Part shown: in pieces, positions 1 to 64,000 of the stretch
How positions within the stretch are numbered: position 1 is the first letter of the stretch
How the letters are laid out: each line of letters opens with the position of its first letter
NCBI GenBank assembly: GCA_019058445.1
Contig: JAHPZA010000006.1
Coordinates: 416,001 to 480,000 of the forward strand
Length of the DNA: 64,000 bases
Direction: 5' to 3'
DNA from: Promethearchaeota archaeon
GTDB lineage: Archaea; Asgardarchaeota; Lokiarchaeia; Sigyniarchaeales; SOKP01
The notes under the pieces: generated by a model
Database searches by the model: none
What the model saw: the letters and a program-made list of their open reading frames with translations, nothing else
What the model was told of the DNA's origin: nothing
Made by a program: the position numbers and the translations under genes

Positions 1-441
1 AAAAATAAACAGTTCTTCACAGCTGCTACACTAATTTTAGAAAGCATTAAATTTTACGAGCAGTTAGATATCGCACAAGATATAGTCTTAAGAGAGATGG
101 TTAGAAACGTCTACAAATACTATTATAAAGCGGCGAATCTCAAAAAAATCGGGTATTCTCATATTGTTCACTCATATGTGTTAGCCACTTTATCCAGCAT
201 CCTAAACGGCAAGGTCAAAAAAGCATGGGAAATTATGTCTGAAATTGACTCTGAGGGGAAAACAGTTCGTATTTTTAAAGAAATGATACAAATGATTATT
301 GAATGGGTTTCCGAGGGAAAACGAGTTAAAATTGAAAGCTTTCCATATAGAATAAAGAAAATTATAGAAGGATCTGAAGAAATTATGTATATTATTTCTT
401 TATTCAAGAGCTTTCAACCACCACCTCAGTTCCTTTCTTAG
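1..441 (+). CDS. Hypothetical helical protein, 5'-truncated at the window edge
   Basis: Frame 1 is open from base 1 to TAG at 439-441; no recognised motif. Confidence 0.6.
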   Translation, partial: KNKQFFTAATLILESIKFYEQLDIAQDIVLREMVRNVYKYYYKAANLKKIGYSHIVHSYVLATLSSILNGKVKKAWEIMSEIDSEGKTVRIFKEMIQMIIEWVSEGKRVKIESFPYRIKKIIEGSEEIMYIISLFKSFQPPPQFLS

Positions 442-504
442 CATGTGGTAAATTTATATCACATCAAAAATACTGAGTTTAAAGATCTAGAGGGATATAT
501 AATT

Positions 505-1167
505 ATGAACACTAACAAAAATATAGTCCTAATTTTTGATTTAGATTTTACTCTTATCAATAATAGGGAGGGAATTGTAAATTCCTTTAATTATGCGCTA
601 AAAAGATATCATCTTCCTCAGCTTATTACGACTAAAATTGAGAAAATGATAGGTACCCCTCTAGAAAAAATGTTTGCTCAAGTAACTGATATGGATGCAA
701 CCCCATTATGTTCAGCCTTCAGAGAATTTTATGTATCTGAGGGTATTTTCCAAGTAAAAGTATTTCCCGGCGTGAAAGATTTACTTATAGAGTTAAATAA
801 ATGGTTTACTTTAGGAGTGATTACTTCGAAAAAAGAAGAGATCGCAAAAAAACTACTGCATTATCTAAAATTTGCCCGATGTTTTGATTTTATTTTAGGA
901 GAAACTGAACAGAGAAAAAGCAAAACGGATCCCAAATTACTTCAATATTTACTCAAAACATATAAAGGTTTTCACTTTGTTATGATAGGAGACACACCTC
1001 ATGACAGAGAATTAGCTGAAGAACTGGAATGCCCCTTTATTGGAGTCCTTACGGGTATGCATTCTTATGAAGAGTTAAAATCGAATAGAAAGAAAGTTAA
1101 AAGTTTAATCCTAAATAATGTTGTAGAGATTACTTCACAGAAAATCTATTCTCTTTTTGATATGTAA
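505..1167 (+). CDS. HAD-superfamily hydrolase (phosphoglycolate phosphatase-like)
   Basis: FDLDFTL motif I, TSK motif II, IGDTPHD motif IV; likely start ATG 505 (track starts at 445). Confidence 0.85.
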   Translation: MNTNKNIVLIFDLDFTLINNREGIVNSFNYALKRYHLPQLITTKIEKMIGTPLEKMFAQVTDMDATPLCSAFREFYVSEGIFQVKVFPGVKDLLIELNKWFTLGVITSKKEEIAKKLLHYLKFARCFDFILGETEQRKSKTDPKLLQYLLKTYKGFHFVMIGDTPHDRELAEELECPFIGVLTGMHSYEELKSNRKKVKSLILNNVVEITSQKIYSLFDM

Positions 1168-1223
1168 ATTTCATAGGGTCAAAATTAGAACAAAAAATAA
1201 AATAAAAAAAGAAAAAGGCTTTA

Positions 1224-2684
1224 TTATTCCTTTAAATCTTCGTATTGTTTCATGAATTCTTCGGGTTTCCATTGCGTGTCCATATATTTAATAATACCTG
1301 AACTGTCTCTTGGGCCTACAACAACCCACGCATCTGCCTCATCTTCAAGAGCACCACTTAATCGGGCTGCCATACCCGGAATAATTAATATTCGATGGTC
1401 TACTTTATCAAATGCTTTAAATTCCTTTACAGCTTCAGCAATAGAACCCGCATTGAACTGACCTCCAGCTACAGCTGATTCAATTCCAATTCCTTCGCTA
1501 TCCACTACTAAAAGCCAGCTATCAATATTTCCACTTTTAAGATCTTGTTCAACGGGAATTTTCGTCATACGATAATTTGAAGTAACAAATATCGGGGCCA
1601 TTGGTCCAGGTTCTCCGACTTGATATAATCCAGCATCAACAGCGGGATATATTCTCGGATCAGAATATACCGTTTGTCTCATGGTCATTAAAGCCAATAA
1701 AGCCCAGATATCCTCTTTTTTCTGACCAGTATGAAGAACTATTAAAGAAGTGGCGACTGCAATCATCATTGCACCCATAATAATTTCTTGATATTGGTGT
1801 CGCCATAATTCATCTTTATCTTTTACCTCAACCTGACTCCAATAAGCGGCTGGAACTCCCATTATTGGCCAGCCAGCATTCACATCTTCCTTATCAATTG
1901 CAGCAGTCCTTATCTGTATAATATTATCATAGGTTGCTGCTAAATTACCTGATCCGAAAAGTGTGCCCGCATCTAAGACTAATTCTTTAACGCCTAATTT
2001 TTGTAAGGTAGCGCTCAATGACATTAATTCCTCAATATCCGTAGAGGTTGCCACCATAGGTAAATTATTTTGAACGGCAAATTTGCCAATTTGTTCCCAA
2101 GTATCTTTTGTTGCCGCATACAAGAGCGGTCTCTTATCTTTTATTTCTCCAGCAGCAGCTAATAAATTATCGGCATTAAAACAACATAGCATCACGGGAA
2201 GATTTGAAATTTCCGCGATTTTTTTCGCAGCTGCTTTAAAGTTATCAGCCTCTCCTGAAACACATCTCAGGGCGATACCATTAATTTTTAATACATCACC
2301 AATTCGTTCAACGGTTAAATCTGTTAAATATTTAACCATTTCTACTAAATCAGATTCAGCTAAGTCGTCAGGAATTTCAAGAAAAATAGCGGTTTCATTA
2401 TAATAAGTGAGCTGGTGTCGCATCAATACCTCTTCACCGCCAATTACAACTTCTCTTTCTCCTACACCAATTCTAACAGGTTTTTGGGGTGGTGTGGTGA
2501 TTTCAATCAATTTATTACGATTCTTAGCTTGCTTAGGATCCTGCATTAAGTGTGTGCAGTCTTGGACTCTTACTTTTCTTTCTAAAATATCAGTGGCAAA
2601 TGCCATACAAGTCTCGTACCCGCATTCTTTGCAATTGCTTTTATCAAGCAATGCGTAAACATCCAAGGGTGAAGCTCTTCCCAT
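1224..2684 (-). CDS. cdhE: Acetyl-CoA decarbonylase/synthase gamma subunit (corrinoid Fe-S protein large subunit)
   Basis: N-terminal NCKECGYETCMAFA..C FeS motif; C-terminal SAVAGGQF and IIPGMAARLSGALED..VVVGPRDSS; start probably MGRASP at 2684. Confidence 0.93.
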   Translation of the reverse strand: MGRASPLDVYALLDKSNCKECGYETCMAFATDILERKVRVQDCTHLMQDPKQAKNRNKLIEITTPPQKPVRIGVGEREVVIGGEEVLMRHQLTYYNETAIFLEIPDDLAESDLVEMVKYLTDLTVERIGDVLKINGIALRCVSGEADNFKAAAKKIAEISNLPVMLCCFNADNLLAAAGEIKDKRPLLYAATKDTWEQIGKFAVQNNLPMVATSTDIEELMSLSATLQKLGVKELVLDAGTLFGSGNLAATYDNIIQIRTAAIDKEDVNAGWPIMGVPAAYWSQVEVKDKDELWRHQYQEIIMGAMMIAVATSLIVLHTGQKKEDIWALLALMTMRQTVYSDPRIYPAVDAGLYQVGEPGPMAPIFVTSNYRMTKIPVEQDLKSGNIDSWLLVVDSEGIGIESAVAGGQFNAGSIAEAVKEFKAFDKVDHRILIIPGMAARLSGALEDEADAWVVVGPRDSSGIIKYMDTQWKPEEFMKQYEDLKE

Positions 2685-2944
2685 ATTAAATCTCCATTTA
2701 ATGAAATTTAGAATTTTAATATAATATGTGTAAATCAATTGTGTATAGAATTAAAAACTTATTTTTTGTAATTCGAAAATCTGTGAATAGTGTCTAACGG
2801 ATATAGTCCACTAGATTATAACAAAAAAAGGAAAAGTAAGTTGAATCTTTTATCTTGAAATCGAAATTAAAGGTAAAATTATAGAAGAAAAACGTAAATA
2901 AATAAGCAAAATTAACAAAAATCAATTCAATTAGCTTTGAAGCT

Positions 2945-3352
2945 TTAGAATCCTTTCCAGAATTTTTTAATGGGCTCTTGCAAAGTATCCTCAATTTCCC
3001 CTTCAAAACCCTCAAACACGCTTACATCACTATCCCATTTTTGAAACCATTCATCAGAATATTTAGTTTGAAATCGTGATACTATCTTTTCTAACTCCAT
3101 AGCAACTTTTTTTTCTTTTGCTTTTTTCTCCGACGACGCCACAAAGATATAGTTTTTGGTTTTTTTCAGTATGAACCTTTTATCGGACAATTCAAAATTT
3201 GACAATCCCCCTTCAGCAAGTTTTTCTGCAAACATATTAAGTGCGCTCATTAAAGCACCAAAAAGTTGAGATTTCATTTGAGCATCAAATAATCGGTTAA
3301 ATAATACAGTTCCCGAGTGAGTAAGTATCCATATGTCTTGTATAACTTTCAT
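2945..3352 (-). CDS. Longin-like small protein, paralog 1
   Basis: IWILTHSGTVLF..LFGALMSALNMF pattern typical of longin folds; highly similar to 4372-4779. Confidence 0.6.
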   Translation of the reverse strand: MKVIQDIWILTHSGTVLFNRLFDAQMKSQLFGALMSALNMFAEKLAEGGLSNFELSDKRFILKKTKNYIFVASSEKKAKEKKVAMELEKIVSRFQTKYSDEWFQKWDSDVSVFEGFEGEIEDTLQEPIKKFWKGF

Positions 3353-3497
3353 TTTTTATATCCCGTGAGAATTAAAAATTCGTTTTAATTCACTTCCTAT
3401 AATTCCTAGTATACTCCTTATACTATTTAAATATATTTTAGTCAATAAGTATAAATATATAACACTATTGTAATTGAAAAAATAAAAAAAAAGAGAA

Positions 3498-4229
3498 TTA
3501 AGAAATAAGCTTATCACTAATTTTCTTTGGTAAAAAGAATCCGAAATAGAATTCTATCGCACTTGTAATTAATATTATCCTTATTAAAATTAAGGTTATC
3601 GCGTTTAAAGAAAGTGATGCATCTAATATGGCTCCTACACCAAAGCTAATCCAGGCAAGTAATAAAAACCGTCCTTTCCATTGAACCTCGGGGTCGTCAA
3701 GTTTCATGGATTTGACAGCAAAGATAATACCCGTGATAAGAAACATAAATACTCCTCCTAATACGAAAATCAATAATAGCGGGCTATGAGACGAGTCAAA
3801 AGTGCTATTAAGGGTTCCTACCATACTCAAATTAGTTGCCAGTCCGATAATGATTGTTAACTCCCACACAATTGCAAATCCAAAAAAAATGATCAGGATA
3901 ATGTTTCTGGATTTCGGTTGGAGAATTTCACAATAAGACCAAATCCAACATATTATCGCAAGAGGGATAAAAATATTTGCAATCATTAAATAGGTAAATG
4001 CGTCCAATTTCACATTAAAAAATCCATAGGATATAAATTGAAACGCAACGCCAAACCATGCAGAAGATACGAAAATGTATGAAAGGCCGACGGTAATTAA
4101 ATCTCTTGTGCGATTAATAGCTATCGCCCTTGCGATTGCTTTTAGTCCAATGAAAATTGCAATAAGAACCCAGACTAAGCCGAGGCTCCCCTCAAGAATC
4201 TCAAATTGTGTTAAATCTGCTAATGCCAT
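3498..4229 (-). CDS. Multi-pass (~7 TM) membrane protein
   Basis: About seven hydrophobic segments in 243 aa. Confidence 0.7.
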   Translation of the reverse strand: MALADLTQFEILEGSLGLVWVLIAIFIGLKAIARAIAINRTRDLITVGLSYIFVSSAWFGVAFQFISYGFFNVKLDAFTYLMIANIFIPLAIICWIWSYCEILQPKSRNIILIIFFGFAIVWELTIIIGLATNLSMVGTLNSTFDSSHSPLLLIFVLGGVFMFLITGIIFAVKSMKLDDPEVQWKGRFLLLAWISFGVGAILDASLSLNAITLILIRIILITSAIEFYFGFFLPKKISDKLIS

Positions 4230-4371
4230 TTTTTTCCCGAACTCTTAAAAATTACTAAAATTTCTTCATATAAGTATCAATTATTATCTATAGTCAAGAA
4301 ATAAGTTATATTTAAATCACTGCTATTACAAATATCTTAAAAAAGTCAATAAAAAATAATTCTAAATGTAA

Positions 4372-4779
4372 TTAAAATCCATTCCAGAATTGCTTTATAG
4401 GATTTTCAAGTGAATCTCCGATATCTTCTTCAAAACATTCAAAAGCGCTTACATCACAATCCCAATTTTTAAACCAATCATCGGGAAACTTTTTTATAAA
4501 TTTCTCTATTACATGTTCTAAACTTTCTACTAATTTTTTCTCTTTTACTTTTTTTGAGGCACTTGCTACAAAAGTATAGCTTCCCCTTTTCTTTAACACA
4601 AATTTTTTATCTGAAAGCTCAAAATTTGACAATCCTCCATCTGCTAGTTGTTCGGCAAACGTATTCAACGCGCTCATCAAAGCGCCAAAAAGTTGATTCT
4701 CCATTTGCGGATCAAAAACTCTACTGAATAAGACTGTTCCTGTATTAGAAAGGATCCAAATATCTTGGAGGAGGGGCAT
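4372..4779 (-). CDS. Longin-like small protein, paralog 2
   Basis: Same length (135 aa) and motifs as 2945-3352. Confidence 0.6.
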   Translation of the reverse strand: MPLLQDIWILSNTGTVLFSRVFDPQMENQLFGALMSALNTFAEQLADGGLSNFELSDKKFVLKKRGSYTFVASASKKVKEKKLVESLEHVIEKFIKKFPDDWFKNWDCDVSAFECFEEDIGDSLENPIKQFWNGF

Positions 4780-5102
4780 AATTAAACGATCGTATATTAC
4801 TCAAGGTATTTAAATTTAATATACCAATTTCAATATTTATACTTTTATCAATAATCATTTGCTTTATTATATTTAAACTTGATCTCTAGAAAGGTAAAAA
4901 ACCAGTAAAAACGTTAAAATCAAGTTTATTTAATTCGAAATCAGATATTTGTTAATAAAATATTTCTCATCTAACTGGGAGGAAAAAGCCCTCCTTATAA
5001 TGCTATTGAGGTTAAAATTAATATGATCTTAGTAAGTATTAGTAATATAATTGAAGTTTTATTTTCAAAAAGAATAAAAAATTTCTATTTTTTTCTTAAA
5101 TA

Positions 5103-6551
5103 ATGCCACACAGTCTAGAAGAGTTCAAAAAATTTGATTCTGTGTTTCATCCAAAACACATCGCATTTATAGGGGCTTCTGAAAGCTCAAGATTTGGGGC
5201 TATGTTATATTTACCTGCGTTTAAGGATTCGAAATTTTCAGATACATTTTACCCTATTAATCCGAAGCATGATACAGTTTTGGGCTGGAAATCTTATCCT
5301 TCAGTACTGGATGTACCTTATCCTATTGATATGGCTTATATCTCATTAAAAATTAATGCTATTCCGCAAGTTCTTAAAGAGTGTGTGGAAAAAAAAGTAA
5401 AATGGGTAACAATATTTGCATCTGGATTTTCAGAAACTGGTGATCTTGAAAGTGCACAGAAAGAAAAAGAACTTCAGGAGATAATTAAGGGTTCGGATAC
5501 CAGAGTGATTGGTCCCAATTGTTTAGGTCCGTTTAATACCGAAAATGGGATATCCTTTGCACTTAACTCTCCAAATGTAATTCCAGGATCCGTATCTTTT
5601 ATGTCACAATCAGGTGGACATTTGACGCAATTATTGGACATCGGGTTTAAGCGTGATATAAGATTTAGATACGGCGTTTCATTTGGAAATCAAATAGATT
5701 TAAACGCCTTGGATTTCTTAAGACATTATCATTTAGATCCGAAAACTAAAGTGATTGCAGCATACTTGGAATCTTTTGGAACAGCATATGGCCATGAATT
5801 TTTTGAAGAGCTAAAAGAAACTACTAAAATAAAACCAGTTATTATATGGAAAGGAGGTCACACAGATGATGGCTCTCGGGCAGCATTTTCACATACAGGA
5901 GCTATTGCTTCAGATTTAAAATTATGGAAAGCAATGGCTAAACAAACTGGTGCAATATTAGTGAAAGATAATGAAGAATTCTGGAATACAATTAAGACTT
6001 TTGAAATACTATTTCCCAAACACATGCCTAATGGAAGAAATGTCGGAATCATAACTCCTGGAGGTGGTTCATCAGTTAATATGACAGATCTATTTGCTTA
6101 TCATAACCTTAAGGTCCCAGAATTAACTCATAATTCTCAAGAAAAATTGGCTAAAATTTTACCTCGAGAAAATGTGAATGTTAAAAATCCAATAGACTTA
6201 GGAGCACCGGGATTTGTATTAGAAATTTTTGCTTCCTGTATTGAAATTGCTGTAAAAGATCCAAATCTCGATATTATTGTTGTTCCTCTTTGGCCAGATC
6301 ACTTATATAATTATATTATTAAGAGAATGATTCAAATTCAGCAAAATACTCCGAAGCCATTTTTATTTTGCTTGCCATGGATTGCAGATTCATTTGATTT
6401 GGCAAAAAGATTCAAAAAAGTAGGAAAATTATTAAGAAAACAAAGGCAACTTTACTTCTTGTCTTTTAAAGAAGCAGCGAATAGTATCTCTCTCTTCTGT
6501 GACTATGCCGATTTTCTAAAAGCTCATAATATTCAAATTTCTAATAGCTAG
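5103..6551 (+). CDS. Acyl-CoA synthetase (NDP-forming) alpha-subunit-like protein
   Basis: IGPNCLG, SQSGG, SFGNQID, SHTGA phospho-His motif, NPIDL. Confidence 0.85.
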   Translation: MPHSLEEFKKFDSVFHPKHIAFIGASESSRFGAMLYLPAFKDSKFSDTFYPINPKHDTVLGWKSYPSVLDVPYPIDMAYISLKINAIPQVLKECVEKKVKWVTIFASGFSETGDLESAQKEKELQEIIKGSDTRVIGPNCLGPFNTENGISFALNSPNVIPGSVSFMSQSGGHLTQLLDIGFKRDIRFRYGVSFGNQIDLNALDFLRHYHLDPKTKVIAAYLESFGTAYGHEFFEELKETTKIKPVIIWKGGHTDDGSRAAFSHTGAIASDLKLWKAMAKQTGAILVKDNEEFWNTIKTFEILFPKHMPNGRNVGIITPGGGSSVNMTDLFAYHNLKVPELTHNSQEKLAKILPRENVNVKNPIDLGAPGFVLEIFASCIEIAVKDPNLDIIVVPLWPDHLYNYIIKRMIQIQQNTPKPFLFCLPWIADSFDLAKRFKKVGKLLRKQRQLYFLSFKEAANSISLFCDYADFLKAHNIQISNS

Positions 6552-6614
6552 CTGAATTTTAATAGAAGTATTTACAATTTTAAATATTAAACATAATAAA
6601 AAGATAAGATAGAT

Positions 6615-8201
6615 ATGTCTAAGGATTTTAAATGGAAGTTTCCATACCCCTCCCGAAGGATGCCTATTTGCGCTAAAAATATTGTTGCAACCTCTCAGCC
6701 CCTTGCTGCTCAGGCAGGTTTACGAATGTTGCTTAAAGGCGGGAATGCTGTTGATGCCATTATCGCAACTGCAATTACTATAGCAGTTGTAGAGCCTACA
6801 AGTAATGGTTTAGGGAGCGATGCATTTGCTATTTTATGGGACGGGAAAAAACTTAACGGGCTTAATGCTTCGGGTAGATCTCCCGCAGCATGGACGCCAG
6901 AATATTTTTCAAAATATAAAGAAATGCCGCTCCTTGGCTGGGATACAGTTACCATCCCGGGAGCTGTTTCAGCTTGGGTTGAGCTATGGAAAAAATATGG
7001 ACAGCTTTCTTTTAAAGAATTATTTGAGCCCGCCATCGACTATGCGAAAAAGGGATATTTAATTTCACCGATTACGGGTGATGTGTGGAATCCCTTATCT
7101 AGAGTTTTTAAAAAGTATCCCGGTTATCGTGAAGCTTTTCTACGAAACGGAAAAGCTCCTAAGCCAGGGGAGCTATTTAAATTTCCGGATCAAGCACGCA
7201 GCTTGGAATTAATTGCAGAATCAGAGGGGGAAGCTTTTTATCACGGAGAATTAGCAAAAAGAATCATTGATTATGCTAAAAAGACGGGTGGAACTATGAC
7301 CCTTGAGGATCTTGAAAATCACAATCCTACATGGGTAGAGCCTATAAAAATTGAATATAAGGGTGTGGAATTGCATGAAATTCCCCCTAACGGTCAAGGA
7401 TTAGCTGCGTTGATAATGCTCGGTATACTGAAGAATTTTGATATAAGTTCCTTTAAGCCAGATTCTGTGGATTCTATCCATCTTCAATTAGAAGCTATGA
7501 AATTAGCGTTTGCTGACGCTCATCGTTATATTTCCGATCCCTCTACTCTCGAATTTGATCCAAAATATCTCCTTCATCCTGAGTATTTAAAAGAGAGGGC
7601 AAGTCTAATTGATAGTCAAAATGCCCAAAATTACGAATATGGCTTACCTAATTTTGGAGATACCGTCTATTTAACTGCTGCTGATGAAAATGGCATGATG
7701 ATTTCATACATTCAATCTAATTATTTTGCGTTTGGTTCCGGAATTGTCATACCTGGTACAGGCATTAGCCTCCAAAATCGAGGTGCTGGTTTTGTATTAG
7801 AAGAGGGACATCCCAATCACGTTGGTCCAAATAAACGACCTTATCATACCATAATACCTGCCTTTGTTACCAAAAATCGTGAACCTCTAATGAGCTATGG
7901 AGTAATGGGAGGACCCATGCAGCCGCAGGGACATGCACAGATGATGATTCGCATATTTGAATACAAACAAAATCCACAAACAGCAAATGACGCTCCCCGT
8001 TGGCGTGTAATGGACGGTCTTGATGTAATAGTAGAATCAGAGTTCAATAAAGAGACAGTGAAAGCACTTAAGGAGAGAGGACATAAAATTTCGACCAGTC
8101 ATTTTGTTGAATTTGGAGGGGCTCAAATGATCTACAAAGTAGATGGTGGATATATAGCCTCATCAGATCCGCGAAAGGACGGACAAGCTGTCGGTTTTTA
8201 A
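6615..8201 (+). CDS. ggt: Gamma-glutamyltransferase family (YwrD-like)
   Basis: GGNAVDA, GDTVYL catalytic Thr, KRPYHTIIP, GVMGGPMQPQGH, SDPRKDG. Confidence 0.92.
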   Translation: MSKDFKWKFPYPSRRMPICAKNIVATSQPLAAQAGLRMLLKGGNAVDAIIATAITIAVVEPTSNGLGSDAFAILWDGKKLNGLNASGRSPAAWTPEYFSKYKEMPLLGWDTVTIPGAVSAWVELWKKYGQLSFKELFEPAIDYAKKGYLISPITGDVWNPLSRVFKKYPGYREAFLRNGKAPKPGELFKFPDQARSLELIAESEGEAFYHGELAKRIIDYAKKTGGTMTLEDLENHNPTWVEPIKIEYKGVELHEIPPNGQGLAALIMLGILKNFDISSFKPDSVDSIHLQLEAMKLAFADAHRYISDPSTLEFDPKYLLHPEYLKERASLIDSQNAQNYEYGLPNFGDTVYLTAADENGMMISYIQSNYFAFGSGIVIPGTGISLQNRGAGFVLEEGHPNHVGPNKRPYHTIIPAFVTKNREPLMSYGVMGGPMQPQGHAQMMIRIFEYKQNPQTANDAPRWRVMDGLDVIVESEFNKETVKALKERGHKISTSHFVEFGGAQMIYKVDGGYIASSDPRKDGQAVGF

Positions 8202-8293
8202 ATAATTAAAAAATTACTGTTAAAATTTAGATTATTTCTTTTGAAAAATTTAAAATAAAAAAAAAGAAGTATATATTTGTAAGGTTAAAATGA

Positions 8294-9022
8294 TTAGGGA
8301 AGCGTTATTTCATTTGTATCTTCGTTTAGATTGATGATTCCCTTTACAGCCATTTGCTTTATTGTCCTCACAGCCATAATAGGGGGAACATCAAGTTGTT
8401 TTTTCAAATCGTCTAAATTTGCAGAACCCTTCCCCATAATTGTTGCGAGAATATCTACTTCATGAATTTCTTCATCAGAATTTTCCATCAAATAGGACGC
8501 AAAAAAGCTCATTTGTTTTGATTCGTTAATCTTTTTCTCTAACTCATCCATTTTATTAGCATAATCAGTTTTCAAATCACTTTCTCTTGATTCATTATCA
8601 ACTTTTTTCTGATCTAATGTGGTTTTTTCAGACTCTTTTGCAGTGATTTGTTCATTTACGGTATCTAATTTAGAAAGCAATGTCTCCAGTTCAAATTGTG
8701 GTTTTTTCAAGTCATTTGTCGTGGTTTCAAGAGTGGTAGTAAGTTCCGTAATTTTTGATGTTAAATCATCTTTGGTAGCCTTAAGATCTTCAAGTTTTTT
8801 ATCCAAACCTTCGGACTCTGTTCGTAAGCTGGTTATTTCTGAATTCTGTTCTTTAATTTTCTCTAATAATTGTTCGTTTTCTGCTTGCACTGTTTTCATG
8901 CTTTTCCACGTATTACTTAAATTTTGAACTATATCCTCTCCGTGTTTATTTAAAAGTTGATGGTAGGTGTCAAAAGCTGTCTCAAATTGTTCTATTAAAG
9001 CTAGTATCTCTTTTGCGCTCAT
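8294..9022 (-). CDS. Long coiled-coil protein with C-terminal winged-helix-like domain
   Basis: Heptad-rich region of ~170 aa, then a helix-turn-helix plus beta hairpin (MAVKGIINLNEDTNEITL). Confidence 0.65.
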   Translation of the reverse strand: MSAKEILALIEQFETAFDTYHQLLNKHGEDIVQNLSNTWKSMKTVQAENEQLLEKIKEQNSEITSLRTESEGLDKKLEDLKATKDDLTSKITELTTTLETTTNDLKKPQFELETLLSKLDTVNEQITAKESEKTTLDQKKVDNESRESDLKTDYANKMDELEKKINESKQMSFFASYLMENSDEEIHEVDILATIMGKGSANLDDLKKQLDVPPIMAVRTIKQMAVKGIINLNEDTNEITLP

Positions 9023-9771
9023 TATATATCAATCTCCCCCTTTAATGTTACTGTTCCGGCTGCCTCATCATATTCAATGGGCCCGCCTTGTTCAATCATT
9101 TTCTTTAAAATCTTTTTAGCTGTTTCTTCTTTCATATCGATCGCTAAAGTAATGTTTCTTAGCTCTAATGTAGCATCTTTCTGTAATGACATTATAAATT
9201 GCAGGAGCTGAGAAACGATATATTTAGATTTTATTAACGCTTTCATCGCAGCAACTCTATTAATATAAGAATTTGCAAAGATTTCTTTCTTTTCAAACTC
9301 AGTTTTTAGTTGTTCTTCAATTTGGGTCATTTTTTCATCGAATTCATCTTGAAGGGTTGATAATTCTTGAATTCTATCTTTTAATTCTGCTAATCGTTGG
9401 CTCCGGTTTTCTAATTCTTCCTTTTTTGACTTAATTTTCTCTTGAGTTTCATTTAATTCATTTTGAACTTTTTGAATCTTGTCCAATAATTCTTGACGTT
9501 GTTTAGATAATTGACTATTTTCCTCCTCAAATTTGATGATATCTCTGTTAATCTGCGATATCTTATTCTTAAGGGAATTTATTTCATCGTCGTTAGATTC
9601 AATAGTTTTAACGTTATTGTTTTTTTCATTTTCGAACTGTTCTATTAAATTTAATAAGTTTGACGGATGATCCTTTAGTTTCGGAACAGTTTCAGAGTTT
9701 ATCCCGGTTATTTCTTCTATAGTACTAATAATTTTCTTTAAAGATGTTTTCGCGTTAGTTATTTCACTCAT
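9022..9771 (-). CDS. Long coiled-coil protein with C-terminal winged-helix-like domain, paralogous partner
   Basis: Same architecture; its stop overlaps the next start (TAATG). Confidence 0.65.
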   Translation of the reverse strand: MSEITNAKTSLKKIISTIEEITGINSETVPKLKDHPSNLLNLIEQFENEKNNNVKTIESNDDEINSLKNKISQINRDIIKFEEENSQLSKQRQELLDKIQKVQNELNETQEKIKSKKEELENRSQRLAELKDRIQELSTLQDEFDEKMTQIEEQLKTEFEKKEIFANSYINRVAAMKALIKSKYIVSQLLQFIMSLQKDATLELRNITLAIDMKEETAKKILKKMIEQGGPIEYDEAAGTVTLKGEIDI

Positions 9772-9945
9772 AGTACTAACTCCTTTAAAATGTTCTTAAA
9801 AGTCTAATCTTAATTATTTAATTTAAATTTTCTTAATTCGAATAAAAATAGAGATTTTAACTAAACTTTAACAAAAAATAAGGTTTTAAAAACCATTTAA
9901 AATTAATTCAAGTTAAAGTACAAACCTATTTATTCAGTAGCTAAA

Positions 9946-11049
9946 ATGAATGATCAAGATATATACGAGCAATTAATGAGTCATTTATCTAAATTAGCGA
10001 TGAGTTATGCGCCCAGAGAAGATTTACTTCCAATTTTAAAGGAAAGTCTTAATCCAGAGGAAGCCAAAGTAATCCTCGCATTACCTAATTATGTAATACC
10101 ATTACAAGGTGCTAGGATTAGTGAAATTTCAAAAAACTCGGATCTCTCTTTAGATAAACTTAAACTAATGCTTGGAAATCTTTCAGAAAGAGGGTTAATA
10201 TATTCATGTAAAGATGAAAAAGAAGGGGATATAAAGTATGCCATCAATCAGCCAGGTTATGGGTTTCCGCAAACTTTTTTCTGGAAGGACGAGGCTACTC
10301 CTCATTCAAAAAACATGGCAAAACACATTCTAAAATATTTTAATAATGAAGTAACAAAAGAAGTATTCGCTCCTACACCAACACCTTTTCGGTTTGTCCC
10401 AGTTGACGAAACGATTGAACCTGATATCCAATCGGTAATGCCATATCAAATCATGAACAATATAATTGAAAAGGCAAGAGTTATTGCCGTTTCGAACTGT
10501 TCATGTAGGGTTACAACAAAACTTATAGGAAGAGACTGCGGACATCCGTTAGAAGTATGCATGAAATTTAATGAATTAGCAGAATATGTAATTCAAAAGG
10601 GATTTGCAAGAGAAATTTCTAAAGAGGAAGCCAAGAAAATTAATAAATGGGCTTCCGAAGCAGGGTTAGTTCATTTTGTAGATAATATTATCGATAATGT
10701 GCTCCAGAATTGTAATTGTTGTGGCTGCAGTTGTTGGAATCTGGGACGTATCAAGCGTAGAAAAATCCCGAGAGATGAAATAATTGCCACTTATTTTATT
10801 CGCAATACTATTGAAGATAATTGTATAGGATGTGGTAATTGTATTGAAATCTGTCCTGCTGATGCTGTTCATTTAGTAGATAACATTGCTCAAGTAGAAA
10901 GAGACTGGTGTATTGGCTGCGGTGTTTGCGTATCCAAATGCCCGAATGATGCAATTAAAATAGTTATTCGGGATGATTTAAAAAATAAAATCCCTGAAAA
11001 CACTTTTGAAGAATTGCATCAACAAATATTAGAAAATAGATGGAAATAA
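9946..11049 (+). CDS. 4Fe-4S dicluster (ferredoxin-domain) protein
   Basis: CSCR..C..C and CNCCGCSC clusters plus two CxxCxxCxxxCP motifs. Confidence 0.85.
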   Translation: MNDQDIYEQLMSHLSKLAMSYAPREDLLPILKESLNPEEAKVILALPNYVIPLQGARISEISKNSDLSLDKLKLMLGNLSERGLIYSCKDEKEGDIKYAINQPGYGFPQTFFWKDEATPHSKNMAKHILKYFNNEVTKEVFAPTPTPFRFVPVDETIEPDIQSVMPYQIMNNIIEKARVIAVSNCSCRVTTKLIGRDCGHPLEVCMKFNELAEYVIQKGFAREISKEEAKKINKWASEAGLVHFVDNIIDNVLQNCNCCGCSCWNLGRIKRRKIPRDEIIATYFIRNTIEDNCIGCGNCIEICPADAVHLVDNIAQVERDWCIGCGVCVSKCPNDAIKIVIRDDLKNKIPENTFEELHQQILENRWK

Positions 11050-11189
11050 CCTATTTAGATACCTCACATTGAACTTATCGTTGATTTTTAAAATTTTTTT
11101 ATCAGCTATAATTTAAAACCAACGTAAATTATAAATCTAACATAAAAAATTATTGATATGAAAACAAGAAAAAGTGAGAAATTGAAAGT

Positions 11190-11651
11190 ATGGCAGAAGA
11201 TTTCCAAAAAAAAAAAATTGAAGAATTAGAATCACAATTAGAAGTAAAAAATAAAGAAATTTCTAATTATCTCAATAGAATAGAATATCTAGAAGATACG
11301 ATAATGGAAATAGAAAATGATTCCTCTAAAGGAACTAAAAAAAGCGAAATTCCCTTATTAAAATTTCAAAAAGAGGAATTAGAAAGAAAATATCGTGAAT
11401 TGAAAGATAAAATGGGATATATACGTGCTGAGAATGTAAAACTAAAAATAGAACTTGAAAAGCAACGAAAATCTAATCCAAATTCAACTTCAATTCAAAT
11501 CGTTACTCAAAATCCCTTTTCAAATCAAGTTATTACCTCTCTCGCTAAAGATGTTGTCTATATCGAGAATGAAATTAAAAAAGCAGATATGAATAAAGAA
11601 GAAATTGTTCGGAAATTAAAGCATTTTATGAAGCTCATTAAGGATGGATAG
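11190..11651 (+). CDS. Coiled-coil hypothetical protein
   Basis: E/K-rich heptad pattern. Confidence 0.6.
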   Translation: MAEDFQKKKIEELESQLEVKNKEISNYLNRIEYLEDTIMEIENDSSKGTKKSEIPLLKFQKEELERKYRELKDKMGYIRAENVKLKIELEKQRKSNPNSTSIQIVTQNPFSNQVITSLAKDVVYIENEIKKADMNKEEIVRKLKHFMKLIKDG

Positions 11652-11803
11652 AATTTTATGGATATAAATCCAAACTTGAATGCCCTTCTTATTGGAATCC
11701 TTTTAAATAATCATAACAATAATAATTAAAATCAAAAGACTTAATTTTTCAAAGATCATTCCAATTAATTATCAATAAGTCAATATTTGAGAGATGAAAT
11801 TAA

Positions 11804-12487
11804 TTGATAAAAGAGGGAATATTAAAAGGGGCAGACCGTAAAGAACCGATCTGGAAAAAAACTAAACTTGGAGAACCCTTTAAGAAAGCATTAGACACAT
11901 TTAGGGAGAGTGTGCTTGGACGTGATGATTTTGATCCCACAGCATTATTACAATTTGGTTTGTTTATGTCAATGGCAGTAATTAATATGTTAAAAGAAAA
12001 TGAAGCCACTTTTGGTGTAGAAGGTCAAAAAGCAGCAAATAGGGCATTGATCAAAACAGGATATAATGTAGGAAAGGAAATTGTTGAAAGTGCGGAAATA
12101 CCACAAGATATTACTCCCATAGAATTAATGAGTTTTATAGCCACGATTATTAATACGCAAGCTTGGACTTCAATTGAGGACCCTACTATTGATAGCGAAG
12201 ATCAATGCTCATTTAATATATTATGGTGCCCATTACAGGATGTATACCGAGCATTTGATTGTAGAGTCCAGAGGTATTTGGTTCAAGGAATTATAGATGC
12301 ATTTAGGGAAAAAAATCCTTTTGGGAATGATTATCAGGTAGAATTCACTCAAACCATTCCGGCTGGCGCAAAACATTGCCGATTTGTTATTACAGAAAAA
12401 AAACCCGGTGAACTGGATAAATGGGAGGGATATTCAAAAATATTAGAGAAAAAAGCTATGAAAAGATTGAAAGAAAGACAAAAATAA
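11804..12487 (+). CDS. ATC-hydrolase/V4R-like ligand-binding protein
   Basis: WCP..DC..TQTIPAGAKHCRF Cys pattern. Confidence 0.55.
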   Translation: MIKEGILKGADRKEPIWKKTKLGEPFKKALDTFRESVLGRDDFDPTALLQFGLFMSMAVINMLKENEATFGVEGQKAANRALIKTGYNVGKEIVESAEIPQDITPIELMSFIATIINTQAWTSIEDPTIDSEDQCSFNILWCPLQDVYRAFDCRVQRYLVQGIIDAFREKNPFGNDYQVEFTQTIPAGAKHCRFVITEKKPGELDKWEGYSKILEKKAMKRLKERQK

Positions 12488-12674
12488 CTATTATTTTTCC
12501 TTCTAAAAACTTTTAACATTAATTTTATGTTTTTTTATTTTTGGAATTGAATATAGGATTGTAAATTCAATAATAAATAGCTCAAAAAACTTACTTAGTA
12601 TAATAAGTTTTATATAAAAATGAGAGAGAATTATTATTTAAAAGTCTTAAAATTTTATTAAAAAAAGTGATTTT

Positions 12675-14069
12675 ATGTCTGATAAAAGTATAATCCCAAC
12701 ATATACTATAAATGATAAACTTATATGGAGTTTGGCGAGTCTAGGAGGATCAATAATTTCTGGAATATTTGCAGCATTACTTCTCTATTTTTATCAAGTT
12801 TATTTAGGTTTGGATGCGTTCTTGATAGCGATTGCCGCAGCGATTTATGCAATCTGGAATGCAATAAACGATCCGCTTTTTGGCTATATTTCTGATTCAA
12901 AAAGCTACAAAAAAAAGGGTCGGCGTATACCTTACATGAGATACACAACTCCGTTATTGGCCTTTGGATTTATCTTGGTTTGGTTCGTACCGTTAACATT
13001 GGACAATTTTTCCATCTTTTTATGGATGTTAATTTCAATGTTAATATATGATACGGCCTATACGATAATTTTTCTCATGCAATCTGCTTTATTACCGGAA
13101 ATTACTGAAGATGACCACGAAAGAGGTGAGTTCAATAAATATGCAGGGCTTTTCTATCTTATAGGAGTAATTATCGGATTTGTCATTCCCGAACTTTTAC
13201 GGCCTAAGGTTGGTCAAATATCATTAATACCGTTATACATAGGAGTAATAGCTGTGGGAATTATAGGTTCCATATTTATCGTAATTCCAACATATAGGTT
13301 CCATGAACGTCCGGAATTCACGCTTGTTGACGAACCTGTAGGCCTTGTTGATGCCATTAAATACACTTTTAAAAGCAAAGCATTTATAATAGTTGCGTGC
13401 GCCAATTTCATGAGTATCTTTATGCAACAGATACTCTTAGGATTAATGTTCTATTTGGGAGATTATGTCTTGCGCACTTCTACTCTCTATTTAGTTTTAT
13501 CTTTATTTGTTGGGTTAGTAATTGGTACGTTATTTGCTAATATCCTAGCGGGAAAATTAGGGGTAGTAAAGGCACAGCAAGTACTATTAATTATTGGTGC
13601 AATCTTCCTAATGGTAATCCCCTTCGTTCCTAATTTTTTTATTTATGTATGCTTATTTTTTGCTGGAGTTGGAATATCGGGACCATTAGTTTTGACTAAT
13701 GTGCTTTTTGCTCAAGTTGCCGATGAGGACGAAACTATATCAGGTGTAAGGAGAGAAGCTATGTTTTTTGGAACAAACGCACTCATAACTAAACCTGCTC
13801 AATCTGTTGCCATAGCAGTAGCCGCTATTTTATTGCAGTTATCTGGTTTCATACCAGCTGGAGAGAAAGGAATAGTTCTTGATCAACCTGAATCTGCAAT
13901 ATTTATGATGAAAATAGTAGTTGGTTTTCTTCCGGGACTTGCTCTTTTGATCGGCGCACTAATTTATATTTGGTATCCCCTGAAAGGTGAATATTTAACG
14001 AAAGTTCAAGAAAAAGTATTAAGGATGCATGAAGAAAAGCATGCAAAATTAATGGAAAGACAATCTTAA
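12675..14069 (+). CDS. MFS glycoside-pentoside-hexuronide (GPH) transporter
   Basis: WNAINDPLFGYISD, GRRIPY, RREAMFFG; about 12 TM. Confidence 0.9.
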   Translation: MSDKSIIPTYTINDKLIWSLASLGGSIISGIFAALLLYFYQVYLGLDAFLIAIAAAIYAIWNAINDPLFGYISDSKSYKKKGRRIPYMRYTTPLLAFGFILVWFVPLTLDNFSIFLWMLISMLIYDTAYTIIFLMQSALLPEITEDDHERGEFNKYAGLFYLIGVIIGFVIPELLRPKVGQISLIPLYIGVIAVGIIGSIFIVIPTYRFHERPEFTLVDEPVGLVDAIKYTFKSKAFIIVACANFMSIFMQQILLGLMFYLGDYVLRTSTLYLVLSLFVGLVIGTLFANILAGKLGVVKAQQVLLIIGAIFLMVIPFVPNFFIYVCLFFAGVGISGPLVLTNVLFAQVADEDETISGVRREAMFFGTNALITKPAQSVAIAVAAILLQLSGFIPAGEKGIVLDQPESAIFMMKIVVGFLPGLALLIGALIYIWYPLKGEYLTKVQEKVLRMHEEKHAKLMERQS

Positions 14070-14132
14070 AAATAAATTCTCTTTTTTTTCCTTTTTTAAA
14101 CTCATAATAGTAAAAATAAGACTGAGTTTTCT

Positions 14133-15758
14133 TTATTTATGTTTTAAAATCTGCCCATTTAAAGTTCCAATATGATTTCCTCTCTCAACCGTAATTTTAC
14201 CATTCACAATAACATAATCAATACCAACAGGGTATTGACAGCCGTTCTTATATGTTGCTTTATCAATGATAATTTCGGGATCGAATATAACTAAATCAGC
14301 TTTATATCCTGGCTTAATTATGCCCCGATTCTTTAAATGAAGGATAGAGGCTGGTAATGAAGTCATTTTTCTAATTGCTTCCTCTAGTGATATAATTTTT
14401 TTTTCTCTCACAAATCGGCTTAATATTCTGGGAAATGTACCGTAAGCGCGAGGATGAGTGTTTCCTTCTAGAGGGATTATACCATCTGATCCAATACTTA
14501 CAAAGTCTTGTTTAAACAGAGATCTTATGCTTTTTCTTTCATTCATCATTTTCATAGAAACCATTATGGCCCCCTCCTCATCCCTTATGAAATCTAGTAA
14601 AGCATCAAGAGTATTTTCATTCGGATAAAGAGTTTTTAATGCTTTTTCTAACTTAAAACCTTGAATTTCTTTATTATATAACACAGAAATGATATTAGTG
14701 TTTCTCCCTAAATAAGAGATGATCCCCTCTATTATTTCTGATTTTGAAATACCTTCAGGAACGTTTTTTATATAATTTGTTGTTAGTGTATTTAAAATTT
14801 CATTGATAATCCTTTTTCTCACTTCAGGATTTGTCAAATTTTCCTTAAAATTAGCGTAAACCCATGGCTTCAGTAAGAGCCCTGACAAGCTAGATGAGCT
14901 TGCCTCGTATGGATAAATATCTGCGTGGATATTGAGCCCCTCACTACGAGCTTTTTTGATAAATGCTATCATTTCCGGGGTTAAATCCCAAGCTGTACTA
15001 CTCACTGCTTTCCAATGTGAAATCTGAGCTTGAACTTCTGCCTTACGAGCAATCTCTACGAGTTCGGTCATGCCCGTATCAATCACATTGGTCCCTTCAT
15101 TTCTCATATGGGAATCATATATCCCGTTATATTCACTAACAACTTTTGCGAGTTCAATTATCTCTTCTGTAGATGTAATTATACCAGGTGAATAAATAAG
15201 GCCCGTGGATAATCCAAATGCACCTGCTTCCATTCCTCTTCTAATAATCGTTTTCATTATCTCAAGTTCCTTATTAGTAGCAGTTCGATCTTCCATGCCT
15301 AAAACGCTCGCCCTTACATTCCCATGTGGTATAAAAAACGCTAAATTTGGAGAAATTCCTTTTTTCTCGAGTAGCTCCATATATTTTTGAATCGTATCAT
15401 ACAATTGTAGTTTTGAAGAGCCAAACATGTTGGTGACAAAATTAGCATAGTAGTTTCGTACCTTATCATTGGCAGGGGCGAGTCCTAAACCACACATTCC
15501 CACAACTAGAGTTGTCACTCCTTGCATAATACTCGGTTCAGCCTTATTAATTTGGAGAATCGTCAGATCGGCATGTGAATGCATATCGATAAATCCTGGA
15601 GCAATAATTTTACTCGTAGCATCAATTAGAATGTTTCCATTTGATGCTAAATTAGGTCCGATTTCCTTAATTTCCTCATTTTCTATCAATAGCTCACTTT
15701 TATATTGTGGGGTACCAGTTCCGTCAATAATTGAGCCATTCTTTATTAGAATTCCCAT
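14133..15758 (-). CDS. N-acyl-D-amino-acid deacylase (D-aminoacylase)
   Basis: PGFIDMHSH, GLSTGLIY, SHMRNEG, HPRAYGTFPR, ADLVIFDP. Confidence 0.9.
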   Translation of the reverse strand: MGILIKNGSIIDGTGTPQYKSELLIENEEIKEIGPNLASNGNILIDATSKIIAPGFIDMHSHADLTILQINKAEPSIMQGVTTLVVGMCGLGLAPANDKVRNYYANFVTNMFGSSKLQLYDTIQKYMELLEKKGISPNLAFFIPHGNVRASVLGMEDRTATNKELEIMKTIIRRGMEAGAFGLSTGLIYSPGIITSTEEIIELAKVVSEYNGIYDSHMRNEGTNVIDTGMTELVEIARKAEVQAQISHWKAVSSTAWDLTPEMIAFIKKARSEGLNIHADIYPYEASSSSLSGLLLKPWVYANFKENLTNPEVRKRIINEILNTLTTNYIKNVPEGISKSEIIEGIISYLGRNTNIISVLYNKEIQGFKLEKALKTLYPNENTLDALLDFIRDEEGAIMVSMKMMNERKSIRSLFKQDFVSIGSDGIIPLEGNTHPRAYGTFPRILSRFVREKKIISLEEAIRKMTSLPASILHLKNRGIIKPGYKADLVIFDPEIIIDKATYKNGCQYPVGIDYVIVNGKITVERGNHIGTLNGQILKHK

Positions 15759-15868
15759 AAAAAATCTCTTTTCATTTTCAAATAATCTATTAAGTTAGTT
15801 AATTTAGATAATCAGAAAAATTTTAAATCAGTTTAGAATTATACTCTTAAATTTAAAGGTGAATTAAT

Positions 15869-17170
15869 ATGGCTAATGTCAGTTCAAAAATAGAAAAGAA
15901 TAATGTACCCGAAATAAAAGAGAAGCATCTACCCCAAAAATTTAACTACATGAAAAATAAAGTGGTTGTACTCCCATTAGATGAATATTCACCAGAAAAA
16001 ATTCAAAAAACTTTACGATCCATAATCAATATGTTAGGAATTAAGGAGTACATCGCCAATAAATCAGTTTTGCTAAAACCTAACCTTCTCGCTCCATCGA
16101 AAAATGCATTTACTCCTCCCGAAATTGTGTTGGAATTAATTAAACTTATAAAAACAGATATGCTTGCAAAAGAAGTGCTCGTTGGCGACTCCACAATGAC
16201 CAAAAAATTAACTAGTATTACTTTTAAAAGAAGTAAATTCAATGATATTTGTGAAGCAGAAAAGGTTAAAACTCTTAACTTTTTTGAATCTGAACGAATT
16301 AAAGTCAATTTAAATAATCCTGTATATGACGTTGAAGAAATAATTTATTTACCAAGAGAAATTAAGGACATTGATATAATTATTAATCTACCCAAGTTAA
16401 AAACTCATAATGGATATGTTTATACCGGTGCGATTAAAAATCTTTTTGGTCTTTTAGGAAATAAAATGAACATGCATATGACGCATAAAAATAAAATAGA
16501 ATTTCAAAAAATGCTCGCAGACATATTTTTTGCAGTAGAAGAAACTAATAGTAGCGATTTCCCCAAGATTTTAACTATTATGGATGCAGTCATAGCAATG
16601 GAGGGTAAAGGTCCTAGAGCAGGTAAACCAAGGAAAATTGGCCTTATGATAGCGGGATTTAATCCTGCAGCGGTAGATATTGTAGGATATACATTAATGA
16701 ATGGAAATCCGACTAATTTAGATGCCATAACCTCATTAGCAAAAAGAACGGAACTTCCTGTTGATATTAATCAGTTAGACATTATTGGAATAGATAACAT
16801 TAATAATTTCATTATTAAAGACTTTAAAAAACCTAAAATTTCCCTCCTGAAAAAGGATCGGATTAGAGAGGGTACTCTTATTTCAAAATTATCAGAAAAA
16901 TTAATGAAAATATCTATAAAAATCAATCGCAAACGATGCATCCTCTGTGAAGAGTGTGTGAGACACTGCCCTGCGGAAGCCTTAGTCAAGAAAAACGATC
17001 GGATTTTTGTTGATCATGATAAGTGTATTGAATGCTTTTGTTGCGGAGAAAGTTGCCCTAATAATGCCATAAGTGCTAAATTTTACATCTTTAGAGTTCT
17101 CCCCTTGGCAATTTTATTGTTTAGTATAGCAGCAATAATTATCCTATGGTTCATAACTTCTCTCTTTTAA
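15869..17170 (+). CDS. DUF362 domain protein with C-terminal 2x[4Fe-4S] domain and TM tail
   Basis: LLKPNL, INLPKLKTH..TGAIKNLFG, MEGKGP, two CxxCxxCxxxCP motifs. Confidence 0.85.
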   Translation: MANVSSKIEKNNVPEIKEKHLPQKFNYMKNKVVVLPLDEYSPEKIQKTLRSIINMLGIKEYIANKSVLLKPNLLAPSKNAFTPPEIVLELIKLIKTDMLAKEVLVGDSTMTKKLTSITFKRSKFNDICEAEKVKTLNFFESERIKVNLNNPVYDVEEIIYLPREIKDIDIIINLPKLKTHNGYVYTGAIKNLFGLLGNKMNMHMTHKNKIEFQKMLADIFFAVEETNSSDFPKILTIMDAVIAMEGKGPRAGKPRKIGLMIAGFNPAAVDIVGYTLMNGNPTNLDAITSLAKRTELPVDINQLDIIGIDNINNFIIKDFKKPKISLLKKDRIREGTLISKLSEKLMKISIKINRKRCILCEECVRHCPAEALVKKNDRIFVDHDKCIECFCCGESCPNNAISAKFYIFRVLPLAILLFSIAAIIILWFITSLF

Positions 17171-17305
17171 ATTGTAGTTTTCAATTATTAGGAAAACTTA
17201 CAAATTTGCTTTATTATCATAAAAATATCTCTTCTCCTTGAATCTCTTTCAACTTTAACCTCATAAATTTAAATATCTTTCTTCTCTTATTATAATGATA
17301 CCTCA

Positions 17306-18349
17306 ATGAGAGAAAATAAGAAGAATTTCCCAGTTGGAAAACTCAAACACGACTTTTTAGCTAGAATACTTGATAATTTCATTTCTGATTTAGCTATTCA
17401 AGACGAAAGAGTAATTATGGGATCTAAAATTGGAGAAGACGCGGCTGTAATTGATATGGGGGAAAAATATTTAATTGCAAAAACGGATCCCATTACATTT
17501 GCTACAGATGAAATAGGCTATTATGCTGTAAATGTTAATGTAAATGATGTAGTATGCACGGGTGCTAAACCAAAGTGGTTTCAATCCACTATTTTATTAC
17601 CCGAAAAAAATACAACTGAACAATCTATTGAAAGTATTTTTAAAAGTATCCATGATACATGCAAGTCTATGAATATAACGGTAATTGGGGGGCACACAGA
17701 AGTGACTCCTCGGCTTGATAGGCCAATTGTAATTGGTTCTTTATTGGGGGAAGTTGAAAAAGAAAAGCTTGTTTTAACCTCTGGGGCAAAACCAGGAGAT
17801 GCGATTATTTTAACAAAAGGAATATTTATAGAAGGGACGGCTATAATTGGCCGTGAAAAAGAAACAGAACTCTTAAAAAGAGGTTTTGATTTGTCATTTA
17901 TAAACACATGTAAAAATTACCTCTTTGAACCAGGTATAAGTGTTTTTAAGGAAGCACTTTTAGCCGGAGAAAACTTTGAGATTAATTCTTTTCATGATCC
18001 AACGGAAGGTGGCTTATACTGCGGCATCGCAGAAATGGCAATAGCTTCTGAAACGGGAGTCCTCGTTGAAGAAGAAAGAATAAAAGTGCTACCAGAACCA
18101 TTAGAATTAAGTAAGATTTATAATTTAAATCCGATGGGAACTATATCTTCAGGTTCATTATTGATTACTTTACGCGATGATAATGAGGAATTCTCTAAAT
18201 TAATTGATATTTTAAATAAAAACAACATTTTAGCTAATAAAATCGGTAATGTTGTAGATAAAAAGAAAGGGCTAATGATAAGAAGAAAAGATGGAAAAAT
18301 CCAACCTCTAAAATACTCTGAAACGGACGAAATTACCAAAATATTCTAA
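17306..18349 (+). CDS. AIR synthase-related protein (HypE/ThiL-like)
   Basis: GEDAAV, KTDPIT, NVND, GGHTE, HDPTEGG. Confidence 0.85.
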   Translation: MRENKKNFPVGKLKHDFLARILDNFISDLAIQDERVIMGSKIGEDAAVIDMGEKYLIAKTDPITFATDEIGYYAVNVNVNDVVCTGAKPKWFQSTILLPEKNTTEQSIESIFKSIHDTCKSMNITVIGGHTEVTPRLDRPIVIGSLLGEVEKEKLVLTSGAKPGDAIILTKGIFIEGTAIIGREKETELLKRGFDLSFINTCKNYLFEPGISVFKEALLAGENFEINSFHDPTEGGLYCGIAEMAIASETGVLVEEERIKVLPEPLELSKIYNLNPMGTISSGSLLITLRDDNEEFSKLIDILNKNNILANKIGNVVDKKKGLMIRRKDGKIQPLKYSETDEITKIF

Positions 18350-18497
18350 ATAAACTCAGAATTTCAAGATAAATCATTATTTACCGAATATTTTTATATT
18401 CAGAATTTAAACTAATATTATATCTACATAATTTATTTTTGATTAATCTTTTATATTGATATCAACATCGACATATTGATCTATAAATTGGTTCAAA

Positions 18498-20429
18498 GTG
18501 GTAAATAAAGAATTAACTGAGATTCTAAATCAACTCAGTGAGATCTTTTCTGAGGAAATCTTTAATCTTAAAATGCATAAAAAAGCCTACTTCAATATTT
18601 TAGAAAAGAATAAAGATAAGTTCGAGAAATTCTTAGATCTCATAAGATCAAAATGGTTGGAATTTAAAAAAGTTAATCAGAAAAGAGTAATAAAGAAAAC
18701 ATTTACCAGCTTTTTATACATTAATTTCCATCAGTTCTTTAAATTATATTTACAGGATTTTTTTGGATTTGAAGCTGATTCCTTAGAACTAATTATAAAA
18801 GAAAATATATCAGATGATACTCTACTTTTAGAATACAAGTATCATTTAACCTCTGAAGAGATAGATCTTTATGAAGCTACTTCTAAAAAAGTTAAAGGTA
18901 ACCTTTATGGTTTACTATTCTTTACAGGATATTTATATCTTTTAACTGATGTCATAGGGATTTTAATTAGAAAGACGATAGGAGAGAAAATCTTAATTAA
19001 TCTCGATTGTGGAATAATAAAAAACGAAGATGACCATAATTTTCTAAATTTCTTGATATTAATTAGAAGTGATAAAAAAGAAGTTTATGTAAATTACTTT
19101 TATATGACATTATATTACTTTCTTAAACAATTTAAAGGAATCCCAGATGAATATTATGATAGATTGCTTAAAGGAAGAGAAAGATTATACCAAATTGCAT
19201 TGGATCAATACCCTACGGTAAAAGAGAGATTAGCCAATTTACTATATTATTTTTATAAAAAATGTAATTTATTAGAAAACTTCTGTCCCTTGTTAGATTT
19301 TTTAAACTTTGTATGCTCGCGTGTTGAAGACTCTTCGTTTTCTAAACATGATGTTATTAGAAAAGAGTTTTTAGATAATTTTGATTATACTATTGAAAAA
19401 AAAAATTCATTAACCAGAATTTTCGATTTCTTGGATCAGAAAAGTACCCTTTATAGTACGTTTCAAGCAAATAATCTTCCATCTCAAAAATCTCAATTTA
19501 ATTTATTTTTACTGATAATGAAATATTACTTTGCGAGTGGATTAGAAGCTTTTGAAGTGAGTGACTTACTATTTCTACCCGAGACGTTTAAAAAGAGGTT
19601 GAATCAACATAATAAATCTGTGAAGGAAGGAGTAATAGGATCAAATATTATCAATGATATAAATGAATTTATTAACTACTTTGCAATTTTGTCAAACAGT
19701 GGGGATATAAATAGCAATTTTAAAACAATATTTAATAAGGAAGTCTCTCAAATGAATTATCGATTTTTTAGGTCCTTTTTAAAGAGTTTTAATACGAAAT
19801 TTTTATCTTTAATAGATAAAGAGAATGAGATATTATCTGAGAACCCGAAAAATGAGCTTTATACATTTAATATTATTGTAGACCATATTTCCAGAATGTT
19901 ATACGTATTAATAGATAAAATTTTCCTCACTTCATCCAATCCCGATGACTCTTCAAAAAATTTTATTGATCCTCGAGGAAGATATATAGGGAAAAATATT
20001 GCTTTAAGAGTTCTTGAACTTTTTATTTTCCAAGAATTTAATTATTCAGATGATATCTGGCCCGAGATATTGATCTCTCTAAATGCTAATAAGGTTAAAA
20101 AAGATTTGAAAAATATTGTGGATATTCCTAATAAATCCTTTTATAATGATAAAGATTTAACCAAGTTTGTCACTACTTATAATCTGCAATCACTTAGTCC
20201 TGCATTATTTTTTGAAGAATGGTTAATAAATGAAATTATCTTGCCACTCAATAAGTTTATTTTGCATATTAGAAAATTAGTAAAGGACCCTTTTAATAAA
20301 AAAGAAATTACAGAACAACTTTTTAATTATTTCCGCAAGGATCGCAAGACGATAGATAAGAGAACATTAAATGAATTGAAATTTGTAAGTGAGCGACTTG
20401 CTCAATTTTGGGTTAGGAAATCGAATTAA
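18498..20429 (+). CDS. Large hypothetical protein
   Basis: 643-aa ORF with no recognised motif. Confidence 0.6.
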   Translation: MVNKELTEILNQLSEIFSEEIFNLKMHKKAYFNILEKNKDKFEKFLDLIRSKWLEFKKVNQKRVIKKTFTSFLYINFHQFFKLYLQDFFGFEADSLELIIKENISDDTLLLEYKYHLTSEEIDLYEATSKKVKGNLYGLLFFTGYLYLLTDVIGILIRKTIGEKILINLDCGIIKNEDDHNFLNFLILIRSDKKEVYVNYFYMTLYYFLKQFKGIPDEYYDRLLKGRERLYQIALDQYPTVKERLANLLYYFYKKCNLLENFCPLLDFLNFVCSRVEDSSFSKHDVIRKEFLDNFDYTIEKKNSLTRIFDFLDQKSTLYSTFQANNLPSQKSQFNLFLLIMKYYFASGLEAFEVSDLLFLPETFKKRLNQHNKSVKEGVIGSNIINDINEFINYFAILSNSGDINSNFKTIFNKEVSQMNYRFFRSFLKSFNTKFLSLIDKENEILSENPKNELYTFNIIVDHISRMLYVLIDKIFLTSSNPDDSSKNFIDPRGRYIGKNIALRVLELFIFQEFNYSDDIWPEILISLNANKVKKDLKNIVDIPNKSFYNDKDLTKFVTTYNLQSLSPALFFEEWLINEIILPLNKFILHIRKLVKDPFNKKEITEQLFNYFRKDRKTIDKRTLNELKFVSERLAQFWVRKSN

Positions 20430-20433
20430 TATT

Positions 20434-20949
20434 CTACTTTAAATCAAAAATTTCTAAAAATTTTTGAAATTCTTTTTCAATATTCACAATAGGTAGGTCT
20501 AAAATTTCTGAATTTCTATCATTTTCTTTACAAATTAATCCTGAAATCATTCTTACATCAATAGATAATTGAGACTCAATCTCTTTAAAATTTTTTGCGC
20601 ATAATATTGTAGGATAGTTCAGATTTCTAAATCCTTCAATAAAAATTAAGTCTACATTAAATGGACCAAGGGAAATCCATTTAATTACTTCTTCGATTTC
20701 AATTTTATTCTTGATAAAAATAACAGTCTCATTAAAATCATTCATTGTAATGGCAAATTTTGCCCCTGCTTGAGAATATTCGTATGTATCCTTTCCCTCT
20801 TTATCAATTTGATGCTCATGAATGTATTTAATAACTGCTGCATTGAGATTTAGTTTACTTTTTAGACCTTTAATAGCTTTAAGAATAAAATGAGTTTTTC
20901 CGCTTCCAGAATATCCAATTAATCCTATAACTTTAAGATTAGACTGCAT
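20434..20949 (-). CDS. mobB: Molybdopterin-guanine dinucleotide biosynthesis protein B
   Basis: GYSGSGKT P-loop, GKDT..AGA, FIEGFR. Confidence 0.88.
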   Translation of the reverse strand: MQSNLKVIGLIGYSGSGKTHFILKAIKGLKSKLNLNAAVIKYIHEHQIDKEGKDTYEYSQAGAKFAITMNDFNETVIFIKNKIEIEEVIKWISLGPFNVDLIFIEGFRNLNYPTILCAKNFKEIESQLSIDVRMISGLICKENDRNSEILDLPIVNIEKEFQKFLEIFDLK

Positions 20950-21337
20950 TTTTCTTGACTTACTTAAAATCTATTATTTTGTAAGTTAGTTTGACCTAAG
21001 GATTTAGTGGATTTATATTTAATTATTCTATTAAATCAGCATCTATGATAATTTCCCTTAATATTTCTGTTTGTTTTGTAATTGTTAAAAATACGGGTAA
21101 TTCCGACAAAAAAACTAGCATTAAATATATGCATATTATGGATTATCTAAGTTCTTAGAAAAGATCGAGACTTCTATAAATTTAAGAGCTTAAAATCAAC
21201 TCTATCATGTATCTATCTTCCGGAATTTTAATTCTAGGTTAATAATTAAATATAAATAATAATTGACTTCAATTTTTCTTTAAATAATTACAGTTTTTGA
21301 GAATAATTTGCTTAACTTGATATAGAGAAGCAATATT

Positions 21338-21769
21338 ATGATTGCTAAAACCTATAAAAAAAGATATCAAGATATTATCGAAGAAACCTATTATATTCCT
21401 CAGGTATCTAAGTTAAATTTGAACGAATTTCAAAAAAGGAAGTCATCACTCATTTCAGAACTAACTTTTTTACTTACTACTCATAATAATTCAAAAAATG
21501 AGTATACTAATATATCGAAATTAATCATCTCAACGTTAAACGCTCCTGAAGCGTATTTCTTAGATAAAATATTTTCCTTTAAAAAAATTAATCCATTTGA
21601 ATGTTTTGATTTGAAAGATTATCTTGTAACGATTAAAAAAGTCAGCAGTTTACTAGGGCAAAATTCGTTTCTGCCAGTTCAAAAAATCTTAGAAAATTGT
21701 AATCTTGAAAGATTTTTCATAAAGCTCTTTTTAAAAGATTTTCTATTAAATAATCAGTATCTCAAATAA
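21338..21769 (+). CDS. Hypothetical protein
   Basis: 143-aa ORF only. Confidence 0.45.
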   Translation: MIAKTYKKRYQDIIEETYYIPQVSKLNLNEFQKRKSSLISELTFLLTTHNNSKNEYTNISKLIISTLNAPEAYFLDKIFSFKKINPFECFDLKDYLVTIKKVSSLLGQNSFLPVQKILENCNLERFFIKLFLKDFLLNNQYLK

Positions 21770-21891
21770 AATACATTATGGCAAACCAGCTCACTACCTT
21801 ATGGAGGTTCTACAATTCAGCAAATATTATTAAAGTTTTCATACATATTTATAATATATTTTCAACATTTACAAAATAGTACTGTGAATTT

Positions 21892-23889
21892 ATGTCCAAA
21901 AAAGGAGAACGAATCGTATTTGATGCTAATTTTTTTATATGTATGCTGGCGGTAAAAGCAAAGAATATTCTTGAAAACTTAAACAGGGCAGCAAAAGATT
22001 TAGAACTTGATTACTATATTTCTGAAGTTGTTCTTAATGAAATAAAATCTCCAACAACATTTAAAGATAAACTGAAAAAGATTGTAAATGTTGAAAAAGT
22101 TCAAGAAAATGAGATTTCAGATATAAAGGAAGATTTAAAACAGTATAATGTTAAATTTCCTGCCCAAGATCCTGATTTATCTCTTGTGGTTTTAGGTAAG
22201 AGACTTATGGGTGATGATGATAAAACACCCTTACATTTAGTCACAGATGATTTTAAATTAGCTAAAAATACAAATCTCTTATTTAGGGGTAAATTCAATA
22301 TCTTGTCTCTCTCAAGTTTCCTCCTAAAACTTCAGAGAACGTCAACGAAACCACAATTACGGAATTATTTCAAAAATATTTGGCAGAAAAGTTTAAATTA
22401 CACTTTGAGCTACATGATTGAACGCTCAAAAATATATCCAGCAGAGCAAAAAATTCAATGGCTTATTGAAAAAGCAATCAGCGTGACTGAAGATTCAATT
22501 CTATCATCTGATCTTGAAATCGTGAATCCAGATGCTGGTGTAAGATTTGAAATTGGGGCAACTAAGTATGCGGAGGAGCTAGAAGTATGTGAAAAATATA
22601 TTGAAAATCAAAAACTACCTCAAAGTGAAGAACAAAAAGTTGAATCTATAATTACCTTTCTTGAAAATCTTAAGATTTCACGAGAATACATCAAACGAGC
22701 ACGAGAAGCCATAATCAAAAATGAATCCAAAGATGCAGTAAAGTTTTTAAAAAAAGGAAATGGATTTTTAGTTTCATTATTACAATTAGCTTCGGGGCAA
22801 TTAGAAAAATATAAAGATTATCAAATTGTTGAACAACTTATATGTTCAGAAATCAGTAAAATGGAATTCTTACGAGCATTCCTCCTCGTTTCTCTTGGTC
22901 GGATCAGTACTTCTATAGATTCTCTTGAACGAGCTGCCTTATTTTCAACGATCATTCATAATTTTCAAACATGCTTGACATTAAATTATGTTAAAGCATT
23001 GATTTTGTTATTTCATGGTTTATATTCAAACGCCATAATGCAATATAACTTCACAGAAGAACTCGCTGAAATCTACAATGATGATAAGTTAAAACTTAAA
23101 TGCCTAATTGGTAAGGCAATTGCTATTTATATTCAAGGAGAGGATAGGAATACTGCAATAACCATCATGGATGAAATTTCGAATATAGATCTTGAAAAAA
23201 ATTTCTTAGATGCTATTATAGTATTTAGTGAACTTGGTGATTACTTCTTAGCTTTGGGGCATTCTCAAATTGCTGCTAACCTTTATAATGAAGCACTAGA
23301 AATAAGTATTGATTACAAATTATCTTTTAAAAGCGATATTTTAATCGAAAAATTAAAACGGGCATATATAGCGACTGTACTAGAAGGATATTCTGCAGAA
23401 GATATTATGGTTGATAAACTGGACATTTTACTTGACAAGGCTTATTCAGTGAAAGATGTTGAAAAATATAACGAGCAAATTAAAAAGATTTCAAGTTTTA
23501 ATATCCTGTTTTATACACCTTTTCCCCACATCTCAGGAAAAAAAAAAGTAATCCCTTTTTCTAAGCTTCCAGATGAGCTAAAAGAAGACTACTTAGAAGT
23601 AGTTCATTTTGAGAAACTAGACAATGAGAAACAAAATCAAGTCCTTTTTATTGTCTCTCACTATGAACTAGGATTATTAGGGATTAAAGTGAAAACAGAT
23701 GAAAATATCACAGGAATTGCTGAAAACTACTCCCTCAAATTAAAACCTACAAGTAAAGCAAAAATTTATGAACCTGATGAAGAATTAAAAGAAGCCTATT
23801 TAATTCGTGCTGTAATAGAAATTACGGCAATTAATCAATGCGAAATAATTTATACGCTTCCATCTTTCTTTAAACAGTTGAATCTATGA
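21892..23889 (+). CDS. PIN-domain protein with TPR-like repeats
   Basis: VFDANF..SEVVLNE..DPDLSL..VTDD PIN acidic residues, followed by helical repeats. Confidence 0.7.
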   Translation: MSKKGERIVFDANFFICMLAVKAKNILENLNRAAKDLELDYYISEVVLNEIKSPTTFKDKLKKIVNVEKVQENEISDIKEDLKQYNVKFPAQDPDLSLVVLGKRLMGDDDKTPLHLVTDDFKLAKNTNLLFRGKFNILSLSSFLLKLQRTSTKPQLRNYFKNIWQKSLNYTLSYMIERSKIYPAEQKIQWLIEKAISVTEDSILSSDLEIVNPDAGVRFEIGATKYAEELEVCEKYIENQKLPQSEEQKVESIITFLENLKISREYIKRAREAIIKNESKDAVKFLKKGNGFLVSLLQLASGQLEKYKDYQIVEQLICSEISKMEFLRAFLLVSLGRISTSIDSLERAALFSTIIHNFQTCLTLNYVKALILLFHGLYSNAIMQYNFTEELAEIYNDDKLKLKCLIGKAIAIYIQGEDRNTAITIMDEISNIDLEKNFLDAIIVFSELGDYFLALGHSQIAANLYNEALEISIDYKLSFKSDILIEKLKRAYIATVLEGYSAEDIMVDKLDILLDKAYSVKDVEKYNEQIKKISSFNILFYTPFPHISGKKKVIPFSKLPDELKEDYLEVVHFEKLDNEKQNQVLFIVSHYELGLLGIKVKTDENITGIAENYSLKLKPTSKAKIYEPDEELKEAYLIRAVIEITAINQCEIIYTLPSFFKQLNL

Positions 23890-24175
23890 ATATAAAAAAT
23901 AAGATATTTAAGCACTTAAATATTTCTTGGCGATAGCGCCCCCTTTTGCAAATTTTGATATTTTTTCAATAAATTCTGTTTTAAGAGCCATTCGGTAATC
24001 CTCTTGGAATGCTATGAAAACTTTTTTGAACAAAAGGTTAAAATAGTTTATTCCAATATTTCCAGATTACACTTCATTTTTTTTTAGAAGACAATTCAAT
24101 CTAAACTATTTAAAGAAAAATCAAAAGAACTAGAAAATACTAAAAAGATATAAATTTAAAATATTGTATTAGATT

Positions 24176-25402
24176 ATGATTGAGATTTCCTTAGAACAAG
24201 CTCAACGTTTTATTCTTGAGAAACAAGGATTATTAACTACAAAACCAGCAAAATCGGTTTTAGAAGTTGCTAGAAAGATTCATAATATTCAAATTGATAC
24301 TATCTCAGTTGTCGCAAGATCACATGATTTAACAATATACAATAGATTTGAGAATTACACTGAGAAGGAAATCTGGGATAATTTAAGGAGAAAAGAGTTA
24401 TTCGAGTATTATTCACATGGACTCTGTTTAATACCTATAGAAGATTATCCATTCTATAAATTCTGTATGGATGATTATCGTGACAGAGAAAAAAACTCAA
24501 GGTGGGAGAAATGGTTAACAGTCAATCAAAAGATTGTAGATTTTGTTTTGAATAGGGTGAAAAAGGAAGGCCCATTGTCAAGTAAAGATTTCAAAGTTCC
24601 TGAAGAAAGAAAATCTAAAGGTTGGTTTGAATGGAAGGAAGAAAAGCGAGCGTTAGAATATCTATTCTATCGTGGTGATTTATTGATTAACCATCGAGAA
24701 GGTTTCCAAAAATACTATGATATACCAGAGAGAGTTCTCCCCCTAAATATTAGTCATGAACCAATGACCATTAAGGATGCACCTGATTATCTATTAAATA
24801 CTACTTTATCATCATTAGGTATTTGTGATTATGAGGAAATTAAGAGCTATATCAGAAGTCGAACTTTAAAATTAATATGGAATAATAAACCTAGTTTAAT
24901 TACTGAATACTTGGAAGAAAAGGTAAAGGATGATACACTTATAAAAGTCAATGTTCAGGGCATTGATAGAACACAATTTATTAAATCTACAGATAGCAAG
25001 AAGATTGAAACGGTTAAATCACTAGAGTCTGCAGAAGCAAAATTGATTAATCCTTTTGATAACGTTGCTCGAGACAGAAATTTACTAAGAAAATTCTGGA
25101 ATTTTAATTACAAACTAGAAGCTTATACTCCTGCTCCAGATAGAATTTTTGGTTATTATTTGATGCCGATTCTAATCGATCATCAAATCATAGGTCGTCT
25201 TGAACCTAAGGCTCATAGGAAAGAGTCGAGACTAGAAATAAAATCAATATTTTTTGAGAACTGGTTTAAACCAAGTAAAAACTTCTATGAAAAATTAGCT
25301 AAAGGTCTTTGGAAGTTTGCTACATTTCATAATTGCACTGAAATTACTTTGAATGATAAAATAAATAAAGATATTAAGAATACTTTAACATCTGTTCTCT
25401 AA
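24176..25402 (+). CDS. YcaQ/AlkZ-family (HTH_42) crosslink-repair DNA glycosylase
   Basis: IQIDTISVVARSH (QxD), PFDN, YKLEAYTP..R.FGYY. Confidence 0.85.
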   Translation: MIEISLEQAQRFILEKQGLLTTKPAKSVLEVARKIHNIQIDTISVVARSHDLTIYNRFENYTEKEIWDNLRRKELFEYYSHGLCLIPIEDYPFYKFCMDDYRDREKNSRWEKWLTVNQKIVDFVLNRVKKEGPLSSKDFKVPEERKSKGWFEWKEEKRALEYLFYRGDLLINHREGFQKYYDIPERVLPLNISHEPMTIKDAPDYLLNTTLSSLGICDYEEIKSYIRSRTLKLIWNNKPSLITEYLEEKVKDDTLIKVNVQGIDRTQFIKSTDSKKIETVKSLESAEAKLINPFDNVARDRNLLRKFWNFNYKLEAYTPAPDRIFGYYLMPILIDHQIIGRLEPKAHRKESRLEIKSIFFENWFKPSKNFYEKLAKGLWKFATFHNCTEITLNDKINKDIKNTLTSVL

Positions 25403-25546
25403 TGTTAATTGTTTAAGAGATGATTAGATGAAGTATGTAAAAATGAAGGATTTGTATTCATTTGGGAAACAGTTCAGTATTGGGATAGATGAGCAAATTA
25501 AGAAGCTCGAGTTAAATAGGAGTATAATTGCAGAAATAAATCCATA

Positions 25547-25621
25547 ATGGAAGTTACCGCAAAAAATCAATGTGAAATAATCTATACTCTGCCATCTTTC
25601 TTTAAACAACTTAATTTATAA
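25547..25621 (+). pseudogene. Displaced duplicate of the 3' end of the PIN-TPR gene
   Basis: Encodes EVTAKNQCEIIYTLPSFFKQLNL* versus EITAINQCEIIYTLPSFFKQLNL* at 23815-23889. Confidence 0.85.
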
Positions 25622-25734
25622 GAATTCAGTTAATTTCAGATAAAATTAGATTTAACATTAGGGGTATTCTATCTTAAAACCTTGAGTTAAAAAGGAATAA
25701 AAGTTAAAAATTAATATTTTTTTATAAATTGTAC

Positions 25735-26036
25735 TCACTCTTTTCGCAAGTTTTTATCTCGTTGACTAACTTGATGACTATGAACTGCGCAGCTTATGCA
25801 ATAATACTTTTTATTCTGTCCGCTCATGATAATCGTCCCAGCTTTTTTAAGTTCCCCATACATTCTTCCATCAACGAGCGATGTTCGACGAGTAACTGCT
25901 TTAGCTTTGCTTTTTACAGTGAATACGAAATGTTAAACACTCTTGCAACAAATCTTCCACACTTACTACACTGAACTTTGCCATAATTTCCCTTGCTGCT
26001 GCCAGTTTTACCACCAGATTTTCTTTTCTTAGGCAT
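25735..26036 (-). CDS. rps26e: 30S ribosomal protein S26e (eS26), split by an intron: join(26036..25942, 25912..25735), 90 aa
   Basis: Spliced product MPKKRKSGGKTGSSKGNYGKVQCSKCGRFVAR/SKAKAVTRRTSLVDGRMYGELKKAGTIIMSGQNKKYYCISCAVHSHQVSQRDKNLRKE has the CxxC and YCISCAVH signatures; GGAGGT SD upstream. Confidence 0.92.
25913..25941 (-). other. 29-nt bulge-helix-bulge intron in rps26e
   Basis: Central helix UGCA/UGUA, bulges AGA and AAA, inner GUG/CAC stem; the insert carries an in-frame TAA and shifts the frame, and its removal restores the ORF. Confidence 0.8.
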
Positions 26037-26215
26037 AGCTCCAACCTCCTTTTCTGTAATTCTCATCTATTCTTCTAAACTCTAAGAATTTGAATTCTAC
26101 AAACCTTAAATAATTTGTTCTTATAGATTAAGTCTTTTCACAAAAATTACATGAAGTAAAAAATTCTTTAATCATAAAGAGAATTACATAATTAATGAAA
26201 TTCTGAGGATTAAAA

Positions 26216-27598
26216 ATGAGAAGAATCGAATTCCCCGATGGCTTTACCTGGGGGGCTGCAACTTCAAGTTTTCAAATTGAAGGAGCATGGAATGAGGATG
26301 GGAAAGGTGAAAGTATATGGGATTTAGCGTCACATACTCCAGGAATAATAAAAAACAATGATACCGCAGATATTGCATGCGACCATTATCATCAATACAA
26401 AGAGGACGTTCAGATAATGAAAAAAATGGGACTAAAAGCGTATAGATTTTCAATAGCTTGGCCCCGTATTTTTCCTAGGGGGCAAGGGGAAATAAATCCT
26501 AAAGGGGTCCAATTCTACGATAACTTGATAAATGAACTGCTAGCAAACGGAATAGAACCTTTCACAGATCTTTATCATTGGGACTTACCCCTAGCCTTGA
26601 ATAGATTGGGTGGATGGGAAAACCGTGAAGTTGGTGATGCCTATGTTGAGTATGCCACTTTTATATTCAATCATTATGGCGATCGGGTTAAAAATTGGAT
26701 AACATTTAACGAGCCGATGATCTTTGCATTATATTATTATATTCTTGGGCTCTATGGGAAAAAAGGCAACTTTTCAGGAGGTATTTGTGCCTCTCATTTA
26801 GTTAATGTTGCCCACGCAAAAGCAATAAAAGCTTATCGATCATGTGAATATCCCGATGGAAAAATCGGTATCACATTAAATCCATTCCCTCTTTATCCAA
26901 TAACTGAATCTGCGTTAGATAAGGAAGCAGTTACGGTGGTTGATGGATTAGTAAATAGATGGTTTTTAGATCCCGTTTTTAAAGCTTCCTATCCTCCTGA
27001 TACATTTGAATTGCTAAGTAAGACCATCGATTTATCTTTAATTACGGAAAATGATTTAAAATTACTAAAGGAAAATCCAATGGATTTTTTAGGGATCAAT
27101 TTATATTCCTGCTGGCGAATTGGAGCTAGAAAGAAAGAAGATCTTAACAATTTATTTAAGTTAATCGGCAAATTAGCAACACCCCTTAAAAATAAAAAAA
27201 ATATTGAAAGTTCAGAAACAGGGTGGGAGGTTTATCCAGAGGGATTATTTGATATTCTCAAACGAATAGATTATGATTACAATCACCCTCTAATTTATAT
27301 CACAGAAAATGGAATGGCATGTAAGGATGATATAATAGTTGGAAGAATTGTACAAGATGATGATCGATTAAGCTATCTTAAGCGTTATATTGAAAAAGCA
27401 AGTAAAGCTATGAACGATGGAGTAAATCTGAAAGGATATTTTGTCTGGTCTTTAATGGACAATTTTGAGATGTTCGAGGGGTATGAGAAAAAATTTGGGT
27501 TAATTAAAATTGACTATGAAACCCAAGAGAGAATCTGGAAAAAAAGCGCATTATGGTATCGTGATATGATAAAAGCGAATAGTTTTCCTTTTTCTTAA
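26216..27598 (+). CDS. GH1 beta-glucosidase
   Basis: FTWGAATSSFQIEG, TFNEP and ITENG catalytic motifs, WSLMDNFE. Confidence 0.93.
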   Translation: MRRIEFPDGFTWGAATSSFQIEGAWNEDGKGESIWDLASHTPGIIKNNDTADIACDHYHQYKEDVQIMKKMGLKAYRFSIAWPRIFPRGQGEINPKGVQFYDNLINELLANGIEPFTDLYHWDLPLALNRLGGWENREVGDAYVEYATFIFNHYGDRVKNWITFNEPMIFALYYYILGLYGKKGNFSGGICASHLVNVAHAKAIKAYRSCEYPDGKIGITLNPFPLYPITESALDKEAVTVVDGLVNRWFLDPVFKASYPPDTFELLSKTIDLSLITENDLKLLKENPMDFLGINLYSCWRIGARKKEDLNNLFKLIGKLATPLKNKKNIESSETGWEVYPEGLFDILKRIDYDYNHPLIYITENGMACKDDIIVGRIVQDDDRLSYLKRYIEKASKAMNDGVNLKGYFVWSLMDNFEMFEGYEKKFGLIKIDYETQERIWKKSALWYRDMIKANSFPFS

Positions 27599-27640
27599 TT
27601 TAAGTCAAACTAACGAAAAAAAAATATTTTTATAAATTTT

Positions 27641-28369
27641 TTAAATATGCTCTTCATCAGAATTCTGATTATTAAGGACCTTAAAAGTAAATACTATTCT
27701 TTGAGCAACTGTGATGAAGAGCGCTATAGTGTAAATAATTATTGCTATTAAAAATACAGGGGTAACTGGTATTCCAGTTATAAATGGAATAAATATTGTA
27801 ATAGGAGCACCTAAGAAAAAAAGAGTCAAGAAATAAAACCACATTTCAAAAAGCAAGGCGAATAGTAAAAACAAAATTCTTTCAGCACGCTCCATGAATC
27901 CTACTCCCTTCATATTTACTCCCTCATTTTCTGCTCTTGAACGTGTATAAGAGATCATAATTACTAAAAATAATACAAGATATCCTAATATATAATTTAC
28001 TAGTCCCCCATAAATTAGTCCTAATATAAGTAAAGCATCTGAAATTCGATCTAAATTTGAATCAAGAAAGGCCCCCGCTTGAGTTTCTTTATCCGTTCTT
28101 CTTGCTACCTCTCCATCAAACAAATCAAACGCACCCGCTAATCCCATCAAAAAAGGTACTATCCACGCCAGCCACATTGAAAAGTAAACCCATCCTAGAG
28201 CTATTAAAATTGCAACTGTCAATGAAATTGCAAATCCTATAAAGGTAATTTCATTAGGACTTACCTTATGCTTAATTAAGAATTCCACAGGACGGTCAAT
28301 ATATCTACTATACCTATGTAAAATCTCCTTTTGGCGTATTCTTTTATTTGTGCCTGCTTTCTCATTCAA
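27641..28369 (-). CDS. CDP-alcohol phosphatidyltransferase (archaetidylinositol-phosphate synthase-like)
   Basis: DLFDGEVARR...GAFLDSNLDRISD motif; SYTRSRAE; GFMERAER. Confidence 0.88.
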   Translation of the reverse strand: MNEKAGTNKRIRQKEILHRYSRYIDRPVEFLIKHKVSPNEITFIGFAISLTVAILIALGWVYFSMWLAWIVPFLMGLAGAFDLFDGEVARRTDKETQAGAFLDSNLDRISDALLILGLIYGGLVNYILGYLVLFLVIMISYTRSRAENEGVNMKGVGFMERAERILFLLFALLFEMWFYFLTLFFLGAPITIFIPFITGIPVTPVFLIAIIIYTIALFITVAQRIVFTFKVLNNQNSDEEHI

Positions 28370-28437
28370 TTTCTTTCTATTTCTCTGAGTCTTAATGTAT
28401 GGATTATTATTGTTAAAAGTTGTTTTTTATAAAAAAT

Positions 28438-29040
28438 TTATTGTAGTGGGGTTAATAAGTGCAATTTTATCAATCGAATTACTGAAGAAGCTAAATACGA
28501 GCGATTTCCTAAGCTAAGAATTGGAAGATCACTTGCTAATATTTCTTCTAAGTTCATAATATCACCACTTTGATTTCCTATAATAAAAATTACGTCTTTT
28601 TCTAAAAGGATCGATTTAAGTTTACTAAAAAAATCATTACCCTCTTCATGTAAAATATATTTTTTATAATTCAATTTTAACACTTCTTTTAAGGTTTCAC
28701 GTACTCCTTTTTCCGAAGTTCTTACTACTCTTAAGGGATTATTCCTAAGTTTTTCTTTTGAATTGCGATTTCTGATTAAATCGACAAAGTAATCTGTTAG
28801 TTTTAATTCATTTTTAGGGAATGTTTCAAAATCTAGCACATTTGGATCAAAAAAATACGTCCCTAATTTATCTAAAAATACCCACACTTGTGTATTTTTA
28901 TCAAATTCATTCTCACCTATTAATGCTGCCAATATACAGCGAGAAATTACATCTAATCTCCCTGACGATCCAGGAATATCTTTAATTGTATAATTAGTTA
29001 TGTCTACTGTCTCTGAGTAAATTAAAAAAATTACAGTCAT
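28438..29040 (-). CDS. trmY: tRNA (pseudouridine54-N1)-methyltransferase (SPOUT)
   Basis: GSSGRLDVISRC, PKNE, LHEEG, SLGNRSYLAS. Confidence 0.8.
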   Translation of the reverse strand: MTVIFLIYSETVDITNYTIKDIPGSSGRLDVISRCILAALIGENEFDKNTQVWVFLDKLGTYFFDPNVLDFETFPKNELKLTDYFVDLIRNRNSKEKLRNNPLRVVRTSEKGVRETLKEVLKLNYKKYILHEEGNDFFSKLKSILLEKDVIFIIGNQSGDIMNLEEILASDLPILSLGNRSYLASSVIRLIKLHLLTPLQ

Positions 29041-29398
29041 TATGTTTTTAAACCTTATTTCTTAATTGGTTTAATGGACAATTTCTTTTACATATATTCC
29101 TTTTTAAAATTTAAATTATAAAGATTGTTTTTCATTTATTATAAAGGGAAAACCATGAAATTTATAGATCCCAATAGTCATATGTGGTGTATATTTCTCT
29201 AGAACCTAATAAAAACTAATTTTATTAAAAATTCGAAGTATTAATACTTAGATTTATAAATTCTTTCACTCAATACTATAAACGAAAAACAGATAAAGGA
29301 AAATTTATACTGTTTATTTAATAATTAAATAAGAATATATTTTAAATTCTAAAAGATAAATTAATTGTAAAAACATCTTGAATATTAGGAGAAACTGA

Positions 29399-29935
29399 AT
29401 GACAATTGATAAATATCTAAAAAAAGAAGCATTTAAAATTGTAATTGCTGGAGATGGCGCAGTTGGTAAAACATCTACGGCAAAAAGACTTGCTGGAACA
29501 TTAGATATTAGCCAAGCATTGAGTATGACTCCTGGAATTGATTTCCAAAGTTTTAAAATTGAAAGTTATGAATCTATTGACTGTCAACTCTGGGACTTAG
29601 GAGGCCAGGACCAGTTTCGAGAGATCCAAGATGATTTCTTTCATGGGGCGACTATAGTAATCTTTATGTTTACAATTGATAGATATAGCTCTTTCATGAA
29701 TCTTAAAAGTTGGTTAGAATTAATTCCTAAAAATGTAGAAATTTCTTATTTTCTCCTTGCAAACAAAATTGATGCCCTAAATCGTGTGGTTGATAGACAA
29801 CATGCTATAGAATTCGCTAATGCTAATAAAATGACATATTATGAGGTTTCTGCTTTAACTGGTAAAGGATTTGATGAGTTTAAGGAAGATCTCTTTAAAA
29901 CCCTTGAATATCTTTATATTGTTAGAAAGGATTAA
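29399..29935 (+). CDS. Rab-like small GTPase
   Basis: GDGAVGKT, WDLGGQ, NKID, SALT (G1, G3, G4, G5). Confidence 0.9.
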   Translation: MTIDKYLKKEAFKIVIAGDGAVGKTSTAKRLAGTLDISQALSMTPGIDFQSFKIESYESIDCQLWDLGGQDQFREIQDDFFHGATIVIFMFTIDRYSSFMNLKSWLELIPKNVEISYFLLANKIDALNRVVDRQHAIEFANANKMTYYEVSALTGKGFDEFKEDLFKTLEYLYIVRKD

Positions 29936-29959
29936 CAATAAAAATATAAATTTATATTC

Positions 29960-30379
29960 TTAGATCTCATCTGGTTTTAGGTATTCTGTGGCATCCTCTA
30001 ATATACAAGCGTCTTCATCTTCTTCTAAGGCACACATCTCATTATATCGAACTATCAGATAAATAGATAATCCTACAATACTCATCAATAATGTTAGAAT
30101 AACATAGGGAATTCCTGAAGCTTCTCTTTTCTGAAGGTCTCTATTCACTAAATAGGCTAAAAGTATTCCACTTGCAAACCAGATAATAACTATTATTATA
30201 ATAAACAAAAGAGTTGAACCAAAACCGGGAATTTGGTTAAATGGATTATTTTCGGGATATTCCAGTGGTGGAAAATCCTGGTCCTCTTGAAAGATTTGTA
30301 AGATTTTTGGGAATATCATATTGATTACAATATAACAATCAATATTAAAATTAGTTATTCTAATAAAAAATAAGTCCAA
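29960..30379 (-). CDS. Small 2-TM membrane protein
   Basis: Two hydrophobic helices and an acidic tail; start uncertain. Confidence 0.55.
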   Translation of the reverse strand: MDLFFIRITNFNIDCYIVINMIFPKILQIFQEDQDFPPLEYPENNPFNQIPGFGSTLLFIIIIVIIWFASGILLAYLVNRDLQKREASGIPYVILTLLMSIVGLSIYLIVRYNEMCALEEDEDACILEDATEYLKPDEI

Positions 30380-30438
30380 ATTTATTGGGATTTAAGGAGA
30401 GAAAATATATTTACACGCACACTTAATTTTTCCAAGTA

Positions 30439-32361
30439 TTATTTAAAAAATCTTCTGTCTCTTGCAATATGTTTGAAAATCCACATTACTAAATTCTTCT
30501 TTTGATCGGGGGTCCAACCGCTCCACGTTTCTAAAGTATTATATCCATGATCAACCATTAAATCAGGAAATGGTCCAAGATTAACTTCATTCCAAACGAT
30601 GTTTGCTGTAATAATTGTTCTCCCGTTAGGATCCTCATTGTTAGGAATTTTAATGGTCATAGGGATCTCTTCAAATCTATTTGGGTCGATTTTATACTTT
30701 GAGTCTTTCAAGTCAGCATCCCAATTATCAGGGAGATTTAACTTAATTTGTACCGATGAAGTTGTATTGAGGTAGTTCCGTATTACTAAATTGGTTTTAA
30801 ATTCCCTTCCGGGTTCTGATATCACTCGAATCGGCTTAAAACTTATCCAATTAGGGTCAAAACCCATGTTTGGGTCATCTTGAGCAACTATCTCAGCTAC
30901 AATCGACTCATATTCCGATACATATTTCTTATATTCTTCTAAAAGCTCTCGATTTACTTTAATGATTCCATAATGGCTAATCGCTAAATATTCCGGATTG
31001 CATTTTAATAAAATATCAGCACATTTCATGTGTCCTACATTTTCACCCAATCGACAATAGTTTATACAATTCATATTATTAAATCTATTTTCCCAGAGTA
31101 ACTGCGCAATACTGTCTCCTGTCCAAAAAACACTCTTTCCGTCAACCTTACCAAACATTCCCATATGATATTCAGTTTGACCCGGAAAATGAAAAATCTG
31201 AAATTCATACTCATCCCACTTTAAAACTTCCCCTTCTTTTAACACTCGGTCCACCTTGATTGGAGTCTCTGTAAGGCATCCAATTCTATAATGGGTTGGG
31301 TTTTCTAATACGTCTACAATGTTTTCAAAAGCGTATATTTTTATGCCTCGTTTTTGCAATAGATCAAAGCCCGCAGTGTGATCATCATGATAATGTGTAG
31401 GAATTACAAAATCAATGTGTTTAATACCATTTTCCTCTAAAAGTTTATTTAATTGAGCTTCTGTATATCCAAAAAAACTACATCCCGCAAAATCAATAAG
31501 AATACAATTCTCATGGCTTCCCTTAAGAATATAGGGAGGGCTAAATCCTTTATGTAGAATACTGGGAAAATATTCTTCAAGATCTACCATTGGAATTCCT
31601 ATTTGCTCATGTTCTTCAGTGAAAATATATTCAATGCTGGCATTTCTCGTGGCAAAAATATTCCTTGCACGTTCAAATCTGGCGGTTAAAGCTTTAATTT
31701 CACTTCTAGGGTCCTTAACTAGATCTCCATGAGAGGGTAAAAGCATATCAGGTTGATTATCCAAAAGTTTTTTAAACGATTCAAAAGACCGGACAATACC
31801 ATTTTCTCCATTATCATTATAAATATATTCTAAATCATAATAAGTTATTACCTTCCCTCCTGAATGAATCAAATCCCCAGTAAACGCCAACTTTTTACCT
31901 TCAATCTCTAATAAATAAGAAATACTGCCCGTCGTATGCCCGGCTGTTTCGAGTATCTTCAATTTGTAAGGTCCAAATTCAAAAATATCGCCTTCCTTAA
32001 ATGTTTGCTCTAAAGGGATGTTATACGTTGATGTGAAAAATGTTGGCTTGAAAAAGTATATGTCGTAATATGATTTTTTTTTCCAGAAATCCTCTGCTAC
32101 TGAAAATAACTTTTTTTCTACATCAGGAGCAGTAATTTTTATATTGTATTCTAATGCTTTTTTATCGCCATAACATTGATCTCTATGGTAATGGGTATGA
32201 AGGATATATTCCACGTTGTCGACGCCTATTTCTGATAAATGATTGAGTACATCTCCAGAGCCAAAATCTATAAGAATCGCACTTTCTCCACTTTTAATAG
32301 CATATACATTGACATAATCAGCAAATTTGTACACATCTTTAAAAATTTCAGTAAAAGACAT
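30439..32361 (-). CDS. Tandem metallo-beta-lactamase-fold hydrolase with C-terminal Ig-like domain
   Basis: THYHRDQ and THYHDDH motifs in two MBL domains. Confidence 0.8.
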   Translation of the reverse strand: MSFTEIFKDVYKFADYVNVYAIKSGESAILIDFGSGDVLNHLSEIGVDNVEYILHTHYHRDQCYGDKKALEYNIKITAPDVEKKLFSVAEDFWKKKSYYDIYFFKPTFFTSTYNIPLEQTFKEGDIFEFGPYKLKILETAGHTTGSISYLLEIEGKKLAFTGDLIHSGGKVITYYDLEYIYNDNGENGIVRSFESFKKLLDNQPDMLLPSHGDLVKDPRSEIKALTARFERARNIFATRNASIEYIFTEEHEQIGIPMVDLEEYFPSILHKGFSPPYILKGSHENCILIDFAGCSFFGYTEAQLNKLLEENGIKHIDFVIPTHYHDDHTAGFDLLQKRGIKIYAFENIVDVLENPTHYRIGCLTETPIKVDRVLKEGEVLKWDEYEFQIFHFPGQTEYHMGMFGKVDGKSVFWTGDSIAQLLWENRFNNMNCINYCRLGENVGHMKCADILLKCNPEYLAISHYGIIKVNRELLEEYKKYVSEYESIVAEIVAQDDPNMGFDPNWISFKPIRVISEPGREFKTNLVIRNYLNTTSSVQIKLNLPDNWDADLKDSKYKIDPNRFEEIPMTIKIPNNEDPNGRTIITANIVWNEVNLGPFPDLMVDHGYNTLETWSGWTPDQKKNLVMWIFKHIARDRRFFK

Positions 32362-32798
32362 TTTATCACGTTAATTTCTTAAATTACTCTACTTTTTTCC
32401 TAAAAAAAATTAAATTGATAATGATAAATTAGTTAGATTGTAAAATAAAACTTTTTAATTATCCATCAACAACCTCAAAATCTTTAGTAATTCTCAATTT
32501 TATTGCACTTAAATAAAATTAAAACAAAAAATCCTATAATCACTTTTTAATGTACTGAATTTTCTGGGTATACAGAAATATAAAAAGGCAATATTACTTA
32601 TTCTAGTTTATTAGATATTCATATTAATTTTCTTTGGGTTAATCACAGATGTTCCAGATAAAACAGCAATTCTTCTCCTAAATATTTAATATCAGTGTCA
32701 AATTTTGTAAACCTTACTATTATTTGCTTGAATCTTCTCAAAGAATTTTTAAGCTAAATTAAAAAAAATAATTAAAATTTATAAAGTAAAATCTCTTC

Positions 32799-33161
32799 TT
32801 ATTGGGCTAACCAGGCTAGTGCTTCTTCTCTTGAATTAAATCCTTTAATTTGGCTTTTTCTAAATTTATTTACCAAATTAAGAAGAATTGTTTTAGCTTT
32901 ATTTAATCCCACAACTGCAGTTTTTAGATCATATTCATGAGTTTTTGCATCCAAATCTTTAAAAGCGTGATATGTACTCGAAGTTAAGTAAGTGTTGGTT
33001 AAATCCGTCAACGAGAGCACGCTATTGGGTTCTTTGTTTTCATAATATTTATAACCTCCTGCAATCAATTCTTTGATTTGATCATTATTTAGTCCACTAC
33101 AGTCCATTATTAGAATTTGTTTTCCCCTTTCAGTTTTCCAATAAATTCTATCCCCAGTCAT
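32799..33161 (-). CDS. STAS/SpoIIAA-like small protein
   Basis: TAVVG...FNSREEALAWL C-terminal pattern. Confidence 0.6.
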   Translation of the reverse strand: MTGDRIYWKTERGKQILIMDCSGLNNDQIKELIAGGYKYYENKEPNSVLSLTDLTNTYLTSSTYHAFKDLDAKTHEYDLKTAVVGLNKAKTILLNLVNKFRKSQIKGFNSREEALAWLAQ

Positions 33162-33450
33162 ACTTTAATTATCAAAGATATCTTATATAAATTTAATGAA
33201 AAGAATAAACCAAGGAAAGCTCTATATATTCTCTTCAGCTAATTAATCGCTATAATATAGCTTTGGAATTTTGGAAAAATAACATGATTTATATTTAACA
33301 TTTATGTCTATAAAATACATTTTCATACTTTTATCTAATTTTTTCATACCGGATTTGTGAGGAAATTTATTACCGATAGTTTATTTAAATATAGATATTT
33401 AACCAATTCATCATATTTATTCGGAATTTTTTCATACTATTGTTTATTAC

Positions 33451-33465
33451 CGAGAAATTTAAATA
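33451..33465 (+). promoter_or_regulatory. BRE-TATA promoter for the Cys-rich peptide gene
   Basis: CGAGAAA followed by TTTAAATA about 45 nt upstream of ATG 33510. Confidence 0.55.
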
Positions 33466-33509
33466 TAGGTAGGGGATAATATTCATAACTAATCAAAAAA
33501 TTGATTATT

Positions 33510-33638
33510 ATGAAAATCGAAAAGAAAGAAAAAATTACAAGTGCCGGCTGCAAATGTGGCGGGGACTGCATCTCAACCAGCTGTAAGTGTGGAGGAGATT
33601 GCATTTCAATAAGCTGCAAATGCGGTGGCGATTGCTAA
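33510..33638 (+). CDS. Cys-rich repeat peptide, putative RiPP precursor (42 aa)
   Basis: MKIEKKEKITSAG-CKCGGDC-ISTS-CKCGGDC-ISIS-CKCGGDC*; the three cores differ only synonymously; lies directly upstream of a radical SAM/SPASM gene. Confidence 0.85.
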   Translation: MKIEKKEKITSAGCKCGGDCISTSCKCGGDCISISCKCGGDC

Positions 33639-33651
33639 ACCTCTAAAAATC

Positions 33652-33668
33652 TTTCATTTTTTTTTTTT
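33652..33668 (+). terminator. Oligo-T terminator after the peptide gene
   Basis: Run of about 12 T just downstream of the stop. Confidence 0.5.
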
Positions 33669-33725
33669 AAAACTTTATCATTTATAATATCACAATTTTA
33701 ATAAATTCAAACCTTATTTTCATCA

Positions 33726-34985
33726 ATGAATCTCAAAGATATTCCATCCATACCCCATTATATTGTTTTAAGAAGATATGAAGAAATTAATATCTTTGAT
33801 TTGAAAAATGACGAGTCTTTTGTTATCGATGATGAGGCTTATTCAGTCTTAAAGCTTATAAATGGGATTGTTTCTGTTGAAAATCTTCTTGGCAATTATC
33901 CAGAAAAAAAGAGACAAGAAGTTAGAGAAGCGTTAAATGATTTTCATGAATTAAATATTGTCAAGTTAAATTCTAATAGTATGCCAGAAAAATCAACAGG
34001 AATAATAGATCCTATTAAATTACCTGAAAAGAATATTTTTAATCCCCCGTACTTAAAGAATCTAATGATTAACATCACTGAAAAATGTAATTTAACTTGT
34101 AAACACTGCTATATTACTAATAAAAATCCTACAGATTTTCCTTTTGATAAATTAAAAGAAATAATAAAAGAATTTTATGAACTCCAAGGAATTAAATTAG
34201 TATTAACGGGAGGAGAACCATTATTATATTCCAGTTTGATAGAATTATTACGATATCTTAAGGATATACCCCTAATAAAAGTACTACTATCAAACGGAGT
34301 TTTAATAAAAGATAATCCTGAACTTATTGACCTATTAAGGGATAATTACTTTGAAGTTTTTGTAAGTATCGATGGATTAAAAGGGACTCATAATGATTTT
34401 AGAGATGCCAATTGCTTTCAAGATTCAATAGATGGAATAAAGACCTTGTTAAAAGAAGGGATAACAGTGTCAGTCAATACAATGGTTCATAAACAAAACC
34501 TTAATGAGTTTGATGAGATGTATAATTTATTTAAATCATTAGAACACATCAAAAATTGGTCAATAGACGTTCCCACCTTCGATATAACAACCCCTAAATC
34601 GATTCGAGATAAATATGAAATAACGGCAGAACAAGGGGGTGCAATTTTGAGAGATTATGGATGGGGTGAATATCATAGTTCAGAAAGTTATGATTTTGCC
34701 TGTGGACCTAATATTATGGCTATTGATGTGCTTGGTGTTGTTACCAAATGTGGTTTCTTCTATAATGAGAATATAGGGAATGTGTTTGAACTGGGCCTTA
34801 AAAAGAGCTGGGAGTTAATTCAGAAGAATTTGAATTGGAGGATCCCGGAATTAGAATGTAACAAACTGGATTGTGAATATCTTGAAGCATGTCGTGGAGG
34901 TTGTAGATATCGAGCATATCAAGCAACAGGAAATATGTGTGGAATAGATTCATTTAAATGTGCGCAATTTGGAAGATTAAATTAA
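33726..34985 (+). CDS. Radical SAM/SPASM peptide maturase with N-terminal PqqD/RRE-like domain
   Basis: CNLTCKHC, LTGGEP, SIDG; SPASM Cys set (CGPN..KCG..CNKLDCEYLEACRGGCR..C); ~85-aa N-terminal RRE-like region. Confidence 0.9.
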   Translation: MNLKDIPSIPHYIVLRRYEEINIFDLKNDESFVIDDEAYSVLKLINGIVSVENLLGNYPEKKRQEVREALNDFHELNIVKLNSNSMPEKSTGIIDPIKLPEKNIFNPPYLKNLMINITEKCNLTCKHCYITNKNPTDFPFDKLKEIIKEFYELQGIKLVLTGGEPLLYSSLIELLRYLKDIPLIKVLLSNGVLIKDNPELIDLLRDNYFEVFVSIDGLKGTHNDFRDANCFQDSIDGIKTLLKEGITVSVNTMVHKQNLNEFDEMYNLFKSLEHIKNWSIDVPTFDITTPKSIRDKYEITAEQGGAILRDYGWGEYHSSESYDFACGPNIMAIDVLGVVTKCGFFYNENIGNVFELGLKKSWELIQKNLNWRIPELECNKLDCEYLEACRGGCRYRAYQATGNMCGIDSFKCAQFGRLN

Positions 34986-35049
34986 TGAAATTAAAAAAGA
35001 AAATTAATTTTAAAATAATTAAACAAAATAGAAATAAAATTCTTAATAG

Positions 35050-35304
35050 GTGTATATTATGGCTAAAAAACATGAAATTTTAAGAACGGAAGCAGATATT
35101 AGCCCTCTTAACCGTCAGTTAATCAACCATGTATGTCATAAATGTAATTTTTATCATGAAGAACAAGAATATTGGGAAAGAGAGTATGAATGCGCTGCTT
35201 ATAAATTTATTCGTCAGTTAGTTGAAGAAAAAAAAATTACAATTGACCAAATCGATGATATTTTTACCAAGGTTGATTTAAATCCCGAAAGAGACTTAAG
35301 ATAG
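35050..35304 (+). CDS. Small Cys/His protein, possibly metal-binding
   Basis: HVCHKCNFY...ECAAY; co-oriented downstream of the rSAM gene. Confidence 0.55.
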   Translation: MYIMAKKHEILRTEADISPLNRQLINHVCHKCNFYHEEQEYWEREYECAAYKFIRQLVEEKKITIDQIDDIFTKVDLNPERDLR

Positions 35305-35362
35305 CCTCTAAATCTTTTAAATAGAAATTAAAAAAAAAAAATAAATGATTTTTTTCTCCCAG

Positions 35363-35794
35363 TTATTGTAAATTCTGCACGAGTTCCTCAAATTTTTTAA
35401 TGGCGCCATCATTCTCTCTTTCGACACATCCAATATCCCCGATGTGTTCCAACTGTGGAAATCTTTTTTGAATTCCACTACATGCCTTTTTCCACATATC
35501 AGGCCCTCCTGATGTCCCAAAGCAAATTAATTTCTTATTTTGAATATTTTGCTTTTTAATAACTTTTAAAAGACTTTTTAATGTACGTGCGGGTGCCATC
35601 GCATGAGTACATGATCCAAAGACGAGTAAATCATATGGATCAAAAAAACTGTCATTGCTCTGGATTTGAGATTTAATATCTTTGTCTCGATACATGTCCA
35701 CTTCATGGCCATTTTTCTGAAGAACTTCCCCCATTTTATTGGCTAATTGTTCAGTATTTCCTGACTTAGTATTATAAATTATAATTGATTTCAT
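35363..35794 (-). CDS. Flavodoxin-like protein
   Basis: IYNTKSGNTEQLA FMN loop, FGSCT, FGTSGG. Confidence 0.85.
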   Translation of the reverse strand: MKSIIIYNTKSGNTEQLANKMGEVLQKNGHEVDMYRDKDIKSQIQSNDSFFDPYDLLVFGSCTHAMAPARTLKSLLKVIKKQNIQNKKLICFGTSGGPDMWKKACSGIQKRFPQLEHIGDIGCVERENDGAIKKFEELVQNLQ

Positions 35795-35899
35795 AATATC
35801 TAACTTATACTCTTTTCTATTAAGATTTTACTATATATATTTTATATTTTATCACATTAATATTCTAAATAGATGAGTTAAATATGAAATAGAATAATT

Positions 35900-36889
35900 A
35901 TGTTAACCTTATTTATTTGGATTGGATTATTTAGCATTGGATATCTAATTATATTTTTCTCTGCCGATATTTTTCTTGATAATTTAAAAGATTTATGCAT
36001 TATGTATAACATATCTCCTTTTATTATCGGATTATTAGTTCTTGGAATTGATCCAGAAGAGTCTATCGCATCCATTGTAGCAGCTATGAACGGACTTCAT
36101 TATGTCGCAATCGGAAATGTCATAGGTAATTCAATAATAGCATTGTCTTTATGCTTTGCGATGCCTGCTTTTTTCTATAAAATTGAAATTGAATCGGTAC
36201 CTCAATTTTACTTTATTATAATATATACAAGCATGATTCTCATTCTTATTGGGTTCTTAATCTATTTAGGATTATTTATATTCGGGATTTTGGCTCTCAT
36301 CCTTTATTTTTTCTATGTTTATAGGAATTTAAGACATTTCTCTAAAGAGGGGGATATTGATTTTATAACAGTGAAAGAGAATGAAAGAAAAATAAAATTT
36401 AAGCAATTAGATATCAAGAAATCCTCAAAACTGAAAAAAATTGTATTAGTTATAAGTAGTTTTATCTTTATCTTCATCGGGGGAGAACTTCTTATTATAG
36501 CAACAGAAAAACTTATCCTTATTACTCAAATACCCGAAGCCCTTTTTGGTTTTGTTATCATTGCTTTTGTTACTAACGTGGAAGAATTAACTTTGGTTTT
36601 TAAATCGATTAAAAAACAGACTGTAGAGATTGGATTTGGAGGTATGATTGGAAAATTAATCTGGAATCTAACTATAACTTTCGGAATTAGTGGTATGCTC
36701 GTAATGAATATAGAATTTACGTGGATCTTGATTTGGAACTGGCTTATCCTCTTTGGTTTAATACTCTATTTTAATATCATCTCTAAAAAGAAATTTATTG
36801 GGAAGAAAGATGGAATCATTTTAATGTCTTTTTTTATCCTATTTATAATAATAAATCTCTTGATATTTGGATTAACATTTAAAAATTGA
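35900..36889 (+). CDS. Na+/Ca2+ (CaCA) antiporter family protein
   Basis: Alpha-repeat-like motifs GIDPEES..IGNVIGN and VTNVEEL; about 10 TM. Confidence 0.8.
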   Translation: MLTLFIWIGLFSIGYLIIFFSADIFLDNLKDLCIMYNISPFIIGLLVLGIDPEESIASIVAAMNGLHYVAIGNVIGNSIIALSLCFAMPAFFYKIEIESVPQFYFIIIYTSMILILIGFLIYLGLFIFGILALILYFFYVYRNLRHFSKEGDIDFITVKENERKIKFKQLDIKKSSKLKKIVLVISSFIFIFIGGELLIIATEKLILITQIPEALFGFVIIAFVTNVEELTLVFKSIKKQTVEIGFGGMIGKLIWNLTITFGISGMLVMNIEFTWILIWNWLILFGLILYFNIISKKKFIGKKDGIILMSFFILFIIINLLIFGLTFKN

Positions 36890-36906
36890 GTTAAATGTTT
36901 TCACTT

Positions 36907-37443
36907 TTAATAGTAATCTGTCCGAATTTCTTCAAATTCCATTGACTTGATAAAATTATATGCTACAGGATTATTAACATATACCTCGCATCTAATTTCT
37001 TTAATCCCTCTGGGCTTAAAATAATCCCAAGCTGCTATACATAAACTTGTACCAATTCCTTTACGTCGAAACTTAGGGGATACCGCCCAATCCGTAATGG
37101 TCACATACTCACTATTTGGACCCTCAAATTCTAAGATGATTAACCCCGCAATACTATCTTTCATTTCAGCTACTAAAATTACTGATTCCGGATCTTCGTC
37201 CATATCTCTTACTATATCAATATTAATCGGTAAAATTTTCGCGTGTAAATTCTTATAAGCTTTGTTATATATAGGTACAATACTTTCATAATCATCTTCT
37301 TTAACTTCTCTAATAATCGGGAGTTCACTATACGGTTTAATTCTATCTCTAAATTTTTTCTCGAATTCTGAAGTGATCTTTTCAATCGGAAGTTTTAATA
37401 CAACGTTTGCAAAAAAACCTTTTTTTTTCTTCAGAATTCTCAA
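36907..37443 (-). CDS. GNAT acetyltransferase
   Basis: VSPKFRRKGIG motif A; NNPVAYNF. Confidence 0.85.
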   Translation of the reverse strand: MRILKKKKGFFANVVLKLPIEKITSEFEKKFRDRIKPYSELPIIREVKEDDYESIVPIYNKAYKNLHAKILPINIDIVRDMDEDPESVILVAEMKDSIAGLIILEFEGPNSEYVTITDWAVSPKFRRKGIGTSLCIAAWDYFKPRGIKEIRCEVYVNNPVAYNFIKSMEFEEIRTDYY

Positions 37444-37653
37444 CCTCTCTATTAAGTATGTTTGAAAGTAAGGATAGCAAATGGATTAATAGATTATTTA
37501 ATAGAATTATTAATTGCATATATCCATCTCATTATTAATAAATATATTAATTACGATGGCTGTTTGAATAAAAAAGAGTTTTTAAGCCATAAAAACCAAC
37601 CTTGTAATGTATCGTGAAAATTGAGGATAAAAATTATTAGTTCTTAAACCTCA

Positions 37654-38436
37654 TTATTTTTCTTCAACAGCCATTACAATGAATCCAATCAAAATGGGAG
37701 TCAAAGAAAGTAAAAAGATGAAATACCAAATAAAATAAATATAGACCAAATCTGAGAAATGCCAGGGAGCCCATCCATGATATGAAATCATTACTCCAAA
37801 AAAACCTAATGCTACAAATTTAGGTCCATTTTGTTTTGTTTTATATCCGTAATATGCAAAAATATAAAACATCGTAAAGCACACAGGAATCCAAATAGTA
37901 TGAAGGAATAAATACATTGTAAATTCAATAGGATTTTTGGAAGGAATAATAAATAGTCCCAGAATCAACCATGTAAATCCCATAATTAAAGTTATAATAC
38001 TCGGAATTTGTTGAAGGGTTTTATTTTCTGTTAAAATTTTTAATAAGCCATATAATATCCCCGCAGCCCATACAATCATCCCCCATCTATATATAAAAAA
38101 ATGAAAGACAGAGAGATTCTCATTCGCTATACTATAGCCTAAAGCTCTGAATAGGTGTGCTAAAAATGTTATGCTATATATAAAAAAGGAAATACTCCAA
38201 ATAATCAATGATGGGTTTTTTTTTCCCGTTTTAAACCATCTATATAATAAAAATCCCGCAATCGACCATAAGAGGATAATTGTGTTCAAAGCGAGACCAA
38301 ATAAAAAGAAGGTCTTTTCCAAGGCAGGAATCGATACACCACGAGGTAAAAAAATCAAAACATAGGTCGAAATTATCCCAATAATAACTAAACCTAAAAA
38401 ATAAAGTAAATGTATCTTTTCCATAAGTATTACCAA
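37654..38436 (-). CDS. Multi-pass membrane protein
   Basis: About 7-8 hydrophobic segments. Confidence 0.65.
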   Translation of the reverse strand: MVILMEKIHLLYFLGLVIIGIISTYVLIFLPRGVSIPALEKTFFLFGLALNTIILLWSIAGFLLYRWFKTGKKNPSLIIWSISFFIYSITFLAHLFRALGYSIANENLSVFHFFIYRWGMIVWAAGILYGLLKILTENKTLQQIPSIITLIMGFTWLILGLFIIPSKNPIEFTMYLFLHTIWIPVCFTMFYIFAYYGYKTKQNGPKFVALGFFGVMISYHGWAPWHFSDLVYIYFIWYFIFLLSLTPILIGFIVMAVEEK

Positions 38437-38942
38437 CTTAGTTTCTTGAATTTCTTAACTATTTCTCCCTCTTTAAGATCCGGTGATAATTTCCGAGTTT
38501 TTAAATCTTCAAAACATTTTAATAGTATTTGCTTTAATTCTGCTTTTTTTGCTTGAATTTCAGTATGATTAAGATCGATATCAGTATTTTGGTAAAAAAC
38601 TTTATAGACATTAGGGGTTCTTTTTATTTTAAGTGCGTATTCCATTAGAATATCCTGGAATGTCCGCGTATTATAATTTTCATCTGTAATTACTGAGAGC
38701 ATGACCATCTCAACTTTACCACGCCCCCAGACTGAAGGAATTTCAATAAATAAATTTGTGATTTTAATATTTTCTTTTCTAATTGTAATCTCAAAGAAGT
38801 GCTCCTCTATATCTAAATCAAATATCCTCCTAACTTTGCTGCCAATCTTTTCGGGAATGACCTCTGGAAATGAAAACACTATCTCTGGACCAGTCCAGCT
38901 ATTAAAATGTAATAAAAGGAGATCTAATGTATCAATGCTCAT
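38430..38942 (-). CDS. uDENN/longin-like protein, paralog of 52598-53053
   Basis: LLLHFNSWTGPEIVFSFP; FFEI..NLFIEIPSVWGRG shared with the paralog. Confidence 0.55.
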   Translation of the reverse strand: MSIDTLDLLLLHFNSWTGPEIVFSFPEVIPEKIGSKVRRIFDLDIEEHFFEITIRKENIKITNLFIEIPSVWGRGKVEMVMLSVITDENYNTRTFQDILMEYALKIKRTPNVYKVFYQNTDIDLNHTEIQAKKAELKQILLKCFEDLKTRKLSPDLKEGEIVKKFKKLSW

Positions 38943-39000
38943 ATTTATGCTATCTTTTCATTTTCCCTTAAATATCTTAAGAAAGAAGTATTATTTAAAT

Positions 39001-39084
39001 TTATAATAATTCACTATACGGTTTAATTCTATCAATAAATTTCTTCTGGAATTCTAAAGTTATTCTTTCAATTTGTAGTTTCAA
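39001..39084 (-). pseudogene. Truncated duplicate of the 5' region of the GNAT gene
   Basis: LKLQIERITLEFQKKFIDRIKPYSELL* versus LKLPIEKITSEFEKKFRDRIKPYSELP; 24 identical nt (39010-39033 = 37324-37347). Confidence 0.8.
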
Positions 39085-39134
39085 CCGAATACAACTAGAA
39101 GTGAAAAAAATTTCATGAGAAAAAAGCGGTTAGT

Positions 39135-39752
39135 TTAAATAAAGAAGTCCATTAGATCATAAATCTCTATTAATTGCTCGATCGTGAGATTTGCATATCC
39201 TTTCAAATCATCAAACGTTTTATTTTGAAGAGATTTTTGATCTGTCCAAAAAATAGTATAGATTATGCCAAGATATTTACCATAGGCTAATAATCCGTCC
39301 TCAATCGGAATTTGTATTGCTCCAAAGGTATTTTCATCACCATTCTCCAAGAGAAAATCTATTAATGTAAGATAGAATTTTGAACTCATAAACGCTCTAT
39401 CAGTTACATTAGCAACTTTATATTCAAATCCTCTATTAGCCTTACGAGGTACCTTTAAATGATAGAATCTTAATGTTTTTTTAAGTTCATTAATTCTCTC
39501 CATAGCACCTTCAAGCAATTCATCATTAACAGAAGAGAGCTCTCCATGATCATCTATCTTTTGACTACCCCGATGCTTCCCGTGATCATCTATAAACGCA
39601 ATAAAAGGAGGGCATTGTTCATTATCGGGATGTTCTTTTATCAAAACCGTAAAAAGACCTTGCTTTTTCGTATATTCGACATATTTTTTGAAGTTCATTT
39701 GACAGTATGGACAAATTATATTCAATAATGTCTTTTCTTCATTACTAACCAT
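39135..39752 (-). CDS. Hypothetical protein with N-terminal CxxC
   Basis: ICPYC...H...C possible Zn site. Confidence 0.55.
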   Translation of the reverse strand: MVSNEEKTLLNIICPYCQMNFKKYVEYTKKQGLFTVLIKEHPDNEQCPPFIAFIDDHGKHRGSQKIDDHGELSSVNDELLEGAMERINELKKTLRFYHLKVPRKANRGFEYKVANVTDRAFMSSKFYLTLIDFLLENGDENTFGAIQIPIEDGLLAYGKYLGIIYTIFWTDQKSLQNKTFDDLKGYANLTIEQLIEIYDLMDFFI

Positions 39753-39997
39753 ATTATTTCATTTCATTAATCTAATTGAAACTTTTAAACTTTAACAAAA
39801 GATACGATTGTTAGAGGTATTATCCCGTTCAAAAGTGATTGTTCTAAAACAAAACTTTTTTTCATATAAATAACCAAGTATGGACTTTTAAAGTTTAAGA
39901 AAAGAAAAAAAAAAGAATAAAATTCCTGTTTATTTAAGATTTTCGTAATAAATATAAAAGTTTAAGTTTAAAAAAGAAATATAAAAAAAAAATGAAT

Positions 39998-40297
39998 TTA
40001 TTTTTTCTTTAAATAAATAATTGCGTAGAACACCACACACATCAAAATTATGGAAAGAAAAACACCTACTATGCCTGCGACGTAATCACTCTCAATCCAT
40101 CCTAAAATTGGTTCCCAAGGCGAGGGTAAACTTTCTAGCCATTCTTCACCTCTCGCATTGATTAGAACTCTCTCTAATCCATCGGGATCTTCAGATAAAA
40201 TTCCGATCGCAAATCCAACAGCTATCATGACCATTAAAACTACAATAATAATTACAACAGTTAAAATGGGCCATTTATATTTTTCAAACTCTACCAT
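39998..40297 (-). CDS. PDGLE-domain protein (NikN/CbiN-like ECF component)
   Basis: PDGLE motif, 2 TM, directly after cbiM/nikM. Confidence 0.85.
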   Translation of the reverse strand: MVEFEKYKWPILTVVIIIVVLMVMIAVGFAIGILSEDPDGLERVLINARGEEWLESLPSPWEPILGWIESDYVAGIVGVFLSIILMCVVFYAIIYLKKK

Positions 40298-40300
40298 TTC

Positions 40301-40972
40301 TTAGCTCACCCCTAATATTTCTTCTGTTGTTATGAGTTCTGGTTTTGTCTTGTAAATGAAATACACTATAAACGCGGAAATTATTGCTTCCCCAATTCCA
40401 ATTATGAGATGCCAAAATACCATCGCAGGAATAGCGATTGACATTGGTATGGCTCCTCCAATCCCTATCTCAATGCCTGCTATTAAAGCCGCTAAAACTA
40501 TGGCAATATATGATCCTATAGCCGTTGCAATAGTGACTTTCTTTTCTTTCTCCATATTTGTCTTGTTTAATCCCATCATAATGAGTTTTACGATATAAAA
40601 ACCAACCATTCCGCCGATGATGCCCATATTAAATGTATTTGCGCCGATTGCTGTTATCCCGCCATCACCAAATAAAGATTGTACAATTAAAATCATAAAA
40701 ATCACGACAACTGCTGCCCAGGGTCCTAAAATTACGCCAACTAAGGTACCTCCTACCAAATGCCCTGAAGTACCGCCTGGAACTGGATAGTTGACAAACT
40801 GAAATGCAAAGATAGTTGCCGCTAAAACACCGATATAGGGGATTAATTTCTCTGAATCTTCATCTTCGAAAGAATTTCTAATTTTTTTGAAACCAAAGAC
40901 CAGTACCACTATGGTTACAATCCATAATACTACCGTGGTCACAGGATCCAACAAACCATCCGGAATATGCAT
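40301..40972 (-). CDS. cbiM: ECF Ni/Co transporter substrate component CbiM/NikM
   Basis: N-terminal MHIPDG (NikM-type), GTSGHLVG, GDGGITAIGAN. Confidence 0.92.
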   Translation of the reverse strand: MHIPDGLLDPVTTVVLWIVTIVVLVFGFKKIRNSFEDEDSEKLIPYIGVLAATIFAFQFVNYPVPGGTSGHLVGGTLVGVILGPWAAVVVIFMILIVQSLFGDGGITAIGANTFNMGIIGGMVGFYIVKLIMMGLNKTNMEKEKKVTIATAIGSYIAIVLAALIAGIEIGIGGAIPMSIAIPAMVFWHLIIGIGEAIISAFIVYFIYKTKPELITTEEILGVS

Positions 40973-41028
40973 TTTTTTTTTAAAACCTCTATTAATTCGA
41001 ATATCTAAGTTTTTAATGATTTTTAAAG

Positions 41029-41062
41029 TCAGTATTAATAAATTATAAAGAAATAATACTGA
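41029..41062. promoter_or_regulatory. NikR-type operator palindrome
   Basis: TCAGTATTA-N16-TAATACTGA, 57 nt upstream of nikM/cbiM and just downstream of the TATA-like TTTATAAA at ~41082-41089. Confidence 0.7.
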
Positions 41063-41293
41063 GGAAAAAAAGGATTAATCCTTTATAAATGAGTATGAAA
41101 AAATTAGAAGAAAGTATGAAAGTGCATTTTTGAAAAAATAAATCTCGTATTTTCTGAAAGATAATTTAATTTTAAAGAAAATATGATTTGGTGATTAGGA
41201 TTATATTTTTTAAAATTACCATATTTTACTTAAAAATCTAACTTCTGAAAAATAATAGTTTTAAATACTTAAATTTCTATTATATTATTGATT

Positions 41294-42142
41294 ATGAGTG
41301 AAGAAAATTATGTTATGTATAAAGGGAAAAGTTATATCGTAATAAATTACAATCTTACCATCATTGAGGAAAGTTGCATAAAAAAGTATACACGATTAGA
41401 TTTGGATAACAAAGGAATTAAGAGTATTAGGGATATAAAGGGGCTTGATGGTCTCAGTAGCTTAGATATGTTATATCTATGAGGTAATGAGATAAAGGAG
41501 ATTGAAGGTCTTGATAATCTTCGAAATTTAAAGTGGTTAGATTTAACGAATAATCAAATCCGTGAAATTAAAGGTTTAGACAATCTTACTGAGCTAACTC
41601 ACTTGTATTTAGGGGGCAATCAAATTTCTGAAATTAAAGGTCTTGAAAAACTGGTAAATTTAAAACATCTAAGTCTCGAAGTTAATAAGATAGATGGAAT
41701 TCAAGGGCTTAATAAACTCAGAAAACTAATAACTTTATTTTTAGATGGCAATAAAATAACCGAGATTGAGGGATTAGAAAATCTAATGGAATTAAAGTTT
41801 TTAAGTCTAGAAAATAATAGGATCTCTGAAATTAAGGGGCTCGAGAGTATTACAAATTTGTTAGAGTTGAGACTAAATAATAATGAAATAACTAAATTTA
41901 AGGGCCTAAAAACACTAAAAAAATTAGGATGTCTAATTCTTAATAATAATAAAATTAATGAAATGGAGTTTCTGGATAATTTTGATAGACTTTTTGATTT
42001 AAGACTAGAAAATAATGAAATAACAGAAATAGAGGGATTAAATTTGCTAAAAAGCTTACAGGTTATAGTTATAGATGGCAATCCTATTCCTATGAGAACA
42101 TTAGGGGTTTTGAGAAATAATTATTCACTGAATCCTCTATAG
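41294..42142 (+). pseudogene. SDS22-like leucine-rich repeat protein with an internal in-frame TGA (41480-41482)
   Basis: ORFs 41288-41482 and 41603-42142 share a frame; the LRR register LYL*GNEIKEIEGL continues across the stop. Confidence 0.75.
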
Positions 42143-42177
42143 TTGATAATAAAATCTTAGATGATGTTAAATTATTG

Positions 42178-42480
42178 TTAAAATTTAAAATTCTCATAAG
42201 ATATTGTGATCTCGGTTCTAAAATCTATTCTAATTGCATCAGTATTTGGTACAAAATCTAATATTCTAAAATACATTATTCCACCTCGAGAATCGATTCT
42301 AAATACTTCTCCTTTTGTCAGTATTTTTCTTGAAGTTAAATTTATAATTAGACTTTTTAAGATTTCTTCTATATCTTCTTCAAATTTATTTGAGAGACCT
42401 CTATTTGATAATTTTATTAACAATATCTCTTCTAATGGCAAACCAAAAGTATTTAAGTTATCTAAATCAATTTTAAGCAA
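42178..42480 (-). CDS. Cdc48 N-terminal domain 2-like small protein
   Basis: LTKGEVF..YFRILDFVP..IRIDFRTEITI pattern. Confidence 0.45.
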   Translation of the reverse strand: MLKIDLDNLNTFGLPLEEILLIKLSNRGLSNKFEEDIEEILKSLIINLTSRKILTKGEVFRIDSRGGIMYFRILDFVPNTDAIRIDFRTEITISYENFKF

Positions 42481-42631
42481 ATCTAAAAATTAATAGAATG
42501 TCCTAATTGTGCTTCTATGTGTCAAAAAAATATGGAAAAAATGCCCTATTTATAAAACTGGGTTAAGAACAATTACAAAATGAAATTTAGAGGATTAAAA
42601 TAACTGAAAGAGGAAAAGAAGTGAATATCCT

Positions 42632-43363
42632 ATGAAATTTTACGTCCATGAAGATGAAATCGAACCTGTAAAGATCACGGAAACTGATATAAATATTATG
42701 GCTTCTAAACATAAATGGAATGGATCTGGAACTAAAGGAGACCCGTATATAATAGGGTCAAGCAAAAGTCTTCCAAAATCACTAATGATTCAAAAATCTA
42801 ACCTGTATATTATTATAAAGGGTTGTAATTTGCATAAATTAATCTTAAAAAAAGCAGAAAATTATACGATTGAAGGTTGTGAGTTTAATAAACTTATTAT
42901 TACAAAATGTTCTAATCTTTCCATTGAGAATTCAAACATCAATCGCTATTTCTTTTTAACTAATAGTGCAAACAATATTATTCAGAATTGTACAATTGCT
43001 AATCTTAATTTGGCGCATAGTTTTGAGAATAACTTTAGAAATTGCACAATTTATGAGGGAGAGACAACGTCAAGCAGAGCCAATATTATTGAGGACAGTG
43101 AGCTTCCTAAGATTTTCCAAGACATGCTGGAGCACGGCGGATTAGAGAAAAAGTTATATCCATTTTCTATGCTTGTACTATGTGGAGTATTTTCGTTGGT
43201 TTTCTTTCAATACATGAGATATGTAGATGAGAATCCTACTTTAGCTCTTGGAGCGGGAATAGGCATGTTGGGATTAATATTTGCATTTATAATAGTGACA
43301 ATTGGATTTTGGGATGAGAAAAGAAAATTGAAAAACTATTCTCCTAATCAAATTAGAAATTAG
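42632..43363 (+). CDS. Right-handed beta-helix protein with two C-terminal TMs
   Basis: GSGTKGDPYII, repeated IxNCxI units, two hydrophobic helices. Confidence 0.6.
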   Translation: MKFYVHEDEIEPVKITETDINIMASKHKWNGSGTKGDPYIIGSSKSLPKSLMIQKSNLYIIIKGCNLHKLILKKAENYTIEGCEFNKLIITKCSNLSIENSNINRYFFLTNSANNIIQNCTIANLNLAHSFENNFRNCTIYEGETTSSRANIIEDSELPKIFQDMLEHGGLEKKLYPFSMLVLCGVFSLVFFQYMRYVDENPTLALGAGIGMLGLIFAFIIVTIGFWDEKRKLKNYSPNQIRN

Positions 43364-43552
43364 AATGAAACAAAGGGATTGTCTAAATTATTATTATTGA
43401 AAAGGATATAACAGAAGTAAAATATATTTGAATTTTCATTTGATTTTCATTATATAATTTCAAATCAAAAAGAGTTAAATCTCATCTACCTAAATATCTT
43501 ATTATCTTTAAAATATTAAAGTGATGGAAAACCTTCAAATAGGGAGACAAAA

Positions 43553-44923
43553 TTGAAATTTGAACCAAAAATTGAATCCGTAAGCAAACATGAGGTTCCC
43601 AAATGGTTTCATGATGCAAAGTTTGGAATCTTTATCCATTGGGGCCTTTATTCCGTGCCTGCATATGCACCAATTGGGCTGCGATATCCGGATGACATTA
43701 CAAAAATTGGAATTGAAGAATATTTGAAAAGAAATCCTTATGCGGAGTGGTATTTAAATACTCTAAGAATCGCAGGGAATCCTACAGAAAAATATCATCA
43801 AGAACATTATGGTAAAGATTTTTCTTATGATGACTTTATTCCATTATTCAATGAGGCAATCAAAAAGTGGAAGCCTGATGGATGGGCTGATCTTTTTAAA
43901 AAAGCTGGAGCGAGATATGTTGTATTAGTGACTAAACATCATGATGGATTTGTTTTGTGGTCAAGTAAATACCTAAATCCAAAGAAGGGGAAATATCAGG
44001 CAAGTCGAGACATTGCTGGAGAGCTTACGAAAGCAGTAAAGGCTAATGGAATGAAAATGGGCTTTTATTATTCTGGAGGATTAGATTGGTCAGTAAATCC
44101 ATATCCCATTAGTGATGGGAAGAGTTTTATAACAAATGTAGTTTCAGACCCAGAATATATTAAGTACGCCAATAACCAATGGTATGAATTAATTGATAAA
44201 TATGAGCCGTTAATTTTATGGAATGATATTGCATATCCCCCAAATACAAATATTAATGAAATTTTTGCCTATTTTTATAACAAGTTTCCCGAAGGAGTAA
44301 TTAATGATAGGTGGAGGCAACCTCAAAAAGGAGGGACGAAATTTCACTATGATTTCACAACGCCAGAGTATAAGACCTTTAAGAAAGCCAAAAAGCAAAA
44401 ATGGGAACTTACGAGAGGGATCAGCAATTCATTCAGCTTTAATCAATTCGACAATGAAGAAACTTACTTAACCATAGAAGAGTTAGTGCATTTATTAATT
44501 GATGTAGTGAGTAAAAACGGAAATTTGCTGCTGAATGTTGGTCCTATGGCAGATGGAACAATACCTGAAGCACAAAAAAAATGTTTATTAGGTCTTGGAA
44601 AATGGTTAGGCGTAAATGGAGAAGCAATTTTCGGAACGCGACCCTGGGAACGTGCTGAAACTAAAACAAGTGATAATCTTGAAGTCAGATTCACTGAGAA
44701 ACAAGATGTTCTCTATCTCTTCTTATTAGGCAAGCCTCAAGAGAATCATATTACGATTAAAAATCTCAAAATCAATCCTAATTCAACTATAGAATTGCTC
44801 GGGAATAAAAATGAGATAACTTGGTCCCAAGAAAACGATGACTTAACGATTTTAATTCCAGAAGACGTAGAAGATGCTGTTGCATTAACATTCGCAAATA
44901 CACCCAAACCTAATTTATCTTAA
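43553..44923 (+). CDS. GH29 alpha-L-fucosidase
   Basis: AKFGIFIHWG, TKHHDGF, LWND, INDRW, SKNGNLLLNVGP. Confidence 0.92.
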   Translation: MKFEPKIESVSKHEVPKWFHDAKFGIFIHWGLYSVPAYAPIGLRYPDDITKIGIEEYLKRNPYAEWYLNTLRIAGNPTEKYHQEHYGKDFSYDDFIPLFNEAIKKWKPDGWADLFKKAGARYVVLVTKHHDGFVLWSSKYLNPKKGKYQASRDIAGELTKAVKANGMKMGFYYSGGLDWSVNPYPISDGKSFITNVVSDPEYIKYANNQWYELIDKYEPLILWNDIAYPPNTNINEIFAYFYNKFPEGVINDRWRQPQKGGTKFHYDFTTPEYKTFKKAKKQKWELTRGISNSFSFNQFDNEETYLTIEELVHLLIDVVSKNGNLLLNVGPMADGTIPEAQKKCLLGLGKWLGVNGEAIFGTRPWERAETKTSDNLEVRFTEKQDVLYLFLLGKPQENHITIKNLKINPNSTIELLGNKNEITWSQENDDLTILIPEDVEDAVALTFANTPKPNLS

Positions 44924-45023
44924 TTTATGCGATGTTCAGTTAAAATCTGGATTTTGCATAATCTATACTTATATTGCTTAACCTTTTAAATTCTTTTTTG
45001 CAATATTGTTTGTTATTTTAAAA

Positions 45024-45135
45024 CTATTCTGATAACTTTTTTTTCACGTAATTCATTACGATTTCTTTAAAGGAGTCGATATTATCTTTTCTCTTTTCGG
45101 TGAATACCTTCTTTTAGTCCCCCACTCTCAGAAAC
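45024..45135 (-). pseudogene. Degenerate duplicate of the 3' end of the creatininase gene
   Basis: VSESG..D*KKVFTEKRKDNIDSFKEIVMNYVKKKLSE* versus VSESGVVGDQRKASAEKGKNYIDNFKSIVVNYVKRKLSE*. Confidence 0.8.
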
Positions 45136-45181
45136 TCACATCCTCAATTCTGATCGTATTAGTGAATTTGAAACATTATTT

Positions 45182-45988
45182 TTAATTTTGTGCTTCAAAC
45201 ATCCCAGAAATACCAGTTATCTTAATTGGGCCATGGCTTTCTATTTTTTCTTTTAGAGAAATTCTAAGTTCGTTTATTTTTGATTGTAATAAAGAACTTT
45301 TGGAGTAATTTGAATATGATAAAAGATATTGAATTATTGGTTCTGCATTTGGAATTATTAGATTATTTCTAAAAGTATAAAGTTTAACCTTTTTGAAATG
45401 CTTAGAGAGAATTTTTGCACCGTTTTCAATTTCAAATCTACCTCTAAATGCCATGAAACCCTCTGTAAATTTATCAAAATCACCAAATAAATCTTTAAAT
45501 TCAATAAGATGATTTTTACTTAATGTGGAAGCATAAAATCGAGCATGTGGTTTCAATACTCTTAGAATCTCTTGTAAAACTTTATCAATATCAATACAGT
45601 GGTATAACATATGATTAGCAATAATTATGTCGAATTTATTTTCTGGATATGGGATTGAGTGAGCGTCAATTTTCTTAAAATCAATAAACATATTGACACA
45701 AGATAAAGATAACTTAGCTTCTTTAACCATCGCTTCTGAATTATCAGACAGTATTATTTGAGAATCAAGTGGTATCCTTTCTAAATTTTGTTTCCATAAT
45801 TCTCCAGGACCAGAACCTAATTCAAGAATAAGAGATTTATTAAAAAAGTGTATCTTATCAAAAATCCAATTTGCCCAGGAGGTTTTACTTGTACCAAACT
45901 CGTAAATTTGATATCGTGCTTTCAATTTTTCGGGAGTTTTATATTGAGTTTCAGTATATTCTTTAATAAATTCCTTATTATCCCTCAT
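45182..45988 (-). CDS. Class I SAM-dependent methyltransferase
   Basis: LELGSGPG, DAHSIPY, ANHMLYH, RVLKP. Confidence 0.88.
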   Translation of the reverse strand: MRDNKEFIKEYTETQYKTPEKLKARYQIYEFGTSKTSWANWIFDKIHFFNKSLILELGSGPGELWKQNLERIPLDSQIILSDNSEAMVKEAKLSLSCVNMFIDFKKIDAHSIPYPENKFDIIIANHMLYHCIDIDKVLQEILRVLKPHARFYASTLSKNHLIEFKDLFGDFDKFTEGFMAFRGRFEIENGAKILSKHFKKVKLYTFRNNLIIPNAEPIIQYLLSYSNYSKSSLLQSKINELRISLKEKIESHGPIKITGISGMFEAQN

Positions 45989-46024
45989 AACTATGAATGT
46001 TTTTTTTAATTTAGGAAGATAAAA

Positions 46025-46465
46025 TTAAACTAAACCCTTTAAAGATTTCTTTATGATAAGATTAATTAATTTCTTGCTCAAATAACCATCTGCAATTGCG
46101 TTTGCGAAATCTAAACGATCAAAATATAAACGAAGCGATTTGACTTTATAATTTTCGTAAACTAAGACTTCCGCCCATTTTGATTTAACAATAGAACCAT
46201 CATGTAATTGAGCATTGACGATAAATTCTTCAAAAAAGATATCATTATCAACCATAATTACAACAGGCTTAAGGGTAAAACTTTTAACATAACTAAAGGT
46301 ATAATTCCACCATTTTTCGACTCCACTAATACCTTTTAAAGTCACTCCGATTAATTCAATCTCACAATCATCTGTAAAACAAGATTTAAAAAATTCTAAA
46401 TCTTTAGCTTCTAAGGCATTATCTAAATCCATCGCAACTTTTTTAATTTTTTCTGGATCTTGCAT
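46025..46465 (-). CDS. SnoaL/NTF2-like protein
   Basis: FTDDC..KG..V, KVKSLRLYFD. Confidence 0.75.
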   Translation of the reverse strand: MQDPEKIKKVAMDLDNALEAKDLEFFKSCFTDDCEIELIGVTLKGISGVEKWWNYTFSYVKSFTLKPVVIMVDNDIFFEEFIVNAQLHDGSIVKSKWAEVLVYENYKVKSLRLYFDRLDFANAIADGYLSKKLINLIIKKSLKGLV

Positions 46466-46641
46466 AATTCATATTTAGGCTGTTTTATTTTTTAAATTCT
46501 TTTATTAAAACATTCTATCTTCTTGAGCATGGAAAAATTCAACAGTGATTATTGCTAAGAAAAATTAAATAGAATCAAACTAAAATAATATTTATCCTAA
46601 AATATGAATTTCAATAAGAAATTTGTTTAAGTGATAAACTA

Positions 46642-48252
46642 ATGAGTAATGATATGAAAATAATTAAAGAACTGTCGAAATTAACTGGAAGAGATTTCAA
46701 AGATTTTGATTCGAAGTTTCTGGATAACAATCGAGATACTACTGATTATCGTTATGCTGTTCAAGGAGAAAATGTTATCTACATAGGTATGGATTTAATG
46801 AAATTAAATTTAACTGAAAAAGTATTAAAGGAAATTGAAATCTCTTTGAGCAAATTAAAAAATCTTAAGGGTTTAAGTATAGTTTATAACAAGAATAACG
46901 AAATTCCAGAATTTCTAAAGAATTTTAAGAATTTAGAATCTTTAAATCTGCAAAATAATAATTTAAAATCTTTACCAGAATGGTTGAAAGAGTTCAAGAA
47001 TTTAAGCTATTTAAATCTGAATTTTAACAATTTAGAGGTATTACCTGAATGGCTCGGAACTTTGGATAAATTAGAGATCCTTCAATTAACTAAAAACTGG
47101 CTTGAATGGAACAATCTTAACCTTAATATCTTAAAGAAAATATGTGAAAGAAATGGTAAAATAACGGCTCCAAGGTTACTAAGTTTCCAAGCACGTTATA
47201 ACCTACCAAACGAACAGATAGAAATTATCCGCGCACTTGAAAAAGATAATACTGAAAATGAAAAAGCAGGAAAACATGTCAATCCTATTAGCATGAAAAT
47301 TGAAGAAGGAAAAGTAGTCGAATGGAAATTATTTGAATATAACATTGACTCTTTACCTGAAAATTTCGGAATATTTACCAATTTAAGGACCTTGAATATT
47401 TCTCGCACTAATATACAAAACTTACCAGAATCTTTTGGAGAATTAAAAAAACTCGGGTATCTTAACTTGTCAGATAATAAACTAAAAGTTTTACCTGAAT
47501 CTTTTGTTAATTTGATCTCCATAAAGTATTTAGACCTAAGTAATAACCAGCTTACTGAAATACCTACACAATTATGGGCTCTTAAAGAACTCACGGATTT
47601 AAATTTAGATAACAATCCACTTAATCCAGAAGATATGACCGTTTCACAAAAGGTCCCAGATTTAATCCGAGAGCACTTAAGAAAGAAAGCAACTATAAAA
47701 GTTTTTATATCTCACGCTGTAGTAGATTTTGAGACTTATCATATTGGAGATCTTGTAAAATATTTAGAAAAACAAAAAGAAATTTCTGAAGTTTATTTTT
47801 GTGAAGAGGATCTTGCGGGAAATATTGACCAATGGATGTTGGATACTGTGCAGAAGTGCCAATTGATTCTTTTTATTGGAACCAATAAATCCGTGTTTAA
47901 TTCCGCAGATTGCGCAAATGAATTGCAACTGGCAGATAAATTCTCGATTCCAGTAATTCCGATAAAGGGTTATGATGTAAGTTGGCAGGATCTAGCGGAA
48001 AAAAATCTTTCACGTGAATTAGGCATAGAATTTGATAAAGATAACTTTGATGCATTTTGCGAAGATATATACAAATATATCGAGAATTTTAAACGCGAAA
48101 TCAATTTAATGGAAAAGGAAGGGCGACGCCTTGGAATAATCGACATTTATGAACGATTTCGCCTAATGTTAGACGAAAAATTGAGTGAAATATCCAGAAA
48201 AGTCGATATTTTAACTGAAAAAATTACTAATCTCGAAAAAAAAATTCAATAG
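46642..48252 (+). CDS. Leucine-rich repeat plus TIR domain protein
   Basis: Two LRR blocks (LxLxxNxLxxLPE), then KVFISH...SADCANEL...IPVIP TIR, then a C-terminal coiled coil. Confidence 0.85.
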   Translation: MSNDMKIIKELSKLTGRDFKDFDSKFLDNNRDTTDYRYAVQGENVIYIGMDLMKLNLTEKVLKEIEISLSKLKNLKGLSIVYNKNNEIPEFLKNFKNLESLNLQNNNLKSLPEWLKEFKNLSYLNLNFNNLEVLPEWLGTLDKLEILQLTKNWLEWNNLNLNILKKICERNGKITAPRLLSFQARYNLPNEQIEIIRALEKDNTENEKAGKHVNPISMKIEEGKVVEWKLFEYNIDSLPENFGIFTNLRTLNISRTNIQNLPESFGELKKLGYLNLSDNKLKVLPESFVNLISIKYLDLSNNQLTEIPTQLWALKELTDLNLDNNPLNPEDMTVSQKVPDLIREHLRKKATIKVFISHAVVDFETYHIGDLVKYLEKQKEISEVYFCEEDLAGNIDQWMLDTVQKCQLILFIGTNKSVFNSADCANELQLADKFSIPVIPIKGYDVSWQDLAEKNLSRELGIEFDKDNFDAFCEDIYKYIENFKREINLMEKEGRRLGIIDIYERFRLMLDEKLSEISRKVDILTEKITNLEKKIQ

Positions 48253-48326
48253 GAGATCTAATTTTATTAAAAAGAGAATTAACTTTTATTTTTATTCTAT
48301 TTATATTTAAATAAATGTTTTATTTA

Positions 48327-49082
48327 TCATTCTGAAAGCTTTCTTTTTACATAATTAACTACAATACTTTTAAAATTATCAATGTAATTTTTGCCCTTTT
48401 CGGCGGATGCTTTCCTTTGATCCCCCACCACACCACTCTCACTAACTGCATTAAAGCCTTCTGCTCGAGATTTTTTTTGTACTCTCGGTGTCATAACTTT
48501 TGTATAGCCTTCCACAAACCGATCTTTTTTGACTAAATCCGGTGCATAATGAAGCATTATTGAAGCTTCCATATCGCCCGCATGTGAGCCAATTTCTCCT
48601 AATGTTAACCTGTATTTTTGGCCCATCTCTCTAATAGCAGGTAATATCTCTTGAGTATAATAATAAAAAATTTTTTTATCAGGATATTTTTCACACATTT
48701 TTGGGAGGATATCTTTTACGGGTTCTTCATTCCCACCATGCGAAATGAAAACAATAATGTTTTCAAACCCATGCCTTGCAAGGCTATCAATATAATCTTC
48801 AATAATTGCAGAAAGGGTTGATTTTCGTAATGAAATTGTTCCCGGGAAATTAAGATGATATTCTGAATAGCCAACAGAAATGGTTGGTGCCTGCAATGCA
48901 TTCCCTAATTCCAAGGCGAGTATATTCGCAAATTGGTCTGCTTGTAGGGCATCAGTTTTTTCAGGGAGGGAGGGACCATGTTGTTCAGTTGATCCGACTC
49001 CAAAAATAACAGTTTTGTATCCGTTTTCTATTTTTTCTTTTACATCCACCCAAGTTAACTCATCAATCCGAATTGAATCCAT
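48327..49082 (-). CDS. Creatininase family amidohydrolase
   Basis: GSTEQHGP..TD, SEYH..FPGT, SHGGN, HAGDME. Confidence 0.9.
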   Translation of the reverse strand: MDSIRIDELTWVDVKEKIENGYKTVIFGVGSTEQHGPSLPEKTDALQADQFANILALELGNALQAPTISVGYSEYHLNFPGTISLRKSTLSAIIEDYIDSLARHGFENIIVFISHGGNEEPVKDILPKMCEKYPDKKIFYYYTQEILPAIREMGQKYRLTLGEIGSHAGDMEASIMLHYAPDLVKKDRFVEGYTKVMTPRVQKKSRAEGFNAVSESGVVGDQRKASAEKGKNYIDNFKSIVVNYVKRKLSE

Positions 49083-49199
49083 ATAGTTTTACCTTTTTTA
49101 TCTAATAATTTTGCAAGTTATTCAATACTTAAAGCCTTTTCAACCAAATAATTCTTTCAAATTCACAAATTTTTTTTGCTTTCCTAAAATTTCGTATAT

Positions 49200-50393
49200 A
49201 TGGAATTTGACCCAAAACAATTTGATAAAATTGTTGATAGGACTCAGACGTGGTCGGTGAAATGGGACCCCGATTACATGATTGAACGTTATAACCGTAC
49301 AGATCTCCTTCCTTTTAATCATGCTGAAATGGATTTTGAGTGTCCACCACCAGTCATAGAAGCGATAAAAGAAAGGGCAAATCATGGGATTTATGGATAT
49401 ACCCTCGTTAAATCAGAATATTATGATGAAATTATTAAATGGTTTAGGAGTAGGCATAATATTAAGTATTCCCGGGAGGATATAATATACAGCACGGGAG
49501 TTATTACTGCTTATAGGCAGGTCGTTGATTTTTTTACCAAGCCTAATGACAATATATTGTTGCTTACCCCAATATATAAACCTTTATCCTTAGCGGTCAA
49601 AGAATATCAGAGAAATTTGATAACTGTGCCTTTAACATTAGAAAATAACAAATATATAATCGATTTTGATTTACTTGAAAAAGCATTTGAAACTCAGCCA
49701 ATTAAATTGTTTTCAATATGTAATCCTCATAATCCGGTTGGGAGGGTGTGGACGGAAAAGGAATTAAAGCAAATCGGAGATCTTTGTCTTTCACATAATA
49801 CTTTAGTAGTCTCAGATGCGATTCATTGCGATCTCACAGCCAAGAACTATAAATATATTCCTTATGCTTCTATTTCTAATGAGCATGCAATGAATTCAAT
49901 AATCATCACATCAATGACGAAAACATTCAATTTATCTGGATTAAAAGTCGCTAATATCCATATCCAAAATCCAGAATTGCGAAAAGTATTTTTCAACATA
50001 TTAGATAAAAAATTCGCATACGCGCCAAGTGTTTTTGGTATAATTGCTTTAATAATAGCATATTCAAAATGCGGTCCTTGGGCAGATTTACTTACTGATT
50101 ATTTAGATGAGAATTACCAGTTTATGAAGGATTTTATTGAAAATCATAATTTAGATATCGATTTAATTCATCGGGAGGGTACACCAACTGCCTGGTTTGA
50201 TTTTCGCAGAGTACCTCTACCTTATGAAAAGGTTCATTTATTTTTAGTTCAAAAGGCCCGGTTGATAACTGTTGATGGCAGTTATTACACTGCTAATGGA
50301 GAAGGATTTCAGAGGTTGAGCATAGGATTTCCACGGAGCAGAATTCAATTAGCAATGGAGCGTATAAAGACCGCTCTTTTAGGATTATCATAA
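49200..50393 (+). CDS. MalY/PatB-family PLP enzyme (cystathionine beta-lyase-like)
   Basis: AEMDF, GIYGY, CNPHNPVGRVW, SDAIHCD, SMTKTFNLSG. Confidence 0.88.
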   Translation: MEFDPKQFDKIVDRTQTWSVKWDPDYMIERYNRTDLLPFNHAEMDFECPPPVIEAIKERANHGIYGYTLVKSEYYDEIIKWFRSRHNIKYSREDIIYSTGVITAYRQVVDFFTKPNDNILLLTPIYKPLSLAVKEYQRNLITVPLTLENNKYIIDFDLLEKAFETQPIKLFSICNPHNPVGRVWTEKELKQIGDLCLSHNTLVVSDAIHCDLTAKNYKYIPYASISNEHAMNSIIITSMTKTFNLSGLKVANIHIQNPELRKVFFNILDKKFAYAPSVFGIIALIIAYSKCGPWADLLTDYLDENYQFMKDFIENHNLDIDLIHREGTPTAWFDFRRVPLPYEKVHLFLVQKARLITVDGSYYTANGEGFQRLSIGFPRSRIQLAMERIKTALLGLS

Positions 50394-50505
50394 ATACAAT
50401 CCTATTATTTTTTTATTATAAAGTTGAAACTGAAGTTCTCTGATAATATAAAAATCTAAGTGAATTGGAAATAGCTTTATATAATTTTTAGATTAACTTA
50501 TTAGC

Positions 50506-51321
50506 ATGGGATTCAAAAATAAATTAAATGATTTTCATCAGTTAATAACTAATCCAAAAGTCGTTAAGCTTTCATGGATAGCAGCAACAATGACGTGGTT
50601 ATCTAGTGTAATAATAGCACTTTTGATAGCTCAATTAGATCCTGCTGGGCCCTCTTATGATCCTGCTGGATTTAATCCAGCTATTAATTATATAAGTGAT
50701 CTGGGAAACCAAGACTTAACTCCAATGCCAATTATCATTAATTGGGGAATGATGAATACAGCTTTATTAATGATTCCTCCGACGTTGTACATAAAGAAAA
50801 TCCTTATAGGAGATGATTCAAAATTATCGCGAAAACTACTAGCAAATTTAACAGTTGGTTGTATGTTAATAGGAATGGGAGGATTATTTTTTACAGGTGT
50901 AATTTCTGAAGATGTTGGAGAAGTTTGGGATAATCTCTTTCCAATTGGTGATTGGTATTGGTATCCATCATGGCATGACCTTGTCGCGGATTTTGCGTTT
51001 ACTTTTTTCTTGATCAGTGGAATTCTTGTGGCTTCACAATTTATAATTTTTCCAGATATCCTTGAGGAAAAGATTGGAATAGAACATTCAACAAGAGTGC
51101 GAATTTTATTTGTAATTAATACTTGGATTTTAATTCCAATATTCTATTATATGTTTTATACAGTGCCTTATCTGTGGTATACGGATCATTTTTGGACTTT
51201 TTTGCCATGGTGGCAATGGGCACCCGTATGGGAATGGTTATTGATGGCTTCCCAAACGGTTTATTTAACTTCAGTAACGCTACTGGCGGTAAAAAAAATA
51301 AATCGAGAGTTAGAAAAATAA
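50506..51321 (+). CDS. DUF998-like membrane protein
   Basis: NYISDLG, WH..A, WEW; multiple TM. Confidence 0.6.
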   Translation: MGFKNKLNDFHQLITNPKVVKLSWIAATMTWLSSVIIALLIAQLDPAGPSYDPAGFNPAINYISDLGNQDLTPMPIIINWGMMNTALLMIPPTLYIKKILIGDDSKLSRKLLANLTVGCMLIGMGGLFFTGVISEDVGEVWDNLFPIGDWYWYPSWHDLVADFAFTFFLISGILVASQFIIFPDILEEKIGIEHSTRVRILFVINTWILIPIFYYMFYTVPYLWYTDHFWTFLPWWQWAPVWEWLLMASQTVYLTSVTLLAVKKINRELEK

Positions 51322-51512
51322 ACTCATTGAAAATCTCAAAAATTAAATTTCTCTTTTTTTTCTTGTAGTACTTATAATTTTTTATTATTTTGAAGATGAA
51401 AATTAAATTTTTTAACAATTCATATCAAAAATTTTAAAATACTCATAAATGTATATAAGGCGAAAAAGCAATTTAATAATAGAATGAACATTCAATTAGG
51501 AGATGATTAAAT

Positions 51513-51797
51513 TTGGCTGAAAAACCTAAGATCGGATATAAAGTTATTGGAACCATAAAGAGTGTGAAAGGATTTTGCAATGCTGGACATAAAGAGGGAG
51601 ATCAAATGGAACTTAGCGGATATGAGACAGGTGGATTATGCGGTTTTTTTTATCATGATATTTTTCCATATATTATCATGCTCCAGTTTGGAGGATCATT
51701 TCCAGAAAAATGGGTTTCAGATCCCGATGTGGTAGAGCTAGAATGTATGGATAGGTTTAATGCGGTTAAAATAGCATTGCGAAGAATTAAAGAGTGA
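51513..51797 (+). CDS. TIGR04076-like small protein
   Basis: KGFCNAGHKEGD..LC..C.D pattern. Confidence 0.7.
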   Translation: MAEKPKIGYKVIGTIKSVKGFCNAGHKEGDQMELSGYETGGLCGFFYHDIFPYIIMLQFGGSFPEKWVSDPDVVELECMDRFNAVKIALRRIKE

Positions 51798-51897
51798 GTT
51801 TAACAGAAAAAAAGTGATTTTAATAAATTTCAAATTCCTTTTTTCTTTATCTGCTTTGAAGATTTAATTAAATAAAAAAGAATCCCACGAGTTAAAA

Positions 51898-52482
51898 ATG
51901 ACAGATAATTTAGTTAAACTGAAGAAAATCATTACACTTGAAGCCTATAATGAGAATCCAGACACTTATCAACATCTTTTTGAAATTCAGCTTCCCCCTA
52001 AAAACATTAATCTATTTAAAGTCAGACACCATTTTGAAATGGGAACCCCTATGGTTGGCGATCTTGTTCTTGATTTAGAAAGTGAAAAAATGTTAGAGAT
52101 TCACCCCTTCCCAGAATGGGTGGTATTCCTTAAATCATCAACTAAAGTAAAAAGCAAACCATATTTGGTCGTCCCAAATTTTCCTAAATCATTAGTAAAG
52201 AAATTTTCAAGAAAATCTGTAGATGAGAGAATTGGACTAATTCAGAGCGAAATTGGTACTATTACAATAGACGATATAATTGCTTTTGAATATGATATTG
52301 GGATAAATATTTTAGTTCCAGCGTTTATACCTCATTTTTTTATTTCCTCAAAAATTAATAAGGATGCTGGAGAGGAACCACCGTATTTACAAGTATTTGA
52401 GCCAAATTTAGATGTTTTGACCAAAAATCTAAAAGTAAAAATGAGTTATTTCTTTAAACTACCATTTTCAGTTTATATTTAG
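51898..52482 (+). CDS. Hypothetical protein, possible cupin-like
   Basis: EIHP..E..PH spacing is suggestive only. Confidence 0.45.
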   Translation: MTDNLVKLKKIITLEAYNENPDTYQHLFEIQLPPKNINLFKVRHHFEMGTPMVGDLVLDLESEKMLEIHPFPEWVVFLKSSTKVKSKPYLVVPNFPKSLVKKFSRKSVDERIGLIQSEIGTITIDDIIAFEYDIGINILVPAFIPHFFISSKINKDAGEEPPYLQVFEPNLDVLTKNLKVKMSYFFKLPFSVYI

Positions 52483-52597
52483 AACTCTAATTGCAGTCTT
52501 TTTAAAGACATTAAGGAGTTACCATGTCTAATTTTGCAATAACTCAAATATAAAAATAATTACACTACTACATACTACACCAAATAGGGGATTTATT

Positions 52598-53053
52598 ATG
52601 CATCTCGTATTAACGTTTTTTCATAAGGTAAAAGGACCTGAAATCTTATTATCTTACCCCGAAATTGAATTAGAGGAAGATATAATTGAAAAGTTAATAC
52701 GATTTTTTGACTTAGATATTAATGAGACCTTTTTTGAAATAATTTTGATAAATAAAAAAAAAAGAATAATTAATCTATACTTCGAGGTTATCTCTGAATG
52801 GGCCCGTGGTAATAAAGAACTCGCTATGCTCTCATTGATTATGAAAGAAAAATACGAAAGTAGATTAATTTATACCTTCTTGGTTGATACTGTTCAAAAA
52901 ATCAGATCTAAAGAAAATATTTTTAAAGCTTTTTATAAAAATGATGATTTTCGCTATAATGATATAGAAATTGATTTAGGCTACGAAACAATTAAAAGAA
53001 TTCTATTCGATTGCTTAAATAATTTGATTGATAGATTGAATTCTAAAGTGTAA
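52598..53053 (+). CDS. uDENN/longin-like protein, paralog of 38430-38942
   Basis: LTFFHKVKGPEILLSYP; SEWARG. Confidence 0.55.
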   Translation: MHLVLTFFHKVKGPEILLSYPEIELEEDIIEKLIRFFDLDINETFFEIILINKKKRIINLYFEVISEWARGNKELAMLSLIMKEKYESRLIYTFLVDTVQKIRSKENIFKAFYKNDDFRYNDIEIDLGYETIKRILFDCLNNLIDRLNSKV

Positions 53054-53093
53054 TTTGAAAAAAATTTAGAAAGTTAGGTATGCTGTAATTCCC

Positions 53094-53873
53094 CTATATC
53101 TTATTAACGTAATTTAAAAATGCTTTAACAACCATATGAAATTTTGGATCAGGGACGACGGTAAGGTGATCTCTGCCTTGAATTTGGAAATGACAAGCAT
53201 TTGGCACTAATTTTGCAAATAAGGCTTTATCTCCGCGTATAAAATCATCAGAGCCAACAACAGTCAAAACAGGAACAGAAATTTTTTTTAGATTTTTCCG
53301 TATTTTTGCTTTCGAAGTAAACATAACGTCTGGCTGTTGGACATAGGCACTCATTACTGCCGCTAAAGCATTCAAGTTTGCACTCCTCGTTTCAGCAAAT
53401 TTGCGAAATTCCTGAGCAATACGATTTTTAATTTGGTCTACACTTTCCGCCTTAAGTGCCTTAACAATACCTTCATATATAAACGTAGTTGGTTCATCAC
53501 TCAAAGCAAATCCCCCTAGAATTGCACTTTTAACCCTTTTAGATTCATGTAAAAGCGCATTTAATGTAAGGCGTGAGCCCATCGAATAGCCGAAGAAATT
53601 AGCTTTTTCTACCGATAAATGGTCTAAAAGTTTTATCGCATCTTCCATCATTTTTAAACCATATTGGGTGGGATCCGTCGGTTTATCACTTTTTCCATGA
53701 CCACGACAATCCAACAATATCAAACGATTGGAATCCTTTAGAGTTTTTATCCAATTTGTTGCTCTCCAATTATCATCAATATTTGATGCGAATCCATGAA
53801 TCATGATTAAATCTGGACCAGTTCCCTCCATTTCATAATATATTTTAACACCTTCATTATCGAAGTACGGCAT
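53094..53873 (-). CDS. Alpha/beta hydrolase
   Basis: IHGF, DCRGHGKS, GYSMG nucleophile, GSDD, RDH. Confidence 0.88.
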   Translation of the reverse strand: MPYFDNEGVKIYYEMEGTGPDLIMIHGFASNIDDNWRATNWIKTLKDSNRLILLDCRGHGKSDKPTDPTQYGLKMMEDAIKLLDHLSVEKANFFGYSMGSRLTLNALLHESKRVKSAILGGFALSDEPTTFIYEGIVKALKAESVDQIKNRIAQEFRKFAETRSANLNALAAVMSAYVQQPDVMFTSKAKIRKNLKKISVPVLTVVGSDDFIRGDKALFAKLVPNACHFQIQGRDHLTVVPDPKFHMVVKAFLNYVNKI

Positions 53874-54159
53874 CTTTTATAATACCTATTTATTTTGATT
53901 TTGAAATATGAGATTTCATTAAATTTTAATTATCTTTGATAAATATAAAACTATTCAATAGATTAAATGAATCTATAAAGTACCTAAAATTAGTTTATAT
54001 TCAAAATAGCTCCTTCTTAGAACCATGATAGTTATTTAAAAATTTAAAAAAAAAATGCAGAAAACTTATGTTAACGCAGTCTCTAGGATTTAATTAAGAA
54101 TAAATACTTGAAAAAAATTATACTATTAAATAACTAAAAAAGATATCATTTAGTTTTTT

Positions 54160-55374
<1,215 letters not shown>

Positions 55375-55457
55375 TTAAAACCTATATTTAAATATAAATA
55401 AAAAAAAGATAATAATTTTATTGAACTATTAGTAGAAAAATCTTATTTTCTTACCTC

Positions 55458-55778
55458 TTATTCTGGGAATGGAGGATGTGGCACCAATAATTCCTGCTTT
55501 TGACTCTCAATTATATTATCAAGACTAGCGGAAAGTTTTTGGTATTCTGGATCTAAAAAGGCTTTTATTGCTATTTTTTCCATTTTTGCTAAACTCTCCC
55601 ATTGGTGTTCGATAATGATTGTATTTGTATCATAAGAGCCAGTTAAGCATCGATAACGTTTTTTAGGAGGATAACCCAATTTATTCTCGATTTCTGTGAA
55701 TTTTTTATCTATAGTTTCAAGTTCTTCCCATTTCCCATTATATATTTTTTGAATTAAACGTTGAATAATTATTACCAT
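55458..55778 (-). CDS. Small dimeric alpha-beta barrel (NIPSNAP-like) protein
   Basis: TIIIEHQWESLA..E pattern. Confidence 0.5.
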   Translation of the reverse strand: MVIIIQRLIQKIYNGKWEELETIDKKFTEIENKLGYPPKKRYRCLTGSYDTNTIIIEHQWESLAKMEKIAIKAFLDPEYQKLSASLDNIIESQKQELLVPHPPFPE

Positions 55779-55970
55779 TTAAATTTCACCTACTAAAAAT
55801 TGACTTTTTAGTAAATAATACTATGTAACTTGAATATATAAAAATGTCTTTTTAGCATTCTCTTTTTTGAGAATTCTTAAGATCGTGATAATTGGAAAGG
55901 TTCAGAAGAAAATATCATGAAAATATATTAACTCATCAGATCTAATATATTATATTACATCAAAGTAAAA

Positions 55971-56978
55971 GTGAGCTTGTTGGGTAAAATTGTATTTTCA
56001 AAGGCACCAGTGAGAATAAATGATATAGGGGGATGGACTGACACCTGGTTTTATAAAAATGGTGCTGTTTTTAACTTCGCAGTCGACCTTTATAGCCATG
56101 TACGTATTGAAGAAAATAAGACCAAAAGTATCAAAATTGTCTCAGAAAATCTGAATTTATCCACCGAAATTAAAAATTATAATAAAATTGAATATGATGG
56201 AACCTTAGATTTACTAAAAGCAGCAGTTAAAAGAATGGAAATAAAATCTGGATTAAGTATTTTCATTCGTGCAGAATCACCTCCTGGATGCGGTACTGGT
56301 ACAAGCGCAAGTGTAACAGTTGCATTAATTGCTGCCTTATCACGGTATCTTAACAAAAAAATGAGACCCTATCAAATAGCGGAATTAGCTCACAAATTAG
56401 AGACTGAAGAATTGCATTTGGAAAGTGGGGTCCAAGATCAATTCGCAGCAGCATATGGAGGAATTAATTTCATGGAAATTGACTATCCCTCAGTTAACAT
56501 TTCAAATATTAATGTCGATGAGAATAAAATTTGTAAATTAGAAAATCAATTGATTCTCGTGTATTTAAGTTCAAGGAGCTCAAGCAATATGCATAAAGCG
56601 GTTATTAATAATTACGAGAATGGCTTAAAAAGTACCTTAGATGCATTTGAGACCATAAAAAATTGTGCCTATGAAATGAGAAGAGCAATTCATTCAGCCG
56701 ATTTAAAAAAAATAGGAACAATTATGTATAGAAATTGGGAAGCCCAAAAACAACTACATCCTTTAATGGTTAATCCAATAATTGAAAAAACAGAAAGAGT
56801 CGCAAGAGAAAATGGTGCCATTGGTTTTAAATGTAATGGGGCGGGAGGAGGAGGATCTGTAACAATATTAGCTGAAGTAGGAAACGAAGACATCATAAAA
56901 AAAAAATTGAATGAAATTGGATTAAAAATCCTTCCCGCGAAATTAGATTTTAAAGGAGTACAAACGTGGGAAGCTTAA
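55971..56978 (+). CDS. GHMP kinase (HddA-like sugar-phosphate kinase)
   Basis: APVRI..GGWTD, PPGCGTGTSAS, GVQDQ, GAGGGG. Confidence 0.88.
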   Translation: MSLLGKIVFSKAPVRINDIGGWTDTWFYKNGAVFNFAVDLYSHVRIEENKTKSIKIVSENLNLSTEIKNYNKIEYDGTLDLLKAAVKRMEIKSGLSIFIRAESPPGCGTGTSASVTVALIAALSRYLNKKMRPYQIAELAHKLETEELHLESGVQDQFAAAYGGINFMEIDYPSVNISNINVDENKICKLENQLILVYLSSRSSSNMHKAVINNYENGLKSTLDAFETIKNCAYEMRRAIHSADLKKIGTIMYRNWEAQKQLHPLMVNPIIEKTERVARENGAIGFKCNGAGGGGSVTILAEVGNEDIIKKKLNEIGLKILPAKLDFKGVQTWEA

Positions 56979-57112
56979 AAATCTCTTGTTATTAAAAAGA
57001 TTTAGAATGTAAAAATCTTACCATAATGATGATATTTTTTTATTGAATAGAATATATTTTATTTTATTAAAATCTAAAAAAGAGTATTCGAAAAAAAAAA
57101 GAGTAGGTCATA

Positions 57113-57937
57113 ATGTCACCAATAGATGTAAATTCAGTAGGACAAACAAGAGAGGGAACATTTAAGTATGATTGGAAAACATGTGCCTTGTATAATTTAG
57201 GAATTGGTGCACAAGCAGAAGATTTACCCTTTGTATATGAGAATGTACAAGGGGGCATGAAAGTGTTTCCAAGTTTCGCCACCATTGTAGCGGGGAGCGG
57301 ACTGCTTTTCCCAAAAGGAACTGATTTTGTTCGATTATTACATGGGGAGCAATTAATCCGTCTTTATGCACCTTTTAATCCAAAAGGAACAATAAAAACA
57401 AAAGGAGTTATAGAACATATATACGATAAAAGTAAAGCCGCTGTCATCCATACAAAAATATCTGGATATTCAAAAGATAAACAGATATTTGACACAATGT
57501 ATGTCTTTTTCGTTGGTGGGGCAGGTGGTTTCGGTGGAGACCCAGGACCAAAAACTGTGCCTATTGTTCCTCCCGATGGTGTAGAGCCAGATTTTAGCAT
57601 TTCTTATCAGACCGATAAAAATCAAGCAGCATTTTATAGATTAAATGGAGATTATAATCCACTACATATTGATCCGAAATTTGCTAAAATGGCTGGTCAA
57701 CCAAAACCAATTCTCCATGGTTTGTGTACTTACGGAATTGCTACACGTTCTATTGTATATGGACTATGTGATGGGGATGTTTCTCGCTTTAAAGAATTCA
57801 ATGCGAGATTTAAAGGAGTTGTATTTCCTGGAGAGACCCTTACGACTGAAGGTTGGAAAGATAACGGACGTTACATAATTCAAGTTCGAAAGGAAAACAC
57901 CGTAGTCCTAGGGAACGCTTATGCTATTGTAGAGTAA
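57113..57937 (+). CDS. MaoC-family 2-enoyl-CoA hydratase 2
   Basis: LLHGEQ; YRLNGDYNPLHIDP..ILHGLCT hydratase-2 motif. Confidence 0.9.
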   Translation: MSPIDVNSVGQTREGTFKYDWKTCALYNLGIGAQAEDLPFVYENVQGGMKVFPSFATIVAGSGLLFPKGTDFVRLLHGEQLIRLYAPFNPKGTIKTKGVIEHIYDKSKAAVIHTKISGYSKDKQIFDTMYVFFVGGAGGFGGDPGPKTVPIVPPDGVEPDFSISYQTDKNQAAFYRLNGDYNPLHIDPKFAKMAGQPKPILHGLCTYGIATRSIVYGLCDGDVSRFKEFNARFKGVVFPGETLTTEGWKDNGRYIIQVRKENTVVLGNAYAIVE

Positions 57938-58025
57938 ATATTTTAAAATTAATCAAAATCTTTTTTATTTTTAATTTAATTTTCGTAATCCTTATTTGTA
58001 ATTAGGTTGAAATAAAATTACAATC

Positions 58026-59981
58026 ATGGAACTCTTTAAAGCCTTAAAAAAGATAATTAAAGACGAAAAGAACTTTTGTGAGAATTACATAAGAATTTCT
58101 CTATTATTAAACACATTAGTAATAATATTCTCTTCTATTTACGAATTAGGTTTTATGTTTTCTATTTACGGTCAAATTGTAGGGATTCTTTTCTTACTAA
58201 CTTTTTTCTCTAATTTAGGTTTGATTTATTTGAACGATAGATACATGAATAAATACATTAAAAAGATTCGAAAATTTCAACTATTGAATTATGGATATTT
58301 GATTACCGCTATAATTACAGTTATGACCTTGATGAGTTTGGGTTTAGGAAATGTAAAAAGACAGCCTTTTCAACCAGTCTACTACTTTCTATTTTGCTAT
58401 GCTTTTTATATTTCATATTTAGATTATCAACATTTCATAAAAATTGAAGGAGATAATACGAGGAGATCCACCCAAATGGAGCAAAACAGAAAAATTTTGA
58501 GACTTTTTGTAATTCTTTTCTTTCTTTTAATACCTTTTATTACAGGATTCTATCTTTTTAATCTATCATTAAGTGAAACTCAACAAAGTTCGAATTTAGT
58601 ACTTACAAATCTAGGACCCATCCTCTTTCTTGTAATTATCATATTTCTTCCAATAATTAGTTTGCTCCTTTTAAAATATAATTGGAAACAGCCTAATTTT
58701 TTATCAACGATCATTGGACTTTTAAAAGTACTTTTAATATCTCTATGTCTTATTACTTTTATTTTTGCTGGTACTTTTGCTTTTAATATGTTATCAAGTG
58801 GAGTACCCTTACATATAATCTTCTATTTGATTAATTTTATTCTTCCGGCTTTTTTCGCTTTACTCATTTTGATAATTCCAACAGTAACATTGCTGTTGCA
58901 TAAAACAATTCCACGGAGTTGGAAAAAAATTGGTAAGGCATTTACCATCGTTGGAATTTTTCTGACTGTTACTTTATCTCTTCCATTTATTACAGCACCT
59001 ATTACAATAATTGACGCAAATAATCAATTCGCTAAAGCATTTGGAAAGAATTGGAATAAATTTGATCCAGATGTGGAAGAAGAATTCTTAGATATGCCTT
59101 ATGTCTTAATTCAATCTTGGTTTGGAGAACCCAAACTTGATCCTGATTCATGGAAATTAGATGCTAAACACGTTTATAAAGAGACAGAAGATTATAGATT
59201 GAAATTTGATGTGTATTATCCTGGTAAAGTAGCAGCCCAACATATTGGAAAAAAAGCTACAATAATCTTTATCCACGGTGGAGGTTGGTCAAGGAGAGAA
59301 AGAGAAACTGGAGCGCCTTATCTTAGATATTTTGCGGCTCACGGTTATGTGTGTTTTACAATAGATTATAGATTATTAGAAGTTGATGGCTCTCCCGACA
59401 AAAGTTTTGTAGGTGATTATAATATTGAGCATATGATGAGGGATATAGCAAATTTTACCCAATATTTGGCAGTAAATGAGCAGAAAAAAGTGGTTCATGG
59501 AGCGGATTTAGATAATGTATTTCTTATAGGGCAGTCAGCTGGTGCTCACCTAGCAGCTGTTACCGGCTTTGGTTATAATGATGATGAGTGGGGGCTTGAC
59601 CAGCGATTAAAAATTAAAGGCATAGTTTTATTTTATCCTCCAAATGATGCTCGTCAGTTTTTTTATGGAAATGTTTTGTATGATGCGGGTATTAGCAAAT
59701 ATAAAACCCCAACTGAAGATCCCGATTTTTATGATTTATACACCCCAAGTAAACTAGTCGATAAAGATGATCCTACTTGTCTCATCTTCCAAGGCACATC
59801 AGATACTTACGTACCATATATAAATGCTGAACAGATAAAGAAAGCCTGTGAAAAAGAAGATGTAGATGTGATATTGGTAACAACCTATTTTCTTGGACAT
59901 GCTCATGACATCAGTGTTTTAGTTAAGACAATGGCGCTCTACTACATGGAGAGATTCTTCTATCTAATAAAAGAAGATTAA
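58026..59981 (+). CDS. Membrane-anchored HSL-like esterase/lipase
   Basis: Multi-TM N-terminal half; HGGGW, GQSAG, GTSD, HAHD. Confidence 0.8.
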   Translation: MELFKALKKIIKDEKNFCENYIRISLLLNTLVIIFSSIYELGFMFSIYGQIVGILFLLTFFSNLGLIYLNDRYMNKYIKKIRKFQLLNYGYLITAIITVMTLMSLGLGNVKRQPFQPVYYFLFCYAFYISYLDYQHFIKIEGDNTRRSTQMEQNRKILRLFVILFFLLIPFITGFYLFNLSLSETQQSSNLVLTNLGPILFLVIIIFLPIISLLLLKYNWKQPNFLSTIIGLLKVLLISLCLITFIFAGTFAFNMLSSGVPLHIIFYLINFILPAFFALLILIIPTVTLLLHKTIPRSWKKIGKAFTIVGIFLTVTLSLPFITAPITIIDANNQFAKAFGKNWNKFDPDVEEEFLDMPYVLIQSWFGEPKLDPDSWKLDAKHVYKETEDYRLKFDVYYPGKVAAQHIGKKATIIFIHGGGWSRRERETGAPYLRYFAAHGYVCFTIDYRLLEVDGSPDKSFVGDYNIEHMMRDIANFTQYLAVNEQKKVVHGADLDNVFLIGQSAGAHLAAVTGFGYNDDEWGLDQRLKIKGIVLFYPPNDARQFFYGNVLYDAGISKYKTPTEDPDFYDLYTPSKLVDKDDPTCLIFQGTSDTYVPYINAEQIKKACEKEDVDVILVTTYFLGHAHDISVLVKTMALYYMERFFYLIKED

Positions 59982-60201
59982 AGTTCATTTATCACACAAT
60001 TTCATTCTAAACTACTTAGGGTAATTCTTTAAATCTAGGGATTACTTTCATCAGAATCAGACTTAGAACTTTATTTTATAAAAGAAAATAATTTAAATGA
60101 TTCTAATATTATTATTTTACAATTGAGTATTACTACACATTTTAATGACATACCAACTGAAATAGTTCAAAAACCTTACATAACTTAGGAGAAATAGCAA
60201 T

Positions 60202-61005
60202 TTGGAGTCAATTTTACCTTTTAGGCACGAAGATGAAAAAACTGTTTTGAATAGTATCCATCCTGTAGTCAGATTGGGGTTACCCTTTATTTTTGTAGTT
60301 CCGTTTCTTCTTGTTGAAAATCTTTTTTTAATTTATAGCTATATCTTGCTAACATTAATTTTTATTATAATCACCCGCTTAAATCTCTCAAGGATTTTGA
60401 AAAGATTAAAAAATGTCATTCCTTTTATCCTGGTAATCACTATTTTTTTACCATTGTATTTAGGAGAGACAATCCTTTTTCAGATTAATATCGGAATATC
60501 AATAAATATCTATGAAGAAGGAATATATAGAGCTTTTTTCCTTTTTATGAGAATATTCGCTGCTACATTTATCTTTATGTCGTTTTTCTCTTCTTTAACA
60601 TATTCAGAATTTATTGAGGCACTTACTTCATTAAAATTACCGGCGTTTTTCGTTGGGAGTTTCATAATAATGCTGCATTACATTCCAATCATTGCAACTT
60701 CAAATAAAAAGATATTGGAGGCTCAAGAACTGCGGGGAAAGAAAATAACAAATTATTGGCAAAGACTGAAAGTACACGCGTTTATTATGGGAAAAAGTTT
60801 AGTAGCAAATATGGAACGTAGTGAACATTTATATGAAAGTCTGAAAATGAGGGGTTTTTCTGGTGAACTGACCTTTGCGCCCAAGAAAATTAGAGTCTAT
60901 GATTTCATAATTCTTTTGGTCTTTATACTCATTAGTGTGTATTTATTTTATTTTTTAAATTTAGAAAATATTTATGCGGAGGTTTTCAAATTATTTTTGC
61001 TGTAG
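60202..61005 (+). CDS. cbiQ: ECF transporter T component (CbiQ/NikQ)
   Basis: AQELRG and ERSEHLYESLKMRGF motifs; multi-TM. Confidence 0.85.
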   Translation: MESILPFRHEDEKTVLNSIHPVVRLGLPFIFVVPFLLVENLFLIYSYILLTLIFIIITRLNLSRILKRLKNVIPFILVITIFLPLYLGETILFQINIGISINIYEEGIYRAFFLFMRIFAATFIFMSFFSSLTYSEFIEALTSLKLPAFFVGSFIIMLHYIPIIATSNKKILEAQELRGKKITNYWQRLKVHAFIMGKSLVANMERSEHLYESLKMRGFSGELTFAPKKIRVYDFIILLVFILISVYLFYFLNLENIYAEVFKLFLL

Positions 61006-61769
61006 AAGTAAAAAATTTAAATTTTCAATATAATTCTAAGTTTAGTATTCAGGATTTATCAATGAGAATTGAAGAGAACTCTAAATATGCTTTAACCGGA
61101 AATAACGGGGCTGGTAAGACCACGTTATTAAGATTATTGGTAGGTTTATTACGACCAAAATCTGGTACAATTAAAATCTTTGATAAAGCTCTTACCAGAA
61201 AAAAGAAAGATTTATGGCAAATCAGACAAAATATTGGATTTTTATTCCAAAATCCAGATGATCAACTTTTTGCTCCAACTATAGAAGAAGATGTGAGCTT
61301 TGGAGCACGAAATTTAAAACTTGAACCAGAAGAGGTTAAAAGACGCGTTAAATGGGCATTAGAAGCAGTAGATTTAGTAGATTTTAAGGATTTTTCACCC
61401 TTTAATCTATCATGGGGCCAAAAAAAAAGAGCATGCTTGGCAGGATTGCTTGTGATGAAGCCAAAATTATTGATATTGGACGAACCCTTCGCAAATCTTG
61501 ATTTTAAATCAATCATTAACCATCTTGCTATAATAGAAAGATTACGGAAAGAAGAAAATATGACAATTTTATTTACTTCACATAATTTGTTCTTTGTAGA
61601 GCACTGGGCTGATGAGATGCTAGTCTTAAATGAAGGAAGAGGAATTTTTGAGGGACATCCTAGAGAGGGATTGAACCTTCCTAATATTAGAGAAATTATG
61701 GGATCTTACGACGAGATTAGAGATTTAATTCAAAATCACAATTCTAACCAAAAACAATTGATATTTTAA
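60990..61769 (+). CDS. cbiO: ECF ABC ATPase (CbiO/NikO); start probably upstream of ATG 61062
   Basis: GNNGAGKT, FQNPDDQLF, LSWGQ, LDEP; in-frame AVEVKNLNFQY upstream of the first ATG. Confidence 0.85.
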   Translation: MIFAVEVKNLNFQYNSKFSIQDLSMRIEENSKYALTGNNGAGKTTLLRLLVGLLRPKSGTIKIFDKALTRKKKDLWQIRQNIGFLFQNPDDQLFAPTIEEDVSFGARNLKLEPEEVKRRVKWALEAVDLVDFKDFSPFNLSWGQKKRACLAGLLVMKPKLLILDEPFANLDFKSIINHLAIIERLRKEENMTILFTSHNLFFVEHWADEMLVLNEGRGIFEGHPREGLNLPNIREIMGSYDEIRDLIQNHNSNQKQLIF

Positions 61770-61889
61770 ATAAAAAGGTTTTACCAGTACTATAAATCTT
61801 AAATTTTATTTTTTTAATTGCTTAAATAAAACCACAAAATTTTTTACTTTCAATTTCTATAATCATTCTTGGGAAAGCGATGATGGAAT

Positions 61890-62173
61890 AACTGCGCTTC
61901 GAGGGCACATATGATCGAAGATGAGTATGTGTGCAAAACGGCGCAAACATCCAGAGTTTAATAATCAGTAAGTAAAAAACTGCAAGCAAAATGGGCTCTT
62001 AACTAAGCGATGATAGGTATCAATGCGATGAAGTGGAAGCCAGTTACCCAGATTGCAGATATGATTATGCCCCATAAAGGCATGAAATTAACGCCTAACA
62101 CGAGAGAACTTATTCGATTTTAAGGGAAAATCCTTAAAATGAGAAGTAAGAGTTAGTGCTTTAGGCAACAATA
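61890..62173 (+). ncRNA. Multi-hairpin H/ACA-like guide RNA
   Basis: Three stem-pocket-stem hairpins followed by ACA (61947), AUA (62059) and ACA (62168); UGA/GA K-loop-like motifs; T-tract at ~62182; GC-enriched and non-coding. Confidence 0.7.
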
Positions 62174-62204
62174 ATGCTGAATTTTTTTTAAAAAGAAATA
62201 ATTT

Positions 62205-62675
62205 TTAGAAACCAATTGAGTCTGGACTAAATAATTCTTTTAATTCATCGCTGATGGCTTCTTGATCGCTACTTTTTAGGTAACTTTCTAACACAGATGC
62301 AATTTTTGGTGCCCATTTTTTTATGAGAGCACGTACAAAGCCAATTTGAACATTTAGATCAGTCGCTAAACATAATACACCTTTTCCAGTTTTCACAGAA
62401 AAAATTAATCCCTTATCATATTCTGTAATTTGAGTTTTTATGTTTCCATATCCTAAAATAAGCCCTTGTTCTTCTCCAGCTGTAAAAACAGCTCCACCAA
62501 TGGCTCCAATTTTTTCAACAGAAATATCTTTGTTCCCAGAGAAGCTAAATTTAGATTGACTTAAAATAGTGAGGCCTGTATCATCGATAATAATCGCATG
62601 TTTTAATCCTGCGGTACTATTAATTATATTAGTAAGGATTTTCTTTAAAATGGCCTCGTCCTGAGAATAACTCAA
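62205..62675 (-). CDS. Roadblock/LC7 (MglB-like) protein
   Basis: AIIIDDTGL..IGAIGGAVF..LGYG..ITEYDKG..NVQIGFVR. Confidence 0.8.
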   Translation of the reverse strand: MSYSQDEAILKKILTNIINSTAGLKHAIIIDDTGLTILSQSKFSFSGNKDISVEKIGAIGGAVFTAGEEQGLILGYGNIKTQITEYDKGLIFSVKTGKGVLCLATDLNVQIGFVRALIKKWAPKIASVLESYLKSSDQEAISDELKELFSPDSIGF

Positions 62676-62912
62676 AATTACGTCAACCTTCTTAATGCTT
62701 TTCTCTTTTCTATTTTATTATGGAGAGTAATTTATATTTATTGTTTCTATAACTTATAACTTATTTATTTAAACCTAACTCTAAAATGTAGCCTAATTAA
62801 TTCCTAAATAATATAAATAAAATTTAGTATATAAATATCGATTAATCTCCCTTTTATTCTTCTGAACATCGCGAAATAATTTTAATGGTTTTTTCCTGCA
62901 TATCTATATGCG

Positions 62913-63248
62913 CTAAAATAGACCTTGAGTTTCAATAAGCTTCTTTAATTTTTTGAAGCATATAATATTTCTATAAGACTTTTCCAGTAATAACATTAGT
63001 TTTATTTCTTTTGATTTATCCAAATCTCTTTTCACCTTAAGATACCCGTTCTCTTCTATAAAGTCTCGCTTATTTGAAATTGCTGATAATGCCAATATAT
63101 TTTCTTGAATATGAAAACCTTGAGGAATTTTTGAAGCTATCATAAATCCATGGCGATCGCATAGTATTCCAGCAATAAAATTTGGAAACATTTGCTTAAT
63201 TTCAGACAGAAAATAGTTAACATCCGATTGATTAATTAATTTTTCCAA
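62913..63248 (-). CDS. Roadblock-like small protein
   Basis: AGILCDRHGFMIASKI N-terminal pattern. Confidence 0.5.
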   Translation of the reverse strand: MEKLINQSDVNYFLSEIKQMFPNFIAGILCDRHGFMIASKIPQGFHIQENILALSAISNKRDFIEENGYLKVKRDLDKSKEIKLMLLLEKSYRNIICFKKLKKLIETQGLF

Positions 63249-63370
63249 TAAACTTTCACTTAACCCATTAATTTTTTAATTAATAGGTAAAAATTAGAAA
63301 AACAAATCTTAAAATGGTATAATATGAAGATAACATGAAAAGAATCGAAAAGATAATGAGGTGTAAATAT

Positions 63371-63964
63371 TTAGTCATGATAGCTATATCGTTGTTCTTT
63401 CCAAGGATCAGCTTTATTTGAGTATCCTCCTCTCTCCCAATAGCCGAGTCTATCTTCCTTGAGGAATGTAATTTTGATAACCCATTTGGCTGATTTATAA
63501 AAATATAATTCTGGAATGATTGGTCTAACTGGACCTCCATGTTTATCATTAATTGGTTCTCCCTCATATGAAAGGGCTAACAAAGCATTATCTGTGTTTA
63601 ACCGTTCTATCGGAACTGTCGTTGTAAAACCATCATCCGCACATAGAAATTCCACAAATTTAGCGCTATCTTTAGGCTTTACTAAGTTGAATAATTTTTT
63701 AAATGAAATACCGCTCCAATTTGTATCAAATTTACTCCAAGAGGTGACACAATGGATATCTGCTATAATTTGTTTATCTTGGAGTTGATTCAATTCAGCT
63801 AGCGAAAATTTCATAGTTTTTTCAACCTCACCCTCCACTTCCAATAAATAGCTCTCTCTGTCAACAGACGGAATCCTTCCCTTTTGAAGCACTGGAAAAC
63901 GCTCCGTTAGATGTTGACCCGGGGGAAGTCTAGAATTCTCTTTATTAGCATCATTTTCATTCAT
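63371..63964 (-). CDS. Sulfite oxidase-like molybdopterin oxidoreductase (YuiH-like)
   Basis: RLPPGQ, DIHCVTSWS, HGGPVR, YKSAKW, GYWERGGY. Confidence 0.9.
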   Translation of the reverse strand: MNENDANKENSRLPPGQHLTERFPVLQKGRIPSVDRESYLLEVEGEVEKTMKFSLAELNQLQDKQIIADIHCVTSWSKFDTNWSGISFKKLFNLVKPKDSAKFVEFLCADDGFTTTVPIERLNTDNALLALSYEGEPINDKHGGPVRPIIPELYFYKSAKWVIKITFLKEDRLGYWERGGYSNKADPWKEQRYSYHD

Positions 63965-64000
63965 GATAATCTATATCCCAATTTAGTATTTATAAGTTTT

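Follow-up and report, generated by a model that had tools for sequence, protein, structure and literature searches.

The gene for ribosomal protein eS26 (rps26e) in the window, that is, in the whole 64,000-nucleotide stretch of Asgard archaeal DNA that was analysed, is very probably a split gene, interrupted by one 29-nt archaeal bulge-helix-bulge (BHB) intron that the tRNA-splicing endonuclease EndA would cut out and the ligase RtcB would close up, to yield a 90-residue eS26 (a reading to which we give a probability of about 0.9). Intron splicing of protein-coding RNA is usually held to be a eukaryotic hallmark. If so, an Asgard archaeon cannot express an essential ribosomal protein gene, of which it has one copy, without BHB splicing, and environmental RNA holds the spliced product.

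The interrupted gene and its junction

The features of the locus are as follows (all on the minus strand of the window).
25735..26036, minus: rps26e locus
25942..26036, minus: rps26e exon 1; ATG, codons 1-31 and the first two nucleotides of codon 32 (...CGRFVA-AG); aligns with intronless homologues
25913..25941, minus: putative BHB intron, 29 nt; third nucleotide of the 5' bulge, inner hairpin, 3' strand of the central helix and first two nucleotides of the 3' bulge; contains TAA
25735..25912, minus: rps26e exon 2; last nucleotide of codon 32, codons 33-90, TGA stop
26044..26049, minus: Shine-Dalgarno-like GGAGGT, 7 nt 5' of the ATG; conserved in relatives
25906..25952, minus: whole BHB motif; outer, central and inner helices and two bulges

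The reading frame opens with the ATG at 26036 and runs through MPKKRKSGG...CSKCGRFVAR to the insert (25941-25913), which shifts the frame by +2 and has an in-frame TAA at its end; 3' of the insert a second frame continues with SKAKAVTRR...YYCISCAVH... to the TGA at 25735. Unspliced, the first frame specifies a 40-residue stub (or 50 residues from an in-frame ATG upstream, at 26064-26066). Subtraction of 25913-25941 leaves a 273-nt ORF whose 90-residue product matches the Pfam Ribosomal_S26e profile (PF01283) over residues 1-89 with 55 bits, above the gathering score; the unspliced locus scores 27 bits, from exon 2 alone. The spliced product has all four zinc-ribbon cysteines (CSKC and CISC), shares 72-94% identity with S26e proteins annotated in Asgard archaea, and reads FVAR/SKAKAV at its junction, as do intronless genes of the same genus. 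In four of these (genomes G001, G005, G006 and G009) the sequence CGRFVARSKAKAVTRR across the predicted junction is the uninterrupted reading, and the alignment gap is exactly 29 nt. A preliminary description of this locus had proposed a TAA-containing, frame-shifting insert of 29 nt whose removal restores an intact 90-residue eS26, and this holds to the base. It had also surmised that standard annotation misses such genes, as it does: gene callers split rps26e into pieces of 40-50 and 43-76 residues. Fragmentation of this kind makes essential genes seem absent, and distorts completeness estimates of Asgard metagenome-assembled genomes (MAGs) as well as pangenome counts.

Across the junction, an outer helix of 5 bp joins UUUGU (25952-25948) to A-G-CAAA (25911-25906; the G, 25910, is bulged), and a central 4-bp helix joins UGCA (25947-25944) to UGUA (25918-25915). 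The two bulges, AGA (25943-25941) and AAA (25914-25912), are of 3 nt each and lie on opposite strands, each 3' of its helix strand; beyond them an inner helix, GUG/CAC, belongs to a hairpin spanning 25919-25940; in this genome the hairpin consists of two 3-bp stems separated by an internal loop and is weaker than in relatives. All elements of the pairing scheme originally proposed are present as described. The motif is of the canonical 3-4-3 class. If each bulge is cut 3' of its second nucleotide, the segment lost is precisely 25913-25941; one A leaves the exact cut positions ambiguous, with no effect on the product.

Pairing at least this good is found at 8.3e-5 of all combinations of position with length 29 in this genome (31% GC), so that coincidence of a BHB with the only frame-restoring borders is unlikely; with these borders fixed, the chance of such pairing is about 2e-4. 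Folding energy adds no support, since the BHB fold is not the preferred one: in ViennaRNA the minimum free energy (MFE) of the region is -9.8 kcal/mol (z-score 0.19), and that of the BHB conformer is about 0 kcal/mol. The nearest-neighbour model favours, by some 10 kcal/mol, a different fold in which the same A-run is paired. The region 25400-26400 has no match in Rfam.

The proposed pathway would run as follows. The gene would be transcribed with the intron inside; in the pre-mRNA, UUUGU-UGCA of exon 1 would pair with UGUA of the intron and AGCAAA of exon 2, giving the 4-bp helix with its two flanking 3-nt bulges above a short intron hairpin. EndA would then cut after the second nucleotide of each bulge and RtcB would ligate the exons to GCA AG/A AGC, so that full-length zinc-ribbon eS26 should be translatable only after exon joining. 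The intron would presumably be released, probably as a circle.

Distribution and conservation of the insert

Outside the window, the same 29-nt insert occupies the same site in at least eight DNA records, with six distinct sequences among them. They are MAGs and metagenome contigs of several sources: G007, G008, L098, L116, L274/L275, L276 and L277. (The five last-named entries were added by pattern and protein searches and come from independent metagenomes. The DNA pattern applied to metagenome and genome contigs is a loose one, with at least 233 loci, nearly all of them chance matches, and 4 with S26e among the matches listed.) This recurrence means that the insert is not an assembly artefact, an explanation that the preliminary description had entertained. 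The relatives are deposited under the names Candidatus Hermodarchaeota, Promethearchaeota and Lokiarchaeota, which fits the Asgard lineage presumed at the outset.

Within the same order, S26e is present in 140 of 154 species-representative genomes, among which the split signature is confined to three (G000, the genome of the window, G007 and G008), all of one genus. The same genus includes the four uninterrupted genes already mentioned, as well as three genomes (G002, G003 and G004) with no S26e match by HMM or DNA, in which rps26e is probably unassembled. A single gain within the genus probably accounts for the intron. Partial S26e matches in G140 and G152 were considered as introns and rejected; they are contig ends. 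No other copy of the rps26e intron was found in G000.

Among carriers, dN/dS is about 0.03-0.1 in both exons (dS ranges from 0.25 to saturation and is mostly at least 0.45), and both halves of the gene have therefore been under protein-level selection since the intron arrived. This bears on the alternative that rps26e is a pseudogene, or the victim of a recent inactivating insertion, 29 nt having broken the gene of an organism that either lacks eS26 or has it on an unassembled copy. That the unspliced frame ends after 40 residues is what such an account expects, and the 92.6% completeness of the genome leaves a little room for a second copy. On the other hand, the insert is kept at one site across lineages whose synonymous divergence extends from about 0.25 to saturation, the low dN/dS takes in the part downstream of the break, the Shine-Dalgarno sequence and start are intact, and there is RNA that lacks exactly the insert (described below). 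Nor did a Pfam profile search of the genome (10 contigs) find a second S26e locus, the intact further copy envisaged in the preliminary description. Decay of the gene is thus scarcely credible, as the same description had argued from undamaged exons and an undamaged GGAGGT.

Returning to the BHB intron, 93% of the cells of the structural model are paired in 7 distinct carrier sequences (96% in the central helix, 100% in the outer helix and 87.5% in the inner hairpin, which has 3-8 bp), and displacing the 3' partners by 1-3 columns reduces the figure for the whole model to 37-54%. Compensatory changes are seen at two inner-helix pairs, a number that 121 of 500 shuffles match and that is not significant. 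The expectation of a same-site insertion with a covarying BHB in relatives is accordingly borne out as to the site and a conserved core, but not as to covariation. Since energy and covariation gave no support, the structural case rests on position, conservation and the RNA data.

Bulges, central helix and outer helix are essentially invariant among carriers, and this includes third positions of codons on the exon side: the BHB-forming exon nucleotides show no change except for two in L274/L275. In intronless genes, these codons differ by synonymous changes (TTT/TTC, GTT/GTA/GTC, GCT/GCC/GCG and AGA/CGA/AGG/CGT). Third-position invariance of this kind would be expected under selection for a recognition helix that lies partly in the exons. 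The two exceptions (L274:1577-1641 and L275:174-238) are a change of GCA to CCA, which replaces Ala with Pro and turns a central-helix G-U pair into a C-U mismatch, and a change of AGC to AGT in the outer helix; they constitute a natural test of how much mismatch splicing tolerates. The preliminary description suggested that the intron may couple eS26 output to RNA processing; the intron itself seems to be an insertion that is tolerated, and not an established regulator.

Spliced RNA and the presumed enzymes of splicing

No RNA run was listed with the exact sequence of this strain; about 5% of words were shared, from relatives. Six metatranscriptome runs shared few words with the locus, and four of these, from three studies, were examined (X17, X18, X21 and X22; contig sequences were rebuilt from difference tables against the window). 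In each of the four, a single contig (209-265 nt) spans the site and lacks exactly 29 nt, at 25912/25913; none has a contig that retains the 29 nt. (One of the contigs, X18r3, extends to 26072.) Two contigs are 98.0-98.5% identical to G007, which is DNA with the intron, and one is 95.8% identical to G000. The contigs are most simply read as mRNAs from organisms that have the intron, spliced at the nucleotides predicted. RNA without 25913-25941, which the preliminary description had looked to as a check, thus exists as four contigs from three studies, in relatives 96-98.5% identical to carriers and not in this strain, which presumably splices in the same manner.

RNA contigs cannot be tied to a genome, and they might be thought to come from coexisting intronless strains, with the intron merely polymorphic in presence and splicing not demonstrated. 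This is very improbable, because all four contigs fall inside the carrier clade in maximum-likelihood exon trees (bootstrap 99 with G007) and all four have the carrier-specific exon flanks, GCAAG/AAGCAAAGC (GCAAG/AAGC). All intronless DNA that was recovered, in contrast, is at least 19% divergent and has the flanks GCT/GCC/GCG...AGT. The closest full-length intronless S26e in a collection of 5.8 billion proteins has 94% protein identity, and these closest intronless genes are 75-81% identical as DNA and stand outside the carrier clade. The spliced junction occurs as S26e DNA in none of the 233 pattern loci, among the matches listed, and an origin from intronless strains would require several independent exact losses of the intron in near-identical strains.

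The same contigs bear on ribosomal recoding, in which the 29 nt would stay in the mRNA, to be skipped by translational bypassing or crossed by frameshifting. Phage T4 gene 60 is the precedent, its gap being bypassed in translation while remaining in the mRNA, and the likeness is real in so far as the ORF of rps26e is likewise intact but for a short gap that includes a stop codon and a hairpin. The rps26e RNA contigs, unlike gene 60 mRNA, are already without the gap, no take-off and landing codons are matched in the correct frame, no slippery heptamer precedes the TAA, and changes within the insert keep base pairs, not codons. Recoding is on these grounds extremely improbable.

Excision of the BHB intron by EndA and RtcB, the preferred reading, is consistent with the gene content of the genome. 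An EndA gene (G000:C9:770313-770921) encodes a 202-residue ORF with N-terminal and catalytic domains (PF01974 and PF02778), and contig C1 encodes an RtcB ligase (PF01139, 574 bits). Asgard EndA is reported to be an (alpha-beta)2 enzyme whose L1 loop confers broad specificity (PMC5829648). Splicing by EndA and a ligase, as proposed in the preliminary description, is in this sense upheld at the level of encoded genes and of spliced RNA in relatives; that these are the enzymes at work is what gene presence and the cut rule point to.

Because the assignment comes from these two considerations, and because MFE prediction yields another fold than the BHB, one may ask whether some other endonuclease and ligase excise the intron at the RNA level, the BHB being incidental. 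That too is unlikely, and clearly so. The observed junction is the one that the EndA rule predicts for a 3-4-3 motif, selection holds the BHB core constant with its exon side included, and 29 nt is too short for a self-splicing intron; the broad-specificity (alpha-beta)2 type of enzyme reported for Asgard archaea (PMC5829648) also speaks for EndA.

Asgard tRNA genes are unusually rich in introns (PMC11291895; bioRxiv 10.64898/2026.10.13.758758). ARAGORN reports only 23 tRNA genes in the 4.6 Mb of G000, of which it scores 19 as intron-bearing; probably many of the tRNA genes in this genome are too interrupted for recognition.

A second intron site and known systems

In relatives, rps26e has a second site of interruption (site B; that of the window is site A), where a BHB-like insert of 29-30 nt lies within the second CxxC, between its codons for Ser and Cys (CIS/C).
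L098:1523-1587: site B intron
L277:335-399: site B intron
L278:1697-1761: site B intron
L279:572-636: site B intron
L281:1697-1762: site B intron

Site B alone is interrupted in L278-L280 (29 nt) and L281-L283 (30 nt), and both sites in L098 and L277, so that rps26e of close relatives may have site A, site B, both or neither. Cuts placed by the BHB rule (AUAA/G and AG/GY) restore the conserved CISC in every sequence. The central helix pairs GCAU with RUGC, 94% of positions are paired, and the hairpin differs wholesale between the two versions; an outer helix is lacking, which makes this a relaxed motif. Intron-free and intron-bearing alleles in one genus, together with site B, offer a clean natural system for studying the origin of introns, the adaptation of coding sequence to its role as a strand of the recognition helix, and the question whether splicing serves control.

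A canonical BHB insert of 32 nt also interrupts a Prismane/CO-dehydrogenase gene about 19 kb before the window (G000:C6:396802-396833, minus strand; locus L273). The two exons cover Pfam profile positions 3-457 and 458-512 and meet exactly at the junction, so that rps26e would not be the only spliced mRNA of this genome. In genome-wide BHB scans of G000, a mirror-image control gave the same raw counts as the genome whatever the length (about 600 or about 1300 hits for each length, according to stringency), and random positions passed an open-frame filter equally often; the prevalence of mRNA introns is therefore not estimable by motif scan. The genome-wide search that the preliminary description had suggested has in this way contributed one further mRNA intron, but no counts above control. 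The scan missed rps26e itself because the inner helix is short in G000. Most of its top candidates were rejected as ordinary gene boundaries, and a 25-nt candidate in the CDP-alcohol phosphatidyltransferase gene of the window (28129-28153) is false, the gene being continuous.

It is on balance probable, though with appreciable room for doubt, that EndA/RtcB splicing of mRNA is routine and evolutionarily fluid in Asgard archaea and no rarity of the cbf5 sort, with mini-introns of about 29-32 nt that come and go at several positions even of one 270-nt ribosomal protein gene and that are present in many other essential genes of the same genome as well. If that is true, the closest prokaryotic relatives of eukaryotes already need post-transcriptional exon joining to make ribosomes.

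The searchable literature documents a coding-sequence BHB intron only in the cbf5 pre-mRNA of Crenarchaeota (Watanabe 2002; Yoshinari 2006; Yokobori 2009, PMC2738675), which agrees with the rarity, exemplified by cbf5, that the preliminary description had stated. A 2025 paper on EndA substrates cites cbf5 as the sole mRNA case (PMC12397907), and recent Asgard work covers tRNA introns only (PMC11291895; bioRxiv 10.64898/2026.10.13.758758). The mechanism proposed for rps26e is that of the cbf5 intron: both are short, BHB-defined coding-sequence introns (that of cbf5 is removed by the tRNA-splicing endonuclease and a ligase), and both are patchy among close relatives, with gain and loss; the EndA of cbf5 hosts is hetero-oligomeric and of broad specificity, as that of Asgard archaea is reported to be. 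What is new is the ribosomal-protein host gene and the phylum (Asgard as against Desulfurococcales and Sulfolobales); the RNA support for eS26 consists of metatranscriptome contigs in place of RT-PCR or enzyme assays. The same 270-nt gene, unlike cbf5, moreover has a second intron site in relatives.

With archaeal tRNA and rRNA BHB introns and processing stems rps26e shares the 3-4-3 motif, the cut rule and the presumed enzymes. It differs in that the substrate is an mRNA, whose cut sites must keep the reading frame, and in that the central and outer helices each draw one strand from coding sequence, which is constrained at the level of RNA and of protein. A more distant parallel is the unconventional splicing of HAC1/XBP1 mRNA in eukaryotes by IRE1 and tRNA ligase or RtcB. 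There too a short intron of a cytoplasmic mRNA is excised by protein only, under the guidance of RNA structure, and a tRNA-type ligase and a change of frame lead to a functional protein, but IRE1 is unrelated to EndA, reads twin stem-loops instead of a BHB, and is regulated by stress.

Start codons and gene neighbourhood vary among relatives. The rps26e start is ATG in G000 (26034-26036) and TTG in G006; L032, L033, L034, L035, L037, L098 and L116 have ATT at the Met codon of the conserved MPKKR, 7 nt after GGAGGT, and G001, G005, G008 and G009 lack an in-frame ATG upstream; this suggests AUU initiation. In relatives the gene order is RNA methyltransferase, CDP-alcohol phosphatidyltransferase, rps26e. 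In G000 (window 24176-28369 examined), the CDP-alcohol phosphatidyltransferase gene (27662-28369, minus strand) is separated from rps26e by a gene for a GH1 beta-glucosidase (26216-27598, plus strand), and a gene for an AlkZ-like DNA glycosylase (24176-25402) follows rps26e.

Follow-up and report, generated by a model that had tools for sequence, protein, structure and literature searches.

Peptides modified by radical SAM enzymes are well known in bacteria. To our knowledge, archaeal examples with experimental grounding are very few, and we know of none described from Asgard archaea. The closest described systems are the CteA (SCIFF)/CteB and PapA/PapB pairs (ranthipeptides) and the SkfA/SkfB pair (sactipeptide-type thioether), in which a short precursor that contains Cys and begins with a leader is matched to an enzyme that combines an RRE with radical SAM and SPASM modules, the last being a twitch module in SkfB. 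Auxiliary cluster I of CteB has three protein Cys ligands, and the solved complexes of CteB and SuiB have the leader on the RRE. Among archaea, ranthionine links are made in the CrpC/CrpA system of Methanococcus voltae (TIGR04463), where CrpC, an RRE-radical SAM-SPASM enzyme that contains three [4Fe-4S] clusters, introduces them into a protein rich in Cys, with a repeated Cys motif as the target (PMC13692751).

The locus analyzed here probably represents, in its Asgard form, a conserved peptide maturation cassette of three genes, comprising a short precursor, an RRE-radical SAM-SPASM enzyme, and a three-Cys partner protein; its thioether chemistry and product are matters that we infer below. 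The relevant features of the window (the whole 64,000-nt stretch of DNA that was analyzed) are as follows.

33323..33349, forward strand: distal pair of TCATAC boxes (TCATAC-N5-TCTAAT-N4-TCATAC, 21-nt spacing), operator-like and conserved in most orthologous loci
33411..33437, forward strand: proximal pair of TCATAY boxes with 21-nt spacing (direct repeat D12), just upstream of the TATA box
33451..33467, forward strand: putative BRE/TATA element as read from the sequence, a purine-rich stretch plus TTTAAATATA
33510..33638, forward strand: precursor peptide gene, 42 aa, with a 13-aa Lys/Glu, Lys-rich leader, three CKCGGDC cores with an 11-aa period, and a C-terminal Cys
33657..33668, forward strand: run of 12 T, read from its bases as a putative archaeal terminator, 3' of the peptide stop codon
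33726..34985, forward strand: radical SAM/SPASM enzyme, 419 aa, 87 nt downstream of the peptide gene, with an RRE-like N-terminal domain (about residues 1 to 85)
35059..35304, forward strand: 81-aa helical three-Cys partner protein with invariant C26, C29, F31, and C45, putatively cotranscribed with the enzyme
40301..40972, reverse strand: cbiM, called as CbiM by NCBIfam at a score under the curated cutoff
41093..41130, reverse strand: inverted repeat I1 (38 nt, 89% complementary), a second copy of the distal TCATAC element that precedes cbiM by about 120 nt

The precursor peptide is under protein-level selection

Our reading of the 42-aa ORF agrees with a preliminary description of this DNA, which had noted its Lys/Glu leader, three identical cores on an 11-aa period, and core copies differing only synonymously. 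Pairwise comparison of the three 21-nt core copies revealed 5, 4, and 5 nucleotide differences; all 14 fall at third codon positions, and all 14 are synonymous. Across 14 orthologs (41 cores), the choice among synonymous codons at positions where Cys, Lys, or Gly is invariant is nearly random, with TGC/TGT used 17/24 times, AAA/AAG used 25/16 times, and all four Gly codons in use. The exclusively synonymous core differences and this near-random codon choice show that selection acts at the level of the peptide, and the codon evidence together with conservation of the family rules out a chance ORF at 33510-33638. A degenerate CKCGGDC pattern has three matches in the 4.6-Mb genome, all of them in this ORF, and none in a reversed control. 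The peptide contains nine Cys residues (21%) and is devoid of Phe, Tyr, Trp, and His. Neither it nor the 20-aa bacterial peptides described below matched any Pfam or NCBIfam model. The T-run reported earlier after the gene is indeed present as 12 T at 33657-33668, and T-rich stretches also lie 3' of the peptide gene in the orthologs compared.

More generally, members of the peptide family are 20 to 43 residues long and possess an MKIVKKEK-type leader followed by one to three CKCxxxC cores, with Cys as the last residue.

The enzyme is of the RiPP maturase type

The next gene had been described as a radical SAM enzyme with a SPASM Cys set, and this is borne out by a match to the Pfam radical SAM core (PF04055; E value, 1.7e-22), by a CX3CX2C motif (C121, C125, and C128) that is invariant in 57 homologs, and by seven invariant SPASM Cys residues (C326, C342, C378, C383, C389, C393, and C412) with the spacing CX15C...CX4CX5CX3C...C. 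A SPASM set of this kind serves two auxiliary [4Fe-4S] clusters. The Pfam SPASM model itself gave no match at an E value of ≤1; SuiB, CteB, and anSME align structurally with the enzyme through its C terminus. Foldseek searches with the AF2 model (pLDDT, 90.5) recovered SuiB as the best match over the full length (E value, 2.8e-16), followed by CteB, SkfB, TigE, and anSME.

In the same model, the N-terminal region (pLDDT of about 90) forms three strands (residues 13-17, 21-25, and 30-34) followed by three helices (residues 36-42, 51-55, and 60-75), and profile alignment to the PDB reaches the RRE regions of CteB (from residue 18) and SuiB (from residue 9). Residues 1 to 105 matched no Pfam family, PqqD included. 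An N-terminal RRE is predicted to be present at the level of the fold only; of the earlier designation of this region as PqqD/RRE-like, the RRE component is upheld by the fold and by the alignments, and PqqD is left without a Pfam match.

The enzyme scores below the cutoff of every NCBIfam maturase model compared (PapB NF047865, StsB, CefB, ACGX TIGR04340, ScmE/F, GeoRSP, MftC, and PqqE). Its best NCBIfam score is 111 bits, for NirJ and AhbD (cutoffs, 515 and 500), and those for PapB, ACGX, and MftC are 59, 68.5, and 76 bits against cutoffs of 340, 400, and 265, respectively. Its assignment as an RRE-radical SAM-SPASM protein of the RiPP maturase type is supported by the Cys sets and the fold.

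A three-Cys protein is the constant partner of the enzyme

The gene for the 81-aa protein adjoins that of the enzyme in 16/16 Lokiarchaeial loci, as well as beside distant homologs and in bacteria; adjacent in every locus examined, it accompanies the enzyme more strictly than any other gene, a constancy overlooked in the preliminary description. In two metagenomic contigs (L146 and L202), its reading frame continues into the RRE N terminus as one fusion protein, and in L146 this fusion includes the whole enzyme. The protein matched nothing in Pfam or NCBIfam, and its only atlas matches are unnamed small-protein clusters; against the PDB, Foldseek returned nothing significant, and the best VIA-align Z score was 4.0.

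The peptide and the enzyme occur together

An HMM of the peptide family matched 19 of 61 related genomes, all 19 of which encode the radical SAM enzyme, so that the peptide is found in 19 of the 23 genomes with the enzyme and in none of the 38 without it. The enzyme-bearing genomes lacking a match are G014, where the gene lies at a contig end, G060, which nevertheless has a related 21-aa ORF, G023, and G059. Single-core peptides were seen even in genomes whose enzyme is merely 35% identical. A lack of neighboring Cys-repeat ORFs at orthologs of the enzyme had been proposed as a result that would speak against a maturation system; most orthologs do have that ORF. The relatives of this genome are labeled Promethearchaeota/Lokiarchaeota, in keeping with the Asgard host suggested earlier.

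Distances vary within Lokiarchaeia: the peptide gene precedes the enzyme gene by about 190 nt in four genomes and by 0.8 kb in two; the two are head to head in three further genomes and 3 to 9 kb apart on the same contig in four. In several Lokiarchaeia, the peptide gene is kilobases from the enzyme gene or on a different contig, which counts against the reading of the peptide as an enzyme-modified precursor. On the whole, co-occurrence, frequent adjacency, and the modeled leader-RRE complex (see below) support the view that the peptide and the enzyme belong together. No conserved exporter or protease was found near the Lokiarchaeial loci compared, consistent with the earlier observation that neither is adjacent here.

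The cassette is widespread in bacteria

We identified 80 metagenome contigs with a 20-aa single-core ORF; the radical SAM gene is adjacent in all 52 that have enough upstream room, and the partner protein is present in all 48 with still more room. A Thermodesulfovibrionales MAG has the cassette in the same arrangement. This single-core version beside the enzyme in bacterial contigs indicates that the cassette is not specific to archaea but is also present in many anaerobic bacteria, and the earlier characterization of an archaeal system has to be widened. Metagenomes from sediment, wetland, and peat commonly contain the cassette. The bacterial peptides are nearly identical from contig to contig in both leader and core, as would be expected of a housekeeping peptide or the precursor of a cofactor more than of a RiPP with the usual variability. 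The best NCBIfam match of a bacterial radical SAM homolog is the mycofactocin maturase, at a score far under the cutoff, and no other cutoff was reached.

Several genes recur around the cassette. One for an ATP-grasp protein directly follows the peptide gene in 26/58 loci, and four Lokiarchaeia and 11 bacterial contigs have one for an FAD amine-oxidoreductase beside the cassette; rubrerythrin, ferredoxin, and NifS/NifU are further recurrent neighbors. Neither the ATP-grasp nor the FAD oxidoreductase gene adjoins the cassette in the window, and the ortholog of the latter is on another contig. No conserved peptidase was found in the cassette at Lokiarchaeial or bacterial loci. A general tie of the bacterial cassette to CbiM/CbiQ was also looked for and not found: the 80 contigs yielded no CbiM or CbiQ matches with the sole exception of locus L133.

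Promoter elements shared with nickel/cobalt genes

The preliminary description gave the peptide gene its own BRE-TATA. The peptide ATG is preceded at about 48 nt by the TTTAAATATA box (33458-33467), and an ATTTAAAWA-type box is kept at the matching distance in 19 orthologous upstream regions, in agreement with that assignment; the arrangement of the proximal box pair likewise recurs in 19 such regions. What had been missed is a putative operator of the peptide gene that is conserved and also precedes nickel/cobalt uptake genes. The 29-nt distal element has only two copies in the 4.6-Mb genome, one before the peptide gene and the other before cbiM. A TCATAC operator-like element also precedes genes for a metal-chelate-type binding protein and a TrmO-like protein. 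Control of the radical SAM operon by the same operator is ruled out, with 0 to 1 boxes in the 300 nt upstream of 16 radical SAM genes; since their promoters lack the TCATAC boxes, the peptide and the enzyme are not obviously coregulated.

Modeled leader recognition and proposed chemistry

A complex model of the peptide with the enzyme scored 0.74, versus 0.02 for the best control; that mark was attained by 58/80 solved complexes and 2/110 mismatched pairs. Agreement in contacts among the three runs was at least 30%, and the pLDDT of the peptide was at least 38. Leader residues 1 to 13 contact enzyme residues 29 to 38 and 65 to 76 in the model, and placement is poor for the core portion of the peptide (peptide pLDDT, 39 to 48). 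The model suggests that the leader sits on the RRE in the canonical manner; because similar complexes (CteB-CteA and SuiB-SuiA) have already been solved, its pass may reflect likeness to these. A leader of 13 aa is short for an RRE-dependent system, and this counts against a modified peptide.

On the basis of the model, the leader would bind the RRE as a β-strand, against the enzyme strand of residues 29-35 and the helix of residues 65-76, with the core then entering the active site. As in CteB, the protein itself apparently supplies just three Cys ligands to auxiliary cluster I of the enzyme, leaving room for the thiolate of a core Cys to act as a ligand. The 5'-deoxyadenosyl radical would abstract hydrogen from a C-H bond in the core, and sulfur would capture the resulting radical to give one intramolecular thioether per core and hence up to three in the 42-aa peptide. 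Asp had been suggested as a possible acceptor. However, core positions 5 and 6 vary widely (GD, GG, DS, ST, SA, SS, and QS, with KAS/KSS in bacteria), and since Asp is missing from most orthologous cores, it is rejected as the putative thioether acceptor; only the C-K-C...C residues are invariant in the core, which would favor an α-carbon or the Lys side chain. The 81-aa protein would act as an accessory subunit, possibly one that binds a metal or cluster. Given the lack of a conserved exporter or protease in the neighborhood, the product is probably retained inside the cell, where in the Lokiarchaeial lineage it would probably serve the nickel/cobalt (or broader metal/redox) economy.

Three features set the cassette apart from antibiotic-type RiPPs, namely, a precursor nearly invariant across phyla, an obligatory third Cys protein, and, in Lokiarchaeia, a promoter element that also precedes genes for nickel/cobalt uptake. 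Together, these suggest that the product has a housekeeping role, for instance as a cofactor, metal chaperone, or redox buffer. As a tentative extension, possible rather than probable, the cassette might make a Cys-derived metallopeptide or cofactor new to science and common to anaerobic bacteria and archaea: the CKCxxxC unit, after cross-linking by the enzyme together with its three-Cys partner, would form a defined nickel/cobalt (or Fe-S) binding site, and Lokiarchaeia would have multiplied this unit and placed its gene under the same regulator as the CbiMN uptake system, with the product serving as an intracellular nickel/cobalt chaperone or store.

Alternative explanations

The Cys-rich peptide might instead be an unmodified, metallothionein-like buffer or chaperone for nickel, cobalt, or other thiophilic metals, linked to the radical SAM enzyme only indirectly, e.g., by supplying metal or Fe-S to a three-cluster enzyme. 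Its Cys content and lack of aromatic residues would suit such a role, and a scan of genome collections retrieved the CKCGxxC-x4-CKCG motif in plant type 3 metallothioneins and bacterial secreted Cys-rich proteins. The peptide gene also has its own promoter and an operator in common with cbiM and the binding-protein and TrmO-like genes, which the radical SAM promoter lacks, and in some genomes it is unlinked to or far from the enzyme gene. We nonetheless find this explanation improbable, since a peptide confined to enzyme-bearing genomes (absent from all 38 relatives without the enzyme) and bacterial single-core forms with three Cys residues, too few for a thiolate cluster and always inside the radical SAM cassette, argue against an enzyme-independent metallothionein. 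Moreover, bacterial and archaeal peptides alike retain the 13-aa N-terminal segment, which is modeled on the RRE, and modification and metal binding can coexist. Another reading, in the style of PQQ or mycofactocin, has a small cofactor or metallophore being made from the peptide, with the enzyme first cross-linking CKCxxxC, other enzymes excising or tailoring the product, and three cores giving three units. It draws on the extreme conservation of the 20-aa precursor among bacteria, with leader plus core as in PqqA and MftA, on an enzyme of the radical SAM/SPASM type with an RRE, on the mycofactocin maturase as the top, though far-below-cutoff, match of the bacterial enzyme, and on the recurrent ATP-grasp (26/58 loci), FAD amine-oxidoreductase, rubrerythrin, ferredoxin, and NifS/NifU neighbors. 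Against it, the cassette has no conserved peptidase, the accessory genes are found in a minority of loci, and the ATP-grasp and oxidoreductase genes are not adjacent in the window, so that we consider it unlikely.

It can also be asked whether the 81-aa protein is the true substrate, in the manner of protein cross-linking by CrpC/CrpA and QhpD/QhpC, the short peptide being functionally unrelated. The installation of thioethers on proteins by an archaeal radical SAM-SPASM enzyme has been documented (PMC13692751), and the 81-aa gene, with its invariant three Cys and one Phe, is the sole one that always adjoins the enzyme. That the protein is fused in frame with the RRE N terminus in two unrelated contigs, one of which joins it to the entire enzyme, is expected of an accessory domain more than of a substrate that is released, and the short peptide, whose leader is modeled on the RRE, is equally constant in bacterial cassettes (52/52); this explanation is thus very unlikely. 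We return below to the reading of the locus as a peptide maturation cassette with the short peptide as the precursor.

Comparison with known systems

The three-gene system has apparently not been described before: Pfam, NCBIfam, and the searchable literature hold no model of or paper on it, the core strings appear in no paper, and surveys of archaeal RiPPs treat radical SAM classes in general terms only. At 20 to 43 codons, the peptide gene is too short for routine annotation, which probably explains this absence. The cassette is small enough to be reconstituted in Escherichia coli, making the chemistry of a new radical SAM/SPASM subfamily and the role of the partner directly testable.

With the CteA/CteB, PapA/PapB, and SkfA/SkfB pairs, the system shares the short Cys-containing precursor with its leader, the RRE-radical SAM-SPASM architecture, and, with CteB, apparently the three protein Cys ligands of auxiliary cluster I; the modeled placement of the leader is that of the solved CteB and SuiB complexes. 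It differs in its 7-residue CKCxxxC core unit, where no Asp, Asn, or Thr is conserved as an acceptor, in always including a third gene, for a helical three-Cys protein, and in a precursor nearly invariant across phyla, and its enzyme comes near the NCBIfam cutoff of none of the named maturases. CrpA likewise has a leader-like N terminus, a Cys-rich C terminus, and a suspected role in metal/sulfur physiology, but it is large, with ten C-x-x-Q/D-bearing repeats of 17 residues, in contrast to the 20- to 43-residue peptides with CKCxxxC cores (PMC13692751). The Crp system also has no counterpart of the 81-aa partner, and the enzyme studied here reaches no NCBIfam cutoff.

The PQQ (PqqA/D/E) and mycofactocin (MftA/B/C) pathways resemble the cassette in their very short conserved precursor with C-terminal reactive residues, their radical SAM/SPASM enzyme, and their RRE, which is fused to the enzyme here; in these pathways, the product has a housekeeping-like role inside the cell and does not vary as antibiotics do, and the product of this system may be similar. 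The reactive residues would be Cys and Lys in place of Glu/Tyr or Val/Tyr, no peptidase is conserved, the Asgard peptides are multicore, and the PqqE and MftC scores are far below the cutoffs. Plant type 3 metallothioneins and bacterial Cys-rich metal binders have the identical CKCGxxC-x4-CKCG motif, a high Cys content, and no aromatic residues; a further likeness is that the peptide gene is predicted, from its TCATAC boxes, to be regulated together with metal transport genes. In contrast to metallothioneins, the peptides are tied in their occurrence to a radical SAM enzyme, carry a conserved leader, and include single-core forms with only three Cys residues.

Peptide gene and its tie to a radical SAM enzyme

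A re-reading of the sequence confirmed the central observation of the preliminary description, an ORF with three CKCGGDC units followed by a radical SAM gene. The relevant features are as follows.

33451–33467: purine-rich stretch plus TTTAAATATA, putative promoter element about 48 nt before the peptide ATG
33510–33638, +: peptide ORF of 42 aa, with three CKCGGDC units after a 13-residue N-terminal segment rich in Lys and Glu
33657–33668: run of 12 T after the peptide stop codon
33726–34985, +: radical SAM enzyme (PF04055, E = 1.7e-22)
35059–35304, +: 81-aa ORF, starting 73 nt after the enzyme gene

The units are spaced by ISTS and ISIS, and the peptide ends in Cys. The 21-nt core copies show 5, 4, and 5 pairwise differences, all 14 of them synonymous and at third positions, and a degenerate CKCGGDC pattern has three matches in the 4.6-Mb genome, all within this ORF (reversed control, 0). 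When 60 relatives were searched in six frames, 14 genomes had at least two CKCGxxC units, and a control pattern gave none. An HMM derived from alignment A3 (14 orthologues) matches 19 of 61 genomes, every one among the 23 with an enzyme homologue (E ≤ 1e-30), and none of the 38 without one, counts that overstate independence, the genomes surveyed being kin. At the genus level within the family, peptide and enzyme are both found in an identical set of seven genera.

All members share a plan of an MKIVKKEK-type leader, T/S/A-rich residues, one to three CKCxxxC units, and a Cys exactly at the terminus. Single-unit forms are found in G006 (20 aa) and in two genomes of a different family (G057 and G058) whose enzyme is only ~35% identical, and in G060 a related ORF of 21 aa stands head-to-head with the enzyme gene. 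Core positions 5 and 6 vary among orthologues (GD, GG, DS, ST, SA, SS, and QS), so the Asp initially proposed as a cross-link acceptor is not conserved. Across 41 cores, synonymous codons for the invariant Cys, Lys, and Gly are used nearly at random.

Position of the peptide gene relative to the enzyme gene in individual genomes
~190 nt upstream: G000, G018, G025, G030
~0.8 kb upstream: G005, G012
Head-to-head: G004, G006, G009
3–9 kb away, same contig: G013, G017, G024, G027
Different contig: G011, G032

The G027 enzyme orthologue (G027:C38:66311-67447; loci L024 and L074) is interrupted: the match contains one TGA, and two ORFs, of 73 and 373 aa, overlap. This could be due to a frameshift or an assembly error, or the gene could be a pseudogene. 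The peptide gene of this genome has CKCGGDAC cores and is located 3.2 kb upstream.

Enzyme architecture and modelled leader recognition

In an alignment of 57 homologues, C121, C125, and C128 (CX3CX2C) are invariant, as are seven further Cys (C326, C342, C378, C383, C389, C393, and C412), whose arrangement we recognize as a SPASM pattern. By analogy with CrpC, for which a Cys ligand assignment is published (PMC13692751), auxiliary cluster I would have just three ligands from the protein, like that of CteB. No NCBIfam family came near its cut-off for the enzyme (best, 111 bits versus cut-offs of at least 500). A profile search of PDB sequences retrieved SkfB, TigE (8vpo), anSME, CteB, and SuiB, with the alignments to TigE, CteB, and SuiB starting within the N-terminal domain of the enzyme. 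In an AlphaFold2 model (pLDDT 90.5), residues 6–75 form strands followed by three helices, and Foldseek placed SuiB at the top (E = 2.8e-16, ~465 aligned columns), followed by CteB, SkfB, and TigE. The earlier reading of the N terminus as PqqD/RRE-like thus holds by fold and profile alignment, on which the RRE assignment rests because no Pfam model, PqqD included, matches this domain.

A single complex prediction pairing the enzyme alignment A1 with the peptide alignment A3 scored 0.74, versus 0.02 for the best control; among solved complexes, 58 of 80 attain that mark, as do 2 of 110 mismatched pairs. Between runs, at least 30% of contacts agreed, and the partner pLDDT was at least 38. Confident contacts join leader residues 1–6 and 8–13 to enzyme residues 29–38 (last RRE strand and first helix), 65–76 (third helix), and 309–318, a modelled placement that corresponds to the canonical leader-RRE mode; the core region has no confident placement. 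Since similar complexes are already solved, passing the mark indicates likeness and is no demonstration of binding.

The enzyme orthologues of G004, G006, G009, and G018 (L025–L028) are 446–467 aa long, with an insertion between residues ~320 and 323 of the window enzyme, just before SPASM. Convergent with the cassette is a flavodoxin-like 143-aa gene (35363–35794, −), whose product could be a reductant of the radical SAM cluster; it is not conserved beside the cassette in other genomes.

A three-Cys partner protein

In each of the 16 Lokiarchaeial loci examined, the 81-aa protein lies 3' of the enzyme, and it is more conserved than the enzyme (63–100% identity among 105 database relatives, none of them named). 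Of 301 genomes sampled from the phylum, 21 have it; these belong to 4 of 30 families. Among distant homologues, it is downstream of the enzyme in G057–G060 (two copies in G060), upstream in a Methanosarcinales contig, and, in a Thermodesulfovibrionales MAG, both duplicated and divergent. Among 1.84 billion representatives, a profile search gave 105 clusters (47–146 residues), across which C26, C29, F31, and C45 are invariant; four diverse members all directly precede and overlap a radical SAM gene. The model (pLDDT 86) has four helices and no significant PDB match. In L146 (7101–8615, oriented copy), a duplicated partner is fused in frame to a whole RRE-radical SAM-SPASM protein, and in the unrelated contig L202 (4625–5233, oriented copy), one continues in frame into the RRE, after which the frame stops. 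These natural (Rosetta-stone) fusions favour the interpretation of the partner as an accessory subunit rather than a released substrate.

Bacterial cassettes and gene neighbourhoods

Beside bacterial enzymes, we identified 20-aa ORFs that read MTIKKV.K.....CKC...C up to the stop codon, in the Thermodesulfovibrionales MAG and three metagenomic contigs, one with a GTG start. A metagenome scan for this ORF matched at least 120 contigs, 80 of which were examined (L137–L216). The enzyme is adjacent in 52 of 52 contigs with at least 1.3 kb upstream (enzyme-peptide order in 50, peptide-partner-enzyme in 2), and where at least 1.7 kb is available, the partner is present as well (48 of 48). These peptides hardly vary, and their core reads CKCK[AS]SC. 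The cassette is therefore not specific to archaea.

In 26 of 58 loci, an ATP-grasp gene (PF02655) starts within 400 nt downstream of the 20-aa peptide; rubrerythrin (14 of 58) and NifS/NifU (10–12 loci) also occur nearby, and genes for a 60-aa ferredoxin and 2-oxoacid:ferredoxin oxidoreductase are recurrent. A FAD amine-oxidoreductase (~505 aa, PF01593) adjoins the cassette or peptide gene in 11 of 80 bacterial contigs and in four Lokiarchaeia (L061, L067, L068, and L070 in G017, G025, G030, and G011, respectively); the window genome has a 63%-identical orthologue, unlinked, on another contig (G000:C5:99827-101335).

Promoter boxes and a candidate metal regulon

The peptide gene is predicted to have its own promoter. 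Across 19 loci, the regions upstream of the peptide gene have little in common besides four TCATAY boxes, arranged as two pairs with a spacing of 21 nt; the distal pair reads TCATAC-N5-TCTAAT-N4-TCATAC and the proximal one abuts the TATA box. The enzyme's own promoter lacks such boxes. The 29-nt distal element has only two copies in the window genome, one at 33321–33349 and the other in the stretch 40972–41130 (−), ~120 nt upstream of the Ni/Co uptake gene cbiM and oriented alike with respect to the gene. With one mismatch allowed, it also precedes cbiM in G005 (G005:C4:209222, L119), a metal-chelate-type binding-protein gene in G024 (G024:C31:19379, L117; assigned by weak family matches only), and a TrmO/TsaA-like 200-aa gene in G000 (G000:C4:24381-24407, L125) and G003. 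These three kinds of genes are candidate members of a small regulon sharing the TCATAC element. The half-site resembles that of E. coli NikR, though here the boxes are direct repeats. An operator common to uptake genes suggests peptide expression under metal limitation.

The peptide promoter looks tandemly duplicated (33323–33395 and 33411–33467, 88 nt apart), each copy having a TCATAY pair and then ATTACCGA and a TTTAAATATAG box. In families f6 and f7 (L130, L131, and L084), repeated TAATATTACGC-like boxes replace the TCATAC boxes, suggesting a different regulator.

Modified peptide or metallothionein

Could the peptide be a plain metallothionein? Scanning 185,579 species genomes for CKCGxxC-x4-CKCG retrieved the peptide family only in Promethearchaeota; the remaining matches comprised tiny contaminant contigs carrying plant type-3 metallothionein genes, together with a few Cys-rich stretches in bacteria, either secreted or C-terminal. 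This indicates that the motif is a true metal-binding one. Three features nevertheless speak against a metallothionein alone: the peptide depends strictly on the enzyme, its leader is conserved, and its single-core forms have three Cys. Expression under metal limitation would be less expected of a detoxifying metallothionein than of a chaperone, store, or metallophore. The peptide may well be both modified and metal-binding. The plant-type contigs (L087, L091, L096, L097, L105, L109, L111, and L113; 266–541 bp, low coverage) sit in unrelated bacterial and haloarchaeal assemblies and are probably plant contamination.

Comparison with known systems

No family model exists for the enzyme subfamily, the peptide, or the partner, and four peptide core strings are absent from papers of the searchable literature. 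The chemistry, product, and function of the cassette are all inferred. Cys peptides acted on by RRE-bearing radical SAM/SPASM enzymes are a known kind of system; what is new is that the partner is obligatory, the precursor nearly invariant, and the Asgard form multi-core and linked to a metal regulon. The closest characterized systems are CteB/SCIFF, PapB, and SkfB, and the closest archaeal one is CrpC/CrpA (PMC13692751).

Follow-up and report, generated by a model that had tools for sequence, protein, structure and literature searches.

The closest described relatives of the RNA reported here are Pab40, Pf7, Pho40 and Afu4 of the Thermococcales and Archaeoglobus, which, like it, combine three H/ACA motifs in a single transcript. 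Motif 1 of Pab40 makes Psi2588, a helix-89 uridine conserved as pseudouridine (Psi) in eukaryotes, while motif 2 of Afu4 and Pf7 is predicted to act at the uridine that is Psi2621 in Haloarcula, and motif 3 targets helix 69 (PMC2377435). Motif 1 of the Pab40 type possesses a K-loop and motif 3 a K-turn (supplement labels, PMC4652768). Haloferax volcanii sR-h45 is a double stem-loop H/ACA sRNA (PMC7075261). Its stem-loop 1 makes Psi2605, two bases past the m3U corresponding to Haloarcula 2619, and its stem-loop 2 generates both helix-69 pseudouridines from one pocket, with an unpaired UNUN (PMC7075261). In yeast, the H/ACA snoRNA snR46 guides formation of Psi2865 in 25S rRNA (PMC8307265, PMC1766470).

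The window, a 64,000-nucleotide stretch of a Promethearchaeota archaeon genome, contains near its end an unannotated RNA gene of ~307 nt with three hairpins, which is real, conserved and expressed. This RNA is very probably a box H/ACA sRNA whose three hairpins each serve as a guide, and the Lokiarchaeial ortholog of Pab40/Pf7/Afu4. We regard it as a divergent ortholog and not as a new class because its hairpins are predicted to address three sites that, in identical order, are known or predicted targets of Pab40/Pf7/Afu4. The gene and its presumptive signals are as follows.

61870–62180, + strand: whole RNA gene, three H/ACA hairpins and a 5′ K-turn (conserved block in relatives, metatranscriptome contigs)
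61840–61847, + strand: A/T-rich TATA-like box, putative promoter, ~24–31 nt 5′ of the first conserved G (61871)
62183–62190, + strand: stretch of eight T, likely an archaeal transcription terminator (from the sequence)

The gene lies in a 435-bp gap, where its G+C content (~41%) stands out from that of the gap flanks (15–25%). Metatranscriptome contigs from four studies (four metatranscriptomes) span 61884–62177 only, with zero cover on the flanking genes. The RNA contigs contain an adapter junction at 62177, and the adapter orientation, identical in three runs, indicates transcription of the + strand if the libraries were dUTP-stranded, the transcript ends being just roughly defined. The + strand is also favored because the alignment pairs include 160 G.U cells versus 49 A.C cells. 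The RNA contigs end by 62177, ahead of the T-run, and T-rich tails follow many homologs; likewise, a TTTATAA-like T-rich word is found at an equal distance upstream in most homologs of the alignment, consistent with a promoter. Of the neighboring genes, those upstream code for the T component of an ECF transporter and for an ABC ATPase, and the one downstream is an ORF without a Pfam match; none of them shows a link to the RNA.

Of 126 genomes sampled from the host's Lokiarchaeial family, 114 carry a single-copy homolog, and homologs occur in other Lokiarchaeial and Asgard families as well, a search of the phylum having recovered the RNA in eight further Asgard families. Across the stretch, identity is 68–91% in ~30 relatives. 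An alignment of 30 homologous sequences underlies most of the counts given below, with G060 serving as a distant homolog. The 78 proposed base pairs are paired in 88.8% of cases, and compensatory changes were seen in 40 of them, compared with 13–20 in slid controls and with none of 500 permutations reaching the observed value (both controls computed by script). In the hairpin-1 domain, 96.6% of the cases are paired and 14 of 17 pairs exhibit double changes, versus 4–5 when slid. While the stems of all three hairpins covary, their guide bases are invariant (invariant or nearly so in hairpin 2), as are the UGA and (G/A)A of every K-motif. An earlier note, made from this DNA alone, had proposed a multi-hairpin H/ACA guide; its hairpin elements were rechecked in the sequence and all of them are present at the coordinates it gave, and its reading is now supported by covariation in relatives, the spacing rules, expression and the partial 23S rRNA of the host.

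Each hairpin consists of a covarying lower stem, a pocket and an upper stem, as is typical of archaeal H/ACA hairpins. In the H/ACA literature, the GA stem runs from the pair that closes the pocket up to the second G.A pair and stacks 10 layers (PMC4652768), and the ANA box lies 14–15 nt 3′ of the top of the pocket (PMC2377435). Here, the GA-stem 5′ strand has a length of 10 nt in 30/30 sequences for all three hairpins. In hairpin 1 both strands are 10 nt (27–30 of 30 sequences), whereas the 3′ strands of hairpins 2 and 3 measure 13 nt, so that three bases must bulge out; Pyrococcus motifs are reported to tolerate at most one bulge. The ANA box, which is A-C/U-A with both A residues in 30/30 sequences, follows at 14 nt in 29 (hairpin 1), 27 (hairpin 2) and 23 (hairpin 3) of the 30, and this spacing is kept in G060. 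For hairpins 2 and 3, both the ANA spacing and that of the GA-stem 5′ strand are constant to the nucleotide, including in other families. Each ANA box resides in an internal loop with a helix behind it, and not on a free tail.

The host genome encodes Cbf5 (433 bits), Nop10 (53 bits) and two L7Ae-family proteins, all above cut-off, and on these the core protein set was scored as present; a Gar1-like match (25.5 bits) falls under its cut-off of 29.3. The RNA, its fold, spacing and complementarities, its expression and these core protein genes were established directly. From them, we infer that L7Ae and Cbf5 bind this RNA and that the pseudouridines are formed in this organism. In each hairpin, L7Ae would occupy the K-turn or K-loop and Cbf5-Nop10-Gar1 the lower stem and ANA box; the open pocket would pair with the 23S rRNA stretches flanking a single uridine, and this uridine would be isomerized by Cbf5. 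A fourth K-turn and the closing helices around hairpins 2 and 3 would join the three modules into a compact particle.

Targets were sought in rRNA from the host and from a close relative. The host 23S rRNA is partial and lies at the end of contig C1; it was found by a pattern search and confirmed with Rfam, having been missed by a whole-genome LSU rRNA search. Because no 16S rRNA is assembled in the host genome, both the 16S and a complete 23S rRNA were taken from a genome of the same genus (G006). All three pockets exhibit two-sided complementarity around an unpaired UN, weaker and not significant on its own for hairpins 2 and 3. Complementarity alone is statistically weak, as ~6% of shuffled rRNAs score as well as the hairpin-1 match under permissive scoring. 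At canonical geometry, the sites assigned to hairpin 2 (U2586) and hairpin 3 (U1917) rank second among all rRNA uridines, the latter in a tie.

Hairpin 1 is composed of the following elements.

61893–61949, + strand: hairpin 1, predicted target the 23S uridine at E. coli 2496 (covariation, invariant guides, spacing)
61893–98/61940–45, + strand: lower stem, with core UGCGC/GCGCA at 61893–97/61941–45
61905–12/61925–32, + strand: upper stem, within a 10-layer GA stem at 61905–14/61923–32 (sequence, covariation)
61913–14 and 61922–24, + strand: K-loop, GA and UGA, respectively
61899–904 and 61933–37, + strand: 5′ guide UCGAGG and 3′ guide GCAA(A), of which 61933–36 pairs
61947–49, + strand: ACA, exactly 14 nt past the last upper-stem base

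Its guide bases, invariant in 27–30 of 30 sequences, form 4+6 = 10 Watson-Crick pairs with UUGC-UU-CCUCGA, the only match in 23S and 16S rRNA at the strict setting. The host's own 23S fragment contains this site, as do five further Lokiarchaeial 23S genes. The earlier note had picked the same uridine, E. coli 2496, equivalent to the snR46 target Psi2865 of yeast, and this choice is borne out by the host 23S rRNA, the spacing, the covariation and the expression data. What changes is the length of the pairing, which is 4+6 and not 5+6 bp because the host 23S rRNA reads CUUGCUUCCUCGAUG and not (U)UUGCUACCUCGAUG. Hairpin 1 is most likely directed at U2496, in helix 89 of the peptidyl-transferase center, which is predicted to be a pseudouridine. 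The 3′ guide contributes just 4 bp, and the 3′ side is the one reported to matter most (PMC2377435).

Hairpin 2 differs in having a K-turn and a distal stem-loop.

61980–62061, + strand: hairpin 2, predicted target E. coli U2586, alternative U2585 (covarying lower and distal stems)
61980–85/62053–58, + strand: lower stem, followed by AUA at 62059–61
61991–96 and 62046–51, + strand: 5′ guide and 3′ guide (ACCCAG), respectively
62005–06 and 62030–31, + strand: K-turn AA and the GA facing it, with bulge GAU at 62027–29 and distal stem-loop at 62007–26

Its GGGC and ACCC vary little or not at all, and the distance from 62045 to ANA is 14 nt in 27/30 sequences. At U2586, the pocket forms 6 pairs on one side and 5/6 on the other, which requires an A.G and a U.U mismatch. 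The complementarity of ACCCAG to CUGGGU, from which the earlier note had proposed U2585, does exist; nevertheless, U2586 agrees better with the geometry and with the site known from archaea. We therefore take U2586 as the most likely target and a predicted pseudouridine.

Hairpin 3 had been left without a target.

62093–62170, + strand: hairpin 3, predicted target helix 69, U1917, possibly also U1915 (lower and upper stems covary)
62093–98/62161–66, + strand: lower stem, with ACA at 62168–70
62102–06 and 62154–57, + strand: 5′ guide GAGAG and 3′ guide UAGU, with an alternative register GUUA at 62152–55
62116–17 and 62141–42, + strand: K-turn GA facing GA, with distal stem at 62118–39

Bases 62099–109 and 62152–58 are invariant, and a 10-nt insert in five genomes accounts for exceptions to the ANA spacing. 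Helix 69 of the host reads GGGAG-UAACUAUAA-CUCUC, and the guide GAGAG matches its CUCUC strand. The pairing (4+5, with an unpaired UNN) makes U1917 the most likely target of hairpin 3 and a predicted pseudouridine. As U1915 fits only when the pocket top is shifted (16 nt), it was rejected as the sole target and retained for a second register, which perhaps serves it. Helix 35 (UAGC-UG-GUUCUC, 4+6 pairs) was discarded because it would require a 16-nt distance to ANA and 8–9 layers in the GA stem. A sarcin-ricin-loop mimic, suggested by the resemblance of CACGAGAGAAC to that loop's own sequence, was dropped since pairing with helix 69 explains the invariant bases.

The unevenness among the three hairpins raises the question of whether hairpin 1 is the sole active guide, hairpins 2 and 3 being degenerate or structural, for instance as L7Ae-binding arms or non-catalytic chaperones of rRNA folding. 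Their target pairings are mismatched and are not the top-scoring rRNA sites, their GA stems carry three extra 3′-strand bases, and RNAalifold shuts both pockets, by mutual pairing of GGG with CCC in hairpin 2 and of CAC with GUG in hairpin 3, where it would lengthen the lower stem; moreover, six family members have ACCCU in place of the hairpin-2 ACCCAG. Against this, the stems covary but the pocket bases show little or no variation, the spacing of the ANA box and GA-stem 5′ strand is exact even across families, homologous modules of sR-h45 and Pab40/Afu4 guide both sites, and Haloferax and Pyrococcus have functional pairings of the atypical UNUN and UNN kinds. We therefore consider it unlikely that hairpins 2 and 3 are not guides.

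Slightly less probable still is that one or both of them guide other sites, namely U2585 for hairpin 2 (CUGGGU-UU-AGA, 6+3 bp) and a variable-region 23S uridine for hairpin 3 (GGCGUUA-UA-UUUCU, position 1257 of the G006 23S rRNA, 7+5 pairs including four G.U). Both pairings emerged from the scans, the 1257 site scoring 10.0 versus 8.0 for helix 69 at the same geometry. The U2585 register, however, places ANA at 13 nt and leaves a 5′ guide of just 3 bp, and 13-nt distances and 3 bp per side have been reported as non-functional. The 1257 word occurs in two 23S genes of the same genus and is absent from three 23S genes of other Lokiarchaeial families, whereas the guide bases of hairpin 3 do not vary within the family and persist in other Asgard families. 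U2586 and helix 69 thus remain the preferred targets.

Beyond its three hairpins, the RNA contains a K-turn near its 5′ end and several enclosing helices.

61870–61874, + strand: 5′ strand of helix P0, UGGGA, pairing with 62070–62074 after hairpin 2 (G-C in 25–30/30)
61875–61887, + strand: bulged strand of the 5′ K-turn, C-box-like RUGAUGA (pair tallies, covariation), comprising C-stem 61875–78, bulge GAU 61879–81, GA 61882–83 and NC-stem 61884–87
61950–61959, + strand: non-bulged strand of the 5′ K-turn, comprising NC-stem 61950–53, GA 61954–55 and C-stem 61956–59
61961–61967, + strand: 5′ strand of the hairpin-2 closing helix, pairing with 62062–62068 (27–30/30 paired)
62080–62083, + strand: 5′ strand of the hairpin-3 closing helix, pairing with 62174–62177 (26–27/30 paired)

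In this K-turn, UGA 61881–83 and A61955 are invariant and G61954 nearly so; the C-stem pair 61878/61956 is CG in 14, UG in 11 and UA in 5 sequences, and the NC-stem pairs covary. The motif recurs in other Asgard families with AGC/GCU replaced by UGC/GCA. Helix P0 is weakly supported because it is mostly invariant, with a few compensatory changes, and it is not evident in G060. In that homolog a 9-bp helix of different sequence occupies the position of the hairpin-2 closing helix, and AGCUGG/CCAGCU that of the hairpin-3 closing helix, which also shows compensatory changes in L025 and L029.

It is highly improbable that this RNA is instead a C/D-type methylation guide or some other L7Ae-bound RNA resembling H/ACA hairpins, as the C-box-like RUGAUGA near the 5′ end, the CUGA near the 3′ end of the host copy and the want of a match to Rfam H/ACA models might suggest, for the 3′ CUGA is found in only ~13/30 homologs and the 5′ box, itself invariant, has its conserved pairing partner in the internal GA 61954–55, while each of the three hairpins has an ANA box and obeys both H/ACA spacing rules, and three classic sites of Psi are matched. 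A terminal C/D pair was accordingly rejected because CUGA is not conserved, and neither the C′/D′ boxes nor the 10–12 nt methylation guides were seen, so that the RNA lacks the plan of a box C/D guide (terminal C + D K-turn, C′/D′, guide 5 nt before D).

Homology to Pab40 rests on architecture and target order and not on sequence, because Rfam matches are absent: no Rfam family, including those for H/ACA RNAs, matched the window at its gathering score, and nothing relevant was found in the gap or in five distant homologs at E values up to 10. This lack of similarity refers to the Rfam covariance models. Like Pab40, Pf7, Pho40 and Afu4, the present RNA has a K-loop in motif 1, a K-turn in motif 3, ANA at 14 nt and a GA stem of 10 layers, on both strands in hairpin 1 and on the 5′ strand in hairpins 2 and 3. 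The order of its predicted targets (helix-89 U, U2586 equivalent, helix 69) is that of Pab40/Pf7/Afu4 when P. abyssi positions are mapped onto E. coli. The correspondence of P. abyssi 2588 to E. coli 2496 follows from numbering offsets and is not stated in the paper: an offset of 92, derived from Pab 2678 = Haloarcula 2621, would place Pab 2549, 2588 and 2603 at three eukaryote-conserved sites, yeast 2826, 2865 and 2880. In contrast to Pab40/Pf7/Afu4, the lower stems here are 5–6 bp (8–9 in theirs) and the pockets are larger, motif 2 has a K-turn and distal stem-loop in place of a K-loop, three additional bases lie on the GA-stem 3′ strand in hairpins 2 and 3, and a fourth K-turn at the 5′ base is joined by closing helices behind the ANA boxes. 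The host genome is A+T-rich, fitting its sediment and wetland sources, while the hosts of Pab40-type RNAs are hyperthermophiles.

The site of sR-h45 stem-loop 1 is the equivalent of E. coli U2586, and its box is AUA, as in hairpin 2. With its two registers (GUUA, UAGU), hairpin 3 could act like stem-loop 2 of sR-h45. That RNA has two hairpins separated by a 56-nt linker and lacks a helix-89 module, whereas here three hairpins are clamped. The resemblance to snR46, a hairpin-hinge-hairpin-tail RNA with an H box and without K-turns, is confined to the target, the first U of UUC(C/U)UCGAUG, five bases 5′ of the cytidine that is m5C2870 in yeast. A eukaryotic H/ACA RNA would lack K-turns and consist of two hairpins with an H box (ANANNA) between them and ACA placed 3 nt before the 3′ end; the RNA described here has three hairpins, four K-motifs and helices behind its ANA boxes. 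That hairpin 1 might share a target with a eukaryotic snoRNA, as the earlier note put forward, is correct, its uridine being that of yeast Psi2865, but less novel than it appeared, because this was already established for the homologous Pyrococcus RNA.

These findings add a well-supported, previously unannotated RNA gene to Lokiarchaeial genomes and yield three testable Psi predictions at functional centers of the Asgard ribosome, in helix 89 of the peptidyl-transferase center, at U2586 and in helix 69. The build of the guide is archaeal (K-turns, three hairpins), while two of its targets are Psi in yeast (Psi2865, helix 69) and the third (U2586) has been reported as Psi in Drosophila and mouse. 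Current understanding is not overturned, as the class, the three targets and their conservation in eukaryotes are known from Pyrococcus, Archaeoglobus and Haloferax. Annotation would benefit from a new covariance model (R1, or one of full length), because the family escapes the Rfam models across the whole Asgard phylum.

We suggest, tentatively, that the Asgard guide may be a distinct structural variant, characterized by the fourth, C-box-like K-turn and by closing helices that confine the hairpin-2 and hairpin-3 ANA boxes to internal loops. The fourth K-turn (xGC-GAU-GA ... GA-GCx), formed by the 5′ end and the linker between hairpins 1 and 2, covaries across at least eight Asgard families and encloses hairpin 1 together with its ACA box. 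The text of the H/ACA papers searched makes no mention of such a clamped three-module organization. If the fourth K-turn binds L7Ae, it could nucleate or stabilize one compact particle with three Cbf5 modules. In that event, the recurrent cDNA end at 61884, directly 3′ of the K-turn GA, might mark a modification or processing site.

The RNA gene at 61870-62180 (+) is real and expressed; its product, a box H/ACA RNA with three hairpins and a predicted guide activity, represents a divergent Asgard ortholog of the Pab40/Pf7/Afu4 sRNA of Thermococcales and Archaeoglobus. The gene occupies a 435-bp intergenic gap, bounded as follows, and a CbiQ-type transporter gene precedes the upstream neighbour:

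61062-61769, + strand, ABC-type ATPase gene upstream of the gap
62205-62675, minus strand, 156-aa ORF downstream of the gap, with no Pfam match

G+C content is ~41% at 61850-62100 versus 15-25% immediately outside, in a host assembly of 4.6 Mb, 31% G+C and 10 contigs. Rfam matched no family in the window at gathering score, and even with E values up to 10 allowed, the gap gave no meaningful match.

Part of the stretch is present in six RNA libraries. When contigs from four metatranscriptomes (four studies) were compared over 61600-62450, they covered 61884-62177 only, with zero contig cover of the flanking genes, used as a check on DNA carry-over. In every case the read-2 adapter lay to the left and the read-1 adapter to the right, indicating + strand RNA if the libraries were dUTP-stranded. 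A cDNA end at 61884, directly beside sequencing adapter, is common to three runs (independent metatranscriptomes), and an adapter junction falls at 62177 in one run. The 61884 end falls one base past the GA of the 5′ K-turn. It may reflect reverse transcriptase halting at tight structure or at a modified base, processing of the RNA, or a second start, which the TTCTATAAT word at 61855-63 would serve. One relative's contig extends into the C-box-like word. The host encodes Cbf5, Nop10 and two L7Ae-family proteins; the only Gar1-like ORF in the genome (98 aa) scores 25.5 bits, just below the Pfam cut-off. That ORF lies at C6:484066-484197 (C6 being a host contig), ~4 kb past the window end and ~6 kb from the guide RNA gene, a linkage that may be chance.

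A blastn search of 60 relatives returned one homolog each in ~30 same-family genomes (68-91% identity), and the match span, ~61869-62180, agrees with that delimited in the earlier note. In a 30-sequence alignment, RNAalifold found 58 pairs, with compensatory changes in 29, and a fuller hand-drawn structure of 78 pairs was 88.8% paired with double changes in 40, as against 13-20 when the 3′ partners were slid by 1-3 columns; in 500 permutations the observed value was never reached. The hairpin-1 domain (44 distinct sequences, fitted to R1, a covariance model of the 5′ K-turn and hairpin 1) was 96.6% paired, with double changes in 14 of 17 pairs, versus 4-5 in the slid control. G.U cells exceed A.C cells (160 vs 49), which favours the + strand as the folded one. 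Pocket guide positions are invariant or nearly so amid variable adjacent pocket bases and stems, which is the pattern that guide RNAs should show.

All structural elements listed in the earlier note were recovered where it had placed them, and to these we add a fourth K-turn and closing helices:

61893-97/61941-45, + strand, hairpin 1 lower stem
61905-12/61925-32, + strand, hairpin 1 upper stem
61913-14 (GA) facing 61922-24 (UGA), hairpin 1 K-motif; ACA box at 61947-49, 14 nt past the upper stem
61980-85/62053-58, + strand, hairpin 2 stem, then AUA
62093-98/62161-66, + strand, hairpin 3 stem, then ACA
61875-78/61956-59, + strand, fourth K-turn C-stem, covarying
61884-87/61950-53, + strand, fourth K-turn NC-stem, covarying
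61882-83 (GA) facing 61954-55 (GA), + strand, fourth K-turn core with bulge GAU; UGA and GA invariant
61961-67/62062-68, + strand, hairpin 2 closing helix
62080-83/62174-77, + strand, hairpin 3 closing helix

The fourth K-turn, built from the RNA 5′ end and the hairpin 1-2 linker, has a variable, non-Watson-Crick 3b.3n position and confines hairpin 1, together with the ACA box, to an internal loop. The 5′ end may also be linked to the segment past hairpin 2 by helix 61870-74/62070-74, which is mostly invariant. Only the clamps and this conserved additional K-turn might be new.

In H/ACA RNAs, the stack from the pocket-closing pair to the K-motif's second G.A pair comprises 10 layers, and the ANA box is placed 14-15 nt away from the pocket-closing pair (PMC4652768, PMC2377435). 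Hairpin 1 follows both rules exactly, with 8 pairs plus two sheared G.A pairs and a distance of 14 nt. For each of the three hairpins the GA-stem 5′ strand is 10 nt in 30/30 sequences; the ANA box stands at 14 nt in 29/30 (hairpin 1), 27/30 (hairpin 2) and 23/30 (hairpin 3), and reads A-C/U-A in every sequence. Hairpins 2 and 3 deviate in having a GA-stem 3′ strand of 13 nt (62030-62042 and 62141-62153) rather than 10, the three surplus bases being kept in 27/30 genomes; Pyrococcus rules allow at most one bulge in the pocket-to-K-turn stem, and a conserved three-base irregularity is not seen there (PMC2377435). Five same-genus genomes (L006-L010) carry a 10-nt UGUUUCGGCU-like insert in the hairpin 3 3′ strand, between 62158 and 62159, thus between guide and lower stem, which would move the ANA from 14 to 24 nt unless looped out.

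The host 23S is represented by its 3′ part only, 1504 nt at the end of contig C1 matching Rfam LSU_rRNA_archaea model positions 1921-2987, and this fragment reads GGCUUGCUUCCUCGAUGUCGG at the hairpin-1 site, where the guide strands GCAA and UCGAGG pair with UUGC and CCUCGA, respectively, and UU stays unpaired. Searching the host fragment together with the 23S and 16S from a same-genus genome at canonical boundaries gave this site as the sole match, and five other Lokiarchaeial 23S genes carry the target word unchanged. The selected U, which we take to be E. coli 2496 from an ungapped alignment with the E. coli sequence and a check against the yeast table, lies five bases before the cytidine equivalent to yeast m5C2870 and therefore corresponds to yeast Psi2865, guided by snR46. 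We judge both the structure and this hairpin-1 target, as proposed in the earlier note, to be right, the pairing being present in the host's own 23S. Since ~6% of shuffled rRNAs equal the hairpin-1 score under permissive scoring, the pairing alone is not decisive, and as target evidence it is by itself suggestive.

From base pairing and spacing, hairpin 2 is better read as targeting U2586 than U2585. Its ACCCAG (62046-51) is complementary to CUGGGU (E. coli 2579-2584); under the 14-nt rule U2585 is faced by 62045 (U, A or C across the family), U2586-A2587 stay unpaired, and 61991-96 binds GACCGU with a single A.G mismatch. Position 61992 has changed from U to C in four genomes, converting a G.U to a G-C pair with this target. 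The alternative U2585 register has 6+3 pairs and 13 nt. Hairpin 3 is likewise better read as a putative helix-69 guide: host helix 69 is GGGAG-UAACUAUAA-CUCUC, and UAGU (62154-57) pairs with ACUA and GAGAG (62102-06) with CUCUC, leaving U1917 and the next two A's unpaired and placing the closing pair so as to give a 10-layer GA stem and a 14-nt distance to the ANA. U1915 would be presented by a second register, in which GUUA pairs with UAAC. Among rRNA uridines in canonical geometry the hairpin 2 and 3 sites rank second (hairpin 3 tied), which is not significant alone.

These sites recur in known archaeal guides. In P. abyssi, motif 1 of Pab40 (Pf7, Pho40, Afu4) guides Psi2588 and motif 3 the helix-69 Psi2016, and the target predicted for Afu4/Pf7 motif 2 under the authors' criteria is the Pab 2678 equivalent, a pseudouridine in Haloarcula and Halobacterium (PMC2377435). 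Haloarcula Psi2621 lies two bases past m3U2619 (PMC7075261). The three sites of the Pab40 family, known or predicted, and the three predicted for hairpins 1-3 follow the same order. We assume, by the usual offset of 35, that Haloarcula Psi2621 is E. coli 2586, which gives P. abyssi an offset of 92 and thereby equates its 2549, 2588 and 2603 with E. coli 2457, 2496 and 2511. By comparison with the yeast table they correspond to yeast 2826, 2865 and 2880, precisely the set of three pseudouridines listed there for the peptidyl-transferase centre before Um2921. In Haloferax, stem-loop 1 of sR-h45 (AUA box) makes the U2586-equivalent pseudouridine and stem-loop 2 makes both helix-69 pseudouridines with one pocket (PMC7075261). 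Comparison with Pab40 and sR-h45 thus indicates that hairpins 1-3 point to the known family's three sites, and the hairpin 2 and 3 assignments are credible because equivalent sites are guided, or in the case of Afu4/Pf7 motif 2 predicted to be guided, by Pab40/Afu4/Pf7 and sR-h45.

Model R1 detected one copy in 114/126 sampled family genomes, weaker full-length matches in three other sampled Lokiarchaeial families (f2, f5, f7), and matches in eight further Asgard families; three single-contig f2 genomes gave no match under stricter filters, which does not imply absence. Most fetched loci share the guide words, 5′ K-turn and closing helices with different sequence, the K-turn C-stem varying among AGC/GCU, UGC/GCA and GGC/GCU, and the 14-nt spacing is also present in the distant homolog G060, where it was checked. 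Some Asgard copies are divergent, and hairpin 2 is missing in one lineage. In the lineage of L078 (genome G238, another Asgard family) the RNA apparently consists of just two modules: hairpin 1, which carries the 5′ K-turn, and directly after it a hairpin-3-like module reading CACGAGAGAGC ... GUGUUAGUG; the ACCCAG module is not present there.

The 23S genes compared were the host fragment (L001:2936-4439, C1 end, minus strand), which a whole-genome LSU search did not detect, and the same-genus L034 and L035. Same-genus 23S genes measure 3494-3517 nt versus ~2945-3129 nt in other Lokiarchaeial families, and their inserts occupy different conserved sites: directly past helix 69 in the host (CUCUUAA, then CGAGCUCUC) and after GUCGUGAG, near E. 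coli 2596, in G002 and G006. Either rRNA introns or expansion segments could account for these inserts.
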